Shown piece after piece: positions 1 to 64,000 of a stretch of DNA of 64,000 nt. Location: contig NZ_CAUVYE020000024.1 of assembly GCF_963556055.3 (NCBI RefSeq), positions 10,513 through 74,512 of the forward strand, read 5' to 3'. Within the stretch, counting starts at the first letter, position 1. Each line of letters opens with the position of its first letter. Origin of the DNA: an uncultured Cohaesibacter sp. Its GTDB lineage: Bacteria; Pseudomonadota; Alphaproteobacteria; Rhizobiales; Cohaesibacteraceae. The notes below the pieces were generated by a model. That model was not told where the DNA came from and searched no databases. It saw only the letters and a program-made list of their open reading frames with translations. The translations under genes and the position numbers were made by a program.

Positions 1-748
1 CACCGAGCGGGATAGACCAGATGGAGAATGGCTTGGAGTCCGGCCCCTTGGTGCGATCAAGAGTATTGTCGGAGTCTCTTGCATAAACGAGATCCTCCTC
101 TTCTTGATCATCCCAATCCTCTTCTTCCGGCTCGTCGGTCGCGTACAACTCTTCGGCCTTTGCCTTCTTGTGTGCTTTTCGCCCGCCGGATAGCAACGAG
201 CGGAAGCTGAGGTCGGCGGCGTTGAGGAGCAGAAGAAAGCCCATGCCAAATGTCACCACTCCGACAAGCACCGCCCAGATGCCTTGCATGAACCGGGCGT
301 CTATATCATTGATGATGGTCTTGAAGGCATCGCCCACCATGCCGCCAAGGCTCAGAGGCAAGGGCCAGCCCGAGGGAGCCGGAATGGTCGCGCAGGCGAT
401 GGACAACAGGCACAAGGCTACGAACCAGGCCATACCTCGTTGCCGGTTGAGGCCTGTGGGGCGCATCCGCACAAGACGCAAGAACCAGATTGCGGGCGGT
501 ATCAGCAAGAAGGCCGATGCGAGGCCGAATGCCTGAATGATGAGATCGGATATGATGGCCCCGGCTTGTCCCAGCATGTTGCGGGGGATGGTTTCCGTGG
601 CGTTTGAAAGACTGGGGTCCGAGACGCGCCAAGTCGCGAGGCTGATCAATACGGCACCACATAGCACAAGACCCAGCAGGCCGAAGCCTGCATAGGCATT
701 TCGACGCATTGCACGTTTGAGAGCACTGTCGCGATCTTGTCTTTTCAT
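1..748 (-). CDS. ftsK: DNA translocase FtsK, N-terminal membrane part (partial; gene continues past left edge)
   Basis: Absent from the ORF track because it has no stop codon inside the window. Manual minus-strand translation from the ATG at 748 gives MKRQDRDSALKRAMRRNAYAGFGLLGLVLCGAVLISLATWRVSDPSLSNATETIPRNMLGQAGAIISDLIIQAFGLASAFLL... It has several hydrophobic segments followed by an acidic linker (EPEEEDWDDQEEED). The frame stays open to base 2. It resembles the FtsK 4TM N-terminus by recollection. Confidence 0.75.
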   Translation of the reverse strand, partial: MKRQDRDSALKRAMRRNAYAGFGLLGLVLCGAVLISLATWRVSDPSLSNATETIPRNMLGQAGAIISDLIIQAFGLASAFLLIPPAIWFLRLVRMRPTGLNRQRGMAWFVALCLLSIACATIPAPSGWPLPLSLGGMVGDAFKTIINDIDARFMQGIWAVLVGVVTFGMGFLLLLNAADLSFRSLLSGGRKAHKKAKAEELYATDEPEEEDWDDQEEEDLVYARDSDNTLDRTKGPDSKPFSIWSIPLG

Positions 749-895
749 TGGTCCGCCTTTGCCGGGTGCGGCTCTATACTCGTCGAATGTGGTCATAATA
801 ACCTCATTTTCAGTTTCTTTCGCCCCAATTTCCCAATTCCTTGGCCATCCCGAAAAAAGCACCTCTGGATCCCAACAGGTTCCTCACAAGCGTGG

Positions 896-2098
896 TTAGC
901 CGATCAGGCAATCACGCAAGCGATGGAGCGCCTCTTGTGTTTCTTCCAGACTGCCAACCAGTGCGATCCGCAGGAAGCCGTCGCCGGGGTTGATGCCGTT
1001 CTTGTCTGCGCGGGCCAGATAGGAACCGGGGATGACCCGAACGCCAACATCGCGCCAGAGTTTTTGTGTTACGCTTTCATCATCACCGAACTTGGAGACA
1101 TCCAGCCACAGGAAAAAGCCTGCTGGTGGTGTCTCATAAGGCAAATCATTGCCAAGAATGCGGCGAGCCGCGTCAAATTTCTCGTTATAGAGACGGCGAT
1201 TTTCCTTCACATGCTCTTCATCCCGGAAGGCCGCGGCACCTGCTGCCTGCAAGGCCATGGAGACCTGCGGTGCAACCAGATTTCGGTATTTGATCCACTG
1301 GGTCATGAAGTCACCGTCGCCTGCGGCAAATCCGCAGCGCATACCCGCAAGATTGGAACGCTTGGAAAGGGAATGGAAGGTGATGACATTGCTGAGATCG
1401 CCTTCACAAGCCTGAAGAATACCGGGAGGAGGCGTTTCGCGATAAAGCTCGGAATAGCATTCGTCGGCGAGAATCAGGAAGTTGTGTTTGCGGGCAAGCC
1501 CGATCAGCTGTTTCCAGGTTTCGATATCGGCGATGTTGCCTTGCGGGTTGGCCGGAGAGGCATAGAAGAAGGCGATGGTGCGATCAAGCAGATCGGTGTC
1601 CTTTGACAAGTCATCAAGATCTGGCAGGAAGCCGGAATTTGCGGCACCATTGAGAAACACCGTTTCGGCTTCGATCGCGCGCGCGGCACCGATATAGGTG
1701 TGATAGAACGGGTTTGGCAGAAGAACAGCGGCGTTGCTGGTGTCCTTGCCGAAATGGGAACGAGCCCAGTCGCGCGCGCCAACACAGGCATGGAACAGGC
1801 CTTCACGCGTGCCGTTCAGTGGCACGATATTCCCGTCTGCCAGAGCCAGTCCGCCAAGATCATAGCGCCAGTTGAGCCAGTTTTCGACGGACTGGCGGAA
1901 CTCGTCCGTTCCCGTGATCGGCGGATAGGGGCGGAAATTGTGCGCATTCTGGTTTATGACATCCAATATGAAATCCGGGAAGGCGTGGCGCGGTTCGCCA
2001 ACCGTCATATTGAGAGGTTCTTTTTCCGGCTGGTTGGCCGGAACAACACCGTCCAGCAAGTCATTCAGTTTCTGGAATGGAGATCGATCATCTTTCAT
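896..2098 (-). CDS. PLP-dependent aminotransferase, class I/II (DapC/AlaC-like)
   Basis: 400-aa ORF. It carries GEPRHAFPDF, YPPITGTDEFRQSVENWLNWRY and the PLP-lysine motif HSLSKRSNLAGMRCGF, all typical of class I/II aminotransferases. Exact substrate cannot be told from sequence alone. Confidence 0.85.
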   Translation of the reverse strand: MKDDRSPFQKLNDLLDGVVPANQPEKEPLNMTVGEPRHAFPDFILDVINQNAHNFRPYPPITGTDEFRQSVENWLNWRYDLGGLALADGNIVPLNGTREGLFHACVGARDWARSHFGKDTSNAAVLLPNPFYHTYIGAARAIEAETVFLNGAANSGFLPDLDDLSKDTDLLDRTIAFFYASPANPQGNIADIETWKQLIGLARKHNFLILADECYSELYRETPPPGILQACEGDLSNVITFHSLSKRSNLAGMRCGFAAGDGDFMTQWIKYRNLVAPQVSMALQAAGAAAFRDEEHVKENRRLYNEKFDAARRILGNDLPYETPPAGFFLWLDVSKFGDDESVTQKLWRDVGVRVIPGSYLARADKNGINPGDGFLRIALVGSLEETQEALHRLRDCLIG

Positions 2099-2491
2099 TG
2101 GTGGATGAGGCCTTTCGGGAGCCTTGCAGTGTTGCGATTGTCGGGCCGCAGTTTAGTGCCATCTTGGTTAAAGCGGCTTTAACTCTTAAAATTCCCCTAA
2201 GACTTGGAAAAGAAATGAGGTCCGGTGAGTATCGGAACCTTGCAATTTCCTGTCAGCAGCCTCACTGGGAAAAGGAGCGATCGCGTTTTGGTTGATGTGA
2301 TTGACGGGATTTGTCCGCAATATGAATTGCGGGCGTCAAGCCCGAACTATTCCGGGCTTTCGCCTTCAAGCATGGTCGAAAGTGTGGTCGCCTGCAAGAG
2401 CCTGATGGCTGATCAAATATCCGATCTGAATGACTTTGAGGAATGCCCACCCCGCATCTGAAGCCGGGTGGGCGTTGCTTGGCTTTGCGCC

Positions 2492-5400
2492 CTAGACATT
2501 CCGGGCGAGATCTGAAAGCAGTCCGGCTGCAACCGAGAATTTGGCCACGGTCAGATCGTCGCTTTCGGTGATCGCCTCGACAGCCTTGAGCGTTCTGGCG
2601 ATGGCGTCTCCATCCTTGTCATTCCAGTTTTCGATTCCGCTCTTGGTCTTGCTGGCCAGACCGAGAATGTGGGATGTCATCTGATTATGAGCGGTGGACA
2701 ATGAAACGCGGATGCGATCCAGTGCAAGGCTTTCATAATAGTCCGAGACATCCAGCTCTTCGGCCAAGGCATCGATACGGCCAATCTTGAAGTAACCGGC
2801 AATGGTGTAATAGGCTTTTGCCGTTGCATCAAGCGACTGGCCGGTCTGTTCGGAAATCTGCACGATGTCCGGGATATGGGCCCAGAGGCTCAGATTTGCG
2901 ATGCGGCTTGCCAGTGCTTTGGGAACGCCGTTTGCCTCATAGCGCTGCTTGTCTTCATTCTGCTGATCCGTCAGATCCTGCGGCAGATATTTCTCCAGTT
3001 TGGTCGATAGCTTCTGGATGCCATTGCTATAGAGTGCGACGGTTTGCGAAATCGAGGCGGCAGCCGGGATATGTCGCATGAACCATTCGATTTCACTGAG
3101 CAGAAGTTTTTGAACCTCTTCATACAGTTCGAGTTGCAGCGCGCCGGGGATCTTGTTGTCCAGAACGTCGATGCTAGCATTGAGCTTGATCAGATCGAAG
3201 GAGTCCCGGACCATGATATAGGCGCGGGCGATTTCGGGGATCGATGCGCCGGTCTTGTCCGCGATGCGCGGGATCAGCGTCGCCCCACCCCTGTTGATCA
3301 TCGAGTTCGTGATCACGGTTGAAATGATTTCCCGACGCAGACGGTGAGACTTGATCTCCTCCTCATAGGTTTCCCGCATTTTCTCCGGGAAGTAGCGCAT
3401 GAGTTCCTGTTCCAGAAAATCGATATCGGGAAGGTCGCTGTGAAGCAGGTCTTCGTAGAGCGAATTTTTCGCATAGGCGAGCAGCACACCGATTTCCGCT
3501 CTGGTTAGGGGCTGTTTTTTCTTTCTTGCTTCCTTGATGGCTTCATTGTCTGGCAGGAACTCGACCGCGCGGTCTAGCTCGCCACTTTCTTCAAGGCTTT
3601 CCATCAGGCGGATCTGATAACCGAAATCCTCCATTCCCCGTTGCTCGCTAAGGGATATCGACAAGGTCTGGAGATAGTTGTTGCGCAAGACCAGATTAGC
3701 GACATTGTCGGTCATGTCCGAGAGCAGCGTGTTGCGGGCCGCAAGGTCCAGCTTGTTTGCCCGGATGGCTGCACCAAGGGCGATCTTGATGTTGACCTCC
3801 ATATCCGAGCTGTTGACGCCTGCGGAGTTATCGATAGCGTCGGAGTTGCAGCGACCGCCCAGATTGAGAAATTCGATGCGGGCCTGTTGGGTAACACCCA
3901 GATTCGCCCCCTCGCCGATGACCTTAACCCGAAGGTCTTTCGGGATGACACGGATTGCGTCATTGGCCCGATCGTCGGCGTCTGCATCGGTTTCGAAGCT
4001 GGCGCGGATATAGGTGCCGATACCACCGAACCAGAGCAGATCGACCGGGGCCATCAGAATGGCTTTCATCAATTCCTGAGGTGTCAGCTTGGTTTTGCTG
4101 ATACCGAGCGCTTCCTTTGCTTCCCTGGACAGCGAGATGGATTTTTCCGTGCGGGAGAAGATGCCGCCGCCCTTGGAAATCAGCTTGTCGTTATAGTCTC
4201 GCCAGGAAGATCGTCCCAGATCAAAGACCCGTTTGCGCTCTTTCCAGCTTGTGGCCGGATCAGGATCGGGATCGATGAAGATATCGCGATGGTCAAAGGC
4301 AGCAATCAGTCTGGTTTCCTTGGAGAGCAGCATGCCGTTGCCGAAGACATCGCCTGACATGTCGCCGACCCCAACGGTGGTGAAGCTCTCTGTCTGGATG
4401 TCGCGATCCATTTCCCGGAAGTGGCGCTTGACCGCTTCCCAGGCGCCGCGGGCGGTTATGCCCATTTTCTTGTGGTCATAGCCTGCCGAGCCGCCAGAGG
4501 CGAACGCATCGCCGAGCCAGAAATCATGATCTTCGGAGATGCTGTTGGCGATGTCGGAGAAGGTTGCCGTTCCCTTGTCTGCCGCGACGACGAGGTAAGG
4601 GTCATCATCATCGTGGCGAGTGACATTGACCGGTGGTACGATGGTCTGACCCTCGATATTGTCGGTAACATCGAGAAGGGCGGAAATGAAGAGCTTGTAG
4701 GACGCAATGCCTTCGGCCATGTAGGCCTCTCTGCCGCCCTCGGTGGGGAGATGCTTGGGAACGAAACCGCCCTTTGATCCGACAGGCACGATCACGGCAT
4801 TCTTGACCTGTTGGGCCTTGACCAGTCCCAGCACCTCGGTGCGGAAATCCTGTGGTCGGTCGGACCATCTCAGGCCGCCTCGGGCAACTTTGCCAAACCG
4901 CAAATGCAGACCCTCGACACGTGGACTATAGACAAAGATCTCGCGGAAAGGCCTCGGCTCGGGCATATCGTCCATGGCGCGCGGATCAAGCTTGAGGGAC
5001 AGGGTGGGCTTAAAATTGCCTTCCGTTGTCCGCTGGTAGAAGTTGGTGCGCAAGGTGGCCTTGATGACATTGTGGAACTTGCGCAGGATACGGTCATCGT
5101 CGAGATTTTCCACCTGCTCAAGCGCTGTCAGGAAGCCGTTCGAGAGGCGACTGCATTCCTGTTCCCGGTTCGACTGGGCTGGATCAAATCGCGCATGGAA
5201 GAGATGAATGATCAGTGCGGCCATGTCGGGATAGGTGTTCAGCGTAGCCCACATGTAATCCTGATCATAAGGTATCCGGATCTGACGCAGGTAACGGGAA
5301 ATGGTCCGCAGGATCGTGATGTCGCGCCAGGGAAGTTCAGCGGCCATGGCGAGACGGTTGTAGCCGTCATTCTCGGCTTCACCGTTCCATACCGCGATGA

Positions 5401-7423
5401 AGCATTCCTCAAGATCTTCCTGAACCTCTTTGAACGGGATTGCCTTGCCGGAGGCGCGTTCCAGATCCATGTCATGAAGCCAGAGTTTGGAGTTGCTGTC
5501 TTGCGGCACGATCTCATAGGAGCGTTCGTCAATGACGCGGAAGCCCATATTCTCGAGAATGGGAACCCGCTCCGATAGCGGGATGGGGGTGTTCTGGTGG
5601 AAGATCTTGAGCGAAATCTTGTGAACCTCTTCCATCTCGTCACGATAGAACTGGATCGCCGTATCAATGGTGCTGTTCATACTTTCCATGATGGATATGT
5701 CATGAAGAGCATCTTCTGGCGAGAAGGTGTCCCGGTAGGCATCGGAAAAGGCCGAGCAGTAGCGGTTGATATTTTGCGATGCACGCTTGACCGGGTATTT
5801 GCTGCGAATGACTTCGCAAAGGCTGTCGGTCCAGGTTCGAACAATCGCGTTGACGGCATCCTCGAGCTCGGTTTTCGATGGATTTGGCGTTTTTCCCTCG
5901 CTGCGTCCGATTATGTAATGGACACGGGCGAGCGGTCCGTCGGGGAATTCCGGATAGACGGCCGAAATCCGACCCTCATAGATCTTTTTGAGAAACGCTC
6001 CGATCCTGATGCGGGCGTTGGTGTCATAGCGGTCTCGCGGGACATAGACGAGGCAGGATACGAAGCGGTCGAACTTGTCGACGCGGGAAAGCACGCGCAC
6101 GCGTGGGCGCTGATGCAGGCGCAAAATTTCCTGGCCGTTCGCCAACAGCGTTTCGTTGTCGACTTGGAAAAGCTCGTCACGTGGATAGTTTTCAAAGACG
6201 TTGAGCAGGGCCTTGCCTGAATGGCCTGCCGGGTCTACGGCGGTGGCGTCAATGATGCTGGCGACCTTCCGTCTCAGGAAGGGGATGTTGGTGACAGAAC
6301 GGTTATAGGCCGTGTTGGTGAACAGGCCGACGATCCGCATTTCGCCTGTCAACTGGCCTTCATCGTCATATTGCTTGAGGCCGATATAGTCCATGTAGGT
6401 GCGGCGATGGACGGTTGTCTTGACGTTGGCCTTGGTGATGAACAATGGTTCGGGCCGCATCAGAAAATCGCGAATTTCAGGGGTCGTGGTGACCAGCTCG
6501 TTGCCGCGTCGCAGGACCCTTACCTCCGGGTTGCGCAACAGGCCGAGACCCGGTCTTTCGGTGCGTTTGAGATCACCTTCAGAGGAAGATCTGTCAAAGG
6601 AATATTCACGGATGCCCAGAAGCGTGAAATTGTTGTCGACCAGCCAGCGCAGGAACTCGACGGTTTCCTCGATGTCTTCCTGAGGAAGGGGAGGAGGCGT
6701 GATCTTGAGGATGGCAATGGTTTCTTCCAGACGCAGCAACATCGGTTTCCAGTCGCTGACAACGGCCGTGACATCATCGAGGATGGAACCGAGTTTCTGT
6801 TTCAGATCGGCCTTTTTGCTTTCGCTGGAAAAGCGGGAAACATGAACATGGATCAGACTCTCACGCTTCAGTTTCGGATCCATTTGCGTGTCGCGGCGGG
6901 TCTTCAGTGCGGTAAGCTTCTTGTCCTTGTCTCTCTGGAGATTCATGATCGGGTGCAGAACAAGGTGGATTTCCAGACCGGCATTCTGCAATTCGCCCAT
7001 GATGGAATCGACCAGAAACGGCTTGTTCACATTGTGAAGCTCGATGATCGATATCTGGTTGAGCATCGCTTCGGGATTGGCGGGGAATTTGGGATCCAGA
7101 ATATCGATGCGATGCTTGCCTTCGAAGTGATCAGCGAATTTGCCAAAGGTCTGATGTGCGATCTGTGCGATTTCTTCAGCGCAATAACAGGAAAGATCCT
7201 CTCGATCACCCTGATCAAAGAATTTCTCGAGAAACTCGGCTTCAAGCGGGCCGTTCTTTTCTGCCAGCTTTTTTGCCTGAGCAATTAGGTTTTCGTGAGT
7301 GTTTGCGGGTTCCGGTGCCATGGTTTCCTCCGGTGCGCTGCCGTCGCTTTGCTTCGCCTTGTCAGGGTTGTCGTAACCAGATATGTGGTCTTCGTGATCC
7401 CCAGTGGCAATCTGTTCATTCAC
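2492..7423 (-). CDS. gdhB: NAD-specific glutamate dehydrogenase, large (about 180 kDa) bacterial type
   Basis: Uninterrupted 1643-aa ORF. Its size and overall sequence match the large bacterial NAD-GDH family, including the central catalytic region ...GGLRWSDRPQDFRTEVLGLVKAQQVKNAVIVPVGSKGGF... Confidence 0.9.
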   Translation of the reverse strand: MNEQIATGDHEDHISGYDNPDKAKQSDGSAPEETMAPEPANTHENLIAQAKKLAEKNGPLEAEFLEKFFDQGDREDLSCYCAEEIAQIAHQTFGKFADHFEGKHRIDILDPKFPANPEAMLNQISIIELHNVNKPFLVDSIMGELQNAGLEIHLVLHPIMNLQRDKDKKLTALKTRRDTQMDPKLKRESLIHVHVSRFSSESKKADLKQKLGSILDDVTAVVSDWKPMLLRLEETIAILKITPPPLPQEDIEETVEFLRWLVDNNFTLLGIREYSFDRSSSEGDLKRTERPGLGLLRNPEVRVLRRGNELVTTTPEIRDFLMRPEPLFITKANVKTTVHRRTYMDYIGLKQYDDEGQLTGEMRIVGLFTNTAYNRSVTNIPFLRRKVASIIDATAVDPAGHSGKALLNVFENYPRDELFQVDNETLLANGQEILRLHQRPRVRVLSRVDKFDRFVSCLVYVPRDRYDTNARIRIGAFLKKIYEGRISAVYPEFPDGPLARVHYIIGRSEGKTPNPSKTELEDAVNAIVRTWTDSLCEVIRSKYPVKRASQNINRYCSAFSDAYRDTFSPEDALHDISIMESMNSTIDTAIQFYRDEMEEVHKISLKIFHQNTPIPLSERVPILENMGFRVIDERSYEIVPQDSNSKLWLHDMDLERASGKAIPFKEVQEDLEECFIAVWNGEAENDGYNRLAMAAELPWRDITILRTISRYLRQIRIPYDQDYMWATLNTYPDMAALIIHLFHARFDPAQSNREQECSRLSNGFLTALEQVENLDDDRILRKFHNVIKATLRTNFYQRTTEGNFKPTLSLKLDPRAMDDMPEPRPFREIFVYSPRVEGLHLRFGKVARGGLRWSDRPQDFRTEVLGLVKAQQVKNAVIVPVGSKGGFVPKHLPTEGGREAYMAEGIASYKLFISALLDVTDNIEGQTIVPPVNVTRHDDDDPYLVVAADKGTATFSDIANSISEDHDFWLGDAFASGGSAGYDHKKMGITARGAWEAVKRHFREMDRDIQTESFTTVGVGDMSGDVFGNGMLLSKETRLIAAFDHRDIFIDPDPDPATSWKERKRVFDLGRSSWRDYNDKLISKGGGIFSRTEKSISLSREAKEALGISKTKLTPQELMKAILMAPVDLLWFGGIGTYIRASFETDADADDRANDAIRVIPKDLRVKVIGEGANLGVTQQARIEFLNLGGRCNSDAIDNSAGVNSSDMEVNIKIALGAAIRANKLDLAARNTLLSDMTDNVANLVLRNNYLQTLSISLSEQRGMEDFGYQIRLMESLEESGELDRAVEFLPDNEAIKEARKKKQPLTRAEIGVLLAYAKNSLYEDLLHSDLPDIDFLEQELMRYFPEKMRETYEEEIKSHRLRREIISTVITNSMINRGGATLIPRIADKTGASIPEIARAYIMVRDSFDLIKLNASIDVLDNKIPGALQLELYEEVQKLLLSEIEWFMRHIPAAASISQTVALYSNGIQKLSTKLEKYLPQDLTDQQNEDKQRYEANGVPKALASRIANLSLWAHIPDIVQISEQTGQSLDATAKAYYTIAGYFKIGRIDALAEELDVSDYYESLALDRIRVSLSTAHNQMTSHILGLASKTKSGIENWNDKDGDAIARTLKAVEAITESDDLTVAKFSVAAGLLSDLARNV

Positions 7424-7558
7424 CCTAGGCTGAATTCTTTAAGGTCTTGTCAAAGATACGGTATAAACTTTCGTATAGAATCGGGCGCAATGAACAGGAT
7501 TTAAGTCCCACCTTTTCCAGTGTTGTGCGGCTCAGTGTGCCTGATCGGTCGGGTGCCT

Positions 7559-8485
7559 TCAGATTTCATCAGGGTGTTTGGCTTCACTTTTGCCAACACG
7601 GGATATCTTGCGGGACAGAGCGACGAAAGCGGCCGCTGTTGGCGAACTGTTATCTTTCAGAATGGCGGTTGCAATGGACACCTTGATATCGAGTGTCCTG
7701 AGCTGTTTGTAGCTGACATTGTCCAGACCCAGTTGGCGCATGCATTCGGGAACAAGGGATATGCCCTGCTCGGCAGACACCATGGCCATGATCGAGGTGA
7801 TTTGCGGTGCCGGTTGGCCCAGAATAGGTTCAAAACCGGCACGGCGGCACGTCGCGATTGCTGTGTCATGCAGGCTAAGGCCGATTGTCCGTGGCGTCAG
7901 GACCAGGGGTTCATTCTTGAGCGAAAGCAGATCGATTTCATCGCAGTCCGGTTGAGGATCGCGGGACTTGGGAATCGCTGCGATCAGGGCTTCCGATGAA
8001 AGAGGGTAGGTCAGAATTGAGCCTGGATCATTCACGTTTGGCCGCAATATCGCGATGTCAAGAGTTCCGTTGAGCAGGTCGTCACGCAGTTCTACCGAGT
8101 TGCCTTCTTCCAGTTTGAAAGTGACATCGGGGTGATCACGCCGAAAGGTGCGGATCAGACGAGACACGATCGGGTTGAGAAGAGAGGCTCCTGTGAAACC
8201 GAGATTGAGCGATCCGATTTCACCGCGTGCCGCGCGGCGCGCCACTTCGGTTGCCTCGTTCACTTTTGCGGGTATGGCCAACACGCGCTCGCGAAAGACT
8301 TCTCCGGCAGTCGTCAGTTCCGCGCCATGGGGAATGCGGTGAAACAGCTGGAAGCCAATTTCCTTTTCAAGATCCCGGATTTGTTGGCTCAGGGGCGGCT
8401 GGGCGATACCGATCTTTTCGGCCGCTCGTGTGAAATTTCCCTCTTCGGCGACGGCAAGAAAATATCGGATATGACGGAGTTCCAT
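7559..8485 (-). CDS. LysR-family transcriptional regulator
   Basis: 308-aa ORF starting MELRHIRYFLAVAEEGNFTRAAEKIGIAQPPLSQQIRDLEKEIG, the canonical LTTR winged-HTH. It lies divergent to the MFS transporter gene. Confidence 0.92.
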   Translation of the reverse strand: MELRHIRYFLAVAEEGNFTRAAEKIGIAQPPLSQQIRDLEKEIGFQLFHRIPHGAELTTAGEVFRERVLAIPAKVNEATEVARRAARGEIGSLNLGFTGASLLNPIVSRLIRTFRRDHPDVTFKLEEGNSVELRDDLLNGTLDIAILRPNVNDPGSILTYPLSSEALIAAIPKSRDPQPDCDEIDLLSLKNEPLVLTPRTIGLSLHDTAIATCRRAGFEPILGQPAPQITSIMAMVSAEQGISLVPECMRQLGLDNVSYKQLRTLDIKVSIATAILKDNSSPTAAAFVALSRKISRVGKSEAKHPDEI

Positions 8486-8589
8486 CGGTATATGTTTTTC
8501 ATATGAAGATTGCAGTTATCATATATTAGATAAATTACACCGAGTTGGCTATAGTCGCCACTCCTCTAAAGAAAAAGAATCTCAGGTAT

Positions 8590-8604
8590 GAGACCATGAC
8601 AACG
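8590..8604. promoter_or_regulatory. Candidate LTTR box (T-N11-A type inverted repeat ATATG-N5-CATAT)
   Basis: ATATGTTTTTCATAT has perfect 5-bp inverted arms. It lies in the 110-bp divergent LysR/MFS intergenic region. This is a motif match only. Confidence 0.35.
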
Positions 8605-9837
8605 ACTATTTCCGAAAATGGCGAGTTTGCTGACGACTATGAAAGCGACATCGCTCCCTATGTGCAGGCGGGCAGTGCCGAATTTTATCGCATTGCGGTT
8701 TCTTTCTTCTTCGCCGGTTTCTCTACCTTTGTCCTGATTTATTGTGTGCAGCCATTGCTGCCGCTGTTCGCCGAGCATTATCATGTGATGGCGGCCACCA
8801 GTTCCTTGCCTCTGTCTCTGACCCTCGGATGTCTAGCCTGCTCGATCATGGTGATGGGTGCCCTGTCGCAACAGATCGGACGCAAGAATCTGATGCTGTT
8901 TTCAATGTTTTCAGCGGCCATTCTCAATCTGATTGCCTCGATTGCACCTGACTGGAACACCCTTTTGCTGGCCCGGGCGCTGGAAGGATTTTCATTGGGT
9001 GGCTTGCCCGCGGTAGCCATGGCCTATCTGGCGGAGGAAATCGAGCGAAAGGACTTGCCCAAGGCGATGGGTATCTACATCGCAGGAACGGCCTTCGGGG
9101 CGATGCTCGGCCGTGTCGGCATGGGGACGCTGACCGAATTTGTCACCTGGCAACAGGCGATGGAAATTCTTGGCGTGCTCTGTCTGATTTCAGCCTGTGC
9201 CTTTGCCTTTCTGCTGCCGCCCTCGCGCCATTTTCACAAAACCCGCAATGTCGGTGTCCGTTTCCATTTGCAGACATGGCTGGGGCATTTAAAAAACCCG
9301 TCACTGCAAAGAGTTTATGCGCTGGGCTTCTGTCTGATCGGTGTCTTTTCGACGATTTATAACTATCTGTCGTTTCGCCTGTTTGCCGAGCCCTACAATA
9401 TGGGACCGTTTCAGGTGAGCCTGATATTCCTGCTCTTTCTGCTCGGAACGGTTTCCTCTTCCTATACAGGGGCTTTCATCAACCGGATTGGTTCCAAGCC
9501 CCTGCTGATCGTGTCTTTTCTGTTCATCTTCTTTGGTGTCCTGATCACACAAGCCGAACCGCTTTTCCTGATCTGCGTCGGTATTGCCATGACCACAATC
9601 GGATTCTTCGTTGGCCATTCGGTGGCAAGCGGTCTTGTTGGGTTGCTGGCCAAAGGCAATAATGGCCATGCGTCGTCTCTTTATCTGCTGTTCTATTATA
9701 TGGGCGCGAGCATCATCGGCTATCTCGGTGGCTGGTTCTGGCATTTTGGCCGCTGGCCCGGCCTTTCGATCCTGACCTGTGCGATCTCGCTTCTGGCCGT
9801 TTACATTTCGGCACGTCTGAAAATCTCCCGGACCTGA
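8596..9837 (+). CDS. MFS transporter (YnfM-like)
   Basis: Multi-TM ORF (track 8545..9837). ATG 8596 (MTTTISENGE...) is the preferred start and TTG 8545 is also possible. It has 12-TM-like hydrophobic periodicity and is paired with the divergent LysR gene. Confidence 0.85.
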   Translation: MTTTISENGEFADDYESDIAPYVQAGSAEFYRIAVSFFFAGFSTFVLIYCVQPLLPLFAEHYHVMAATSSLPLSLTLGCLACSIMVMGALSQQIGRKNLMLFSMFSAAILNLIASIAPDWNTLLLARALEGFSLGGLPAVAMAYLAEEIERKDLPKAMGIYIAGTAFGAMLGRVGMGTLTEFVTWQQAMEILGVLCLISACAFAFLLPPSRHFHKTRNVGVRFHLQTWLGHLKNPSLQRVYALGFCLIGVFSTIYNYLSFRLFAEPYNMGPFQVSLIFLLFLLGTVSSSYTGAFINRIGSKPLLIVSFLFIFFGVLITQAEPLFLICVGIAMTTIGFFVGHSVASGLVGLLAKGNNGHASSLYLLFYYMGASIIGYLGGWFWHFGRWPGLSILTCAISLLAVYISARLKISRT

Positions 9838-9934
9838 CCATTTTTGCTTGTCAGCTGGCATGAATAATGAAAAAGCCGGATGGTCTCCCATCCGGCTTTT
9901 CAGTATGCAGACTTCAGTCTCGCAGTCGAGCGAT

Positions 9935-11041
9935 CTATTGCAGAGCCTTGATTGCCTCAAGAACAGCTGCGCCCATTTCGCTGGTGGTTACGACCGTGTC
10001 GCCTTCCTTGGCGATATCACCGGTGCGCAGGCCTTTTTCCAGAACGTTGGCAATGGCCTTGTCGAGCATGTCCGCTTCCTTGATCATTTCGAAGCTGTAA
10101 CGCAGCGCCATGGAGAAGGACGCGATCATGGCGATGGGGTTGGCGATGCCTTTGCCTGCGATGTCTGGGGCAGAACCGTGAACCGGTTCATACATGGCCT
10201 TGCGTTTGCCGGTGGTTGCATCCGGTGCGCCGAGGGAAGCCGATGGCAGCATGCCAAGGGATCCTGTCAGCATGGCAGCAACGTCGGAGAGGATGTCGCC
10301 GAACAGGTTGTCGCAGCAGATGACGTCAAACTGTTTCGGGCGGCGGACCAGCTGCATCGCGCAGTTGTCGGCCAGAACATGTTCGAGCGGAGTTTCCGGA
10401 TATTCCTTGGCACCGATGCGGGTCACGACTTCTTTCCAAAGCACGCCGGATTTCATGACATTGTGTTTTTCCGCAGACGCAACGCGGTTCGAACGGGTTT
10501 TGGCAAGGTCGAAGGCAACCCGAGCAATGCGCTCGATTTCCGATGTGGTGTAGAGCTGAGTGTCAACGGCTCGTTTCTGGCCATCTTCCAGCGTGACGAT
10601 TTCTTTTGGCTCACCGAAATAGACGCCACCGGTCAGCTCGCGAACGAGCAGGATATCAAGACCTTCAACCAGTTCCTTTTTCAGCGATGATGAATCTGCA
10701 AGAGCCGGATAGCACAAAGCCGGACGCAGGTTGGCAAACAGGCCCAGATCCTTGCGGAGGCGCAGCAGGCCCGCTTCGGGGCGGGCTTCATACGGTACGT
10801 CTGCCCATTTCGGGCCGCCGACGGCGCCGAAGATAACGGCGTCTGCCGCCATGGCCTTGGCCATGTCTTCTTCCGAGATGGCCACACCATGGGCATCATA
10901 GGCGGATCCGCCCACAAGACCTTCATCTGTTTCGAAAGTGACATCAAGATTGGCGTTCATCCAGTCGATGATCGCTTTCACTTCATTCATGATTTCAGGG
11001 CCGATGCCATCGCCGGGCAGAAGAAAGAGTTTGTGGGACAT
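9935..11041 (-). CDS. leuB: 3-isopropylmalate dehydrogenase
   Basis: MSHKLFLLPGDGIGPEIMNEVKAIIDWM...; LVRELTGGVYFG; NLFGDILSD motifs. Start chosen at ATG 11041 (368 aa); the track ORF extends to 11089. Confidence 0.95.
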   Translation of the reverse strand: MSHKLFLLPGDGIGPEIMNEVKAIIDWMNANLDVTFETDEGLVGGSAYDAHGVAISEEDMAKAMAADAVIFGAVGGPKWADVPYEARPEAGLLRLRKDLGLFANLRPALCYPALADSSSLKKELVEGLDILLVRELTGGVYFGEPKEIVTLEDGQKRAVDTQLYTTSEIERIARVAFDLAKTRSNRVASAEKHNVMKSGVLWKEVVTRIGAKEYPETPLEHVLADNCAMQLVRRPKQFDVICCDNLFGDILSDVAAMLTGSLGMLPSASLGAPDATTGKRKAMYEPVHGSAPDIAGKGIANPIAMIASFSMALRYSFEMIKEADMLDKAIANVLEKGLRTGDIAKEGDTVVTTSEMGAAVLEAIKALQ

Positions 11042-11191
11042 GGGTTCCATTCCAGTTACGATTGGGGTTTCGAAACTGCGCGGACGCAAGGATCGAAAAG
11101 ATAAAGGTCGTTTTGCATTCGATTAATACCGGTTCGGCGTGAATGCAAGCATTAAGCAGCAGGTTCCGCGCCGCTGCCCCGCGATTTGGTA

Positions 11192-11220
11192 CAAAAAAGC
11201 CAAACCCCAAGGTTTGGCTT
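11192..11220 (-). terminator. Rho-independent terminator downstream of leuD
   Basis: Perfect 10-bp stem AAGCCAAACC / GGTTTGGCTT with a 4-nt loop. On the minus strand it is followed by TTTTTTGT. Confidence 0.8.
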
Positions 11221-11308
11221 TGACTTGTATAGAGCAAAGCTCAGTGGTTACTCAGCCAAAACCACCTGCTCAATGCTGCGCATTTTGCGAGGCAAACGAT
11301 GCCAGACC

Positions 11309-11914
11309 CTAGACCCAGGGGCGTTCCTTGAGCATTTTACCTTCGAATGTTTCGACGCGGTCGATCTTTTCCATGGTCAGGCCGATATCGTCGAGGCCTT
11401 CGAGCAGGCATTTTTTCTTGAAAGGATCAAGTTCGAAGCTGATCTCGCCGCCATCCGGGCCCTTGATGACCTGATTTTCAAGGTCGATGGTCAAGGTCGC
11501 GTTGGCACCGCGTTCCGCATCATCCATCAGTTTGGCATGATCTTCCTCACTGACGATGATTGGCAGAATGCCGTTCTTGAAGGTGTTGTTATAGAAGATA
11601 TCGGCGAAGCTGGTGGAGATGACGCATTTGATGCCGAAATCCTTGAGTGCCCAAGGGGCATGTTCGCGCGAGGAGCCACAGCCGAAATTGTCGCCGGCAA
11701 CAATGATTTCCGCCTTGCGATAGGCATCCTGATTGAGAATGAAATCGGCATTTTCCGTGCCATCTTCATTATAGCGCATTTCATGGAATAGATTGACGCC
11801 GAGTCCCGAGCGCTTGATCGTTTTCAGGAACTGTTTCGGGATGATCATGTCGGTGTCGATATTGATCAGCGGCATTGGTGCTGCAACAGCAGTCAAGGTG
11901 GTGAATTTTTCCAT
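11309..11914 (-). CDS. leuD: 3-isopropylmalate dehydratase small subunit
   Basis: [39 protein letters not shown]...[17 protein letters not shown]. Start chosen at ATG 11914 (201 aa). Confidence 0.95.
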
Positions 11915-11936
11915 TCTCTTGGCGGTCCTTTGCGAT

Positions 11937-12893
11937 TTAGAGATCGGCAGCGACGAGACCAGTGGTTTCATCGATTCCCATCATGATGTTCATATTCTGT
12001 ATGGCGGCGCCTGACGCCCCTTTGCCCAGATTGTCATAGACGGCGAGAATGACGGCTTGGCCGGTTTCATCATTGCCGTGTACATGGATATGAAGCGAAT
12101 TCGTTCCGTTCAGGCGTTCCGGTGTGATGGCTTCCAGGCGTCCTGCCGCTTGCAGTGGCGCAACCTTGACAAAAATCTCGTTTTTATAGCGTTGAGACAG
12201 GCAGTCATGCAATTCACCTAATTTCGGAGCCTGTTCAAGCGCCCACAGGTTAAGCGGGACGGCGTCGATCATGCCTTGCGCATAGCGACCAACGGCAGGC
12301 TGGAAAACGGGTGGATGCGACAGGCCTGCATAGGCCAGCATTTCCGGTACATGCTTGTGCTGAAGGGTCAGGCCATAGGGCCAGTAGGGCACCGAGACCG
12401 GCGCTTCCTCGCGCTCATAATCGGCGATCATGCTTTTGCCGCCGCCGGAATAGCCCGAAACGGCATTAACCGTGGCGGCAAAATCCTGCGGGATCAGACC
12501 GGCATCGACAAGGGGACGCATGATGGCGATATAGCCTTGCGGATAGCAGCCGGGATTGGCCACGCGCTTGGAGCTGGCAATCGCCTCGCGCTGACCCGGT
12601 GTCATTTCAGCAAAGCCATAGGCCCAGCCGTCCGCAGTTCTATGCGCTGTCGACGCGTCGATGACGCAGGTGTCCTTGTTGTCGATCAGGCTGACAGACT
12701 CGATTGCCGCCGCATCCGGCAGGCAAAGGATTGCGATATCGGCCTCGTTGAGCATCTGTGCCCTGGCTTCGGTGTCCTTGCGCAGGTTATCGGGAAGGCG
12801 CAGCAGTCGGACATCCTGGCGGCCTTCAAGACGGTTCCGAATCTGCAATCCGGTTGTGCCTACTTCGCCATCGATGAATATTTTTGCGCTCAT
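11937..12893 (-). CDS. argC: N-acetyl-gamma-glutamyl-phosphate reductase (short type)
   Basis: 318-aa [25 protein letters not shown]... with the active-site context ANPGCYPQG. Confidence 0.92.
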
Positions 12894-12983
12894 TGTCTTA
12901 TAACCTGATAGTGGGTTTCATTGTTGTTGCAGCATGGGAATGCCGCCAAATGGGGAATTGCTTACAGCATGCAGGAGAGTTTG

Positions 12984-13256
12984 TCATCGGGTGAAATGAT
13001 TGACCAGCCACAGGACCAAAATAATTGCAAAGATTGCGCCGCCGATGCGACCAATTCTGGTCCCCCAGACCTCGATCGGGTCATTTCGGTCCATGTCTGC
13101 CGCGCCAAGATGATCCTTGGCCTTGTTTGCCGTTCGGGCAAAGGCGGATGTGCCAAGGGCCTCCCCTTCCATTTCGACACGCTTGAGCGCTCGTTCGGCC
13201 TGTTGCTGCCGAGCGTCATTGCGCTGTTGTCGTGACTGATGGCTCTGCTTTGTCAT
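12984..13256 (-). CDS. Small tail-anchored membrane protein, hypothetical
   Basis: 90-aa ORF with a Q/R-rich polar N-terminus and a single C-terminal hydrophobic helix (IGGAIFAIILVLWLVNHF). It lies 90 nt upstream of argC on the same strand. No family recognised. Confidence 0.5.
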   Translation of the reverse strand: MTKQSHQSRQQRNDARQQQAERALKRVEMEGEALGTSAFARTANKAKDHLGAADMDRNDPIEVWGTRIGRIGGAIFAIILVLWLVNHFTR

Positions 13257-13460
13257 AAATGCATCTTTAGCCTTCTTTTCATTCCGGTTTCAAGCAAAGA
13301 TACGAAGAAGAGATGAAGAGATGTGACCTTTTTGTTCGTTTTCGTATCGCCAGAGGCACTATTGCCGCATTTGGTCTTGACTTGCGGCAATCCATGCCGC
13401 TAAGAGGCTGATTGTGAACCGAGAGGGTTGGGCACGCGTTGCCGCATTCGGGAAAGTGAT

Positions 13461-13574
13461 ATGGCGCTTTTTGTAAAATCAGCAAAGATGGCTCTGATCA
13501 TTGGCAAGACTGCCGATGCGATGGCCGCTGGCCTTACCACACCGACAACAACCACAACTACCACCAAGGTTTAG
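13461..13574 (+). CDS. Candidate Thr-rich leader peptide upstream of asd
   Basis: ATG 13461 (alternative ATG 13488) to TAG 13572-13574 encodes MALFVKSAKMALIIGKTADAMAAGLTTPTTTTTTTKV. Codons 13536-13565 are ACC ACA CCG ACA ACA ACC ACA ACT ACC ACC. A GGGAAAG purine stretch sits just upstream of ATG 13461. The ORF is too short for the ORF track. Confidence 0.5.
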   Translation: MALFVKSAKMALIIGKTADAMAAGLTTPTTTTTTTKV

Positions 13575-13700
13575 TCCCTCTCGCTCCCTGCTCGCTTCCC
13601 CCAGGGATGTGAGGGGGAGCGGAACCGCCTGTTCGAAAGCAAAAGCTTGAGACCGGCGGCAACCTTAGGGGGAGCTACTTGGATCAGGAGATCATTGACA
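13575..13700 (+). promoter_or_regulatory. asd leader RNA with mutually exclusive CU-rich/GA-rich pairings
   Basis: Four segments: A CGCTCCCT (13582-13589), B GCTTCCCCC (13594-13602), C GGGGGAGCG (13613-13621), D GGGGGAGC (13668-13675). C can pair with A or B, and B can pair with C or D. The asd SD AGGAGA is at 13686-13691. No U-tract follows the B:C stem. Confidence 0.4.
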
Positions 13701-14745
13701 ATGGGTTATAAAGTTGCAGTTGTCGGGGCCACGGGCAATGTCGGTCGTGAGATGCTCGATATTCTTGCCGAACGCGGTTTTTCCCGCTGATGAAGTCGTA
13801 GCATTGGCGTCTAGCCGTTCCAAGGGCAAGGATGTGTCCTTCGGAGACAAAAACCTGAAATGCCAGGTGCTGGACAATTATGATTTTTCAGACACCGATT
13901 TCTGTCTGATGTCGGCAGGTGGCAGCACCTCTGCCGAATGGGCACCAAAAATCGCCGCACAGGGCTGTATCGTGGTCGATAACAGCTCTCAATGGCGTTA
14001 TGACGAGCGTATTCCGCTGATCGTGCCGGAAGTCAATGCTCATGTGCTGGAAGAGTGGATCAAGAAAAAAGATCGCATCAATATCATTGCCAACCCGAAC
14101 TGCTCAACGGCTCAGTTGCTGGTTGCTTTGAAACCTCTGCATGACAAGGCAACCATCAAGCGCGTCGTTGTGTCCACCTATCAGTCCGTTTCCGGGGCTG
14201 GCAAGGAGGCCATGGATGAACTTTTCACCCAGACCCGTGCGGTGTTCGTGTCCGATCCGATCGAAGTGAAGAAATTCACCAAGCGCATTGCCTACAACGT
14301 CATCCCTCATATCGACAAATTCATGGATGATGGCTCCACCAAGGAAGAATGGAAGGTGGTCGCCGAAACCAAGAAAATGCTCGATCCGAAAATCAAGGTG
14401 ACCTGCACCGCTGTTCGCGTGCCGGTATTCGTCTCTCACGGTGAAGCTGTGAACCTTGAATTTGAAAATCCCATTTCCGCCGATGAAGCACGCGATATCC
14501 TGCGCGAAGCGCCTGGCTGTCTTGTGGTCGACAAGCGTGAAGATGGTGGTTACATCACCCCGGTGGAAGCGGCCGGTGAAGATGCGACCTATATTTCCCG
14601 TATTCGTGAAGACTCCACCGTTGATAATGGCCTCAATATGTGGGTGGTCTCTGACAACCTGCGCAAGGGTGCCGCGCTCAACACGGTTCAGATTGCCGAA
14701 GCCCTCGTCAACAAGGGGCTGGTCAAACCGCGTTCCGAGGCTTAA
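13701..14745 (+). pseudogene. asd: Aspartate-semialdehyde dehydrogenase, interrupted by an apparent +1 frameshift in a T5 run (13778-13782)
   Basis: ATG 13701 gives MGYKVAVVGATGNVGREMLDILAERGF, then a stop at 13788. The track ORF 13714..14745 continues in the next frame with FPADEVVALASSRSKGKDV... Removing one T restores a roughly 347-aa Asd. The extra base is probably a sequencing artefact. Confidence 0.9.
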
Positions 14746-14775
14746 GGCCATTTGATCCCGGATCCTGAATGCAAA

Positions 14776-14808
14776 AACGGCCTGATTTTGTCAGGCCGTT
14801 TTTTGTTT
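14776..14808. terminator. Bidirectional rho-independent terminator between convergent asd and carbonic anhydrase genes
   Basis: Perfect 10-bp stem AACGGCCTGA / TCAGGCCGTT, flanked by an A-run on the left and TTTTTGTTTG on the right. Confidence 0.85.
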
Positions 14809-14828
14809 GTTGTTGCTGTCGGGCAGGA

Positions 14829-15471
14829 TCACACCTTGATGAAGGTGCCTTTTTCTTCCTCGTAATATTCAAGCTCTCCATCGGAAATGTCAAACCATGC
14901 GCCATGCAGGCTGAGGGTTCCCGCAGCGACGGCGTCTTTCACGAATCTGTAGGAATAGAGATTTTCCAGCGAATGGATGATCGAAGTCCGTTCCAACATG
15001 CCGCAATGGTCCAGTTCGGGGCGGTTCATGGCCTTGAAGCGGATCGGGTTGTCGGCGGCCTCAAGCTGGCCTGACCATTGTCCGATATAGTCGCTTTCGG
15101 ACAGGGGTTCTGAATCTTCGGCCAAATAGGCCTTCACGCCTCCACAGCGGCCATGGCCCATGATCACGATATGCTCGACCTTCAGGCCGTTGACGGCAAA
15201 TTCGATGGCTGCCGTGGTGCCGTGAATGCCATGATCCTGCGATGACTTGTGGGGGATGATGTTGGCGACGTTGCGCATGACAAAGATCTCGCCCGGACCT
15301 GCATCAAAGATGATCTCAGGCGCGGCACGGCTGTCGCAGCATCCAACAAGCATGATCTTCGGACTTTGGCCTTTTTTCTGCCAGCTTCTGATAACGGCCC
15401 TGTTCGGTCGGGAATCGTCCCTTTTTGAACTCGGCATAGCCTTCGAGCAATCGTTGCGGTAGTTGGACCAT
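14829..15471 (-). pseudogene. Beta-class carbonic anhydrase, apparent +1 frameshift in an A6 run (plus-strand T6 at 15372-15377)
   Basis: ATG 15471 gives MVQLPQRLLEGYAEFKKGRFPTEQGRYQKLAEK. The track ORF frame continues GQSPKIMLVGCCDSRAAPEIIFDAGPGEIFVMRNVANIIP...GHGRCGG. Removing one A joins them into about 213 aa. Confidence 0.88.
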
Positions 15472-15568
15472 GGCATCCTCATCTGCAAGTTAGTGGATAT
15501 TACGTATGACATCTCGCGCTACTTGGCCAGAAAATCAAGGTGCAGACTGAAATTTCCTGGCGTTCGGG

Positions 15569-16525
15569 TCAATCTTTTTTGCTTCTGCTGACCGAAGTGG
15601 CTTTACTGACCATTCCGATCTGGCGCATTTGAACCATGGCCATTGGGGATTGGAAGCGATCAGAGAAACGGGCGACTTCAAGATCGCGATAGCCGTTTCG
15701 GGTGGAGCGGGAGACAACCTCCAGAACACCGCTTGAGGCCAGTTTGAGGGCCTGAGCGAGCGGCGCTCCCGGCCATGACGCGTGCCAGAAACAGTGCAGC
15801 GGTCATGTCGCCGGTGCCATTTTGCGGTTTGGGCACTGCCGGATGTTCGCACAGAATTGGCAAATCGGCTTCACCTTCGATTGCTCTTGTTACCAACAGA
15901 TTGGCAATGGCATTGCGCATCATCGCAAAGGCACTGGTAACCAGAGTGGTTTGGCAGCCGAGTTTCGCAGCCTGTCGGATCAGGCCGTCATTATTCTCCT
16001 CGTTCGATTGTGTCAGCCAGTTGAGCTCGAACCGGTTGGGGGTGATGATGGTCGGCGCGCGGCAACAATTGTGCCTGAATGGCCTCGGCAATCTCTTGCG
16101 AGACATATAAGCCCTCGCGATCCCCGATGACAGGATCGCAGAGAAAGATAGCGTCCGGATTTGCCGCTTTCAGGCTGTCTGCCAACCTGGCGATGGCCGC
16201 GACCTGATCGACTGAGCCCAGATACCCCGAATAGAGCGCTCCCACTTGGGCAAAGTCGGGATGACGGGATAGATCTTCAAGGCTTTTGGCAAAGAGCTCG
16301 GGATCTATCTGTTGTCGTGTGGCGGGGCCATGTCCGGGATGCCAGGGGAGAATGACGGTGGGGACTTCCCAAAACCGGGTGGCCGAGCCGTTCCAGGGCA
16401 AAGGCAGCGGCGCGGTTGCCCACCGCGCCAGCCATGACGTGAGAGGAAATGACAATCACCGGTTTTGCCTCGACCGGAGCATTGGGATTGTTCGGGGAGC
16501 CCGGCAGGGATGTCATTTCACTCAT
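15569..16525 (-). pseudogene. Pyridoxal/pyridoxine/pyridoxamine kinase (PdxK/PdxY family) with three apparent +1 frameshifts
   Basis: Pieces 16277..16525, 15991..16455, 15678..16106 and a fourth frame ending at TGA 15569-15571 join as ...FALERLGHPVWEVPTVILPWHPGHG...LLPRADIITPNRFELNWL...NGTGDMTAALFLARVMAGAPLAQALKLASSGVLEVV... The extra bases sit in A4 16381-16384, GG 16050-16051 and CCC 15768-15770 (plus-strand coordinates). Confidence 0.85.
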
Positions 16526-16547
16526 TCATTCACTCGATCTTGCTTTG

Positions 16548-17715
16548 TCAGATGATGTTGAATTCTCTGACCGGTTTATTCTCAGCGATCCTTTCATAGC
16601 CGAAAATAGACAGATCAAGCGAGCGATATTCGCCATAAAGGAGGAGTTCTCCAATGCCGCGACCAGCGCCCGGACCATGTTGCAGGCCATGACCGGAGAA
16701 ACCGGCACACATGTAGAAATTGGTGATGTCCGGATGCACGCCGATGAAGGCGTTCTGGTCCAGAGTGCAATATTCATAGTGACCGGCCCATGCATTGGTC
16801 ATCTTGATCGCGTCAAATCCCGGCATGCGGTTGTAAAGCGAAGGCCAGATCACCTCCTCGAACAGGTCGTAGTGGGGGTCGTGATCCTCATAGTCGGCTG
16901 CCGGGTCTTCCAGTGGAGGGCAACCGGAGATTGTAGACGTCCCCTTCGGGACGAATGTAGACACCGGAGGTGTCGGTGATCAACGGCATGTTCGGATGCG
17001 GTTTCTTGTTGTCGATGACGAAGATGGTGCGTTTGCGAGGCTCGATGGGCAGATCGATCCCGAGCATGGCTGCGACCTTGCCGGCATTTGCCCCGGCGCA
17101 GTTGACAGCGGCACCGCAGGCGATGGTTTCGCCATCGGCCAGCTTGACGGCTGTCACCTTGCCACCCAGCTGATCCATGCCAACAACCGTGCCCTTGGTA
17201 AAGTGCGCGCCTGCCGCAATGGCTCCTTTGCGGACAAGGTCGAGGAACATGTGCGCATCAAACCAGCCTTCGCCAGAGCGGCCATAGGCTCCGGCTGCGA
17301 GGTCATCGACATTGAGCCATGGGAAGGTCTTTTTCATCTCACCGGGTGTCATCAGATCGACGTCTGCACCGCATTCCACCTGGGTCTTGTGATTGTTTTG
17401 CAGAATTGGAAGACCGGCCTCTGAGGCCAGAATGAGATAGCCGCCTTCATGATAGGCGATATCTGCGTCCTCTCCGAAGCGGTCCTTGAGCTCGCCAAAG
17501 AATTGAAGCCCGAACTGGGAGAGGGAAATATTCTCAGGCGTTGAGAATTGCTGGCGGATCGATGCCGCCGAAAGGGTTGTTGAACTGTTGGCATAGCTTG
17601 GGTCCTGTTCGACCACAATGACAGAGCCCTCGAAGCCGAGATCCTTTTTCAGGAAATAGGCCACTGAAGCTCCCATGATTGCGCCACCTATGATGACGAT
17701 ATCTGCCTGTTTCAT
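16548..17715 (-). pseudogene. FAD-dependent oxidoreductase (DAO family), apparent +1 frameshift in a G4 run (plus-strand C4 at 16941-16944)
   Basis: The N-terminus MKQADIVIIGGAIMGASVAYFL is a Rossmann GxGxxG FAD fold. Track pieces 16888..17715 and 16548..16964 join as ...SGVYIRPEGTSTISGCPPLEDPAADYEDHD... when one G is removed. Confidence 0.85.
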
Positions 17716-17847
17716 TTGCTGTTCCGTTTTTTCTTCTTGTTCACCTAGAGGAAGATTGGCCTAAGGAAGGGATGGCTCAGCGCGTCTTTCAGTGTTTTAA
17801 GTTGTCGCGCGCCTACGCATACTGCATCAAAGATCGGAGAAATTTCA

Positions 17848-18737
17848 ATGTCTTTTAGACCACGTCGTTCAGCTCTCTACATGCCAGGATCCAATGCCCG
17901 TGCCCTTGAAAAGGCCCGTGGTCTTGATGTGGATGTGCTGCTTCTGGATTTGGAAGATTCGGTGGCCATGGACATGAAAGAGACCGCTCGCGAGCAGGTC
18001 GCCAAGGCTGTCCGGGACGGGGGCTTTGGTCATCGCGAAGTGGTGATCAGGATCAATGGGCTCGAGACCCCAGTGGGGGGAAGATGATCTCAAGGCCGTC
18101 CTTGCCGCCAAACCCGATGCGGTGCTGGTGCCCAAAGTCAACTCTGCCGAGGATGTGTTTGCCATTGGTCGCAAACTCAATGATGCCGGAGCGGATCAGG
18201 ACCTCAAGATCTGGGCGATGATCGAGACGCCGCAAAGCGTGTTGCGGGCGCTCGAAATCGCCGAGGCGACACAGGAATATCATGGTCGCCGTCTTTCCTG
18301 TTTCATATTGGGAACCAACGACTTGGCCAAGGAAACAAGAGCGTCTATGGTGCCCGGGCGTGCTCCATTTTACGGTTTGTTGATGACCTGTCTTGCCGCT
18401 GCGCGCAGCTATAATCTCGATATTCTCGACGGGGTGTTCAACAATTTCAGTGATGCCGATGGCTTTGTCGACGAATGTGTTCAGGGCAAGGAAATGGGTA
18501 TGGATGGCAAGACCATCATTCATCCGAAACAGATCGCCGACTGCAATCGGATATTCTCGCCGGACGAGGCTTTGGTCGAGTGGAGCCGCAAGATAATCTG
18601 GGAATTCGATGCGCCGGAGAATCTTTCTAAAAATGTCATGACAATCGATGGGTAAAATGGTCGAACGGCTGCATGCCGAAATGGCCCGTCGGGTGGTCGA
18701 TATTGCAGAGGCCATTGCAAGACGCAATGAGGAATAG
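17848..18737 (+). pseudogene. CitE/HpcH-family lyase-like protein (malyl-CoA lyase/thioesterase-like), two apparent +1 frameshifts
   Basis: MSFRPRRSALYMPGSNARALEKARGLDVDVLLLDLEDSV... The first shift lies within CCCC/GGGGGG at 18068-18080 (RINGLETP|WGEDDLKAV). The second lies in GGG 18650-18652, after which the shifted frame reads GKMVERLHAEMARRVVDIAEAIARRNEE to TAG 18735-18737. Confidence 0.85.
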
Positions 18738-18739
18738 TC

Positions 18740-18958
18740 ATGAACGAAAAACAAAGAGTCTACCGGTTTCTCACAGGCGTGGATAATGCCGACTTTTGTC
18801 ACAAGGTGACAGAGGCCCTTTCCAAGGGCTGGGTGCTTCACGGCTCACCGAGCTATGCCTTCGACGCGGAAGCAAAAGTGATGAAATGTGGTCAGGCCGT
18901 GGTCAAGGATGTAGAGCCCTTTGCCTATAGCCGCGAAGTGGTTCTGGGCTCGATCTAG
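18740..18958 (+). CDS. Small conserved hypothetical protein (DUF1737-like by recollection)
   Basis: 72-aa ORF MNEKQRVYRFLTGVDNADFCHKVTEALSKGWVLHGSPSYAF... It starts 3 nt after the restored CitE-like stop and is followed by a strong terminator. Confidence 0.65.
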   Translation: MNEKQRVYRFLTGVDNADFCHKVTEALSKGWVLHGSPSYAFDAEAKVMKCGQAVVKDVEPFAYSREVVLGSI

Positions 18959-18976
18959 ATCGAGACATGTGACATG

Positions 18977-19011
18977 GGCAAAGCGGAACGGATATCCGCT
19001 TTGCCATTTTT
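18977..19011 (+). terminator. Rho-independent terminator after the CitE-like/small-ORF pair
   Basis: Perfect 10-bp stem GGCAAAGCGG / CCGCTTTGCC followed by ATTTTT. Confidence 0.85.
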
Positions 19012-19153
19012 GGCTCAAGGTTCAGGGGATTGCTTCCGTCTTCCTTGATCTGCCTTCTCCTTTCCTCCAAGAGACAGCTTTGTTGCAGTGCAATATAGTC
19101 TGCTGCAATCGGCGTCTGAAATGCTCTTTGCGAGGCGCATCAGGGAGGACAGT

Positions 19154-20203
19154 ATGAGCAAGACCAATCCGGGCAACTATTTCGAAGACTTTCATGTGGG
19201 ACAGGTCATCAACCACGCAACGCCGCGCACGGTGACGGCGGGGGATGTATCGCTTTACACCGCGCTTTACGGGACGCGTTTTGCAGTGCAGTCCTCGGAT
19301 GCTTTTGCGCAGGGGATCGGTTATGATCGTGCACCGGTTGACGATCTGCTGGTCTTTCACATCGTGTTTGGCAAAACGGTGCCGGATATCTCGCTCAATG
19401 CAGTGGCCAATCTTGGCTATGCGGGATGTCGCTTTCTTGTCCCGGTCTTTCCCGGTGATAGCCTCACGGCAATGTCCGAAGTGATTGGGCTCAAGGAAAA
19501 TTCCAACGGCAAGACCGGTGTGGTCTATGTGCGCTCAACCGGCACAAATCAGCATGGCGAACTGGTTCTCGATTATGTCCGCTGGGTGATGGTACGCAAA
19601 AAGGATCCGGCAACGCCGACGGGCCACAATTCGGTTCCGACCTTGCCTGCTGCTCTTCATGCCGATGCGCTCGGGGATGCTGCTCCCATACTTGATCGCG
19701 ACGCGTATGATGTGTGCCTGTCTGGTTCTCCCTATCTGTGGGGCGACTATGAAGTTGGCGAGCAGATCGATCATGTGGATGGCATGACCGTTGAGGAAGC
19801 CGAGCATCAGATGGCCACACGTCTTTACCAGAATACCGCAAAAGTGCATTTCAACCAGTTTACCGAGGGGCAGGGGCGTTTCGGTCGGCGACTGATCTAT
19901 GGCGGGCATGTGATTTCCCTGGCTCGCGCCCTGTCCTTCAACGGGCTTGCCAATGCTTTTCATGTAGCCGCGATCAATGGCGGTCGCCATGTGGCGCCTT
20001 TGTTTGCAGGCGAGACCGTCTTTGCCTGGTCGAAGATTCTCGATAAGGCCGAATTGCCTGCGCGTGATGATGTTGGTGCTCTCAGAGTTAGACTATTTGC
20101 TAGTAAGGATTTTCCCTGTCAGACATTTCCCGGTGAGGCGGAAGCGGGTTATGATCCCAGTGTCATTCTGGACATGGACATGTGGTTGCTGCTGCCGCGA
20201 TAG
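19154..20203 (+). CDS. Double MaoC-like (R)-hydratase, probable mesaconyl-CoA hydratase
   Basis: GGAGG lies 5-9 nt upstream of ATG 19154. The 349-aa product starts MSKTNPGNYFEDFHVGQVINHATPRTVTAGDVSLYTALYGTRFAVQSSD. This resembles the Mch N-terminus as I remember it, and the gene is adjacent to a CitE-like gene. The functional assignment is inference. Confidence 0.7.
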   Translation: MSKTNPGNYFEDFHVGQVINHATPRTVTAGDVSLYTALYGTRFAVQSSDAFAQGIGYDRAPVDDLLVFHIVFGKTVPDISLNAVANLGYAGCRFLVPVFPGDSLTAMSEVIGLKENSNGKTGVVYVRSTGTNQHGELVLDYVRWVMVRKKDPATPTGHNSVPTLPAALHADALGDAAPILDRDAYDVCLSGSPYLWGDYEVGEQIDHVDGMTVEEAEHQMATRLYQNTAKVHFNQFTEGQGRFGRRLIYGGHVISLARALSFNGLANAFHVAAINGGRHVAPLFAGETVFAWSKILDKAELPARDDVGALRVRLFASKDFPCQTFPGEAEAGYDPSVILDMDMWLLLPR

Positions 20204-20635
20204 TGAGTTGAAATGCGCCTATCGGCAGGCAGCATAAGGGCTTTCCTGCCGATTTCAGTCCTTGCCTCAGAACCAAGGACAGGCGACAAATCTCATGGAT
20301 TTTTTCATCCGTCGACGGGCTATCGCGCTCGGCGGGTTTGGGACCTGAGCAACTAAAAGTCGGGAGGATTTGCGAAAAGTCATATAAACTTCTTCGAGTT
20401 GCCACTAAACTCCGCCGTGATCCGCCGGATTTCCTTCTTTGATTTAAACGAATCAAATTCTGGGTTTTCTTTGTTCAAGTGCGAAACTGTACGTTAGGCG
20501 CAGTTTGGGCGAAATTTTCCGATTTAGCGGTGCGGTCACTTTGACCAAGTCCAGAATTGTCGTTATGAATTCAATCATGCGTTCCAATAGTCTGGTTACT
20601 TCTACGTAAGAGTCACCTGTCGAGGGCCTTTAAAT

Positions 20636-21040
20636 ATGACAGACGTCGACCTGAAGGGCAAACGCCCTATTTCTCCTCATGTTCAGCATTCTGCTTACAA
20701 AGTCACTTTTTCTATGGCAACTTCCATCAGCCATCGTTTGAGTGGGTCAGCTCTTTATGCCGGCATGTTCTTCCTTGCTTCCTGGCTGATTGCACTGGCA
20801 ATGGGGCCTGAGGCATTCGATTTTGTCCAGTCGCTCTGGGGATCCATCCTTGGACGCCTTGTATTGTTCTGCTTTACCTGGGCAATGATGCACCACATGC
20901 TTGGTGGTATTCGCCACTTCATCTGGGATATCCCCGCAATGATGGAAAAGCCGCAAATTGAATTTCTTTATGTGGCGACTGTTGTTGGCGGCATCGTGCT
21001 GACGTTGATCCTCTGGATCATCGGTTATGCCGTGATGTAA
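20636..21040 (+). CDS. sdhC: Succinate dehydrogenase cytochrome b556 subunit
   Basis: 134-aa three-TM protein, first gene of a contiguous sdhCDAB set. It carries the RPISPHVQ motif. Confidence 0.9.
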   Translation: MTDVDLKGKRPISPHVQHSAYKVTFSMATSISHRLSGSALYAGMFFLASWLIALAMGPEAFDFVQSLWGSILGRLVLFCFTWAMMHHMLGGIRHFIWDIPAMMEKPQIEFLYVATVVGGIVLTLILWIIGYAVM

Positions 21041-21054
21041 GTGACAGGGAGAGA

Positions 21055-21432
21055 ATGATGAAAACACCTCTTAAAACCGTCCGCGGTCTTGGCGAAAAGC
21101 ACCATGGCACCGAACATCACTGGACAATGCGTATCACTGCCCTTGCACTTGTTTTTCTTTGCATCGGTTTTGTCTGGCTTGTCATCTGCATGCTTGGTTC
21201 CGATTATGAGAGCGCCAAGGCGATGATCGGCAATCCGCTGATTTCGACTTTCCTTCTGTTGGCTATCCTGTTCAGTGGCATCCATATGCACTATGGCGTG
21301 CAGACGATCACCGAGGATTACCTTCAGAGCCAGCTGTGGCGGACACTCGCCAAGATTGGCGATATGTTCTTTTCCACCGTCGTATGTGCCGCCTGTGTCG
21401 TTGCGGTGCTGAAAGTGTCATTCGGAGGTTAA
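21055..21432 (+). CDS. sdhD: Succinate dehydrogenase hydrophobic membrane anchor subunit
   Basis: 125-aa three-TM protein lying between sdhC and sdhA. Confidence 0.88.
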
Positions 21433-21439
21433 TGATCAG

Positions 21440-23287
21440 ATGGCAAATACTTACAGCATCAATGGTCGTGCTTACGATGTGCATGACCACTATCATGACG
21501 TTGTTGTCGTGGGGGCTGGCGGCGCTGGCTTGCGCGCGACCCTTGGCATGGCCGAACAGGGCCTGCGCACGGCATGTGTCACCAAGGTTTTCCCAACCCG
21601 TTCTCATACTGTAGCTGCTCAGGGCGGTATCGCTGCCTCGCTTCAGAATATGGGACCTGACAACTGGCAGTGGCATATGTATGACACCGTCAAGGGGTCT
21701 GACTGGCTGGGTGATACCGACGCCATGGAATATCTGGCGCGTGAAGCTCCGAAGGCTGTCTATGAGCTGGAGCATTATGGCGTGCCATTTTCGCGGACCG
21801 AAGAAGGCAAGATCTATCAGCGGCCTTTCGGCGGTCACATGCAGAATTTCGGTGATGGCCCTGCCGTACAGCGCACCTGTGCTGCGGCTGACCGTACCGG
21901 TCATGCGATTCTGCACACTCTTTATGGTCAATCCATTCGAAACAAGGCCGAATTCTATATCGAGTATTTCGGTCTTGATCTTCTGATGAGTGAAGATGGT
22001 GTGTGTGAAGGGATTGTCGCCTGGAACCTTGATGACGGTACAATTCACCGCTTCAACGCCAAAATGGTCGTTCTGGCCACCGGTGGCTATGGTCGCTGTT
22101 ACTTCTCCGCAACGTCGGCTCATACCATTACCGGTGACGGTAACGCCATGATAGCGCGTGCCGGTCTGCCATTGCAGGATATGGAATTCGTTCAGTTCCA
22201 TCCAACCGGGATTTATGGTGCGGGCTGTCTTATCACCGAGGGTGTTCGCGGTGAGGGTGGCTATCTGGTCAACTCCGAAGGCGAACGCTTCATGGAGCGT
22301 TATGCTCCAAGTGCAAAGGACCTTGCGTCCCGCGACGTCGTCTCCCGTTGCATGACGATCGAGATCAGGGAAGGCCGTGGCGTTGGTCCGCAGAAAGATC
22401 ACATCTTCCTGCATCTGGATCACCTTGATCCGGACATGCTGGCCGAGCGTCTGCCGGGTATTTCCGAATCGGCTGAGATCTTTGCCGGTGTTGACGTAAC
22501 CAAGGATCCGATTCCTGTGCTGCCGACTGTGCACTATAATATGGGCGGTATCCCGACCAACTATTGGGGTGAAGTGCTCAACCCGACAGCAGAGGATCCA
22601 AATGCAGTTGCTCCTGGTCTGATGGCTGTGGGTGAAGCGGCCTGTGCTTCGGTTCATGGTGCAAACCGTCTTGGCTCCAACTCGCTGATCGACCTTGTAG
22701 TGTTTGGTCGTGCCGCTGCCATCAAGGCTGGCGAAGTGATCGACCGTGAAGCTCCGATGCCGAGCCCGAATCTGGCCTGCTTCGACAAGATCATGGCCAA
22801 CTTCGACAAGGTCCGCCATGCCAATGGGTCGCAGACCACTGCCCAGTTGCGCCTGAAGATGCAGAAGAGCATGCAGAACAACGCTGCTGTTTTCCGTACT
22901 CAGGAAACGCTGGAACAGGGCTGCAAGGAAATGGCTGCCATCTGGGGTGAATTGGGCGACATGAAAGTGACCGACCGGTCGCTGGTTTGGAACTCCGACC
23001 TGATGGAATCCCTCGAGCTACAGAACCTGATGATCAACGCCCTGCCGACGGTCGTTGGTGCTGAAGCACGTAAGGAAAGCCGCGGTGCGCATGCACGTGA
23101 AGATTACAAGGATGGCCCGTTGGGTGGTCGTGATGATGAGAACTGGCGTAAGCACACCTTGTCCTGGGTGAGCGAAGCCGGTGAAGTCAAACTCGATTAT
23201 CGTCCTGTCATTCTGGACCCGCTGACCAAAGTAGAAGATGGCGGAATTGATCCTGCGAAGATCGCGCCGAAGGCACGTGTCTACTAA
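21440..23287 (+). CDS. sdhA: Succinate dehydrogenase flavoprotein subunit
   Basis: 615 aa. It has [14 protein letters not shown], the FAD-histidine context [10 protein letters not shown], and [11 protein letters not shown]. Confidence 0.97.
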
Positions 23288-23393
23288 CAGCCCTTCTGTT
23301 CGGGCAGCTATGCTGCCCGACCTTTGTTAATTCGATGCCCGATGCTCGACAGCCGAGCAAAATGGGCGAGACCAGACCTTACGGAGCGAAAAG

Positions 23394-24176
23394 ATGGTTG
23401 AACTTTTGCTGCCGAAAAACTCAGTGATCAAGAAAGGCAAGACTTGGCCCAAGCCGGAAGGCGCGACCAACTTGACCGAATTCCGCGTTTATCGCTGGAA
23501 TCCTGATGACGGCAAGAATCCTCAGATCGACACCTATTTTGTTGATCGTGACAACTGCGGGCCAATGGTGCTCGACGGACTGCTTTACATTAAAGACAAT
23601 ATCGATGCGACGCTTACCCTGCGTCGTTCCTGCCGTGAAGGCATTTGCGGCTCTTGCGCCATGAATATCGACGGGGCCAACACTCTGGCCTGTACCTTCG
23701 GTATGGATGAGTGCAAGTCCAAGGTCGTCAAGGTCTTCCCGCTGCCAAACATGAAAGTGGTTAAGGACCTTGTGCCTGACCTCAACAATTTCTATGCGCA
23801 GCATGCCTCGATTGAACCTTATCTGAAAACGGATACGCCAGCGCCGGAAACCGAATGGCTCCAGTCTCATGAAGATCGCGCCAAGCTTGATGGTCTTTAC
23901 GAGTGCATTCTTTGTGCGTCCTGTTCAACATCCTGCCCGTCTTACTGGTGGAATGGCGAACGTTATATGGGCCCGGCAGCTTTGTTGCAGGCCTATCGCT
24001 GGATTATCGACAGCCGGGATGAATATACCGGCGAACGTCTTGATCAGCTTGATGACGTGTTTGGCGCATTCCGCTGCCACACGATCATGAACTGTACCAA
24101 GGTTTGCCCGAAAGGTTTGAACCCGGCCAAGGCGATTGCCCAGATCAAACGCATGTTGCTGGAACGCGCCGTTTAA
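23394..24176 (+). CDS. sdhB: Succinate dehydrogenase iron-sulfur subunit
   Basis: 260 aa with three Cys clusters: [44 protein letters not shown]. Confidence 0.97.
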
Positions 24177-24202
24177 GCGCTGAGCAAAAGATAAATAGAA
24201 AC

Positions 24203-24248
24203 AACGCTCCGGTTGCCGCTTGTTCGTGCAGTCGGGGCGTTTTTTATT
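24203..24248 (+). terminator. Probable rho-independent terminator after sdhB
   Basis: Stem AACGCTCCG / CGGGGCGTT (one G-U pair) around a roughly 21-nt loop, followed by TTTTTTATT. Confidence 0.6.
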
Positions 24249-24507
24249 CAAGGTCTTCTTTGTGAAAGCTTTGCGAGGGCGCTTGTCTTTTCGTCGCTTA
24301 CTTCAGGAGGGGCTTCTGGATGTCCGTTTCGGGCCTTGAAATCGTCAAACTTGTCGCCCATCTGGAGCGTAAGGAGATGGATTTGGCCACGGACGGATCA
24401 AACCAATCGTGCCTTTGGAGAGGATTGACATTTTTCCCGATTTGTCATGGTGCTGTTGGAAAATTCGTTTAGTTGGCGGCTCGAGTTTGGTTGCAGAGGA
24501 GGCTCAC

Positions 24508-24960
24508 ATGCTGCAAACGAATATCTTGTTTCTCGACGAGACGAATAACGATCGTAGCATTCTTGCAGAAGCTTATTACAATCATGGCTTGAAGAATGTG
24601 GCGCGGGCGTCCAGTGCAGGTTTCGAGCCCGCTGAGCAACTGGATCGGCACCTCTATGACCTTCTGAAGGCAGATGGGGTCTGTCCGGATGACTATTGTC
24701 CCAAGCCGGTTGATATTTTTCTTCAGGCCTATTCCCCCAGGATCGATTTGATCGTTGCCTTCAAGCCGCTGCGTGGTGCTTTCAAGTTGCCGATCTTCCC
24801 GAATCATCCCGCCGTTCTTCATCTTTCGGTTGAGGATTCGCGGGGGCGTGTGTCTGAGGGCGGGATCAAGAGAGCGGTACGGTCCTGCTATGCGGATCTC
24901 AAATTGTCTATTGATCGTGCGGTTGCTTCGGGCAAATTGCCAGGAGCCATTGCAGCTTGA
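24508..24960 (+). CDS. LMW-PTP/ArsC-fold protein with degenerate active site
   Basis: Strong RBS GAGGAGG precedes ATG 24508; 150 aa. NILFLDETNNDRSILAEAY aligns by eye to the CX5R(S/T) P-loop (e.g. FLCTGNSCRSQMAE), with Cys replaced by Asp. SSAG corresponds to YSAG. The downstream Cys and DP positions are also absent. Confidence 0.6.
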   Translation: MLQTNILFLDETNNDRSILAEAYYNHGLKNVARASSAGFEPAEQLDRHLYDLLKADGVCPDDYCPKPVDIFLQAYSPRIDLIVAFKPLRGAFKLPIFPNHPAVLHLSVEDSRGRVSEGGIKRAVRSCYADLKLSIDRAVASGKLPGAIAA

Positions 24961-25253
24961 GGTTATGAAGTGTCCATTTTCATGCAGGTTTTTCAAAGTG
25001 AAGAGATTGGCCTGCCCGCTTCTTGCATGCCTGCTAACCGCATTTGGATTGACTGATCAATATGATACGGAAAATTGAAGCTTTTTGTTTTCCGTTAAGT
25101 GCAAGTCAGTAAAGTGATTCAAATGCTTGTGTTCGACATAGGATAAGTGATTAGGTCCTTGTGCCTATAATTGGTCCTTGTATGATATATACTGGACTGA
25201 AGGACCGGTTTGTCTTATTCAAATATCGAGAATTATTTTTATCTCAAAACTTA

Positions 25254-26354
25254 ATGGGAGAGATCAGCGTGAGTGGAATCAAACTGCGCCCCGGCGTCGT
25301 CACCGGTGATGAATATTTGCAGCTTCTGGAGGCTTGCAAAACTGGTGGTTATGCTCTGCCGGCTGTCAATGTCACCGGCACCAACAGCTTGAATGCGGTC
25401 ATGGAAGCGGCAGCCAAAGCAAAATCTGATATCATCATTCAGATGTCGAATGGCGGCGCTCAATTCTTCTCTGGGCAGGGTGCTCCAGATGCGATGCGCG
25501 CGCGCGTTCTCGGCTCCGTGTCGATCGCTCAGCATGTTCATCTGCTGGCCGAGGAATATGGTATTTGTGCCGTTCTTCACACAGACCATTGCAACAAGAA
25601 ACTGTTGCCATGGATCGACGGTCTGCTTGACGAAGGTGAGAAATATTTCAAAGCGAACGGCCGTCCGCTTTACACCTCTCACATGATCGACCTGTCCGAA
25701 GAAAGCCTTGAAGACAACGTCTCCATCAGCGCCAAATATCTGGAACGGATGGCTCCGATGGGCATGAGCCTGGAAATCGAGCTCGGCGTCACCGGCGGTG
25801 AGGAAGATGGTATCGGCAAAGAGCTGGAAGAAGGCGATGCCGCAGATCCCCGTCTTTATACACAGCCCGAAGATGTGCTTTACGCCTATGACATTCTTTC
25901 AAAGATCGGTCATTTCACGGTTGCTGCCTCTTTCGGTAACGTGCATGGCGTTTACGCTCCGGGCAATGTGAAATTGCGTCCGGAAATTCTGAAGCTTTCT
26001 CAGGAAATGGTTGCCAAAGAGCGGAATCTTGGCGAGAAACCCTTGAGCCTGGTTTTCCATGGCGGGTCGGGGTCTCCAAAAGAGCAGATTTCTGAAGCCG
26101 TGTCCTACGGTGTCTTCAAGATGAACATCGACACGGATATTCAGTTCGCCTTTGCTGAAGCGGTTGCCGCGAAAGTGGATGAAAAACCGATTGCCTTCAA
26201 GCATCAGGTCGATCCGGAAGATGCAACCCCTTACAAAAAATATTATGACCCTCGCAAATGGCTGCGTGCCGGTGAGCTGGGCATGATTGCTCGCCTGGAA
26301 GAAGCCATGCACGATCTTGGATCTGCCGGACGCTCAGTCGTGTCTGACAGCTAA
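25254..26354 (+). CDS. fba: Fructose-bisphosphate aldolase, class II
   Basis: KLRPGVVTGDEYLQLLEACKTGGYALPAVNVTGTNSLNAVMEAAAKAKSDIIIQMSNGGAQF closely parallels the E. coli FbaA N-terminus. Start taken at ATG 25254 (366 aa); the track ORF begins at 25161. Confidence 0.93.
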   Translation: MGEISVSGIKLRPGVVTGDEYLQLLEACKTGGYALPAVNVTGTNSLNAVMEAAAKAKSDIIIQMSNGGAQFFSGQGAPDAMRARVLGSVSIAQHVHLLAEEYGICAVLHTDHCNKKLLPWIDGLLDEGEKYFKANGRPLYTSHMIDLSEESLEDNVSISAKYLERMAPMGMSLEIELGVTGGEEDGIGKELEEGDAADPRLYTQPEDVLYAYDILSKIGHFTVAASFGNVHGVYAPGNVKLRPEILKLSQEMVAKERNLGEKPLSLVFHGGSGSPKEQISEAVSYGVFKMNIDTDIQFAFAEAVAAKVDEKPIAFKHQVDPEDATPYKKYYDPRKWLRAGELGMIARLEEAMHDLGSAGRSVVSDS

Positions 26355-26387
26355 GCGCTTTGCAGGTATGCATGCATGAGTCTATGA

Positions 26388-26421
26388 CCTCTCAGGCATT
26401 TATGGCCTGAGGGGTTTTTCT
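26388..26421 (+). terminator. Rho-independent terminator after fba
   Basis: Stem CCTCTCAGGC / GCCTGAGGGG (7 perfect bp plus flanking pairs) followed by TTTTT. Confidence 0.7.
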
Positions 26422-26662
26422 TACGCATTTCCTTCTATGAGATGGCTTGTTTTGTTGCGATAATTAACTGTAATCAAAGTCGTATTGTTAAAATTGAAAA
26501 AAATTTTGCCTTTGCCACATTTCCCTGATATCGGTGTTTTGGAGAATAGGGTTATGGTCCGATGAATATTTGCTGCAAAATTTGACTTGTTTCAGATTTT
26601 AAGCTTGTTGGCGGGCCTGGATTTTGCTTTTAAAGCTTTGTTACGGGTATTCGGGACTGATT

Positions 26663-27307
26663 GTGAAAGTCATTTCAAGTGTCATAATCAAGTCGGCTTG
26701 CGCGCTTCTACTTGGTGGTTGCGCGGTTTCCAGTGATTTGATGGTAAGTGAGCAAACTCCAGCCACGAGTAATGTGGTGGTTTCATCTTTGCCTCTTGAA
26801 GCACCCGATACTGCTTCGACACTCTCGCCATCCTCCGAGAAATTTGAACATCCGGATACGCAGATGCTTGTGATGAAGGAAAGCATCAAGAGCGGTGAGA
26901 TATCCGCAGAACTTGGTGTTCAGGCCGAGCAGGCCTATCTTCAGGGGCAGGGCGAGCATTTACAGATCAGCACCCAAAATGCCGATCTCAAGCCCTATGT
27001 CGGCAGATGGACCTTGCAGGCGAGTGATGCGCGTAGCAAGGTCAAACGTATCGGATCCTATCTTGGCTTGTCCAATCGCTGCGAGTTGACCCTTGAGGAG
27101 ACACATAGCGAATATGGGTTCAAGGCCACCGGGAATTCGGCATGTCCGACCAGCCTTTTCATGCTTGACAGCTGGGTAGCCTTTGATGGCCGGCTTGTTC
27201 TTCGCGATCACATGGGCGACGAGATCATCAAGCTGCGTTCCGATGGCAGGAACATCTGGGTTGGTGTGAGCAAAGAGGGCAAGACCCTTACACTCAAGAA
27301 ATCGTAA
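26663..27307 (+). CDS. Lipoprotein with C-terminal Omp19/Inh (protease inhibitor)-like domain, paralog 1
   Basis: Signal peptide with lipobox LLLGGC (GTG 26663 preferred; the track ORF starts at 26624). The C-terminal domain GRWTLQAS...CELTLEE...GFKATGNSACP...WVAFDGRLVLRD...IIKLRS shares the two-Cys GxWxL pattern with the next gene. Confidence 0.65.
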   Translation: MKVISSVIIKSACALLLGGCAVSSDLMVSEQTPATSNVVVSSLPLEAPDTASTLSPSSEKFEHPDTQMLVMKESIKSGEISAELGVQAEQAYLQGQGEHLQISTQNADLKPYVGRWTLQASDARSKVKRIGSYLGLSNRCELTLEETHSEYGFKATGNSACPTSLFMLDSWVAFDGRLVLRDHMGDEIIKLRSDGRNIWVGVSKEGKTLTLKKS

Positions 27308-27401
27308 TATTATTTTACGAAAACGACACTTGAGGGATATGCTACTTGAATAAAATTCATATAGAATCAACACTCAGGTGGGGTGACGTAAGGAGAGTGG
27401 T

Positions 27402-27992
27402 ATGATTCGCAATTGCGCACTTGTTGGTATTTGTCTGCTGTTGTCCGGTTGTGCGACCGGTGGCTTTGGTCAGTTCGGCGGAAATAATGCCAGTTCGGTT
27501 AATCCGGCACCGACAACGCCTGTCGAGAGCCAGCAGCTTGGTGCGCTCATTCCGAATGACCAATATCCGAACCAGTCCTATCCGATGGTTGGTAATTCGG
27601 GTCAGCCAATCAACAACGCCATGGGGGCTGAAGCGGAACTGGCTTCGCCGACATATGGCGATGCCAATACGCAGGAAGCGTCTGTTCCGGCGGCGGCACG
27701 AGAGTTGAAGCGGACGGATTTGCTTGGTGCCTGGACGCTCACCTCGGGCGCTTCACAGTGTAAACTCAATGTCAATCTGACCAACTGGACTGGCGGTTAT
27801 CGGGCTTCAAGTCGCGGCTGCAACGATTCCGACTTGCAGCGCATCAACGCCTGGCGGCTTGATGCTGATAAGCTTGTCGTCTTCCTGGCTGAGGATGGCG
27901 TGTCTGTTATTGCCCGCTTCTATTCCGACATGCCCGGACGCTTCAACGGTCAGGCGGCGCTTGATGGCCGTGCATTGTCCTTTTTCCGTTGA
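27402..27992 (+). CDS. Omp19-like outer-membrane lipoprotein (protease inhibitor Inh family), paralog 2
   Basis: Lipobox LLSGC. The C-terminus GAWTLTSGASQCKLNV...GGYRASSRGCNDS...INAWRLDADKLVVF...IARFYSDMPGRFNGQAALDGRALSFFR aligns by eye with remembered Brucella Omp19 (GVWNASLGGQSCKI...GYRAGPLRCPG...WAVNGKQLVLY...LYSSGQGRFDGQT...). Confidence 0.75.
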   Translation: MIRNCALVGICLLLSGCATGGFGQFGGNNASSVNPAPTTPVESQQLGALIPNDQYPNQSYPMVGNSGQPINNAMGAEAELASPTYGDANTQEASVPAAARELKRTDLLGAWTLTSGASQCKLNVNLTNWTGGYRASSRGCNDSDLQRINAWRLDADKLVVFLAEDGVSVIARFYSDMPGRFNGQAALDGRALSFFR

Positions 27993-28188
27993 GCCGGACC
28001 GTTGTCGCTCATAAAGCAGTCTGTGGCCGTCGTCACAGGCTGTTGTTTTTTCGTGTTTATCCGAAATGGTTATTCGCTTTTTTGGAATGCCTCTATAAAA
28101 AGGGATCGATATTCTGGTCCCTTGAGACTGCATTCATGTGTCATCGATCACATGAACAATTGGATTTATTCAGGTGTGAGGCAAACAG

Positions 28189-29337
28189 TTGAGCGGTGAG
28201 CTTGGACTTTTTTCAGTGTCTGACTTGTATGAAAACAAGGTCAGGCGGGGAGAGATCGATGCTGATCACGGTCAGCGCGAGCTGGCCCACCGTTTCGATG
28301 GTCTTCTGGACGAAATCAGCGAACAACGTCTTTCAAGGAAAACATCCTCGCTGGGGTGGCTGTTTGCCAAACATCGACCGCAGAATGATCCCGTCAAGGG
28401 GCTCTATGTCTGGGGCGAGGTGGGACGTGGCAAGACAATGATCATGGATCTGTTCTATGACATTGCACCGGTCAAACGCAAAGGACGGTTCCATTTTCAC
28501 GAGTTTATGCGTGACATCCATGCGCGTATCAAACAGGCGAGGGCTGATATCGCGGCAGGCAAGATAAAGGGTGATGACCCAATCAAGCCGGTTGCGGACA
28601 TGCTGAGCCAAGAGCTTCGGCTCTTGTGTTTTGATGAATTTTCGGTCTCCGATATTGCCGATGCCATGCTGCTCGGTCGCCTGTTCTCACGTTTGTTTGC
28701 CGATGGCGTGGTGGTGGTTGCCACTTCCAATGTCGAGCCGGGCGAGCTCTACAAGGATGGCTTGAACCGCCAGCTTTTCATGCCGTTCATTGATCTGTTG
28801 GGTCAATATTGCGATGTTGTCCGCTTGGCATCCCGGACGGATTTCCGCCTCGAGAAGCTGGGGGGAGCTCCTGTCTATCTCTATCCGCTCACGGATGAGA
28901 AAAGGAACCAGTTTGAAACCATCTGGCAGAAGCTGATTGAAGCACCCTGTGCGCCGAGCGATGCGGTGAGCTATCAGGGGCGCAGTATTCACGTTCCTCA
29001 GGCCTATATGGGAGCAGCGCGTTTTGCCTTTGAGGATCTGTGCGCCAGACCGCTGGCTGCATCGGACTATCTGAGGCTTTGCGAGATCTATCACACCTTT
29101 TTTGTCGAAAATATTCCTCATTTCGGTCGTAACAATCGAAATGAGGCCAAGCGTTTTATCTTGTTCATCGATACGCTTTATGACAATCACGTTCGGCTCG
29201 TGCTTTCGGCGGTTGCCAAGGCAGCAGAGTTGAATTCAAATCTCAACGGCACGGAGGCATTCGAGTTTGACAGGACTGTTTCGCGACTTATCGAAATGCA
29301 GTCCGATGAATATCTCGATGCGTGTTCCAGTTTATAA
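28189..29337 (+). CDS. zapE: Cell division protein ZapE (AFG1-like ATPase)
   Basis: 382 aa with Walker A VWGEVGRGKTMIMD and Walker B LLCFDEF. It occupies the conserved position upstream of mdh in alphaproteobacteria. Confidence 0.88.
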   Translation: MSGELGLFSVSDLYENKVRRGEIDADHGQRELAHRFDGLLDEISEQRLSRKTSSLGWLFAKHRPQNDPVKGLYVWGEVGRGKTMIMDLFYDIAPVKRKGRFHFHEFMRDIHARIKQARADIAAGKIKGDDPIKPVADMLSQELRLLCFDEFSVSDIADAMLLGRLFSRLFADGVVVVATSNVEPGELYKDGLNRQLFMPFIDLLGQYCDVVRLASRTDFRLEKLGGAPVYLYPLTDEKRNQFETIWQKLIEAPCAPSDAVSYQGRSIHVPQAYMGAARFAFEDLCARPLAASDYLRLCEIYHTFFVENIPHFGRNNRNEAKRFILFIDTLYDNHVRLVLSAVAKAAELNSNLNGTEAFEFDRTVSRLIEMQSDEYLDACSSL

Positions 29338-29410
29338 TTACGTTAACGTAAGGGTTAAATTCACCAAAAGTCTCAGCTTTTTTATGGAATTAAAACTATC
29401 TGCGACTTGA

Positions 29411-30451
<1,041 letters not shown>

Positions 30452-30714
30452 GTTCAGTCTGTGAGATCCCCCCTCTTGAGGCAAGTTGGTCGTTCGAGAG
30501 GGAATGAATGATTTTGGGCAGCTCTGCATCAGTTGGCGATGCGGAGCTGTCTAAAAGTCAAGATTTCTGCGCCTTGGTTGCGTGAAAGCTCGATGCTCAC
30601 TTCATTTGGCCTTTCCCGCAGGCAAATCGCATTAAGACCAAAAAGCAACGAGCGGTCTGGGTACCCTTCGCTGTGAAGGGTGGTCGGGCCGATCTGAAGA
30701 CTAGGGGAGATCCC

Positions 30715-31912
30715 ATGAATATTCATGAGTATCAGGCAAAAGCTCTGTTAAAGGAGTATGGTGCACCTGTGGCTGATGGTGTGCCTGTTCTTTCAGCAGA
30801 CGAGGCAGCTTCGGCTGCCGAAAAGCTCGGCGGTCCGCTCTGGGTGGTTAAGTCCCAGATTCACGCGGGTGGTCGCGGCAAGGGGAAATTCAAGGAAGAA
30901 GCTGCCGGCGAAAAAGGCGGTGTTCGGCTCGCTTTCTCCAAAGACGAAGTGGTCCAGTATGTCCAGCAGATGCTGGGCTCCACTCTGGTGACCAAGCAGA
31001 CCGGCGAAGCCGGCAAGCAGGTCAACCGTCTCTACATCGAAGATGGTGCCGATATTGATCGCGAACTTTATGTTTCGCTGTTGGTGGACCGGTCATGCGG
31101 ACGTGTGGCATTCGTGGTCTCGACAGAGGGCGGCATGGATATCGAGGCGGTCGCTGAAGAGACCCCCGACAAGATCGTTACGGTTCCAATCGATCCCAAA
31201 ACAGGCGTCACGTCTGACGATGCGCATGTGCTGTGCGATGCGCTCGGGCTGAAAGATGACGCAAGGGAAGATGGTCTTTTCCTTTTCCCGATCCTCTATA
31301 AGGCATTCATTGAAAAAGACATGTCTCTTCTGGAAATCAACCCGCTCATCGTCATGGAAAATGGCCGTTTGCGCGTGCTTGATGCCAAAGTGTCTTTTGA
31401 TGGCAATGCTCTTTTCCGTCATCCCGAGATCATGGACTTGCGTGATCTGACCGAGGAAGACGCCAAGGAAATTGAAGCATCCAAATTTGATCTGGCCTAT
31501 GTGGCTCTCGACGGCAATATCGGTTGCATGGTCAACGGGAGCCGGTCTGGCCATGGCGACGATGGATATCATCAAGCTTTATGGCGCAGAGCCTGCAAAC
31601 TTCCTCGATGTTGGTGGGGGTGCCAGTGTCGAGAAGGTAACGGCAGCTTTCAAGATCATTACATCCGACCCGAATGTTGAAGGTATTCTGGTCAATATCT
31701 TTGGCGGCATCATGCGTTGCGATGTGATTGCGCAAGGGGTGCTGACAGCCGTTCAGGAAGTCGGGCTGAGCGTGCCGCTTGTGGTGCGCCTTGAAGGCAC
31801 GCGGGTCGAGGAAGGCAAGCGACTGATCGCTGAAAGCGATCTCAATGTCATTGCAGCCGATGATCTCAACGATGCTGCTCAGAAAATCGTAGCCGCAGTC
31901 AAGGGAGCCTGA
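30715..31912 (+). pseudogene. sucC: Succinyl-CoA ligase (ADP-forming) beta subunit, apparent +1 frameshift at GGG 31537-31539
   Basis: AGGGGAGA RBS precedes ATG 30715, giving [19 protein letters not shown]... The frame breaks after [10 protein letters not shown]. The next frame (track 31472..31912) continues [28 protein letters not shown]... Removing one G gives about 398 aa. Confidence 0.92.
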
Positions 31913-31916
31913 TCTG

Positions 31917-32828
31917 ATGTCAATTCTCGTTAACAAAGACACCAAAATCATCGTTCAGGGTCTTACCGGCAAGACCGGTACATTCCATACCGAACAGGCA
32001 CTTGAATATTTTGGCACCAAGATGGTTGCCGGGGTGCATCCGAAAAAGGGTGGTGAAACCTGGTCTTCCGGTATGGAATGCGCAGCCGAGCTGCCGATCT
32101 ATGCCTCGGTCAAGGAGGCCAAGGAGGCAACCGGTGCGACCGCCTCGGTCATTTACGTGCCGCCCGCAGGGGCTGGCGCTGCCATCATTGAGGCAATCGA
32201 AGCGGGCGTCGAGTTCATCACCTGCATCACCGAGGGCATTCCTGTGGCGGATATGGTCAAGGTCAAGCGTCGTCTCGAAGAGTCCGATGCTCGTTTGCTT
32301 GGCCCGAACTGCCCTGGTGTTCTGACACCGGAAGAATGCAAGATCGGCATCATGCCCGGTTCCATCTTCAAGAAAGGCTCTGTGGGTATCGTCTCGCGTT
32401 CGGGTACCCTGACCTATGAAGCGGTTTTCCAGACCACCAATGAAGGCCTTGGCCAGTCGACGGCTGTCGGGATTGGCGGTGACCCGGTCAAGGGCACCGA
32501 ATTTATCGATATGCTCGATATGTTCCTTGATGATGATGAAACAGAATCCATCATCATGATCGGCGAGATCGGTGGGTCTGCCGAAGAGGAGGCCTCTGAA
32601 TGGCTGAAAGCTGAGGCTGCCAAGGGTCGTAAAAAGCCAATGGTCGGCTTCATCGCAGGTCGTACCGCCCCTCCGGGCCGGACCATGGGCCATGCCGGTG
32701 CGGTCATTTCTGGCGGCAAAGGCGGAGCTGAAGACAAGATTGCTGCGATGGAAAGCGCAGGGATTCGTGTTTCTCCTTCTCCTGCAAGTCTCGGTACCAC
32801 TTTGGTTGACTTGCTCAAGGGTAAGTAA
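31917..32828 (+). CDS. sucD: Succinyl-CoA ligase alpha subunit
   Basis: [24 protein letters not shown]...SRSGTLTYE...GHAGAII-like [10 protein letters not shown]; 303 aa. Confidence 0.97.
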
Positions 32829-32951
32829 AAGCGCGACACTAAGAAATTGCCATAAGGTAAGTCTTTGTGCTTATCTTATGGCGCAAGGATGGGTCAGCAA
32901 TGGTGCTGGACCAGAAAAATGAGACCGGACATCGGTCCGGTGGTGGTGGCG

Positions 32952-35942
32952 ATGGCACGTCAGGACGCAAATGAAGCGTTCGCGTTATCTTCTTTCCTCT
33001 ATGGAGGTAACGCGTCCTATATTGAGGATCTTTACGCCCGTTATCTAAAAGATCCCACGTCAGTCGAAGAAGAGTGGCGGGTCTTTTTTCGGGATCTTCA
33101 GGATAACAAAAACGATATCGAAGCCAATGCCAGGGGTGCTTCCTGGAAACGCGCTGACTGGCCGGTTGAATCCAATGGTGAGATGGTTTCAGCCCTTGCC
33201 GGTGGTGGTGACTTCTTTGTCGAAGAGAAGAAGCTTGGCGACAAGCTGAAGGCCAAGGCCCAAAGTCAGGGTGTCGAGCTTACCGATGCTGCGGTCCAGC
33301 AGGCCACGCGGGATTCGGTTCGCGCCCTGATGATGATTCGTGCCTATCGCATGCGTGGCCATTTGCATGCGGATCTCGATCCGCTCAATCTGGCCGAAGC
33401 GAAAGATCACGAGGAGCTGCATCCCTCGTCCTACGGCTTTACCGAGGCAGATTATAGCCGCAAGATTTTCATCGATCACGTTCTGGGGCTCGAATTTGCG
33501 ACAATCCCGGAAATGCTCGAAATTCTGCGCCGTACCTATTGTTCCACTCTCGGGGTGGAATTCATGCATATATCCGATCCGGCCGAGAAGTCCTGGATTC
33601 AGGAGCGCATCGAGGGTCCGGACAAACAGATCGCCTTTACCGAGAATGGCAAGAAGGCCATCCTGTACAAACTGGTGGAAGCGGAAGGGTTCGAGAAATT
33701 TCTCGATCTGAAATATACCGGCACCAAGCGTTTTGGTCTTGATGGGGGCGAATCCCTTATCCCGGCGCTTGAGCAGATTATCAAGCGTGGTGGCGCCATG
33801 GGCGTCAAGCAGATTGTTCTTGGAATGGCCCACCGTGGGCGCCTGAATGTGCTTTCCCAGGTGATGGGCAAACCGCATCGCGCAATTTTCCATGAATTCA
33901 AGGGTGGATCCATCACTCCCGATGATGTCGAAGGGTCCGGAGATGTGAAATATCATCTGGGTGCGTCGTCCGACCGTGCCTTTGATGGCAACAATGTGCA
34001 TTTGTCTCTGACCGCCAACCCCTCGCATCTTGAGATCGTGAACCCTGTTGTGCTCGGCAAGGCTCGCGCCAAGCAGGATCAGCATTGCGCCGAGGATGGC
34101 AATTTCATCGAAACGACTGAAGTTGATCGTACTTCTGTGTTGCCGTTGTTGATCCATGGTGATGCGGCCTTTGCGGGTCAGGGTGTGGTTGCGGAGTGCT
34201 TTGGCCTGTCCGGCTTGCGTGGTCACAGAACCGGTGGGTCTATTCACGTCATCATCAACAACCAGATCGGCTTCACCACCTATCCGCGCTTCTCGCGCTC
34301 TTCACCATATCCTTCGGATTTGGCCAAGATGATCGAGGCGCCCATTCTGCATTGTAATGGTGATGATCCTGAATCGGTTGTCTTTGCGGCCAAGATCGCA
34401 ACGGAATTCCGTCAGCTGTTTGGCAAGCCGGTCGTCATCGACATGTTCTGTTATCGCCGGTTCGGCCATAACGAGGGTGATGAGCCAGCCTTTACCCAGC
34501 CGCTGATGTACAAGAAGATCCGCAAGCATCCGACCAGCTTGCAGCTTTATGCGGACAAGCTGATTGCTGAAGGCGTGATCAAACCGGAAGATCTTGAACA
34601 GATGCGCGCTGATGTGCGCAAGATGCTGGATGATGAATTTGAAGCCGGACAAAGCTTCATGCCCAACAAGGCGGATTGGTTCGACGGCAAATGGACCGGT
34701 TTGACAACCGCCAGCGCCGAAGATGATCGCCGTTCCGGCAATACCGGCGTTGATGTTGAGGAATTGCGGGAAGTCGGCAAGAAGCTGACAACCATTCCCG
34801 ATGATTTCAACGTGCATCGCACAGTTCAGCGCTTCCTTAACAACCGCGCCAACATGATGGAAACCGGAGAGGGAATCGATTGGGCAACAGCTGAATCACT
34901 GGCCTTCGGTACCCTTGTCAAGGATGGCCATCCGGTTCGCTTGTCCGGGCAGGACAGCGAAAGGGGCACCTTCTCCCAGCGGCACACCGTGCTTTATGAC
35001 CAGCAGAGCGAAGAACGCTATATTCCGCTCAACCATATCGCAGAGGGTCAGAACCGCTATGAAGTGATCAACTCGATGCTTTCGGAAGAAGCAGTGCTCG
35101 GGTTCGAATATGGCTATTCCCTTGCGGAGCCCAAAGGCCTGACAATGTGGGAAGCCCAGTTTGGCGATTTTGCCAACGGGGCGCAGGTTGTTTTTGACCA
35201 GTTCCTCAGCTCGGCTGAACGCAAATGGCTCCGTGCATCCGGTCTGGTCGTGCTGTTGCCTCACGGTTATGAAGGGCAGGGTCCGGAACATAGTTCCGCC
35301 CGTCTGGAACGCTATCTCCAATCCTGTGCCGAAGATAATATCCAGGTCGCCAACTGCACCACTCCGGCCAACTATTTCCATATTCTGAGACGGCAGGTGA
35401 AGCGGTCTTTCCGCAAGCCGCTCATCCTGATGACACCTAAAAGCCTGCTGCGCCACAAGCGTGCGATTTCAAATCTGGCTGAACTGGGCGCTGGCAGCAC
35501 ATTCCACCGTGTGTTGTGGGATGATGCTGAAATCCGACCGAGTCAGGAAATCAAACTGACATCGGATGACAAGATCCGGCGGGTCATTCTCTGCACCGGC
35601 AAGGTTTATTACGACCTTTATGAGGAGCGTGAGAAACGCGGTATCAATGATGTCTATTTGATGCGTGTCGAACAGCTTTACCCATTCCCGGCCAAAACCC
35701 TGGTCAAGGAACTCAGCCGCTTCAAGCAGGCAGATATCGCCTGGTGTCAGGAAGAGCCGAAAAACCAGGGTTCCTGGACCTTTGTCGAGCCTTATATGGA
35801 ATGGGTTCTCAATCAGATTGAAGCAAGTGTTTTGCGGCCTTCCTATATTGGTCGTCCGGCATCTGCTGCCACAGCTACCGGCCTGATGAGCAGACATATG
35901 GCTCAGCTTCGGGCCTTCCTTGATGATGCGTTTGCCGAGTAA
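32952..35942 (+). CDS. sucA: 2-oxoglutarate dehydrogenase E1 component
   Basis: Start at ATG 32952 (MARQDANEAFALSSFLYGGNASYIEDLYARY), 996 aa; the track ORF begins at 32865. Confidence 0.96.
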   Translation: MARQDANEAFALSSFLYGGNASYIEDLYARYLKDPTSVEEEWRVFFRDLQDNKNDIEANARGASWKRADWPVESNGEMVSALAGGGDFFVEEKKLGDKLKAKAQSQGVELTDAAVQQATRDSVRALMMIRAYRMRGHLHADLDPLNLAEAKDHEELHPSSYGFTEADYSRKIFIDHVLGLEFATIPEMLEILRRTYCSTLGVEFMHISDPAEKSWIQERIEGPDKQIAFTENGKKAILYKLVEAEGFEKFLDLKYTGTKRFGLDGGESLIPALEQIIKRGGAMGVKQIVLGMAHRGRLNVLSQVMGKPHRAIFHEFKGGSITPDDVEGSGDVKYHLGASSDRAFDGNNVHLSLTANPSHLEIVNPVVLGKARAKQDQHCAEDGNFIETTEVDRTSVLPLLIHGDAAFAGQGVVAECFGLSGLRGHRTGGSIHVIINNQIGFTTYPRFSRSSPYPSDLAKMIEAPILHCNGDDPESVVFAAKIATEFRQLFGKPVVIDMFCYRRFGHNEGDEPAFTQPLMYKKIRKHPTSLQLYADKLIAEGVIKPEDLEQMRADVRKMLDDEFEAGQSFMPNKADWFDGKWTGLTTASAEDDRRSGNTGVDVEELREVGKKLTTIPDDFNVHRTVQRFLNNRANMMETGEGIDWATAESLAFGTLVKDGHPVRLSGQDSERGTFSQRHTVLYDQQSEERYIPLNHIAEGQNRYEVINSMLSEEAVLGFEYGYSLAEPKGLTMWEAQFGDFANGAQVVFDQFLSSAERKWLRASGLVVLLPHGYEGQGPEHSSARLERYLQSCAEDNIQVANCTTPANYFHILRRQVKRSFRKPLILMTPKSLLRHKRAISNLAELGAGSTFHRVLWDDAEIRPSQEIKLTSDDKIRRVILCTGKVYYDLYEEREKRGINDVYLMRVEQLYPFPAKTLVKELSRFKQADIAWCQEEPKNQGSWTFVEPYMEWVLNQIEASVLRPSYIGRPASAATATGLMSRHMAQLRAFLDDAFAE

Positions 35943-35975
35943 CCGGCTGACCCAAGTGATATGTGAGAGAAATAA

Positions 35976-37205
35976 ATGGCTACGGAAATCAAAGTCCCAA
36001 CTCTGGGCGAGTCTGTGACCGAAGCGACAATCGGTCAGTGGTTCAAAGCAACCGGTGATGCTGTTCAGGCTGATGAGCCTCTTGTTGAACTGGAAACCGA
36101 CAAGGTCACCATCGAAGTGCCCGCTCCGGTATCCGGCACCTTGGGCGATATCGTTGCGGCAGAAGGCGAAACCGTCGAGGTCGGTGCGCTGCTTGCCATG
36201 TTGCAGGAAGGGGAAGGAGCAGCAGCTGCTCCGGCTCCCAAAACCGAGGCAAAAGGGGAACCAAAGGCAGCCCCCGCTCCGGCTCCTGCCGCGGCACCGG
36301 CAGCGACCGCAATGCCACCTGCGCCAAGTGCTGCAAAGATGATGACCGAGCAGAAAATCGATCCGAGCGCTGTTTCCGGTACCGGGGTTCGCGGACAGGT
36401 TCTCAAGGGTGACGTGATCAATGCGATCGCTGCCGGGGCTACCGCACCTGCGGGCGTTCCTGCTTCTGCGCCCGTCGCCCGTCCGGCTTCTGCACCTGTT
36501 GATGCGGAGCGTGAAGAGCGGGTGCGCATGACCAAACTGCGCCAGACAATCGCTCGTCGTTTGAAGGACGCACAGAATACAGCTGCCATGCTGACCACAT
36601 TCAACGATGTGGACATGTCTGCGGTGATGTCCTTGCGCAAGGAATATAAGGATCTGTTCGAGAAGAAGCATGGCGTCCGTCTCGGCTTCATGGGCTTCTT
36701 TGCCAAAGCGATCTGCAAGGCACTTGAAGAAATTCCGGCCGTCAATGCAGAGATCGATGGTACCGACCTGATCTACAAGCATTTTGTCCATCTTGGTGTT
36801 GCCGTTGGCTCACCTCGCGGTCTTGTCGTTCCGGTTGTTCGCGATGCGGACCAGATGTCCATTGCCGAGATTGAAAAGGCAATTGCCGACTTCGGTCGCC
36901 GGGCACGCGATGGACAGCTGACGATTGAAGAAATGCAGGGTGGCACTTTCACCGTTTCCAACGGTGGTGTTTATGGCTCCATGATGTCGACCCCTATTCT
37001 CAATGCGCCCCAGTCCGGTATTCTGGGCATGCACCGCATTGAAGACCGTCCGGTGGTTCGCAATGGCGAGATCGTCATTCGGCCAATGATGTATCTGGCG
37101 CTTTCCTATGATCACCGTATCGTTGATGGCAAGGAAGCCGTGACTTTCCTTGTTCGCGTCAAGGAAGGGCTCGAAGATCCTCAGCGCCTCGTTCTGGATC
37201 TGTAA
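35976..37205 (+). CDS. sucB: Dihydrolipoyllysine-residue succinyltransferase (2-oxoglutarate dehydrogenase E2)
   Basis: Lipoyl domain [14 protein letters not shown], an Ala/Pro linker, and the catalytic motif [13 protein letters not shown]. Confidence 0.96.
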
Positions 37206-37223
37206 GCTGATAGAAATTGGTGG

Positions 37224-37253
37224 CGGGGCTCGATTTGCGGGCCCCGTTTTTTT
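37224..37253 (+). terminator. Terminator-like hairpin after sucB
   Basis: Stem CGGGGC / GCCCCG followed by TTTTTTTCGTTT. It lies 50 nt before the lpdA start, so it may be a partial or attenuating terminator. Confidence 0.6.
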
Positions 37254-37306
37254 CGTTTGGCGCAACGCTCGCCACAATAATCCAGCATAGTGCAGGAGTG
37301 AATGAA

Positions 37307-38707
37307 ATGTCATACGATCTTGTCGTCATCGGTACCGGCCCTGGTGGTTATGTTTGCGCAATTCGCGCTGCGCAACTGGGCATGAAAGTGGCTGTGGTCG
37401 AAAAAAGAAGCACCCATGGCGGCACCTGCCTGAATGTGGGCTGTATTCCTTCAAAGGCGCTTCTGCACGCTTCGGAATTGTTCGAGGAAGCAGGGCATGA
37501 TTTTGCCAATATGGGTATCAAGGTTGGCAAGCCAACGCTCGATCTCAAGGCGATGATGGCGCACAAGGACGAAGTCATTGACGGCAACGTCAAGGGCATC
37601 GACTTCCTGTTCAAGAAGAACAAAATCGATACATTCCATGGAGTTGGCAAGATTCTGTCTGCCGGGAAGGTTGAGGTCACGCCGGACAAAGGCGATGTTC
37701 AGATCGTTGAAACCAAGAATATCGTCATTGCGACCGGCTCTGATGTTGCAACATTGCCGGGCATTGATATCGACGAAAGCCATGTTGTTTCCTCAACTGG
37801 CGCGTTGGCGCTCGATAAGGTGCCGGGCAAACTGGTCGTTGTTGGCGCCGGTGTGATCGGTCTCGAGCTGGGCTCGGTCTGGCGCCGCTTGGGTTCTGAG
37901 GTCACGGTTGTCGAGTTCCTGGATCATATTCTGCCTGGCATGGATGGCGAGATCGTAAAGAATGCCGAACGCATGTTCAAGAAACAGGGCTTTGACTTCA
38001 AGCTCGGTGCCAAGGTGACGGGCGTTGAGAAGCACAAGAAAGGTCTCAAGGTAACCATCGAACCATCCAAGGGTGGGGACGCTTCCGAGCTGGATGCCGA
38101 TATCGTGCTTGTTGCCATTGGTCGTCGTCCCTTTACCGAAGGATTGGGGCTTGAAGCGGCAGGGGTTGCGCTTGATGAGCGCGGCCGGGTAGCAACTGAC
38201 GGGCATTTCAAGACAAATGTCGATGGCATCTATGCGATCGGCGACGTGATTGAAGGCCCGATGTTGGCTCACAAGGCTGAAGATGATGGCGTGGCGCTGG
38301 CCGAGATCCTTGCAGGGCAGGCGGGTCATGTCGATTACAATCTGGTGCCTGGGGTTGTCTACACCATGCCTGAAATCGCGGTGCTCGGTAAAAGCGAAGA
38401 AAAGCTCAAGGAAGAGGGCATTGCCTATAATGTCGGCAAATTCCCCTTCTCGGCCAACGGTCGGGCCAAGGCTCAGCGTCACACTGACGGCTTTGTCAAG
38501 ATTCTCGCCGACAAGGTCACGGACAAGGTGTTGGGCGTGCATATGATCGGCGCTGGTGTTGGTGAACTCATTCACGAAACATCGGTTCTGATGGCTTTCT
38601 CGGGGTCTGCTGAGGATTTGGCGCGGACCATTCACGCCCATCCGACGCTCTCTGAAGCCGTCAAGGAAGCGGCTTTGGCGGTCGATAAACGGCCAATTCA
38701 TATGTAA
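37307..38707 (+). CDS. lpdA: Dihydrolipoyl dehydrogenase (E3)
   Basis: AGGAG lies upstream of ATG 37307. MSYDLVVIGTGPGGYVCAIRAAQLG...GGTCLNVGCIPSKALL contains the redox disulfide. Confidence 0.96.
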   Translation: MSYDLVVIGTGPGGYVCAIRAAQLGMKVAVVEKRSTHGGTCLNVGCIPSKALLHASELFEEAGHDFANMGIKVGKPTLDLKAMMAHKDEVIDGNVKGIDFLFKKNKIDTFHGVGKILSAGKVEVTPDKGDVQIVETKNIVIATGSDVATLPGIDIDESHVVSSTGALALDKVPGKLVVVGAGVIGLELGSVWRRLGSEVTVVEFLDHILPGMDGEIVKNAERMFKKQGFDFKLGAKVTGVEKHKKGLKVTIEPSKGGDASELDADIVLVAIGRRPFTEGLGLEAAGVALDERGRVATDGHFKTNVDGIYAIGDVIEGPMLAHKAEDDGVALAEILAGQAGHVDYNLVPGVVYTMPEIAVLGKSEEKLKEEGIAYNVGKFPFSANGRAKAQRHTDGFVKILADKVTDKVLGVHMIGAGVGELIHETSVLMAFSGSAEDLARTIHAHPTLSEAVKEAALAVDKRPIHM

Positions 38708-38762
38708 TTGGTGATCGTTTCGATGGCGCAGATCGCTTTGCGCTTCGGATCGGGACAGAGAC

Positions 38763-38793
38763 AAAGCCGCTCAGATTTGGGCGGCTTTTTTCG
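38763..38793 (+). terminator. Rho-independent terminator after lpdA
   Basis: Perfect 8-bp stem AAAGCCGC / GCGGCTTT followed by TTTTCG. Confidence 0.75.
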
Positions 38794-38919
38794 TGCTGAT
38801 GATATCGAGCCAACGCGCAGCTCTCCACGATGCCGGACATCATCGGGGTTTCGATGTGACGATAAATGCTTGCAATGTTTCGTGAGCTGATGCGTTTGCA
38901 CCGCTGCTCGCACCTGTCC

Positions 38920-39330
38920 CTATTTACGCCAAAGCACGAAGGAACGCTTGGTGTTGGCTTTTCTGGGGTCGTGGAAGTCGTCATAGACAGTTGCGTCCAT
39001 GCGCTTGCCATTGATCGATACAGTGACGGTGCGGCGGGCGAAGAAGGTGTTGTAACCCACTTCAAGGCTCGTGTCGTTGGACTGATGAGCAATTGAACGG
39101 CCCCAGGTGCAGTCGCGAGGGGCGCAGGCCGTATAGGCCTTGACCTGAATATGGGGCACGGTATGGGCGTTGCAGATTTCCTTGATTTCCAGCTTGGTCA
39201 GATCTTCACGGTGACCGGCAAATGGGTTCTCCCAAACACCGAGAGTCTGGGATGTGACACATTCCCCTGCCTGTGCCAATGCTGACATGGAGATGAAGGA
39301 GGCGAATAGGATTACTGCCCGATAAGTCAT
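38920..39330 (-). CDS. Small secreted Cys-containing protein, hypothetical
   Basis: ATG 39330 (GTG 39342 also possible). Signal peptide MTYRAVILFASFISMSALAQA|GE. The mature protein is about 115 aa with 4 Cys (CVTS, EICN, ACAPRDC). No family recognised. Confidence 0.6.
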   Translation of the reverse strand: MTYRAVILFASFISMSALAQAGECVTSQTLGVWENPFAGHREDLTKLEIKEICNAHTVPHIQVKAYTACAPRDCTWGRSIAHQSNDTSLEVGYNTFFARRTVTVSINGKRMDATVYDDFHDPRKANTKRSFVLWRK

Positions 39331-39661
39331 TTTGTGTTCCACCGAAATCTCGTGAGGTCGTCTCGAAGGACGTTCGAGCCTTCAATTGTGGTATTAATAG
39401 CATTATAAAGCGAAATTTGTTACGGGGTTGTTAAAAAACCATAAAATGAAAGTCGAGTAAATCCAGTTTAATTCGAATTTTAATTGATTATTATTGTGCA
39501 TTATCGACTTATAGCAAAAACAAACCTTAAAACTCTCACTAATTGTAATTTTTAACGTTGTAATATTGGCTTTCTACAACAAAACGGGTGATTGAATAGT
39601 CAATTGGGGTCTATTCGATTGTATTTGCGCCAGATTTGGCAATCCCTCATGTGGACAAATC

Positions 39662-40621
39662 TCAGGAACGGGGATGGGCTTTTTGATAGATATCCATGAG
39701 TTCAGACATTTCTACCTCGGTGTAGGCCTGAGTTGTTGACAGGCTTGCATGCCCGAGAAGTTCCTGGATGGTGCGCAAGTCGCCGCCATTCGCCAGAAGA
39801 TGGGTCGCAAAGGAATGGCGCAAGGCATGCGGTGTGGCACTATCGGGCAGGCCGAGCGACGAGCGCATCGATGCAATGGTTTTCTGAATGATTCTCGGGC
39901 TGAGCGGACCACCGCGGACGCCTCGGAAAAGGGCCTCGTCCGGGTCCAGATCAAACGGGCAGAATGAGACATAATTTTGCAGCGCCGATTGAACGATCGG
40001 TAGAACCGGGAGCCGCCTTTGCTTGCCGCCCTTGCCTGTCACGGTCATGGCATCCTGTCCCGGAAAGGGTGCTGTTTTGGGTGTCAGTGCCAGAGCTTCG
40101 GAAATCCTCAGGCCAACCGCATAAAGAAGAAGCATAACGGCGCTGTCCCGTGCTACGACCCATTGTTCGGTTGCGAGTGACTGTTCGGGGCTGACCAGCC
40201 TTTGCGCTTTTTCCACGCTAAGGGGTTTCGGCAGGGAGCGCGAATATTTGGGGGTTTGAATGGCGTTGAAGGGGGCGCTTTCGGCCAGACCCTTTTCTTC
40301 CAGATACCGAACGAAAGAGCGGATACCGGCAAGGCTGCGGGCCAGGGATCTGGAGGATATGTTGGCACGTCGTCTCTGCGCCATGAAGGCGCGGATATCG
40401 GCGGGGCGCAATCCTGGAAACAGCGCAAGATCAGCGGTTTCACCCATATGCATGGTCAGAAAGGAAAAAAACTGGTCGAGGTCGCGATCATAGGCTTCCA
40501 GTGTTGCATCGGACAGCCGTCTTTCATTGGCAAGACTTTTGAGCCAGCCCTGCTGTTCCTTGCGCAGGGATGGTGTTGCAATGATCAATGGCGAATCGTC
40601 TGTGAGCGGCTTTTTGGACAT
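39662..40621 (-). CDS. xerC: Tyrosine recombinase XerC/XerD family
   Basis: 319 aa with a SAM-like N-domain (LSDATLEAYDRDLDQFFSF). Catalytic residues are ARD...GLRISE, HALRHSFATHLL, LLGHASLSTTQAYT. The XerC versus XerD assignment rests on remembered Rhizobiales synteny (lpdA...xerC...priA-atp). Confidence 0.8.
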   Translation of the reverse strand: MSKKPLTDDSPLIIATPSLRKEQQGWLKSLANERRLSDATLEAYDRDLDQFFSFLTMHMGETADLALFPGLRPADIRAFMAQRRRANISSRSLARSLAGIRSFVRYLEEKGLAESAPFNAIQTPKYSRSLPKPLSVEKAQRLVSPEQSLATEQWVVARDSAVMLLLYAVGLRISEALALTPKTAPFPGQDAMTVTGKGGKQRRLPVLPIVQSALQNYVSFCPFDLDPDEALFRGVRGGPLSPRIIQKTIASMRSSLGLPDSATPHALRHSFATHLLANGGDLRTIQELLGHASLSTTQAYTEVEMSELMDIYQKAHPRS

Positions 40622-40651
40622 GGTTCAGCTCGCTTTCAAACTGGAATGAAA

Positions 40652-40685
40652 TATAAAAACCCCGATGCTGTATTCAGCATCGGGG
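40652..40685 (-). terminator. Rho-independent terminator after transaldolase, immediately upstream of xerC
   Basis: Perfect 11-bp stem CCCCGATGCTG / CAGCATCGGGG with a 4-nt loop. On the minus strand it is followed by TTTTTATATTT. Confidence 0.85.
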
Positions 40686-40787
40686 AGAAGATTTACTTAA
40701 TCTTTAAGGCGTCAATTTGATTGTTTTGCGGCGCTTTTGTGGCCTCTGGCAGTCGCTCGCATCATTGCTTGACGCCCATGGTGTTTC

Positions 40788-41441
40788 TTACAGGATCGAT
40801 TGACCCGTGCTTGCCCAGTCTTTCATGAAGGCATCAAGGCCTTTGTCGGTGAGGGCATGGTTTGCAAGACCCTTGATGACAGCTGGTGGAATGGTTGCCA
40901 CGTCGGCACCTGCCAATGCACATTCTTTCACGTGGTTGGCGGTACGGATGGACGCTGCCAGAATTTCGGTTTCAAAACCGTAATTGTCATAAATGGTGCG
41001 GATGTCTTCGATCAGCTCCATGCCATCGATATTGAGGTCGTCCAGACGCCCGATGAATGGGGAGATGAAGGTGGCACCGGCCTTTGCAGCCAGAAGGGCC
41101 TGGTTGGCAGAGAAGCAGAGAGTCACATTGACCATGTGGCCTTCATCGGTCAGAGCCTTGCAGGTTTTCAAACCATCCAGTGTCAAAGGAACCTTGATCG
41201 CCACATTGTTTGCGATTTTCAGCAATTCCTTTGCTTCGGCGAGCATGGCTTCGGTTTCCAGTGCAGTCACTTCTGCGGAAACCGGACCGTCGGTCAGCCC
41301 GCAAATCTCGGCGATAACTTCTTTGAAATCACGTCCGGACTTGACGATCAGTGATGGGTTGGTGGTAACACCGTCAATAAGACCGGTGGATGCCAGTTCG
41401 CGAATATCTTTGGTATCAGCAGTATCGACGAAGAATTTCAT
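40788..41441 (-). CDS. tal: Transaldolase / fructose-6-phosphate aldolase family (short type)
   Basis: GAGGA RBS precedes ATG 41441. [32 protein letters not shown]...; 217 aa. The track ORF extends to 41525. Confidence 0.93.
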
Positions 41442-41608
41442 TGTCCTCAGTGCTCCGTTTCCGTTAGCCATGTATACTTGCGAGAACCGAATTGGAAATC
41501 GCAGACGGAATGTCATATGTTCCATAAACCAAAGTTTTAGGTGCGTCAGCCCCGTTCAAAGGTATAAGTCATTTATTTTGTATGATGAAATAAATAAAAG
41601 GGATCATC

Positions 41609-43825
41609 TTGTCGTTAATATGCCAAATTGTCTCAGTTCTTGTGCCTGTCTATGTGGATAGTTGCTACAGCTATCGCGTTCGTGCACGGGGTTTGGAACT
41701 TTTTGATGAAGCGGCGGGAGAGGGGACAGACGTCAGGATCGAACCGGGGCAAGTGGTCAGGGTGCCTTTGGGACCACGATCCGTGCTTGGTGTGGTGTGG
41801 GATGACGCGAGCGAATTCTCCGACGAATCGCGACTCAAGGATATCGAGCATGTTTATGATGGCGTGGTCCTGAGCGGCGATTTTCGAAAATTCATCGATT
41901 GGATTGCGCAATATACGCTTGCCCAGCGCGGTATGGTTCTACGCATGGTTCTGCGAGGGGAAGACGCGCTTCTGCCTCCCAAACCCGTTTCGGCGTTACG
42001 CTTTATCGGAGATGCTCCGGAGCGTATGACAAAGGCGCGTGCGCGAGTTCTTGAGGCGATGGCGGGGGGATTGGCAGAGACCAAGTCTGATATTGCCGAG
42101 CGGTGCGGCGTGTCTGCTTCCGTCATCGATGGACTGGTCAAATCCGGCACGCTCTCCATGTGTGAACTGCCTGCCCCTGTTCTCATGGAGCCTCCGCAGG
42201 CGAATTTCTCGCCACCTTCCTTGTCCGAAATGCAGGACAGTGCGGCTGCGGAGCTGCGCCGAATCGTCAAAGAGCAGCAATTTGCCGGAGTGCTGCTCGA
42301 TGGTGTGACGGGTTCCGGCAAGACGGAGGTCTATTTCGAGGCGGTGGCCGAGGTGCTGGACCAGGGCAAGCAGGTGCTGATCATGGTGCCTGAAATTGCC
42401 CTGACCGATGCATTCCTCAAGCGTTTCGAAGCGCGGTTCGGTGTATGCCCCGGTGAGTGGCATTCCGGTCAGTCCCAGCGCTACAAGAATCTGATCTGGC
42501 GTGGCGTTGCGACAGGAGACGTGCGGGTTGTTGTCGGCGCGCGCTCTTCGCTGATGCTGCCCTTTCAGAATCTGGGGTTGATTGTCGTCGATGAAGAGCA
42601 TGATGGCGCCTACAAGCAGGAAGACCGGGTGATCTATAATGCCCGCGACATGGCTGTTGTTCGGGGGCACTTGTCCGGTTTTCCGGTCATTCTGGCCAGT
42701 GCGACTCCCTCGGTCGAGAGCCGTAACAATGCCGATCTTGGACGCTATGAGCATATAAGGCTGCCCAGCCGTTTCGGTGGGCAGTCTATGCCGGACATCA
42801 CGCTCATCGATATGAGAGCCGATCCTCCCGAGAAGGGTAGCTGGCTGTCGCCTCTTCTGGTGCAGGCGGTTGATGAAACGCTTGAGGCGAAGCAGCAGAG
42901 CCTGCTGTTCCTCAATCGGCGAGGCTATGCGCCTCTGACGCTGTGCCGCACCTGCGGGCATCGCTTTCAGTGCCCGAATTGCTCGACATGGCTGGTCGAA
43001 CACCGATTTCGCAAGCAATTGGTTTGTCACCATTGCGGCCATACGGAAGCGGTCCCACCTGTCTGTCCACAGTGTGGCGATGAGCATAGTCTCGTGGCCT
43101 GTGGTCCCGGAGTCGAGCGAATTGCCGAAGAGGCCGCGAGCCGGTGGCCGGATCGACGTATCGTGATTCTTTCAAGCGATCTCATCCATGGTGTGCAACA
43201 GCTGCGAGCGGAATTGGAGCTGGTTTCCTCGGGCAAGGCAGACATCGTAATAGGCACACAATTGGTTGCAAAGGGACATAATTTCCCGGCAATGACCCTT
43301 GTGGGGGTGATCGATGCGGATTTGGGGCTTGCCCATGGCGACCTGCGTGCTGGTGAAAAAGTCTTTCAGACTTTAGCCCAAGTGACGGGTCGGGCCGGGC
43401 GCTTGCATGGACAAGGACGCGGTTTTTTGCAGAGCTATATACCGGATCATCCAGTTATTGCTGCGCTTGCGAAGGGCGATCGGGAAGAGTTTTACACATA
43501 TGAATTAGACCAACGTCGCAAAGCAGCCATGCCACCTTTTGGAAGACTGGCGTCCGTCATCTTGTCCTGTGAGCACAGGGAGGCCGCTCTGGCCTATGGT
43601 CGGGATATGATCCGGGCGGTTCCTCACACCGAAGGCGTGAGGGTGCTTGGGCCTGCGGAAGCCCCGCTTTCTGTGCTTCGCGGGCGTTTTCGCTTTCGTC
43701 TGCTTGTCAGTGCTCCCAGAAATTTTCCGCTGTCTCAATGGCTTCGTCAGTGGCTTCAAGACTGCCCCAAAACCACAGGATCTTTACGTATACAAATTGA
43801 TGTAGACCCGGTGTCTTTCGTTTAG
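41609..43825 (+). CDS. priA: Primosomal replication protein N' (PriA helicase)
   Basis: 738 aa with Walker A LLDGVTGSGKTEVY, DEEH box VVDEEHD and Cys-rich zinc motifs CRTCGHRFQCPNCS...CHHCGH...CPQCG. TTG 41609 follows AAGGGA at 5-nt spacing; the start is somewhat uncertain. Confidence 0.93.
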   Translation: MSLICQIVSVLVPVYVDSCYSYRVRARGLELFDEAAGEGTDVRIEPGQVVRVPLGPRSVLGVVWDDASEFSDESRLKDIEHVYDGVVLSGDFRKFIDWIAQYTLAQRGMVLRMVLRGEDALLPPKPVSALRFIGDAPERMTKARARVLEAMAGGLAETKSDIAERCGVSASVIDGLVKSGTLSMCELPAPVLMEPPQANFSPPSLSEMQDSAAAELRRIVKEQQFAGVLLDGVTGSGKTEVYFEAVAEVLDQGKQVLIMVPEIALTDAFLKRFEARFGVCPGEWHSGQSQRYKNLIWRGVATGDVRVVVGARSSLMLPFQNLGLIVVDEEHDGAYKQEDRVIYNARDMAVVRGHLSGFPVILASATPSVESRNNADLGRYEHIRLPSRFGGQSMPDITLIDMRADPPEKGSWLSPLLVQAVDETLEAKQQSLLFLNRRGYAPLTLCRTCGHRFQCPNCSTWLVEHRFRKQLVCHHCGHTEAVPPVCPQCGDEHSLVACGPGVERIAEEAASRWPDRRIVILSSDLIHGVQQLRAELELVSSGKADIVIGTQLVAKGHNFPAMTLVGVIDADLGLAHGDLRAGEKVFQTLAQVTGRAGRLHGQGRGFLQSYIPDHPVIAALAKGDREEFYTYELDQRRKAAMPPFGRLASVILSCEHREAALAYGRDMIRAVPHTEGVRVLGPAEAPLSVLRGRFRFRLLVSAPRNFPLSQWLRQWLQDCPKTTGSLRIQIDVDPVSFV

Positions 43826-44062
43826 AAAATGCGGATTGCAGAATAAGGATTTTAGTGTACAAAATGCTTTGTCCATCGTGTTTTAGGCACGATTTAAGAC
43901 TTTTGACTTTGATCCCAATGTTGCGCATGCTCATTGCTTGTGCTAGACGAGCTAGCGGTTTCAGGGTTAAACATCCCCGGACAGATGAGACATACTCCCA
44001 GTAAGGCAGTGGGTCCTCATAGTGGTCTTCGCCTTAAATTGAATGTTGGGAGCATTCTCCAA

Positions 44063-46170
<2,108 letters not shown>

Positions 46171-46201
46171 ATGTTGAGACTGACGGGGAACGGAGGCTAT
46201 T

Positions 46202-48540
<2,339 letters not shown>

Positions 48541-48684
48541 GCAATGTCACTCCATTAAGGGCATGTCGATTGGTCAAGCGACATTCGGCATGCTCCTACT
48601 GTTTGTCAAGGCGCGATTCATTTTCCGGCCCGCGAGGGCTTGACGGGAAAGCGCGCGCAAGCGGGAAGAAAGTAGGTATTTGTT

Positions 48685-49089
48685 ATGGCCAATGCTTTCA
48701 GCTTTGAACTTGTATCACCAGAGAGGCTTGTTCTTTCTGAGGCCTGCGTTGCGGTTATCGTACCAGGGTCCGACGGTTACTTCACCGTACTCGACGATCA
48801 TGCTCCCGTGATAGCGTCTATCGGTCCGGGAATTCTCGAGGCTCAACTGGAAGATGGCAGCCGCCGCGATATTTATGTTCGTGGTGGTTTTGCTGATGTG
48901 AATGGCGGCAGTTTGAAGGTTCTGGTAGAGCAGGCTTTGCCTGTTGAAGAACTGGATCACGAAAAGGTCGTTGAACTCATCAAGGCCGCGGAACAAGATA
49001 TCGAGGACGCCGAGAATGCGGACCTGCGGCAAGAAGCAGAATTGCGATTGGCGCGTCTTAAAAAAATTCAGGGTGCTGTCGACAAGTAA
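48685..49089 (+). CDS. atpC: F1 ATP synthase epsilon subunit
   Basis: 134 aa, last gene of atpHAGDC, followed by a terminator. Confidence 0.93.
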   Translation: MANAFSFELVSPERLVLSEACVAVIVPGSDGYFTVLDDHAPVIASIGPGILEAQLEDGSRRDIYVRGGFADVNGGSLKVLVEQALPVEELDHEKVVELIKAAEQDIEDAENADLRQEAELRLARLKKIQGAVDK

Positions 49090-49118
49090 CGCCACTATTC
49101 CATTTATGAACTGCATGA

Positions 49119-49150
49119 ACCGTGGGTATTTACCCGCGGTTTTTTATTTC
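49119..49150 (+). terminator. Rho-independent terminator of the atp operon
   Basis: Stem ACCGTGGGT / ACCCGCGGT (one G-U pair) followed by TTTTTTATTT. Confidence 0.8.
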
Positions 49151-49409
49151 AAACTTCAAAATATTTGAAATCAATAAAACTGACATAGACAAAACTACAT
49201 AGCTGATCCGTATTAGTAAAGTTTGACAATCCCTGTAATTTATTACAATAAAGAAATGATTTTATCTTATGATTTTATGACTTTTACTTTGTTATAGATA
49301 ACAAATCTCCGAATTTTAAGGAAAAATTTACCATACATTCAAATATTATTCTTTATCGAAGTGTGTGCGTCAAACCCGTCTTTTCCAAACAATAATGGGG
49401 GCATGAACA

Positions 49410-51500
49410 ATGTCGGATAGTTCCGTAGTTTCGGATCTCGCGAGTGGACAAGGGGCCACTCTTTCGCCGAATTCCAAAAAAAAATCCCTGGCCTTTTCAA
49501 ACATGAAAATCGGTTACCGAATATTTGGTGGGTTCATTTTCGTGCTTCTGATTATCGCTGGGCTCTCGACATTCTCATACCGTAGCCTCAATCAGCTGGA
49601 CGCGAATTTCGAGCATTATGGTGACTTCGCGGCAGACGCCGTTCTTGCCACCAACCTCAAGACCCAACTTACAAATGTGCAGCTTTCTGCCCTGAACTTC
49701 ATGTCCACGGCGACACCTGAGAATGAAAAGAAATTCAAGGATGAATATCGTGTGCTGGAAGAAATTCTCGCTCAGGTGCACGAAGAGATCCACAATTCGG
49801 ATCGTGTGAGCCGGATCGAAAAGATTGACGAGAATCTGGCCACCTACAAGGCCGGTTTTGAGCGGTTGGTCGAGTTGATGAATTTGCGGAATCTGACGAT
49901 CTACACCACGATGGCAAAAATTGGCAACGAGGTGAATGACAGGGTCAACAATATCAACCAAAGTCTCTCGACGTCCATGGACAGCACTCTGGCTCTGCAT
50001 GCAGCGAAAATTCAGGAAAACATGCTCAAGGGGCGTTTGAACATCATGAAGTATGTCGATGACAACAAGTCAGAGACAGCTGATAGTGTCATTAAGAATT
50101 TTGAAGACTTGCGCACTCACGAACAAATACTTAGAAGAAAGCTTCCCTCAGGGCCGGTTACAAGCGACCTGACTGCCTTGATCAAGAAGCTGGATGAATA
50201 TGAGAAGTCGGTTGAACTGTTGCGGCAGACGATTGACGAGCGGAATAGCGTGCGTGTGGAAACGCTCAATGGCAAGGCAAATGAAATTCTGACTCTGGCT
50301 TCAGAAATCGTCGTTTCCCTGACCAAAGACAGCAAGTCGATCGAGGGCACCGTGCAATCAAGCTTTGATAGCACACGTGAGCTTACATTGATTGTCAGCA
50401 TCGTTGCCATTGTCATCGGCCTTGTTGCAGCCTTCCTGATTTCAAACAGCATTACCAAACCCGTGATCTCACTCACAAAAGTGATGCAATTGCTCTCCAA
50501 CAACAATCTTGAAGTCGATGTGGTCGGCAAGGACAGGGGAGATGAGGTGGGCCAGATGGCTGGTGCCGTCGAAATCTTCAAGCAAAATGCCATTCGTACC
50601 AAGCAGCTGGAAGCAGAACAGGAAGAGCAGGCCAAACGCGCCGAACTTGAAAAACGCGCCATGATGGAAAAAATGGCAGATAATTTCAACGAGCATATCG
50701 GCGGAATCATTGATAGCGTGTCTACCGCTTCCGTGCAGCTCAATTCGAGCGCCAGCTCGATGGCTGAAGCTTCGGAACAGACCGAACATCAGGTGTCAGA
50801 GGTTTCGGCAGCTTCCGAGCAGACCTCCAGCAATGTTCAGACTGTTGCAACTGCGACTGAGGAAATGACCAGCACGATTGCTGAAATCAGTCAGCAGGTC
50901 AAACAGGCGTCGCAGTCCGCTAAAGATGCTGTTGGCAAGGTTGATGCGACGAATGAGCAGATGGTCTTGCTCGCACAGAATTCGACCAAAATCGGTGAAG
51001 TCATCGAGATGATTTCCCAGATTGCCGAACAGACCAACCTGTTGGCGCTTAATGCAACGATCGAATCTGCCCGCGCTGGCGAAGCTGGCAAGGGATTTGC
51101 GGTGGTTGCAGGCGAAGTCAAAGAACTTGCTGGCCAAACCGCCAAGGCGACAGATGAAATCGCGCATCAAATTCATGAGATTCAGTCTGGTACTGAAAAA
51201 GCGTCCCTGTCGATGCAGGATGTCAGTCATGTCATCGAACAGCTCGACATTTTCACCGCGACGATTGCGACCGCTATGGAGCAGCAGACCGGTGCGACCA
51301 ACGAAATCTCAAATAGTATTCAACAGGCCGCACGCGGGACCGAGATTGTCAATGGAAGCATCTCAACAGTTTCCGTTGCTTCTCAGAAGTCTGCGCAGGA
51401 AGCCAACCAGGTCATGCAAGCATCAAGCGAGCTGCAAAAACAGTCCGAGTTCCTGAAGGAAGAGGTCAACAGCTTCATTACGCATATCCGCCAGGGTTAG
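49410..51500 (+). CDS. Methyl-accepting chemotaxis protein, paralog 1 (long helical periplasmic sensor, HAMP, MA domain)
   Basis: 696 aa. TM1 spans about aa 38-57, followed by a periplasmic region of about 265 aa rich in heptad-like helices, then TM2 ([24 protein letters not shown]) and a HAMP domain. The signalling hairpin is [43 protein letters not shown]. Confidence 0.93.
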
Positions 51501-51583
51501 CATGATGGCTTCTGCGCATCCTCAGCACCTGTCACCGTGAATGGCGACAGGTGAAGGATCAGGAAATCTTGACACTAAATCAT

Positions 51584-51618
51584 TGCCGCGGGTCGACAGG
51601 CTCGCGGCATTTATTTTG
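51584..51618 (+). terminator. Rho-independent terminator after MCP paralog 1
   Basis: Stem TGCCGCG / CGCGGCA followed by TTTATTTTGG. It is preceded by a second GC-rich hairpin, CACCTGTC...GACAGGTG, at 51526-51553. Confidence 0.6.
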
Positions 51619-51829
51619 GTATTTGACTGCCGAGTGCGCATTTCATTTCTCAGTTTTACATATTCAAATATAATAAACGTAACTGTAAGTATTTATATTA
51701 TAAATGCTTTTTGGCAATAATTCTGTTCAGGTCTGTCGCTATCCTTATCCGAAATATTGGTTTCTGCCGTATAAATCGGTAATTATAACAATTAATAAAC
51801 TAAATATGTCATTTTGCATCAATCGGTTA

Positions 51830-51874
51830 TTAAGACAATCTTAATTCGCCAGCAATTGTTAATCTTTTGTTAAC
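51830..51874 (+). promoter_or_regulatory. Two CtrA-type boxes (TTAA-N7-TTAA) upstream of MCP paralog 2
   Basis: TTAAGACAATCTTAA lies at 51830-51844 and TTAATCTTTTGTTAAC at 51859-51874. The latter is an exact TTAA-N7-TTAAC match about 70 nt upstream of ATG 51944. The region is AT-rich, so chance matches are possible. Confidence 0.35.
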
Positions 51875-51943
51875 CATAATTAGAAAGCTTGAATTGCAGT
51901 GACTACTATTCGCTCTTTTTAGTTTTGTTTGGAGACACAAGGG

Positions 51944-54049
51944 ATGTCGTTGCAGACCGGGGCTATTGTATCAGACGCAAACTTGTCAGCTATCACCAGC
52001 AGACCTGCGGAGCAGGCGTCTTCGAAGAAGTCGATGGGCTTCAAGATCGGGCACAGAATCTATTTGGGATTCACGATCGTCCTACTTCTGCTGGTAGGCA
52101 TGACGGTGTATGGGGCTCTGCAAATGGCGAGCCTTGAAAAGAGGATCGTTTTCTATGGAGACAAGGCGGGCGACGCATTGCTTGTTTCCGATTTTCAGCG
52201 CGCCGTTTTGGAAACTCAACTGGCAGCGCGTGAATATGTTGCAACCATTACGCCCGAGGGGGCGAAAGAGGCTGCGATACGCTTCAATTCTCAATATGAC
52301 AACGTTCTCAATCTCATGGTTGACGCAAAGGGAGAACTACAGCAGCCTGATCGCGTCGCGCTTCTGAACAAGATTGATGATCATCTCAATTCGTACAAAA
52401 CGGGCTTTTCCGACATTACGAGGCACAAAGGGAAGTTTCACACTTTGCTCTATGATGTGATAGCCCCTGCCGGGACGAGGGTTATGGAGGCGCTCGACTC
52501 CATTCGTGAAAATGCCTTTGACAGCAATCAGATTGTGGTGATGGACAGAGTTGCCGATGCAGAGAAACACCTATTGCTGGCACGCCTGTTCGTTATGAAA
52601 TACTGGGCTGACAGCAACAGGAAGTCCGCGGATCTTGTGAATGACAATCTTAGAAGCCTTGAGAAAAAGCTTAAGGAAATCAAAGGACTTCTGGCGGGTT
52701 CTGCGCAGCTTGACCTTATTGAAGAGGCTTTGAACAAGGAAGATCTCTACCGGACATCATTCGAGATGATGTTCCAGTCGATCGAGGAAAGCAATCAGAT
52801 CCGTGAGCAAACGCTCGATCTTGGAGCATCGGACATTCTGGCGAAGTCGAGGGACATTACCGCTTTGGCAAAAGCGGATGAGGAAAGCACGCAGGCCGAA
52901 GTGAATGCGCAGATCCATTCCACGCAAATGATGCTGATTGTCGTGGGCGTGGTTGCCGTGTTCGTGGGGCTCGTCAGCGCCTTTATCATTGCGCGGGGGA
53001 TCACCAAGCCGGTTCTGACGCTCACCACGGTGATGGCACGGCTGGCCCATAATGACCTCACGGTCAAGATTCTCGGCTCTGAACGTGGCGATGAGATCGG
53101 GCAAATGGCCTCGGCGGTAGAAGTCTTCAAGCTCAATGCCATCAGGGCACGGGATCTTGAGGCCGAACAGGAAGAACAGGCGCGGCGCGCCGAAGAAGAA
53201 AAGCGGGCGATGATGCTCAAGATGGCAGATGATTTTGATGCCCATGTCGGCGGTATCGTACAGTCCGTCTCTTCCGCGTCCGAAGAGCTCAATGCCAGTG
53301 CCAAGTCCATGGCCGATGTTTCCGAGCGGACGGAAAAGCAGGTGACGCAGGCTTCTGCTGCTTCCCAGCAGACATCGGGCAACGTTCAAACCGTGGCGAG
53401 TGCGACCGAGGAGATGACAAGCACGATTGGCGAGATCAGCGAGCAGGTCTTGCAGGCGTCGAAATCGGCGCGTGAAGCGGTCAACAAGGTCAACTTCACC
53501 ACGAAGCAGATGACGATGCTTGCAGAAACGTCATCCAAGATTGGCAAGGTCGTCGAGATGATCTCGAGCATTGCAGAGCAAACCAACCTTCTGGCTCTGA
53601 ATGCCACGATCGAGTCCGCACGGGCTGGGGAAGCTGGCAAGGGATTTGCCGTGGTAGCCGGTGAAGTGAAGGCGCTGGCAGGGCAGACGGCCAAGGCGAC
53701 CGATGAAATCGCTCAACAGATCGAGGAAATTCAGACGGCAACGGGAGAAGCCTCGACCTCGATGCAGGAAGTCAGCCACGTTATTCAGAGTCTTGATGAA
53801 ATCTCGACAGCAATCGCCTCGGCAATGGAAGAGCAAAATGCGGCGACGAAAGAGATTTCCGGCAGCATTTTCCATGCCGCACAGGGAACCGAAGTGGTCA
53901 ATGAGAATATCGAGTCCGTTTCCAGAGCATCTCAGGAAGCGGCGGCGGCATCCACTCAGGTCATGTCCGCTGCTGTCGAGCTTGGCAAGCAATCGAGCAT
54001 TCTTCAGGCCGAAGTCGAGAAGTTCATCGCCAAGGTGCGGGAAGGATGA
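51944..54049 (+). CDS. Methyl-accepting chemotaxis protein, paralog 2
   Basis: GGAGA RBS precedes ATG 51944 (the track ORF starts at TTG 51929); 701 aa. It has the same architecture as paralog 1. The cytoplasmic half is highly similar, with [33 protein letters not shown] identical, while the periplasmic half has diverged. Confidence 0.93.
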
Positions 54050-54066
54050 TTTGAAGGGTGAGCGCG

Positions 54067-54110
54067 AAAAGGCTGCCTCTCTTCATGGGAGAGCAGCCTT
54101 TTTTGCTTTT
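54067..54110. terminator. Bidirectional terminator between convergent MCP2 and rppH
   Basis: 10-bp stem GGCTGC(C)TCTC / GAGAGCAGCC with a one-base bulge. It is flanked by AAAA on the left and TTTTTGCTTTT on the right. Confidence 0.8.
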
Positions 54111-54151
54111 CAGTCAGACTTGCAGGCTTGAGCAAAGGGTGGGCTCGGTCG

Positions 54152-54655
54152 TCATTCGACCAAATTCAGAAACGCAGCGACAACCTTTTCATAGACATCT
54201 CTCTTGAACGGCACGATGAGGTCCGGTGTCGTTGTGAGGTCGCCCCAGCGCCAATCCTCGAATTCCTGAGGATGTTTGCCTTTGGCGGGACTGATGACCT
54301 CGATTTCCTCTTCATCGCCCTCAAAGCGGAAGGCAAACCAGCGCTGACGTTGCCCCTTGTATTTGCCAACCTTGCCCGCCTTGACGATGTCGTCAGGGAA
54401 ATCATAATAGAGCCAGTCAGAGGCTTCTTGCAGCAGGCTGACATGCTTGATGGAGGTTTCTTCGTAAAGCTCGCGAATGGCCGCTTCAAGAGGCTCTTCG
54501 CCTTTGTCGATACCGCCCTGCGGCATTTGCCAGCAATAGGGACTGTTTTCCAGCTCTGCGGCCGAAACCCGCTTGCCGATCCAAACCTGATTGTTCTTGT
54601 TGAAGACGCAAATGCCAACGCAGTCGCGATAGGGAAGGTCTTTGTTCTTGGGCAT
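54152..54655 (-). CDS. rppH: RNA pyrophosphohydrolase (Nudix)
   Basis: 167 aa with YRDCVGICVFN...WQMPQGGIDKGEEPLEAAIRELYEETS (Nudix box GX5EX7REUXEEXGU). Confidence 0.92.
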   Translation of the reverse strand: MPKNKDLPYRDCVGICVFNKNNQVWIGKRVSAAELENSPYCWQMPQGGIDKGEEPLEAAIRELYEETSIKHVSLLQEASDWLYYDFPDDIVKAGKVGKYKGQRQRWFAFRFEGDEEEIEVISPAKGKHPQEFEDWRWGDLTTTPDLIVPFKRDVYEKVVAAFLNLVE

Positions 54656-54665
54656 GTGATTGCGC

Positions 54666-55793
54666 CTATTGATTTAGAAGTGTTGTCACCGGAACAAGAG
54701 CAAAGCCGCGTTTGCGCAAGGACTGGGTCCAGTCGGAAATGGTTTTGATAGAGGCGGGAAAAGCTGAGGCGACGCCAAGAGCTGCGCCCTTTTCCTGAGC
54801 AATCGATTCAAGCTGTACAAGACGGGTTTCAATGTCGGAGGGTCGCCCGCGGAAATCGATGACCAGATCTGATCGCAGGTTCGGGACATTCATCTTGTTT
54901 GCAATCATGGTAAGGCGGCTGCGACCGGAATCCCCATTTTCAACATACATGAGGCCGTTGACGCGCAGCTCGTGGATAAACTCGGATCCAGCCACCTCGT
55001 CAGAGGAGAAACGCGCGCCCATATAGTTGATCACACCGACATACTGATCCAAACGGCCCAGAACCCAATGCAGATTTGCCTTGTTGGCATCCGCATTTGC
55101 CGATGAAAGCAGGGTGTGCGGTCCCGGATCATTATTCGGATAATCGAATGGTTCCATGGGAACCTGAACCAGCAGCTCATGGCCCTGGCTTCTGGCTCGC
55201 TGCGCCCAGCGAGCAAGGCTGTTGCCATAGGGCGCAAAGGCCAGAGAAATGTCGGGCGGAAGCAGCGTGAGCGCTTCTTCTGTTGTCGTCTGGGACAGGC
55301 CCAGACCATCAATGATAACAGCAATTTTCGGCAGCCCGGCAATTGCATCAGTATTGACCGGTCGCGCGAAAGTCTGGAATGGAGCATCTCCGCTGGTTAC
55401 CGGGGATGTGTTCAGGCTGGGATCAGAGGGATCCAGCACGCGAATCGTGCCGGCGTTATCGGCACCTGAATCCATACTATCGGAGGAGCCAGTCTCCATG
55501 CCCAGCGGGGTTGGCATGGATGTTTCGGGAATTCCGGGCTTGATGCCCGGCCTTATGCTGGCGACACCGACGCGCGTGTTGGTGGGCATCGTGGAGCCCA
55601 GATCGACTTCTGCGGTTGGGTGGCCCCCGTTCGGATTGTCGCTAAAGAGGATGGTTGCCGGCAGTCCGACCAATACAAGTGCCAAAGCCGAAAAGGCGCC
55701 CAGCATAAAAAGTTTGCTTGAGCTCAATCCTGCCTTTTTGCCTTGGCCAAGAGGCTTGCTGAGATCATTCGCCGCCACGATCCGTCTCCTCAA
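54666..55793 (-). CDS. Divergent polysaccharide deacetylase family protein (YibQ-like)
   Basis: 375 aa with an N-terminal TM. The C-terminal region reads IAVIIDGLGLSQ...LLPPDISLAFAPYG...GHELLVQVPMEPFDYPNNDPGPHTLL, typical of the YibQ family. Confidence 0.8.
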   Translation of the reverse strand: MRRRIVAANDLSKPLGQGKKAGLSSSKLFMLGAFSALALVLVGLPATILFSDNPNGGHPTAEVDLGSTMPTNTRVGVASIRPGIKPGIPETSMPTPLGMETGSSDSMDSGADNAGTIRVLDPSDPSLNTSPVTSGDAPFQTFARPVNTDAIAGLPKIAVIIDGLGLSQTTTEEALTLLPPDISLAFAPYGNSLARWAQRARSQGHELLVQVPMEPFDYPNNDPGPHTLLSSANADANKANLHWVLGRLDQYVGVINYMGARFSSDEVAGSEFIHELRVNGLMYVENGDSGRSRLTMIANKMNVPNLRSDLVIDFRGRPSDIETRLVQLESIAQEKGAALGVASAFPASIKTISDWTQSLRKRGFALVPVTTLLNQ

Positions 55794-55836
55794 GAGGAAA
55801 AAGGTGAGCGAAAGCGCCCACCTTTTTCGTCACTGT

Positions 55837-57210
55837 CTAATTTTCCGCTTTGGGCGGAAAAGCACTGTTTTCGATTTCGCCATGCATCAGTTTGAGAGCA
55901 TACTGAAGCTGGGTGTCTTTTTCCAGTTCTGTGGGAACGTAGGAAGGTGAGTAGGTTTCTCTTACGTCCTTTACTTCCTCATTTTCATCCGTTGTTACTG
56001 GAGTGTCCTCCGGTTCCATGCCTTCCGCTTCCAGATGCCCCTTCAAGTTGGCCTCTGTTGTGGTCTGCTGCGGGAACTTGTCCTTCAGATCATCGGGCAG
56101 TTCCTGTTTGACAAAAATGTCCGGCAGAATGCCTTTGGCCTGGATGGAGGTTCCCGAAGGGGTGTAGTAACGTGCTGTCGTCAGGCGGATCGCGCCATCA
56201 TTGCTCAGCGGGATGATCGTCTGAACCGAGCCTTTGCCGAAGGATTTGGAACCAACCAGCGTTGCGCGGTGATGGTCGGACAAGGCTCCTGCCACAATCT
56301 CGGATGCGGATGCCGAGCCGCCATTGATCAGAACAACCATTGGCAGACCTTTGGTCATATCGCCTGCGCGAGAGTAATAGCGCTTGACTTCTTCCTTGTT
56401 GCGACCGCGTGTCGAGACGATTTCGCCTTGATCAAGGAAGGTATCGGCAACGGCAATCGACTGGTCAAGCTGACCACCGGGGTTAGACCGCAAATCCAGA
56501 ATATAGCCTTTGAGCTTTTTCTCACCGATTTCCTTTTCCAGAGCTTCAATCGCTTCGGCAAGACCGGCAAAGGCCTGGCCATTGAATTGCGTGATGCGAA
56601 TGTAGCCCAGATCATCATAGGCTTTGAACTTGACGGATTTGAGCTTGATGATCTGGCGGGTGATTTCGACCTCAATCGGCTTTTCGACATTCTTGCGAAC
56701 AATGGTGAGCTTGATTTTCGTTCCCACCTTGCCGCGCATCTTGTCTACCGCTTCATTGAGGGTAAGACCGCGTACCGCCTGGCCATCAAGGCGCGTGATA
56801 TAGTCGTCGGCGAGGATCCCTGCTTCATGGGCGGGGGTGTCGTCCATTGGTGAAATCACTTTCACCACGCCATTTTCCATGGTCACCTGAATGCCAAGGC
56901 CACCAAATTCGCCTTGCGTTTCGACCGTCATGTCCTCGAAGCTTTCGGGGGACATGTAGCTGGAATGCGGGTCGAGCGAGGTGAGCATGCCATTGAGTGC
57001 CGATGAGATGAGCTTTTCATCATCGGGGACTTCAACATATTCTCGACGCACACGCTCGAACACATCGCCAAACAGATTCAAATGGCGGTAAGTGTCCGAG
57101 CTGGCCGCGTTTGCCGTGCCCGTCGATTGCCAAGGGGCGACTGACAATGTCACGACCAGACTTGCTCCCATGAGAGCGCCGATAAGCAATAGTGAGAGTT
57201 TACGGATCAT
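55837..57210 (-). CDS. ctpA: Carboxy-terminal processing protease (S41)
   Basis: ATG 57210 overlaps the upstream gene stop (ATGA). Signal peptide MIRKLSLLLIGALMGASL, a PDZ region, and S41 motifs GGSASASEIVAGAL and SFGKGSVQT. Confidence 0.92.
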   Translation of the reverse strand: MIRKLSLLLIGALMGASLVVTLSVAPWQSTGTANAASSDTYRHLNLFGDVFERVRREYVEVPDDEKLISSALNGMLTSLDPHSSYMSPESFEDMTVETQGEFGGLGIQVTMENGVVKVISPMDDTPAHEAGILADDYITRLDGQAVRGLTLNEAVDKMRGKVGTKIKLTIVRKNVEKPIEVEITRQIIKLKSVKFKAYDDLGYIRITQFNGQAFAGLAEAIEALEKEIGEKKLKGYILDLRSNPGGQLDQSIAVADTFLDQGEIVSTRGRNKEEVKRYYSRAGDMTKGLPMVVLINGGSASASEIVAGALSDHHRATLVGSKSFGKGSVQTIIPLSNDGAIRLTTARYYTPSGTSIQAKGILPDIFVKQELPDDLKDKFPQQTTTEANLKGHLEAEGMEPEDTPVTTDENEEVKDVRETYSPSYVPTELEKDTQLQYALKLMHGEIENSAFPPKAEN

Positions 57211-58826
57211 CCGTCTGCCTTTTCTTCCAAATCTGCTGTCCACCATGGTGAAGGATCGATCGCAACACCATCTTGTCTCAATTCCATGTATAGCACCGGC
57301 CGCGCCGTATTGGCATCCAATAGATCGCTTGCAGCCAGTTTTGTCTTCTGCATCCGTCCTACAGGTTCATTCGTTAATACGAAATTTCCAACCTCGGTGA
57401 AAATCTCGTCCAACCCTGACAAGACGATATGGTAGCCATCCCCGGCATTGATAATCAAGAGCTTACCGAAGGATCTGAACGGTCCTGCGTAAACAACCCA
57501 GCCATCGGCCGGGCTTGTCACCTGGGCATCCGACAGAGTTGCTATCGACAGACCCTTGGTTTGGCCTCCAAATCCGTCAGTGCTGCCGTAATTCTTGACG
57601 ATTTCTCCGCTTGCGGGAAGATGCAAGAGGCTCTTCATATTAATGAAAGGTATGGCAGGAGAAAGGCGGGCAGCATCTTTTAGCGCAGCAATTTTCTGTT
57701 TTTTGGTTTCCAATTCCTGCTGGAGAGCCCTTTTCTCCGCTTCCTTGGCTTCTTCTACGGCAAGACGTGCAGCTTCGATCTCTTTTTCCATGCCCTCAAT
57801 CAGCTGTGTCACGGACTTTGCTCTTGCTGCCAGATCGATGGTTTTCTGTTCTTCCTGTTTGGCTGCATGGCGTGTTTTGCTCTCCTGCTCCTTCTTTTTG
57901 GCAATCAGGAGATCCAGCCTTTGGCGCTCTTCCTGTTGCTTGGCAAGGTTGGATTGCAGGGCGTTCTTTTCTTCCTCAATCTCTCTTTGCAGATCGATCA
58001 GCTTGGCCAGCTGATCGGCCAATGCCTTGGCCTCAACCCGGATTTCTGGCACCAGCGTAGAAAGCAGGATGGCCGAGCGGACGGCGTTGAGGGCCTCATT
58101 GGGGCGAATGACAAGGGCTGGCGGGGGATTTCGACCAATCCGCTGCAAGGCTGCGAGAATTTCAGAAAGGGCATCGCGTTGCTCGGCCAGAGACACTTTC
58201 AGTTCGGTCTGGTCGGCAAAAAGGTCACGCAGTTTCTTTTCTCGACTGGAAATGGACGTTTCCAGATTTTTGAGGCGTTCGGCGGTGGCGATCAAATTGC
58301 TTTGTATCGTCTCCCGATCCGATTGCAATTGCTCGATTTCCCTGACCAGTTCCTTCCGGTGGCTTTGCGAGAGAGCAATATTTTCCTCGATGCGGGCAAG
58401 CGCTTCTTGCTGTTCCTTGCGGGCTTTCAGGCGCGCTTCAAGCGCTCTTTGGGCTTGCTGTTCGGCTTCTGACTGGTCGTCGGCGTCGAGGGGGGCTGTG
58501 CCGGTTTCCTCGTTGGCGTCAGTTGCAGTGGCAAGCTCTGAGCTGGACGCTGTGTTTGTCTTCTGGGTTGGGTCGCTACCCTGTTGCGGAATGCTTGCTT
58601 GAGCCCAACCGATCTGCGGCGGCAGACACAGACCAAGACCGAGAGCGAAGGTGGCAAGCCCGCACCTTGGCCTGCACCGTCCTTTGCTGGTCGGCTTGTT
58701 TTCATGGGTCTTCAAATGCACGCGAATCACCTGTGGCGTCGATTTGCAAGCAATGTAGTGCAAGCCAATCTCCGGTGGAATCACCTTGTGCCACTTCTGT
58801 GGCGGAATGTTTGACTTTTTGGGCAA
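57207..58826 (-). CDS. M23-family peptidase with N-terminal coiled coil (EnvC-like murein hydrolase activator)
   Basis: A long Q/E/K/L-rich coiled-coil region is followed by a C-terminal LytM/M23 domain (ADGWVVYAGPFRSFGKLLIINAGDGYHIVLSGL). The start is uncertain: the track gives TTG 58826, and GTG 58730 or 58721 would give a normal signal peptide. Confidence 0.85.
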   Translation of the reverse strand: MPKKSNIPPQKWHKVIPPEIGLHYIACKSTPQVIRVHLKTHENKPTSKGRCRPRCGLATFALGLGLCLPPQIGWAQASIPQQGSDPTQKTNTASSSELATATDANEETGTAPLDADDQSEAEQQAQRALEARLKARKEQQEALARIEENIALSQSHRKELVREIEQLQSDRETIQSNLIATAERLKNLETSISSREKKLRDLFADQTELKVSLAEQRDALSEILAALQRIGRNPPPALVIRPNEALNAVRSAILLSTLVPEIRVEAKALADQLAKLIDLQREIEEEKNALQSNLAKQQEERQRLDLLIAKKKEQESKTRHAAKQEEQKTIDLAARAKSVTQLIEGMEKEIEAARLAVEEAKEAEKRALQQELETKKQKIAALKDAARLSPAIPFINMKSLLHLPASGEIVKNYGSTDGFGGQTKGLSIATLSDAQVTSPADGWVVYAGPFRSFGKLLIINAGDGYHIVLSGLDEIFTEVGNFVLTNEPVGRMQKTKLAASDLLDANTARPVLYMELRQDGVAIDPSPWWTADLEEKADG

Positions 58827-58843
58827 GGACCACGCTTTTCCAG

Positions 58844-59326
58844 TCAGGAACGGTGATAGGGGTGGCCGCTGAGAATTGTTATGGCTCGGTAAATCTGTTC
58901 AGAGACAAGGATTCGGGCGATCTGGTGCGGCCAAGTCATTGCGCCAAGTGCCAGTTTCATGTCGGCGCGTGCCAGCAATTCCTGTCCGTGACCATCGGGG
59001 CCTCCGAGACAAAGCGCCATGGCAGGGCAGCCCTGATTGCGCTGCCGATCCATTATTTGAGCAAAGGCTTCACTTGAAATGCTCTTGCCATGTTCATCAA
59101 GGGCGATGATGAAACTGCCTGCGGGCAAGGCTTTGAGCAATTGTTCGGCTTCCTGATTTTTTCGCTCGTTGACGCTACGCGCCCGGCTTTCGGAAAATTC
59201 CACAATGTCCGGGCCAGACAGACCAAGACTGCGCCCCGCCTTTTGAGCGCGATCCTGATAACGAGCGACAAGCTCAGTCTCCGGGCCAGACTTTTGCCGC
59301 CCGATAGCACCAACAATCAGCTTCAT
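58844..59326 (-). CDS. rlmH: 23S rRNA (pseudouridine1915-N3)-methyltransferase
   Basis: 160 aa, SPOUT family, MKLIVGAIGRQKSGPE...GGPDGH...LSGHPYHR. It holds the conserved position after rsfS. Confidence 0.9.
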   Translation of the reverse strand: MKLIVGAIGRQKSGPETELVARYQDRAQKAGRSLGLSGPDIVEFSESRARSVNERKNQEAEQLLKALPAGSFIIALDEHGKSISSEAFAQIMDRQRNQGCPAMALCLGGPDGHGQELLARADMKLALGAMTWPHQIARILVSEQIYRAITILSGHPYHRS

Positions 59327-59401
59327 CTTTCTCTTTCCAGCCGGTCTCTATCTGCCTGGTCATTCTAGCTTGCCAAGGCGGTCGAAACCGGGCCGACAGG
59401 C

Positions 59402-59791
59402 TTAGTCTTCGCCTTCAGCGTCGGCTGCCCACATTTTCTCGATATTGTAGAATTCGCGGACTTCAGGGCGGAAGATGTGTACGATAATGTCGCCGGTGTC
59501 GATCAGAACCCAATCGCAATTGGGCAGACCTTCCACATTGGCATTGCCAAAGCCATTGTCCTTGAGGTCCTTGAGAAGACGATCAGAGACGGCGCCGACA
59601 TGTCTGTGAGAGCGACCGGACGTGATGACCATGAAATCGGCAAGAGCGGATTTGCCGCGCAAGTCGATTGACAGGATGTCCTCGGCTTTGGATTCATCCA
59701 GGCTTTTCAGGATGGCGTCGAGAGCCAGTTCAGGATCCTTGCGATCCGAAACAAGGCGTAGGGGAGAAAGGCCTTCGGGCATGATCTCCAT
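59402..59791 (-). CDS. rsfS: Ribosome silencing factor
   Basis: 129 aa with LADFMVITSGRSHRHVGAVSD and NCDWVLIDTGDIIVHIFRPEVREFYNIEKMW. Confidence 0.92.
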   Translation of the reverse strand: MEIMPEGLSPLRLVSDRKDPELALDAILKSLDESKAEDILSIDLRGKSALADFMVITSGRSHRHVGAVSDRLLKDLKDNGFGNANVEGLPNCDWVLIDTGDIIVHIFRPEVREFYNIEKMWAADAEGED

Positions 59792-59967
59792 TTGTGCTGC
59801 GGTGGACAGGAATGCACCTCTTTATCAAACTGCAGACAGCTTCTCTCCCGCTCATCAGTCCATCAAGAGACGATGAACGGAAATGGACAGGCGAAAGACT
59901 GATAAGCAAATCAGGTCTCCGCCCTTACAGAATAAGTCATGCTATGTGACATTTTCAAGGCTATCAC

Positions 59968-60597
59968 TCAAATTGGGTGATTGGCCTTTGCGCTTTGTCT
60001 CAAAGCGGTGGAAGACAGCTCTGACCTCGGGCCATACAAAAAGGACCAGGCAGGGCATGGCGCCGTCGCGAGTTTTCCTTCCTCATGGGATGGCAAACGC
60101 GCCCAGTTGTAACTCCGGGCAGCAATCGCGGACAGCGGTGCCAGACTATAGCCGGGACGGTCGATAATGGCAACGGGAACTTTCTGCAAAATGTCTTCCC
60201 AGCGTTGCCATTTGTGAAATTGCTTAAGATTGTCAGCGCCCATGATCCAGACCAGATGGACACCCATGGTTTTTGCCGCTATCCAGTCGAGGCTTTCAGC
60301 GGTAAAACGGGTGTTGGCTGTTGTCTCAACGCCGGTTACATCGATCCGTGGGTGGTCCATGACATCGGCGGTTCTTTTCAGTCTTGTTTCCAGACTTGGC
60401 AGTTCCGTGATATCTTTCAACGGGTTACCAGGCGTGACAAGACACCAGATGCGATCCAGCTGTAATCGTCTCAGAGCCGTAACCGCAACATGGCGGTGGC
60501 CTGCATGTGCAGGATTGAAGCTGCCGCCATAAAGACCGATCCGCATGCCGGAATAGGCAGGGGGCAAAGCATAATCATGAATTCCGGATCGTGTCAT
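59968..60597 (-). CDS. nadD: Nicotinate-nucleotide adenylyltransferase
   Basis: MRIGLYGGSFNPAHAGHRHV (the (T/H)xGH motif) and the ISSTALR-like motif LSSTALRQ. The start may be the internal ATG at 60546. Confidence 0.9.
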   Translation of the reverse strand: MTRSGIHDYALPPAYSGMRIGLYGGSFNPAHAGHRHVAVTALRRLQLDRIWCLVTPGNPLKDITELPSLETRLKRTADVMDHPRIDVTGVETTANTRFTAESLDWIAAKTMGVHLVWIMGADNLKQFHKWQRWEDILQKVPVAIIDRPGYSLAPLSAIAARSYNWARLPSHEEGKLATAPCPAWSFLYGPRSELSSTALRQSAKANHPI

Positions 60598-60679
60598 TGC
60601 GCCAACCGAAGAGACTGGTTCGAGAAAAACAAAGAGACAGTTTGGACCCTATCAAAAGATGGTGGACGGGATCTTAAGG

Positions 60680-61954
60680 TCAGGGACGGATCTGGCCGGT
60701 TCCATGGACGCGGTATTTGAAGCTCGTCAATTGTTCCAGCCCGACCGGTCCACGTGCATGCATGCGCCCGGTCGCGATGCCGATTTCGGCCCCCATACCA
60801 AATTCGCCACCGTCGGCAAATTGCGTTGAGGCATTGTGCATAACAATGGCGCTGTCCACCTTGTTGAGAAATGTTTCGGCAGCTTCGATATCCTCGGCGA
60901 TGATGCTTTCGGTATGATTTGACCCATATTTGGCAATGTGGGCGATGGCATCCCCGACACCGTCAACCAGTTTTGCCGAAATGATCGTGTCGAGATATTC
61001 GGTCGACCAATCTTCTTCGGTCGCCTTTTCTGCCGATGCGATCAGAGCCTGAATATCGTCGGTTCCGCGAATGGTGCAACCGCTCTTGCTGAGGGCCTCA
61101 AGAACCTGCTTGCCGAGCGTTTCGGCAACAGACCTATCGATCAGCAAGGTCTCCGCTGCGCCACAAATGCCCGTGCGGCGCATCTTGGCATTTACAGAAA
61201 TCGCCTCGGCTTTTGCAGGATCCGCGCTCTTGTCGATATAGACGTGGCAGATGCCTTCAAGATGGGAAAAGACAGGAACACGGGCTTCCGACTGGACACG
61301 GGCGACAAGACTTTTGCCACCACGCGGAACAAGGACGTCAACATTGCCGGAAAGGCCCGTCAAAAGCTCGCCAACAGCAGCGCGGTCCGTGGTTGGGACA
61401 ATCTGGATGGCGTCAACAGGCAGGCCTGCTGCCTCAAGGCCCACGGTCAGGCAGGCGTGTATGGCGCGAGATGAGTGATAGCTGTCCGAACCGCCGCGCA
61501 GGATCACGGCATTGCCGGCTTTCAGGCACAAGGCGCCGGCATCCGCAGTGACGTTGGGGCGGCTTTCATAGATTACCCCGATCACTCCAAGAGGTGTGCG
61601 GACCCGTTCGATTTGCAGGCCGTTGGGGCGTTCCCAGCGTGACATGATCTTGCCAACCGGATCGGGCAGAGCGGCGATGGCTTCAAGACCGGCGGCAATG
61701 GCTTCGATGCGGGCTTCATTCAACGTCAAGCGATCAAGAAATGCCTTGCTCATGCCATCCGCCTCACCCTTGGCTATATCCCTGGTGTTGGCCTCGAGAA
61801 TGGACGGGCTTTGAGAGCGCAGCGATTTCGCCGCTTCCTTCAGGGCCAAATTCTTTTGCACGGTCTGGGCTGTGGCCAACAGACGCGAGGCAAGGCGTGC
61901 CTTTTCGCCCAACGCCTTCATGATGTCTGTCACATTGTCTCGTTTGTCAGTCAT
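60680..61954 (-). CDS. proA: Glutamate-5-semialdehyde dehydrogenase
   Basis: 424 aa with [13 protein letters not shown] and the active-site Cys context [12 protein letters not shown]. Confidence 0.95.
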
Positions 61955-62045
61955 GGCATGCCCTTTTTCTCAAGAAAAGCCGTCTATTGCGCATATAGGT
62001 TCAATGTTTTTGCCGGGTCAAGCAATGTTTGACCTGTCCACTTGC

Positions 62046-63236
62046 CTAGTGGTCGACATGGTCGCTGCCGCTTAGCACCATGTCGTCACGATGCACCAGC
62101 TCGGGGCGGCCATCATACCCAAGTATGTCCGGTATCAGGGTGGATTTGCATCCCATGATCTGATCTGCTTCCGATCTGTCATAGCCAATGAGGCCGCGTG
62201 CGATTTCCTCGCCGTCAAGGTCGGTAATGATAACCGCGTCCCCCTTGGCAAAATCGCCACCAAGTTTCTTGACGCCTGCCGGAAGCAGGCTTTTGCCAGA
62301 CAGAAGCGCATTGACGGCCCCCTTGTCGAGCATCAGGGTGCCATGTGGTTCCAGATGGCCATTGATCCAGCGTTTGCGCTGTTTGATCGGGGTGGAATTG
62401 GGCACAAACCAGCTGTGCTTCGCACCCTTCATGATTGCATTGAGCGGATTATAGTCGCTGCCATCGGCGATGATCATCGCGGTGCCAGCATTGACGGCGA
62501 TTTTTGCAGCTGCGATCTTGGTCGTCATGCCGCCTTTGGCGAGGCTCGATCCGGCGCTCCCTGCCATGGCCTCGATATCATGCGTGATCTGCTCGATGAC
62601 GGGAATATGTTTGGCGTCGGGATTATCAAGGGGAGGGGCGGTGTAAAGACCATCGATATCGGAGAGCAGAATGAGACAGTCGGCGCTGATCATGGTGGCG
62701 ACACGGGCGGCAAGGCGATCATTGTCGCCAAACTTGATTTCGGAGGTCGCCACGGTGTCATTTTCGTTGATGATCGGAACCGCGCCCAACTTCAGCAAAG
62801 TGGTAAGGGTCGCCCGGGCATTGAGATAGCGGCGACGCTCCTCGGTGTCGCTCAGGGTCAGGAGAACCTGCCCGGCGGTAAGGTCTACCTTGTGCAGGGC
62901 ATCAGAATAGGCTTCACCCAGAGCGATCTGTCCAATTGCCGCGGCTGCCTGGCTTTCTTCAAGGCGGAGTTTGCCTGGGGGAAGCTCTGTTTTGCGCCTC
63001 CCCAATGCAATGGCGCCAGAAGAAACAATGATGACTTCCTTGCCTTGTTCCTTGAGCATGGCGATGTCGTCGATCAGGGTTTGCAACCAGGCCGCACGCA
63101 GGCGTCCGGTTGCTTGGTCCACCAAGGTCGCCGAACCGATCTTGACGACAATTCGTTTTTGATCCTCAAGTCTCACATCATGATCCAATTCTAGGGGCCG
63201 TCGGCACAAGGCGGGTTCAAGCAAAGCGGACTGCAA
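62046..63236 (-). CDS. proB: Glutamate 5-kinase
   Basis: [25 protein letters not shown], a C-terminal PUA domain ([21 protein letters not shown]). The start is uncertain: TTG 63236 or GTG 63176. Confidence 0.93.
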
Positions 63237-63251
63237 GAATTTGCAGGCCCT

Positions 63252-64000
63252 TTATGGACGCCAGGCTTGTGGTTCCTGTGCGGCTATTTGCTCTTGCCGG
63301 TTTTCAAGAATGATCTTGTCCATAAGGGCACGCAGGATCGTGTCCATATTGGTTTTTGCGACAGCAGAGATGGCGTGGGGTCGGAAACCGTAAGCGGCTT
63401 CGAACGCTGCCATTTTTTCAGCAATATCGTCCTCGGTCAAGGAATCGACCTTGGTCAGAGCGACAATTTCGTCCTTTTCACCCAATCCCTGATCGTAAGC
63501 TTCCAGCTCACCGCGGATGATGCGATAGGCGTCGAGAAAATCATCCTGTGTGGCATCGACCAGATGAAGCAAAACGCGGCAGCGTTCGACATGGCCCAGG
63601 AACCGGTCACCGATGCCAAGGCCTTCATGGGCCCCTTCGATCAGACCGGGGATGTCAGCCATGACGAATTCACGGCTGTCAATTCCTACTACACCAAGAT
63701 TGGGGTGCAAGGTCGTGAAGGGATAGTCCGCAATTTTCGGCTTAGCTGAGGAAACCGATGACAAAAAGGTCGACTTGCCGGCATTGGGCAGGCCAACAAG
63801 ACCCGCATCAGCGATCAGCTTAAGGCGAAGCCAGACATAACGCTCCTCGCCTTCGAGGCCGGGGTTGGCATGGCGCGGTGCCTGATTGGTGGCCGACTTG
63901 AAATGGGTATTTCCAAAACCGCCATTGCCACCCTTGGCGAGCAGACAGGTCTGCCCTTCTTCTGTCAGATCGGCGAGGATGGTATCATTGTCCTCGTCCA
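63252..64000 (-). CDS. obg: GTPase Obg/CgtA (C-terminal two thirds; gene continues past right edge)
   Basis: Manual translation shows the frame is open from base 63998 down to the stop at 63252: ...[79 protein letters not shown]... The track lists only 63252..63764. Confidence 0.93.

Follow-up and report, generated by a model that had tools for sequence, protein, structure and literature searches.

Upstream of asd in the window (the whole 64,000-nt stretch of Cohaesibacter DNA that was analysed) lies a short leader ORF whose 3' end is dense in Thr codons, followed by CU-rich and GA-rich segments that can pair in more than one way. Judged from its sequence, the arrangement has the complete layout of a family of asd leaders that includes SEP5 of Sinorhizobium meliloti, and it is very probably an amino-acid-sensing element. 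We consider it likely that the Thr codons of the leader report tRNA charging and control asd. A first-pass annotation of this DNA had proposed that asd is controlled through Thr-tRNA charging; the Thr-rich ORF tail on which this idea was built is indeed conserved, but across the family the sensor would read Lys as well as Thr.

The leader ORF and its conservation upstream of asd

Re-reading the 64-kb window reproduced, to the base, the coordinates given in the first-pass annotation for the ORF, the Thr run, segments A to D, the Shine-Dalgarno sequence (SD) and asd. The features to which we refer are the following.

13376..13405, + strand: putative sigma-70-type promoter, with -35 CTTGAC (13376-13381), a 17-18 nt spacer and -10-like CTAAGA (13400-13405)
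13415..13428, + strand: conserved 5' block TGAACCGAGAGGGT, invariant in the window, L001 and L002/L003, and present in L081
13461-13574, + strand: leader ORF of 37 codons (ATG 13461, alternative ATG 13488, TAG 13572-13574), with the translation MALFVKSAKMALIIGKTADAMAAGLTTPTTTTTTTKV*
13527..13606, + strand: candidate Rho loading region (35 C and 13 G in 80 nt), comprising ORF tail, stop and CU segments
13536..13565, + strand: putative regulatory codon run, nine Thr in ten codons, followed by Lys-Val-stop
13576..13589, + strand: CU1, made up of A0 and A, beginning 2 nt past the leader stop
13576-13583, + strand: A0, a third CU segment, CCCTCTCG
13582-13589, + strand: segment A, CGCTCCCT
13594..13602, + strand: CU2, which is segment B, GCTTCCCCC
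13613..13621, + strand: GA1, which is segment C, GGGGGAGCG, the 3' strand of the 13582-13621 hairpin
13625..13659, + strand: P2 hairpin (CCGCC...GGCGG), present in every predicted fold and acting as spacer between GA1 and GA2
13661..13678, + strand: GA2 region, D with its flanks, forming the 3' side of P0, the long-range helix closing a three-way junction
13668-13675, + strand: segment D, GGGGGAGC
13682..13693, + strand: asd ribosome-binding site (RBS), with SD AGGAGA (13686-13691) within a small palindrome, GATC-AGGA-GATC
13701..14745, + strand: asd (aspartate-semialdehyde dehydrogenase; ATG 13701-13703; NF011456, 506 bits)

A transcription start site is predicted near 13411-13414. The -35 hexamer is identical in the window, L001 and L002/L003 in the Cohaesibacter alignment, and CTTGAC-N16-17-CTAAT-like promoters are found 5' of the leader ORF in other groups (exact CTTGAC in 12/60 vs 0/60 in the control); a sequence scan of the window found no promoter-like site between the leader ORF and asd. 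Within the conserved 5' block, CGAGAGGG (13420-13427, 'G0') complements A0 exactly and forms an 8/8 inverted repeat with 13576-13583, a match whose 8 nt alone are close to chance expectation. Neither this block (13415-13428) nor A0 was part of the first-pass annotation. Two other stretches are invariant in the window, L001 and L002/L003, namely CCTCTCGCTCCCTG (13577-13590) and GGATCAGGAGATCAT at the asd RBS. The Asd of the window is 97% identical to that of C. marisflavi; as a separate observation, the asd reading frame is broken in the window's sequence by one additional T in the run at 13780-13784, relative to L001, L002 and L081. Two candidate elements were set aside: a second uORF from TTG 13679 that overlaps the asd start is unconserved in L001 and L002, and an 8-nt repeat (13438-13445 / 13656-13663) is unconserved in L001 and was taken as chance.

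The codon run reads ACC ACA CCG ACA ACA ACC ACA ACT ACC ACC, its Thr codons being four ACC, four ACA and one ACT, with no ACG; ACA makes up 44% of them, vs 14% in the long ORFs of the window. No single-residue run in any of the six reading frames of the 64-kb window is more extreme than the Thr run, and only its own reverse complement equals it. The leader stop lies 126 nt from the asd ATG, and the ORF is preceded by a weak SD, GGGAAAG (-4.3 kcal/mol). The full SEP5-type layout is common to the window and the Cohaesibacter relatives L001, L002, L003 and L081. All Cohaesibacter relatives keep an ATG 36-37 codons before the stop, and variation within the genus includes synonymous ACA/ACT changes and a 3-nt indel that keeps the frame.

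In the comparison of related loci, conservation of the ORF, of its Thr-rich tail and of the CU/GA arrangement extends well outside the genus. A short ORF with a Thr/Lys-rich tail is found ahead of asd in about 83-84% of 151 related loci at a score of at least 6, and in 73.5% of the 151 at a tail score of at least 7, a threshold reached by 0% of reverse-complement or asd-internal controls. Carriers include Cohaesibacter, Rhizobium, Mesorhizobium, the Brucella group, Phyllobacterium, bee-gut Bartonella, Pseudovibrio, Prosthecomicrobium and others; in most of 160 Hyphomicrobiales loci, from many genera, the tail ends 75-155 nt 5' of asd. Peptide conservation is confined to this tail, with the N-terminal 25 residues unconserved: Thr accounts for 41% and Lys for 22% of the final 12 codons, with occasional Met or Ile, and the N-terminal part is 7.7% Thr. 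Lys codons in the leaders are AAA in 89% of cases, vs 8% in the adjacent asd genes. The Thr/Lys frame is open for at least 30 codons in 98% of representatives (other frames, 47-63%), entropy increases from the first to the third codon position (0.99/1.24/1.51 bits), and a recognisable SD precedes 66% of the family's leader ORFs. The coding signature suggests that the leader ORF is translated. On these comparisons the element is not a product of chance, and its design recurs across Hyphomicrobiales. The codon cluster appears to match end products of the Asd pathway; in the window's tail Thr forms a pure run, accompanied by just one Lys (AAG), and the putative sensor is Thr-dominated in Cohaesibacter and Thr plus Lys, with occasional Met/Ile, in the family as a whole.

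In our literature search the element was mentioned only in PMC10117765, where SEP5, a 39-aa protein of S. meliloti encoded between SM2011_c04408 and c04410, was shown with Ribo-seq as well as Western blot to be translated. SEP5 lies within the 5' UTR of the downstream gene, which the paper names 'aspartate dehydrogenase'; the authors (Hadjeras et al. 2023) call it 'possibly a leader peptide', found the tagged protein to be stable and in the soluble fraction, and state its conservation as Sinorhizobium only (PMC10117765). It was classed 'intergenic' and not 'on sRNA' (PMC10117765), and therefore no stable terminated leader RNA is annotated there. The SEP5 tail is KTTAKTTTKTV; over its final 36 nt the sORF matches the asd leader tail of L004 exactly. 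The paper (PMC10117765) gives no RNA structure, mechanism or test, and the window differs from SEP5 in its pure Thr run with one AAG Lys, its other N-terminus and its diverged P1/P2. Rfam at gathering thresholds gave no match in the whole window and, at E<=10, only a spurious Pab91 match in 13200-13800; Pfam and NCBIfam gave no match to five leader peptides, and none of the three databases has a family covering the asd leader. The asd RNA motif of Lactobacillales (RF01732) is likewise a structured RNA 5' of asd, but it has no leader ORF and is unrelated to the window element. The first-pass view that a Thr leader is not a standard element of asd therefore holds for the databases but not for the literature, SEP5 having been flagged in 2023; the asd leader is a barely described family of a known kind.

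Predicted folds and covariation of the RNA between the leader and asd

Folding of the window allows three pairings among the segments. C can pair with A or with B, as had been read from the letters (A..C hairpin, -27.9 kcal/mol; B..C hairpin alone, -17.9 kcal/mol), and A can also pair with D. The predicted ground state (-58.6 in total) combines A:C, in the 40-nt hairpin 13582-13621, with pairing of the stop and A0 (13572-13581) to D; the predicted partner of A is C with probability 0.96, and that of A0 is D with probability 0.5-0.6. A fold with B:C and A:D comes to -51.2. By contrast, B:D, which the first-pass annotation had offered as the alternative pairing of B, is energetically poor (-42.0), D preferring the stop and A0. 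D is also partly complementary to the ORF tail at 13558-13571. The fold z-score of the region is modest (-2.0), and the SD has an unpaired probability of 0.45-0.68 across all states modelled for the window.

Folding with and without ribosome masks produced a switch from A:C to B:C when A was masked. With a ribosome at the stop (mask to 13586), C moves to B with probability 0.65, B pairing with C in the window model only under masking of A, and masking CU1 raises the unpaired probability of D from 0.16 to 0.50; the supposition that a terminating ribosome covers A thus agrees with the model. A compensatory change at 13593:13621, C-G to G-C between the window and L002, supports B:C. The modelling predicts mutually exclusive pairings, the choice among which would be set by ribosome position. 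However, for a ribosome stalled inside the Thr run, the predicted fold is that of free RNA. Such a ribosome falls short of the segments past the stop, and a simple logic of covering and uncovering therefore needs another output.

The order of elements shared by the family is stop, CU1, CU2, GA1, hairpin, GA2, SD, ATG. An outer helix around at least two hairpins is predicted in 47 of 62 representatives (shuffles, 26%), and the stems carry compensatory changes, with 47 double-change cells in P0, P1 and P2, vs at most 20 in slid controls; 0 of 500 shuffles reach 47. The main-group counterpart of P0 is 94.8% paired, again with compensatory changes. P0 always sets CU (5') against GA (3'), and covariation retains this purine/pyrimidine asymmetry. 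In L002 and L081 the letters of the P2 stem are wholly different, and the hairpin is nevertheless retained. RNAalifold returned no structure from a 53-sequence MAFFT alignment, which was too gapped, and was replaced by a hand-annotated covariance model; the main-group covariance model (R1) has no match in the window. Comparison of cognate vs non-cognate duplex energies between post-stop and pre-ATG sequence gave a weak signal (best -21.3 vs -20.0 kcal/mol), because CU and GA segments pair promiscuously. All-against-all column covariation for a partner of the post-stop block UCCCUUGGCC was uninformative, Y-versus-G columns dominating, and the predicted partners of the 12 nt past the stop are heterogeneous across the family. 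In the main group, GGCC in the ORF co-occurs with GGCC after the stop, a co-occurrence confounded with phylogeny; the second GGCC is missing in the window.

P1 and P2 are highly conserved in sequence inside the main group, whereas P1/P2, junction and loop sequences are wholly different between Cohaesibacter and the main group. A riboswitch was rejected, as the differing junction and loop sequences leave no conserved core and Rfam has no match. It could also be that the ORF is no sensor, but encodes a functional small protein, or that its tail and the junction form a protein-, sRNA- or ligand-binding RNA in which the reading frame is incidental. The stable, soluble tagged SEP5 and the strong conservation of P1 and P2 within the main group would fit such readings. 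However, it is only the Thr/Lys tail of the peptide that is conserved, the P1/P2 differences leave no conserved aptamer core, Rfam is silent, and three features all fit a sensor, namely the choice of rare AAA, placement at the ORF's 3' end and the link to a gene at the Asp-family branch point. We therefore regard these readings as improbable.

How the leader may act on asd

In attenuation of the thrL/trpL type, B:C or P2 would be an intrinsic terminator whose formation depends on where the leader ribosome stands. The likeness to thrL (RF00506, Leader_Thr) lies in a dense Thr-codon leader before an aspartate-family gene and in exclusive RNA pairings, and the A:C and B:C alternatives do respond to a modelled ribosome at the stop. 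Moreover, in Brucella-, Phyllobacterium-, Bartonella- and some Mesorhizobium-type leaders the GC-rich P2 is followed by UUUU, UUUAU or UUUUUAU. However, thrL has a canonical terminator of hairpin and U-tract, whereas a terminator scan and a separate scan found no terminator-like site in 13405-13700; an intrinsic terminator in this region is rejected on these two scans, and the U-tract already reported as missing after B:C is missing after every hairpin there. Hairpin plus U-tract is likewise missing in 43 of the 62 representatives, and a search found no convincing antiterminator partner for P2. The two leaders also differ in the gene controlled (thrABC in the one case, with asd downstream in the other), in ORF length (21 vs 37 codons) and in the second amino acid, since thrL senses Thr and Ile and the partner amino acid in the asd leader family is Lys; neither Thr_leader RF00506 nor Pfam Leader_Thr has a model match at the locus. 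The best-studied ribosome-dependent attenuator of the same order, S. meliloti trpL / rnTrpL, shows that such attenuation works in these bacteria, but its ORF is leaderless, with 14 codons, and its canonical terminator releases a stable sRNA (PMC6614838). The asd leader has no such terminator or annotated sRNA. Of the thrL-like scheme suggested earlier, then, the leader ORF and the alternative pairings stand, while the intrinsic terminator is missing and SD accessibility is unaffected by masks; we think intrinsic attenuation very unlikely here.

Leader ORFs that control Rho-dependent termination are known from tnaC-tnaA (E. coli), Salmonella mgtL/mgtA and orf34/speF. In these systems an arrested ribosome hides a C-rich Rho site by the stop or remodels the leader, and an intrinsic terminator is unneeded. 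We tentatively favour a similar output for the asd leader, in which ribosomes stalled on the ORF tail would block Rho-dependent premature termination. Charged tRNA-Thr (in relatives, Thr together with Lys as the rare AAA) would set ribosome transit through the tail. With Thr (or Lys) plentiful, ribosomes would reach the stop, unzip CU1 and leave, and their departure would bare a C-rich, G-poor stretch of roughly 60-80 nt (ORF tail and CU segments) on which Rho could load, to terminate transcription before or early in asd. With charged tRNA scarce, ribosomes would park on the Thr/Lys codons and cover this stretch, and the CU segments would remain locked to GA1 and GA2, such that Rho loading would be blocked and asd transcribed. 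The lack of hairpin and U-tract in the window and in the 43 representatives, together with an SD accessibility that masks leave unaltered, is counted in favour of a Rho-type output, as is the lack of an annotated stable leader RNA for SEP5. The candidate loading region, 13527-13606, has a C/G of 2.69, the 99.9th percentile among all 80-nt windows of the 64 kb, and across the family C outnumbers G between -40 and +30 relative to the stop, after which G outnumbers C; since ACN codons and CU strands by themselves produce this composition, it does not count as separate evidence of a rut site. Two differences from the known systems should be kept in mind: in tnaC, free Trp causes arrest at the stop codon through the nascent peptide, whereas we propose hungry codons, and the CU/GA three-way junction has no counterpart in the tnaC, mgtL and speF systems.

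Several observations count against the Rho model. It does not require the conserved alternatives A:C and B:C, it leaves unexplained why GA2 lies so near the SD (2 nt away in the main group), and after ribosome release CU1 would be expected to re-pair within milliseconds, faster than Rho loading. The leader's own SD is weak in Cohaesibacter, and in L075, L009, L041 and L134 P2 is followed by UUUU(U), which points to intrinsic termination in some of the family. For the Rhizobium/Sinorhizobium group, a CU segment (GCUCUCU) is paired with the SD-proximal AGAGAGC in the MFE structure, and this pairing speaks for translational control in that group.

Translational control is the main rival to the Rho model. 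The CU segments would be anti-SD mimics and the GA segments SD-like decoys or standby sites, such that leader traffic sets GA2 pairing and hence the 30S start on asd, with transcription not terminated. This would accord with the CU/GA asymmetry that P0 keeps under covariation, with the main-group position of GA2 beside the SD, where GGAGAGGGACAGGAG is nearly invariant, and with the freeing of D upon CU1 masking in the window. In L015 and L024, GA2 and the SD are separated by an insertion of 60-80 nt that has a 9-nt inverted repeat at its flanks, GAGCATGAT/ATCATGCTC, seen by eye; if paired, this repeat would keep GA2 near the SD. Furthermore, for S. meliloti it has been proposed that upstream SD-like sites, when occupied by ribosomes, occlude main RBSs (PMC13285730). 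Translational attenuation of ermC/cat is similar in having a leader ORF followed by alternative SD-like/anti-SD-like pairings before the RBS, but there antibiotic-stalled ribosomes free a sequestered SD, whereas in the window every modelled state is predicted to leave the SD accessible. Ribosome masks have no systematic effect on the predicted accessibility of the SD, or of the 50 nt preceding the ATG, in the window or in the 62 representatives, and a switch based on SD sequestration was rejected on this ground. Nor is the spacing between GA2 and SD constant, being 2 nt (main group), about 5, 10 or 15-20 nt. Lastly, a ribosome stalled on Thr/Lys codons stops short of the post-stop segments, and D would therefore be freed under replete rather than starved conditions; feedback would need a free D that is inhibitory. 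We judge translational control to be rather unlikely, and retain Rho-dependent termination as our working proposal.

Possible meaning for asd regulation in Hyphomicrobiales

The routes to lysine, threonine, methionine, isoleucine and diaminopimelate (cell-wall precursor) have their committed branch point at Asd, and asd is an essential gene used as a balanced-lethal marker and drug target. To our knowledge, asd regulation in alphaproteobacteria is essentially unknown. The conserved Thr/Lys leader offers a testable control element for an order that includes plant symbionts and animal pathogens, and for annotation it accounts for a recurrent 'hypothetical' sORF and structured 5' UTR outside curated libraries. 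More broadly, it is conceivable, although we hold this with more doubt than confidence, that an order-wide leader without an intrinsic terminator reads the charging of at least two aspartate-family tRNAs, those for Thr and for Lys (by way of rare AAA) and at times Met/Ile, and that its CU/GA helices couple traffic at the leader end to Rho loading and/or 30S entry. If true, it would represent a distinct kind of attenuator in Alphaproteobacteria (among them Brucella, Bartonella, Agrobacterium and Sinorhizobium) and the first leader peptide to sense lysine codons; it would extend leader-peptide sensing to lysine codons and provide a case of natural amino-acid sensing without a canonical terminator.

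The leader ORF of asd and its neighbourhood

Re-reading the window reproduced exactly the leader and asd region described in the first-pass annotation, which had proposed a Thr-codon leader ORF and mutually exclusive stems.

Features of the asd region
9935-11089, minus strand: leuB
11309-11971, minus strand: leuD
11937-12893, minus strand: argC, further upstream of the 90-aa ORF
12984-13256, minus strand: 90-aa ORF divergent from the asd leader, Arg/Gln-rich with a hydrophobic C-terminus; no NCBIfam match
13461-13574: leader ORF (ATG 13461 to TAG 13572-13574), in-frame ATG at 13488
13582-13589: segment A, CU-rich
13594-13602: segment B, CU-rich
13613-13621: segment C (GA1)
13668-13675: segment D (in GA2)
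13686-13691: asd Shine-Dalgarno (SD) sequence, AGGAGA
14829-15512, minus strand: carbonic anhydrase, after asd

The leader encodes MALFVKSAKMALIIGKTADAMAAGLTTPTTTTTTTKV, and the Thr run claimed for codons 13536-13565 (ACC ACA CCG ACA ACA ACC ACA ACT ACC ACC) was confirmed; it is the most extreme homo-amino-acid run of the 64 kb in six frames, and ACA accounts for four of its nine Thr codons, compared with 14% in the window's long ORFs. The leader stop lies 126 nt from the ATG (13701-13703) of the downstream gene, which is identified as asd by NF011456 (506 bits), its product being 97% identical to Cohaesibacter marisflavi Asd; this identity places the window in a Cohaesibacter (Hyphomicrobiales). 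We note that an extra T in the T-run at 13780-13784 breaks the asd frame at codon ~27 (GGTTTTTCCCGCT, versus GGTTTTCCCGCT in the relative L001), and that the frame is intact in three Cohaesibacter relatives; the break reflects either a sequencing error in the homopolymer or a pseudogene of recent origin. Three overlapping minus-strand ORFs within 15678-16525 (15678-16106, 15991-16455 and 16277-16525) resemble fragments of a single pyridoxal-kinase-like gene spread over three frames. This split gene and the asd frameshift together suggest indel errors in the assembly.

Spread and coding character of the leader

We took 80 asd loci out of reference genomes and another 80 out of metagenomes (L numbers) and scanned the 450 nt upstream of each asd for Thr/Lys-rich ORF ends, expressed as a tail score. 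Among 151 loci, 73.5% scored at least 7 and 83% at least 6, whereas none (0%) of the reverse complements or asd-internal stretches used as controls reached 7; a short ORF with a Thr/Lys-rich tail is thus kept in most relatives, a point that the first-pass annotation had suggested checking.

Leader peptide tails, each followed by the stop
...KTTAKTTTKTV: Rhizobium, Sinorhizobium, Mesorhizobium
...TATCIKTTTKTV: Falsochrobactrum, Brucella group
...AKQTAKTTTKTV: Phyllobacterium
...IIGHKKTTKKII: bee-gut Bartonella
...TTHTTMTTKTTV: Pseudovibrio
...TTTKTKTTMTTATTVAG: Prosthecomicrobium group
...TKTTKT(P/A): metagenomic group L139-L158, Asd about 72% identical

Across 62 non-redundant representatives, Thr makes up 41% of the last 12 leader codons, Lys 22% and Ala 12%; the N-terminal part is not conserved and contains 7.7% Thr. 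The leader frame behaves as coding sequence: entropy at codon positions 1/2/3 is 0.99/1.24/1.51 bits, the frame is open for at least 30 codons in 98% of representatives (47-63% for other frames), Cohaesibacter leaders differ by ACA/ACT swaps that are synonymous and by a 3-nt indel that keeps the frame, and a recognisable SD precedes two thirds of the leader ORFs. Lys is encoded by AAA in 89% of cases (L004-L158, last 12 codons), versus 8% in the adjacent asd genes (92% AAG); since G-ending Thr codons are not avoided in leaders, this bias looks more like a preference for rare codons than like avoidance of G. Codon usage and coding pattern together are hallmarks of regulatory codons. A conserved mid-tail Ala codon, GCC, creates GGCC, which is found again past the stop (UUGGCC) in both the main group, whose loci underlie the covariance model described below, and the Rhizobium group.

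A full-text literature search for this asd leader yielded a single relevant publication (Hadjeras et al., 2023; PMC10117765). There, the 39-aa S. meliloti SEP5 (MRPKGSSIAALNLPAHHAGPISHFSLARKTTAKTTTKTV), located between SM2011_c04408 and c04410, is demonstrated to be translated (Ribo-seq, plus a Western blot of a tagged fusion), is put in the 5' UTR of a gene named aspartate dehydrogenase, is classed as intergenic and not as lying on an annotated sRNA, and is suggested to be 'possibly a leader peptide' conserved in Sinorhizobium only; structure, mechanism and test are absent for SEP5 (PMC10117765). The SEP5 tail DNA is identical to the leader tail upstream of asd in L004, and the asd leader is conserved across Hyphomicrobiales and homologous to SEP5. 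The leader RNA has no match in Rfam, and the leader peptides have none in Pfam or NCBIfam. The first-pass view that a Thr leader is not a standard described element of asd therefore holds for curated libraries, but SEP5 had been flagged as a possible leader peptide in 2023. Given this single paper and the lack of Rfam, Pfam or NCBIfam matches, the family had been glimpsed but was undescribed; what this analysis adds is how widely it occurs and how its RNA is built.

RNA architecture and pairing alternatives

The common layout comprises the ORF tail, stop, CU segment(s), a hairpin with a G/A-rich 3' strand (GA1), the hairpin P2, the G/A-rich segment GA2, SD and ATG. Minimum free energy (MFE) folds place an outer helix around at least two hairpins in 47 of the 62 representatives, compared with 26% of dinucleotide shuffles. 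We built a three-helix covariance model (P0, the long-range CU:GA helix, and the enclosed hairpins P1 and P2) from 24 main-group sequences, and realigned 34 sequences to it. In this alignment, which is fitted to the model and hence biased toward structure, 78.5% of helix cells are paired, versus 41-58% with 3' partners slid, and both sides change in 47 cells, versus at most 20 slid; 0 of 500 shuffles reach 47. The slid controls argue that the covariation signal is real despite the fitted alignment, and compensatory changes, which the first-pass annotation had proposed seeking, are found in main-group P0, P1 and P2. The P0 core is 94.8% paired, with exchanges of UA to CG, UA to AU and CG to UA.

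P0 strands identified by eye
CCCUCUCC/GGAGAGGG: most members
CUCUCUCC/GGAGAGAG: bee-gut Bartonella
CCCUCACC/GGUGAGGG: L097, L052
CCCCUCC/GGAGGGG: L009, L030, L091
GUCUCUCUCG/CGAGAGAGAC: L054
GCUCCCU/GGGGAGC: window

The main-group model did not detect the window; Cohaesibacter keeps the same design in different sequences. Within this genus, the P2 sequence is wholly changed with the hairpin retained, and one C-G to G-C exchange, at 13593:13621, supports B:C. Segments CUUUUCCCCG, GUCUCCCG, CGGGGAGAGG and GCGGGGGCG of L139-L158, unrelated in sequence, repeat the window's two-CU, two-GA logic. In L015, L024 and L094, a 60-80 nt insertion between GCGGAGAGA and the SD separates GA2 from the SD; its flanks form an inverted repeat of 9 nt (GAGCATGAT...ATCATGCTC), so that it could fold on itself into a separate hairpin. 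In L027 the inserted hairpin is a different one, followed by TTTG.

The predicted MFE of 13572-13700 is -58.6 kcal/mol. This fold contains A:C, extended to a 40-nt hairpin (13582-13621; -27.9 kcal/mol alone), and P2 (13625-13659), and pairs D with the stop codon and a third CU segment, A0 (13575-13581). Of the alternatives first proposed, C with A is thus the predicted ground state; the nested B:C plus A:D is 7.4 kcal/mol costlier, and B:D, at 16.6 kcal/mol above the MFE, is energetically poor. The proposal that a terminating ribosome covers A fits the model: masking to 13586 moves C to B (0.65) and raises the unpaired probability of D from 0.16 to 0.50. With a masked ribosome stalled inside the Thr run, the predicted fold is that of free RNA, and the asd SD is 45-68% unpaired in every modelled state.

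Two further complementarities lie in the window. A 5' block, TGAACCGAGAGGGT (13415-13428), near the predicted transcript start, is invariant in the window, L001 and L002/L003; within it, CGAGAGGG (13420-13427) perfectly complements CCCTCTCG (13576-13583, A0), just past the leader stop, and this pairing might enclose the whole leader ORF in a loop stacked on the D helix. At the end of the ORF, the Thr-Thr-Lys-Val codons, CTACCACCAAGGTT (13558-13571), are 79% complementary to AACCTTAGGGGGAG (13661-13674), overlapping D, so the regulatory codons have a possible partner adjoining the asd ribosome-binding site; the equivalent in L002, CCAAGGU/ACUUUGG, also pairs.

Candidate outputs and meaning

Scans for a hairpin plus U-tract found none in the window, in agreement with the initial caveat that no U-tract follows B:C, and none in 43 of the 62 representatives. 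The window's leader thus lacks the intrinsic terminator that defines a classical attenuator. P2 is followed by TTTT, TTTAT or TTTTTAT in Brucella-group, Phyllobacterium, some Mesorhizobium and Bartonella-like members (L075, L012, L009, L041, L050, L134), for example as UUUU(U) in GCGGGTTTTTAT of L075, so part of the family may terminate intrinsically; Cohaesibacter, Rhizobium and many others cannot.

A ribosome waiting at a hungry A-site codon shields no more than about 9-12 nt downstream, so most stalls at Thr/Lys codons cannot reach the post-stop segments. Ribosome-footprint masks on the 62 representatives left the predicted accessibility of the SD and of the 50 nt before the ATG unchanged; in the Rhizobium-group MFE, a CU segment pairs with SD-proximal AGAGAGC. 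Translational control through the CU/GA helices ranks second among the outputs, and we consider it rather unlikely.

At 13527-13606, an 80-nt stretch around the stop, the C/G ratio is 2.69, which lies at the 99.9th percentile for the window; across the family, C outnumbers G between -40 and +30 relative to the stop, with the sign reversed beyond. A stalled ribosome would cover the C-rich ORF tail and could hide a Rho loading site beneath it, such that starvation would switch asd on. In tnaC, mgtL and speFL, a site for Rho loading is concealed by the ribosome on the leader, and the same logic fits the asd leader. The intergenic listing of SEP5 is weakly in line with there being no stable terminated leader RNA. 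Because of the covered C-rich tail, the fit to tnaC/mgtL/speFL and the starvation-on direction, we tentatively favour Rho-dependent premature termination, at somewhat less than even chances; the ranking is soft, since C-richness partly follows from ACN codons and CU strands.

The finding is real and biologically meaningful: this is a Thr-codon regulatory leader of asd, with Thr/Lys codons family-wide, that very probably responds to tRNA charging and thereby controls the gene. The principle, sensing by a leader peptide, is of a known kind, and one member had been noted before; what is new is the putative sensing through lysine codons, the order-wide spread, asd as the target, and a CU/GA design without a terminator.
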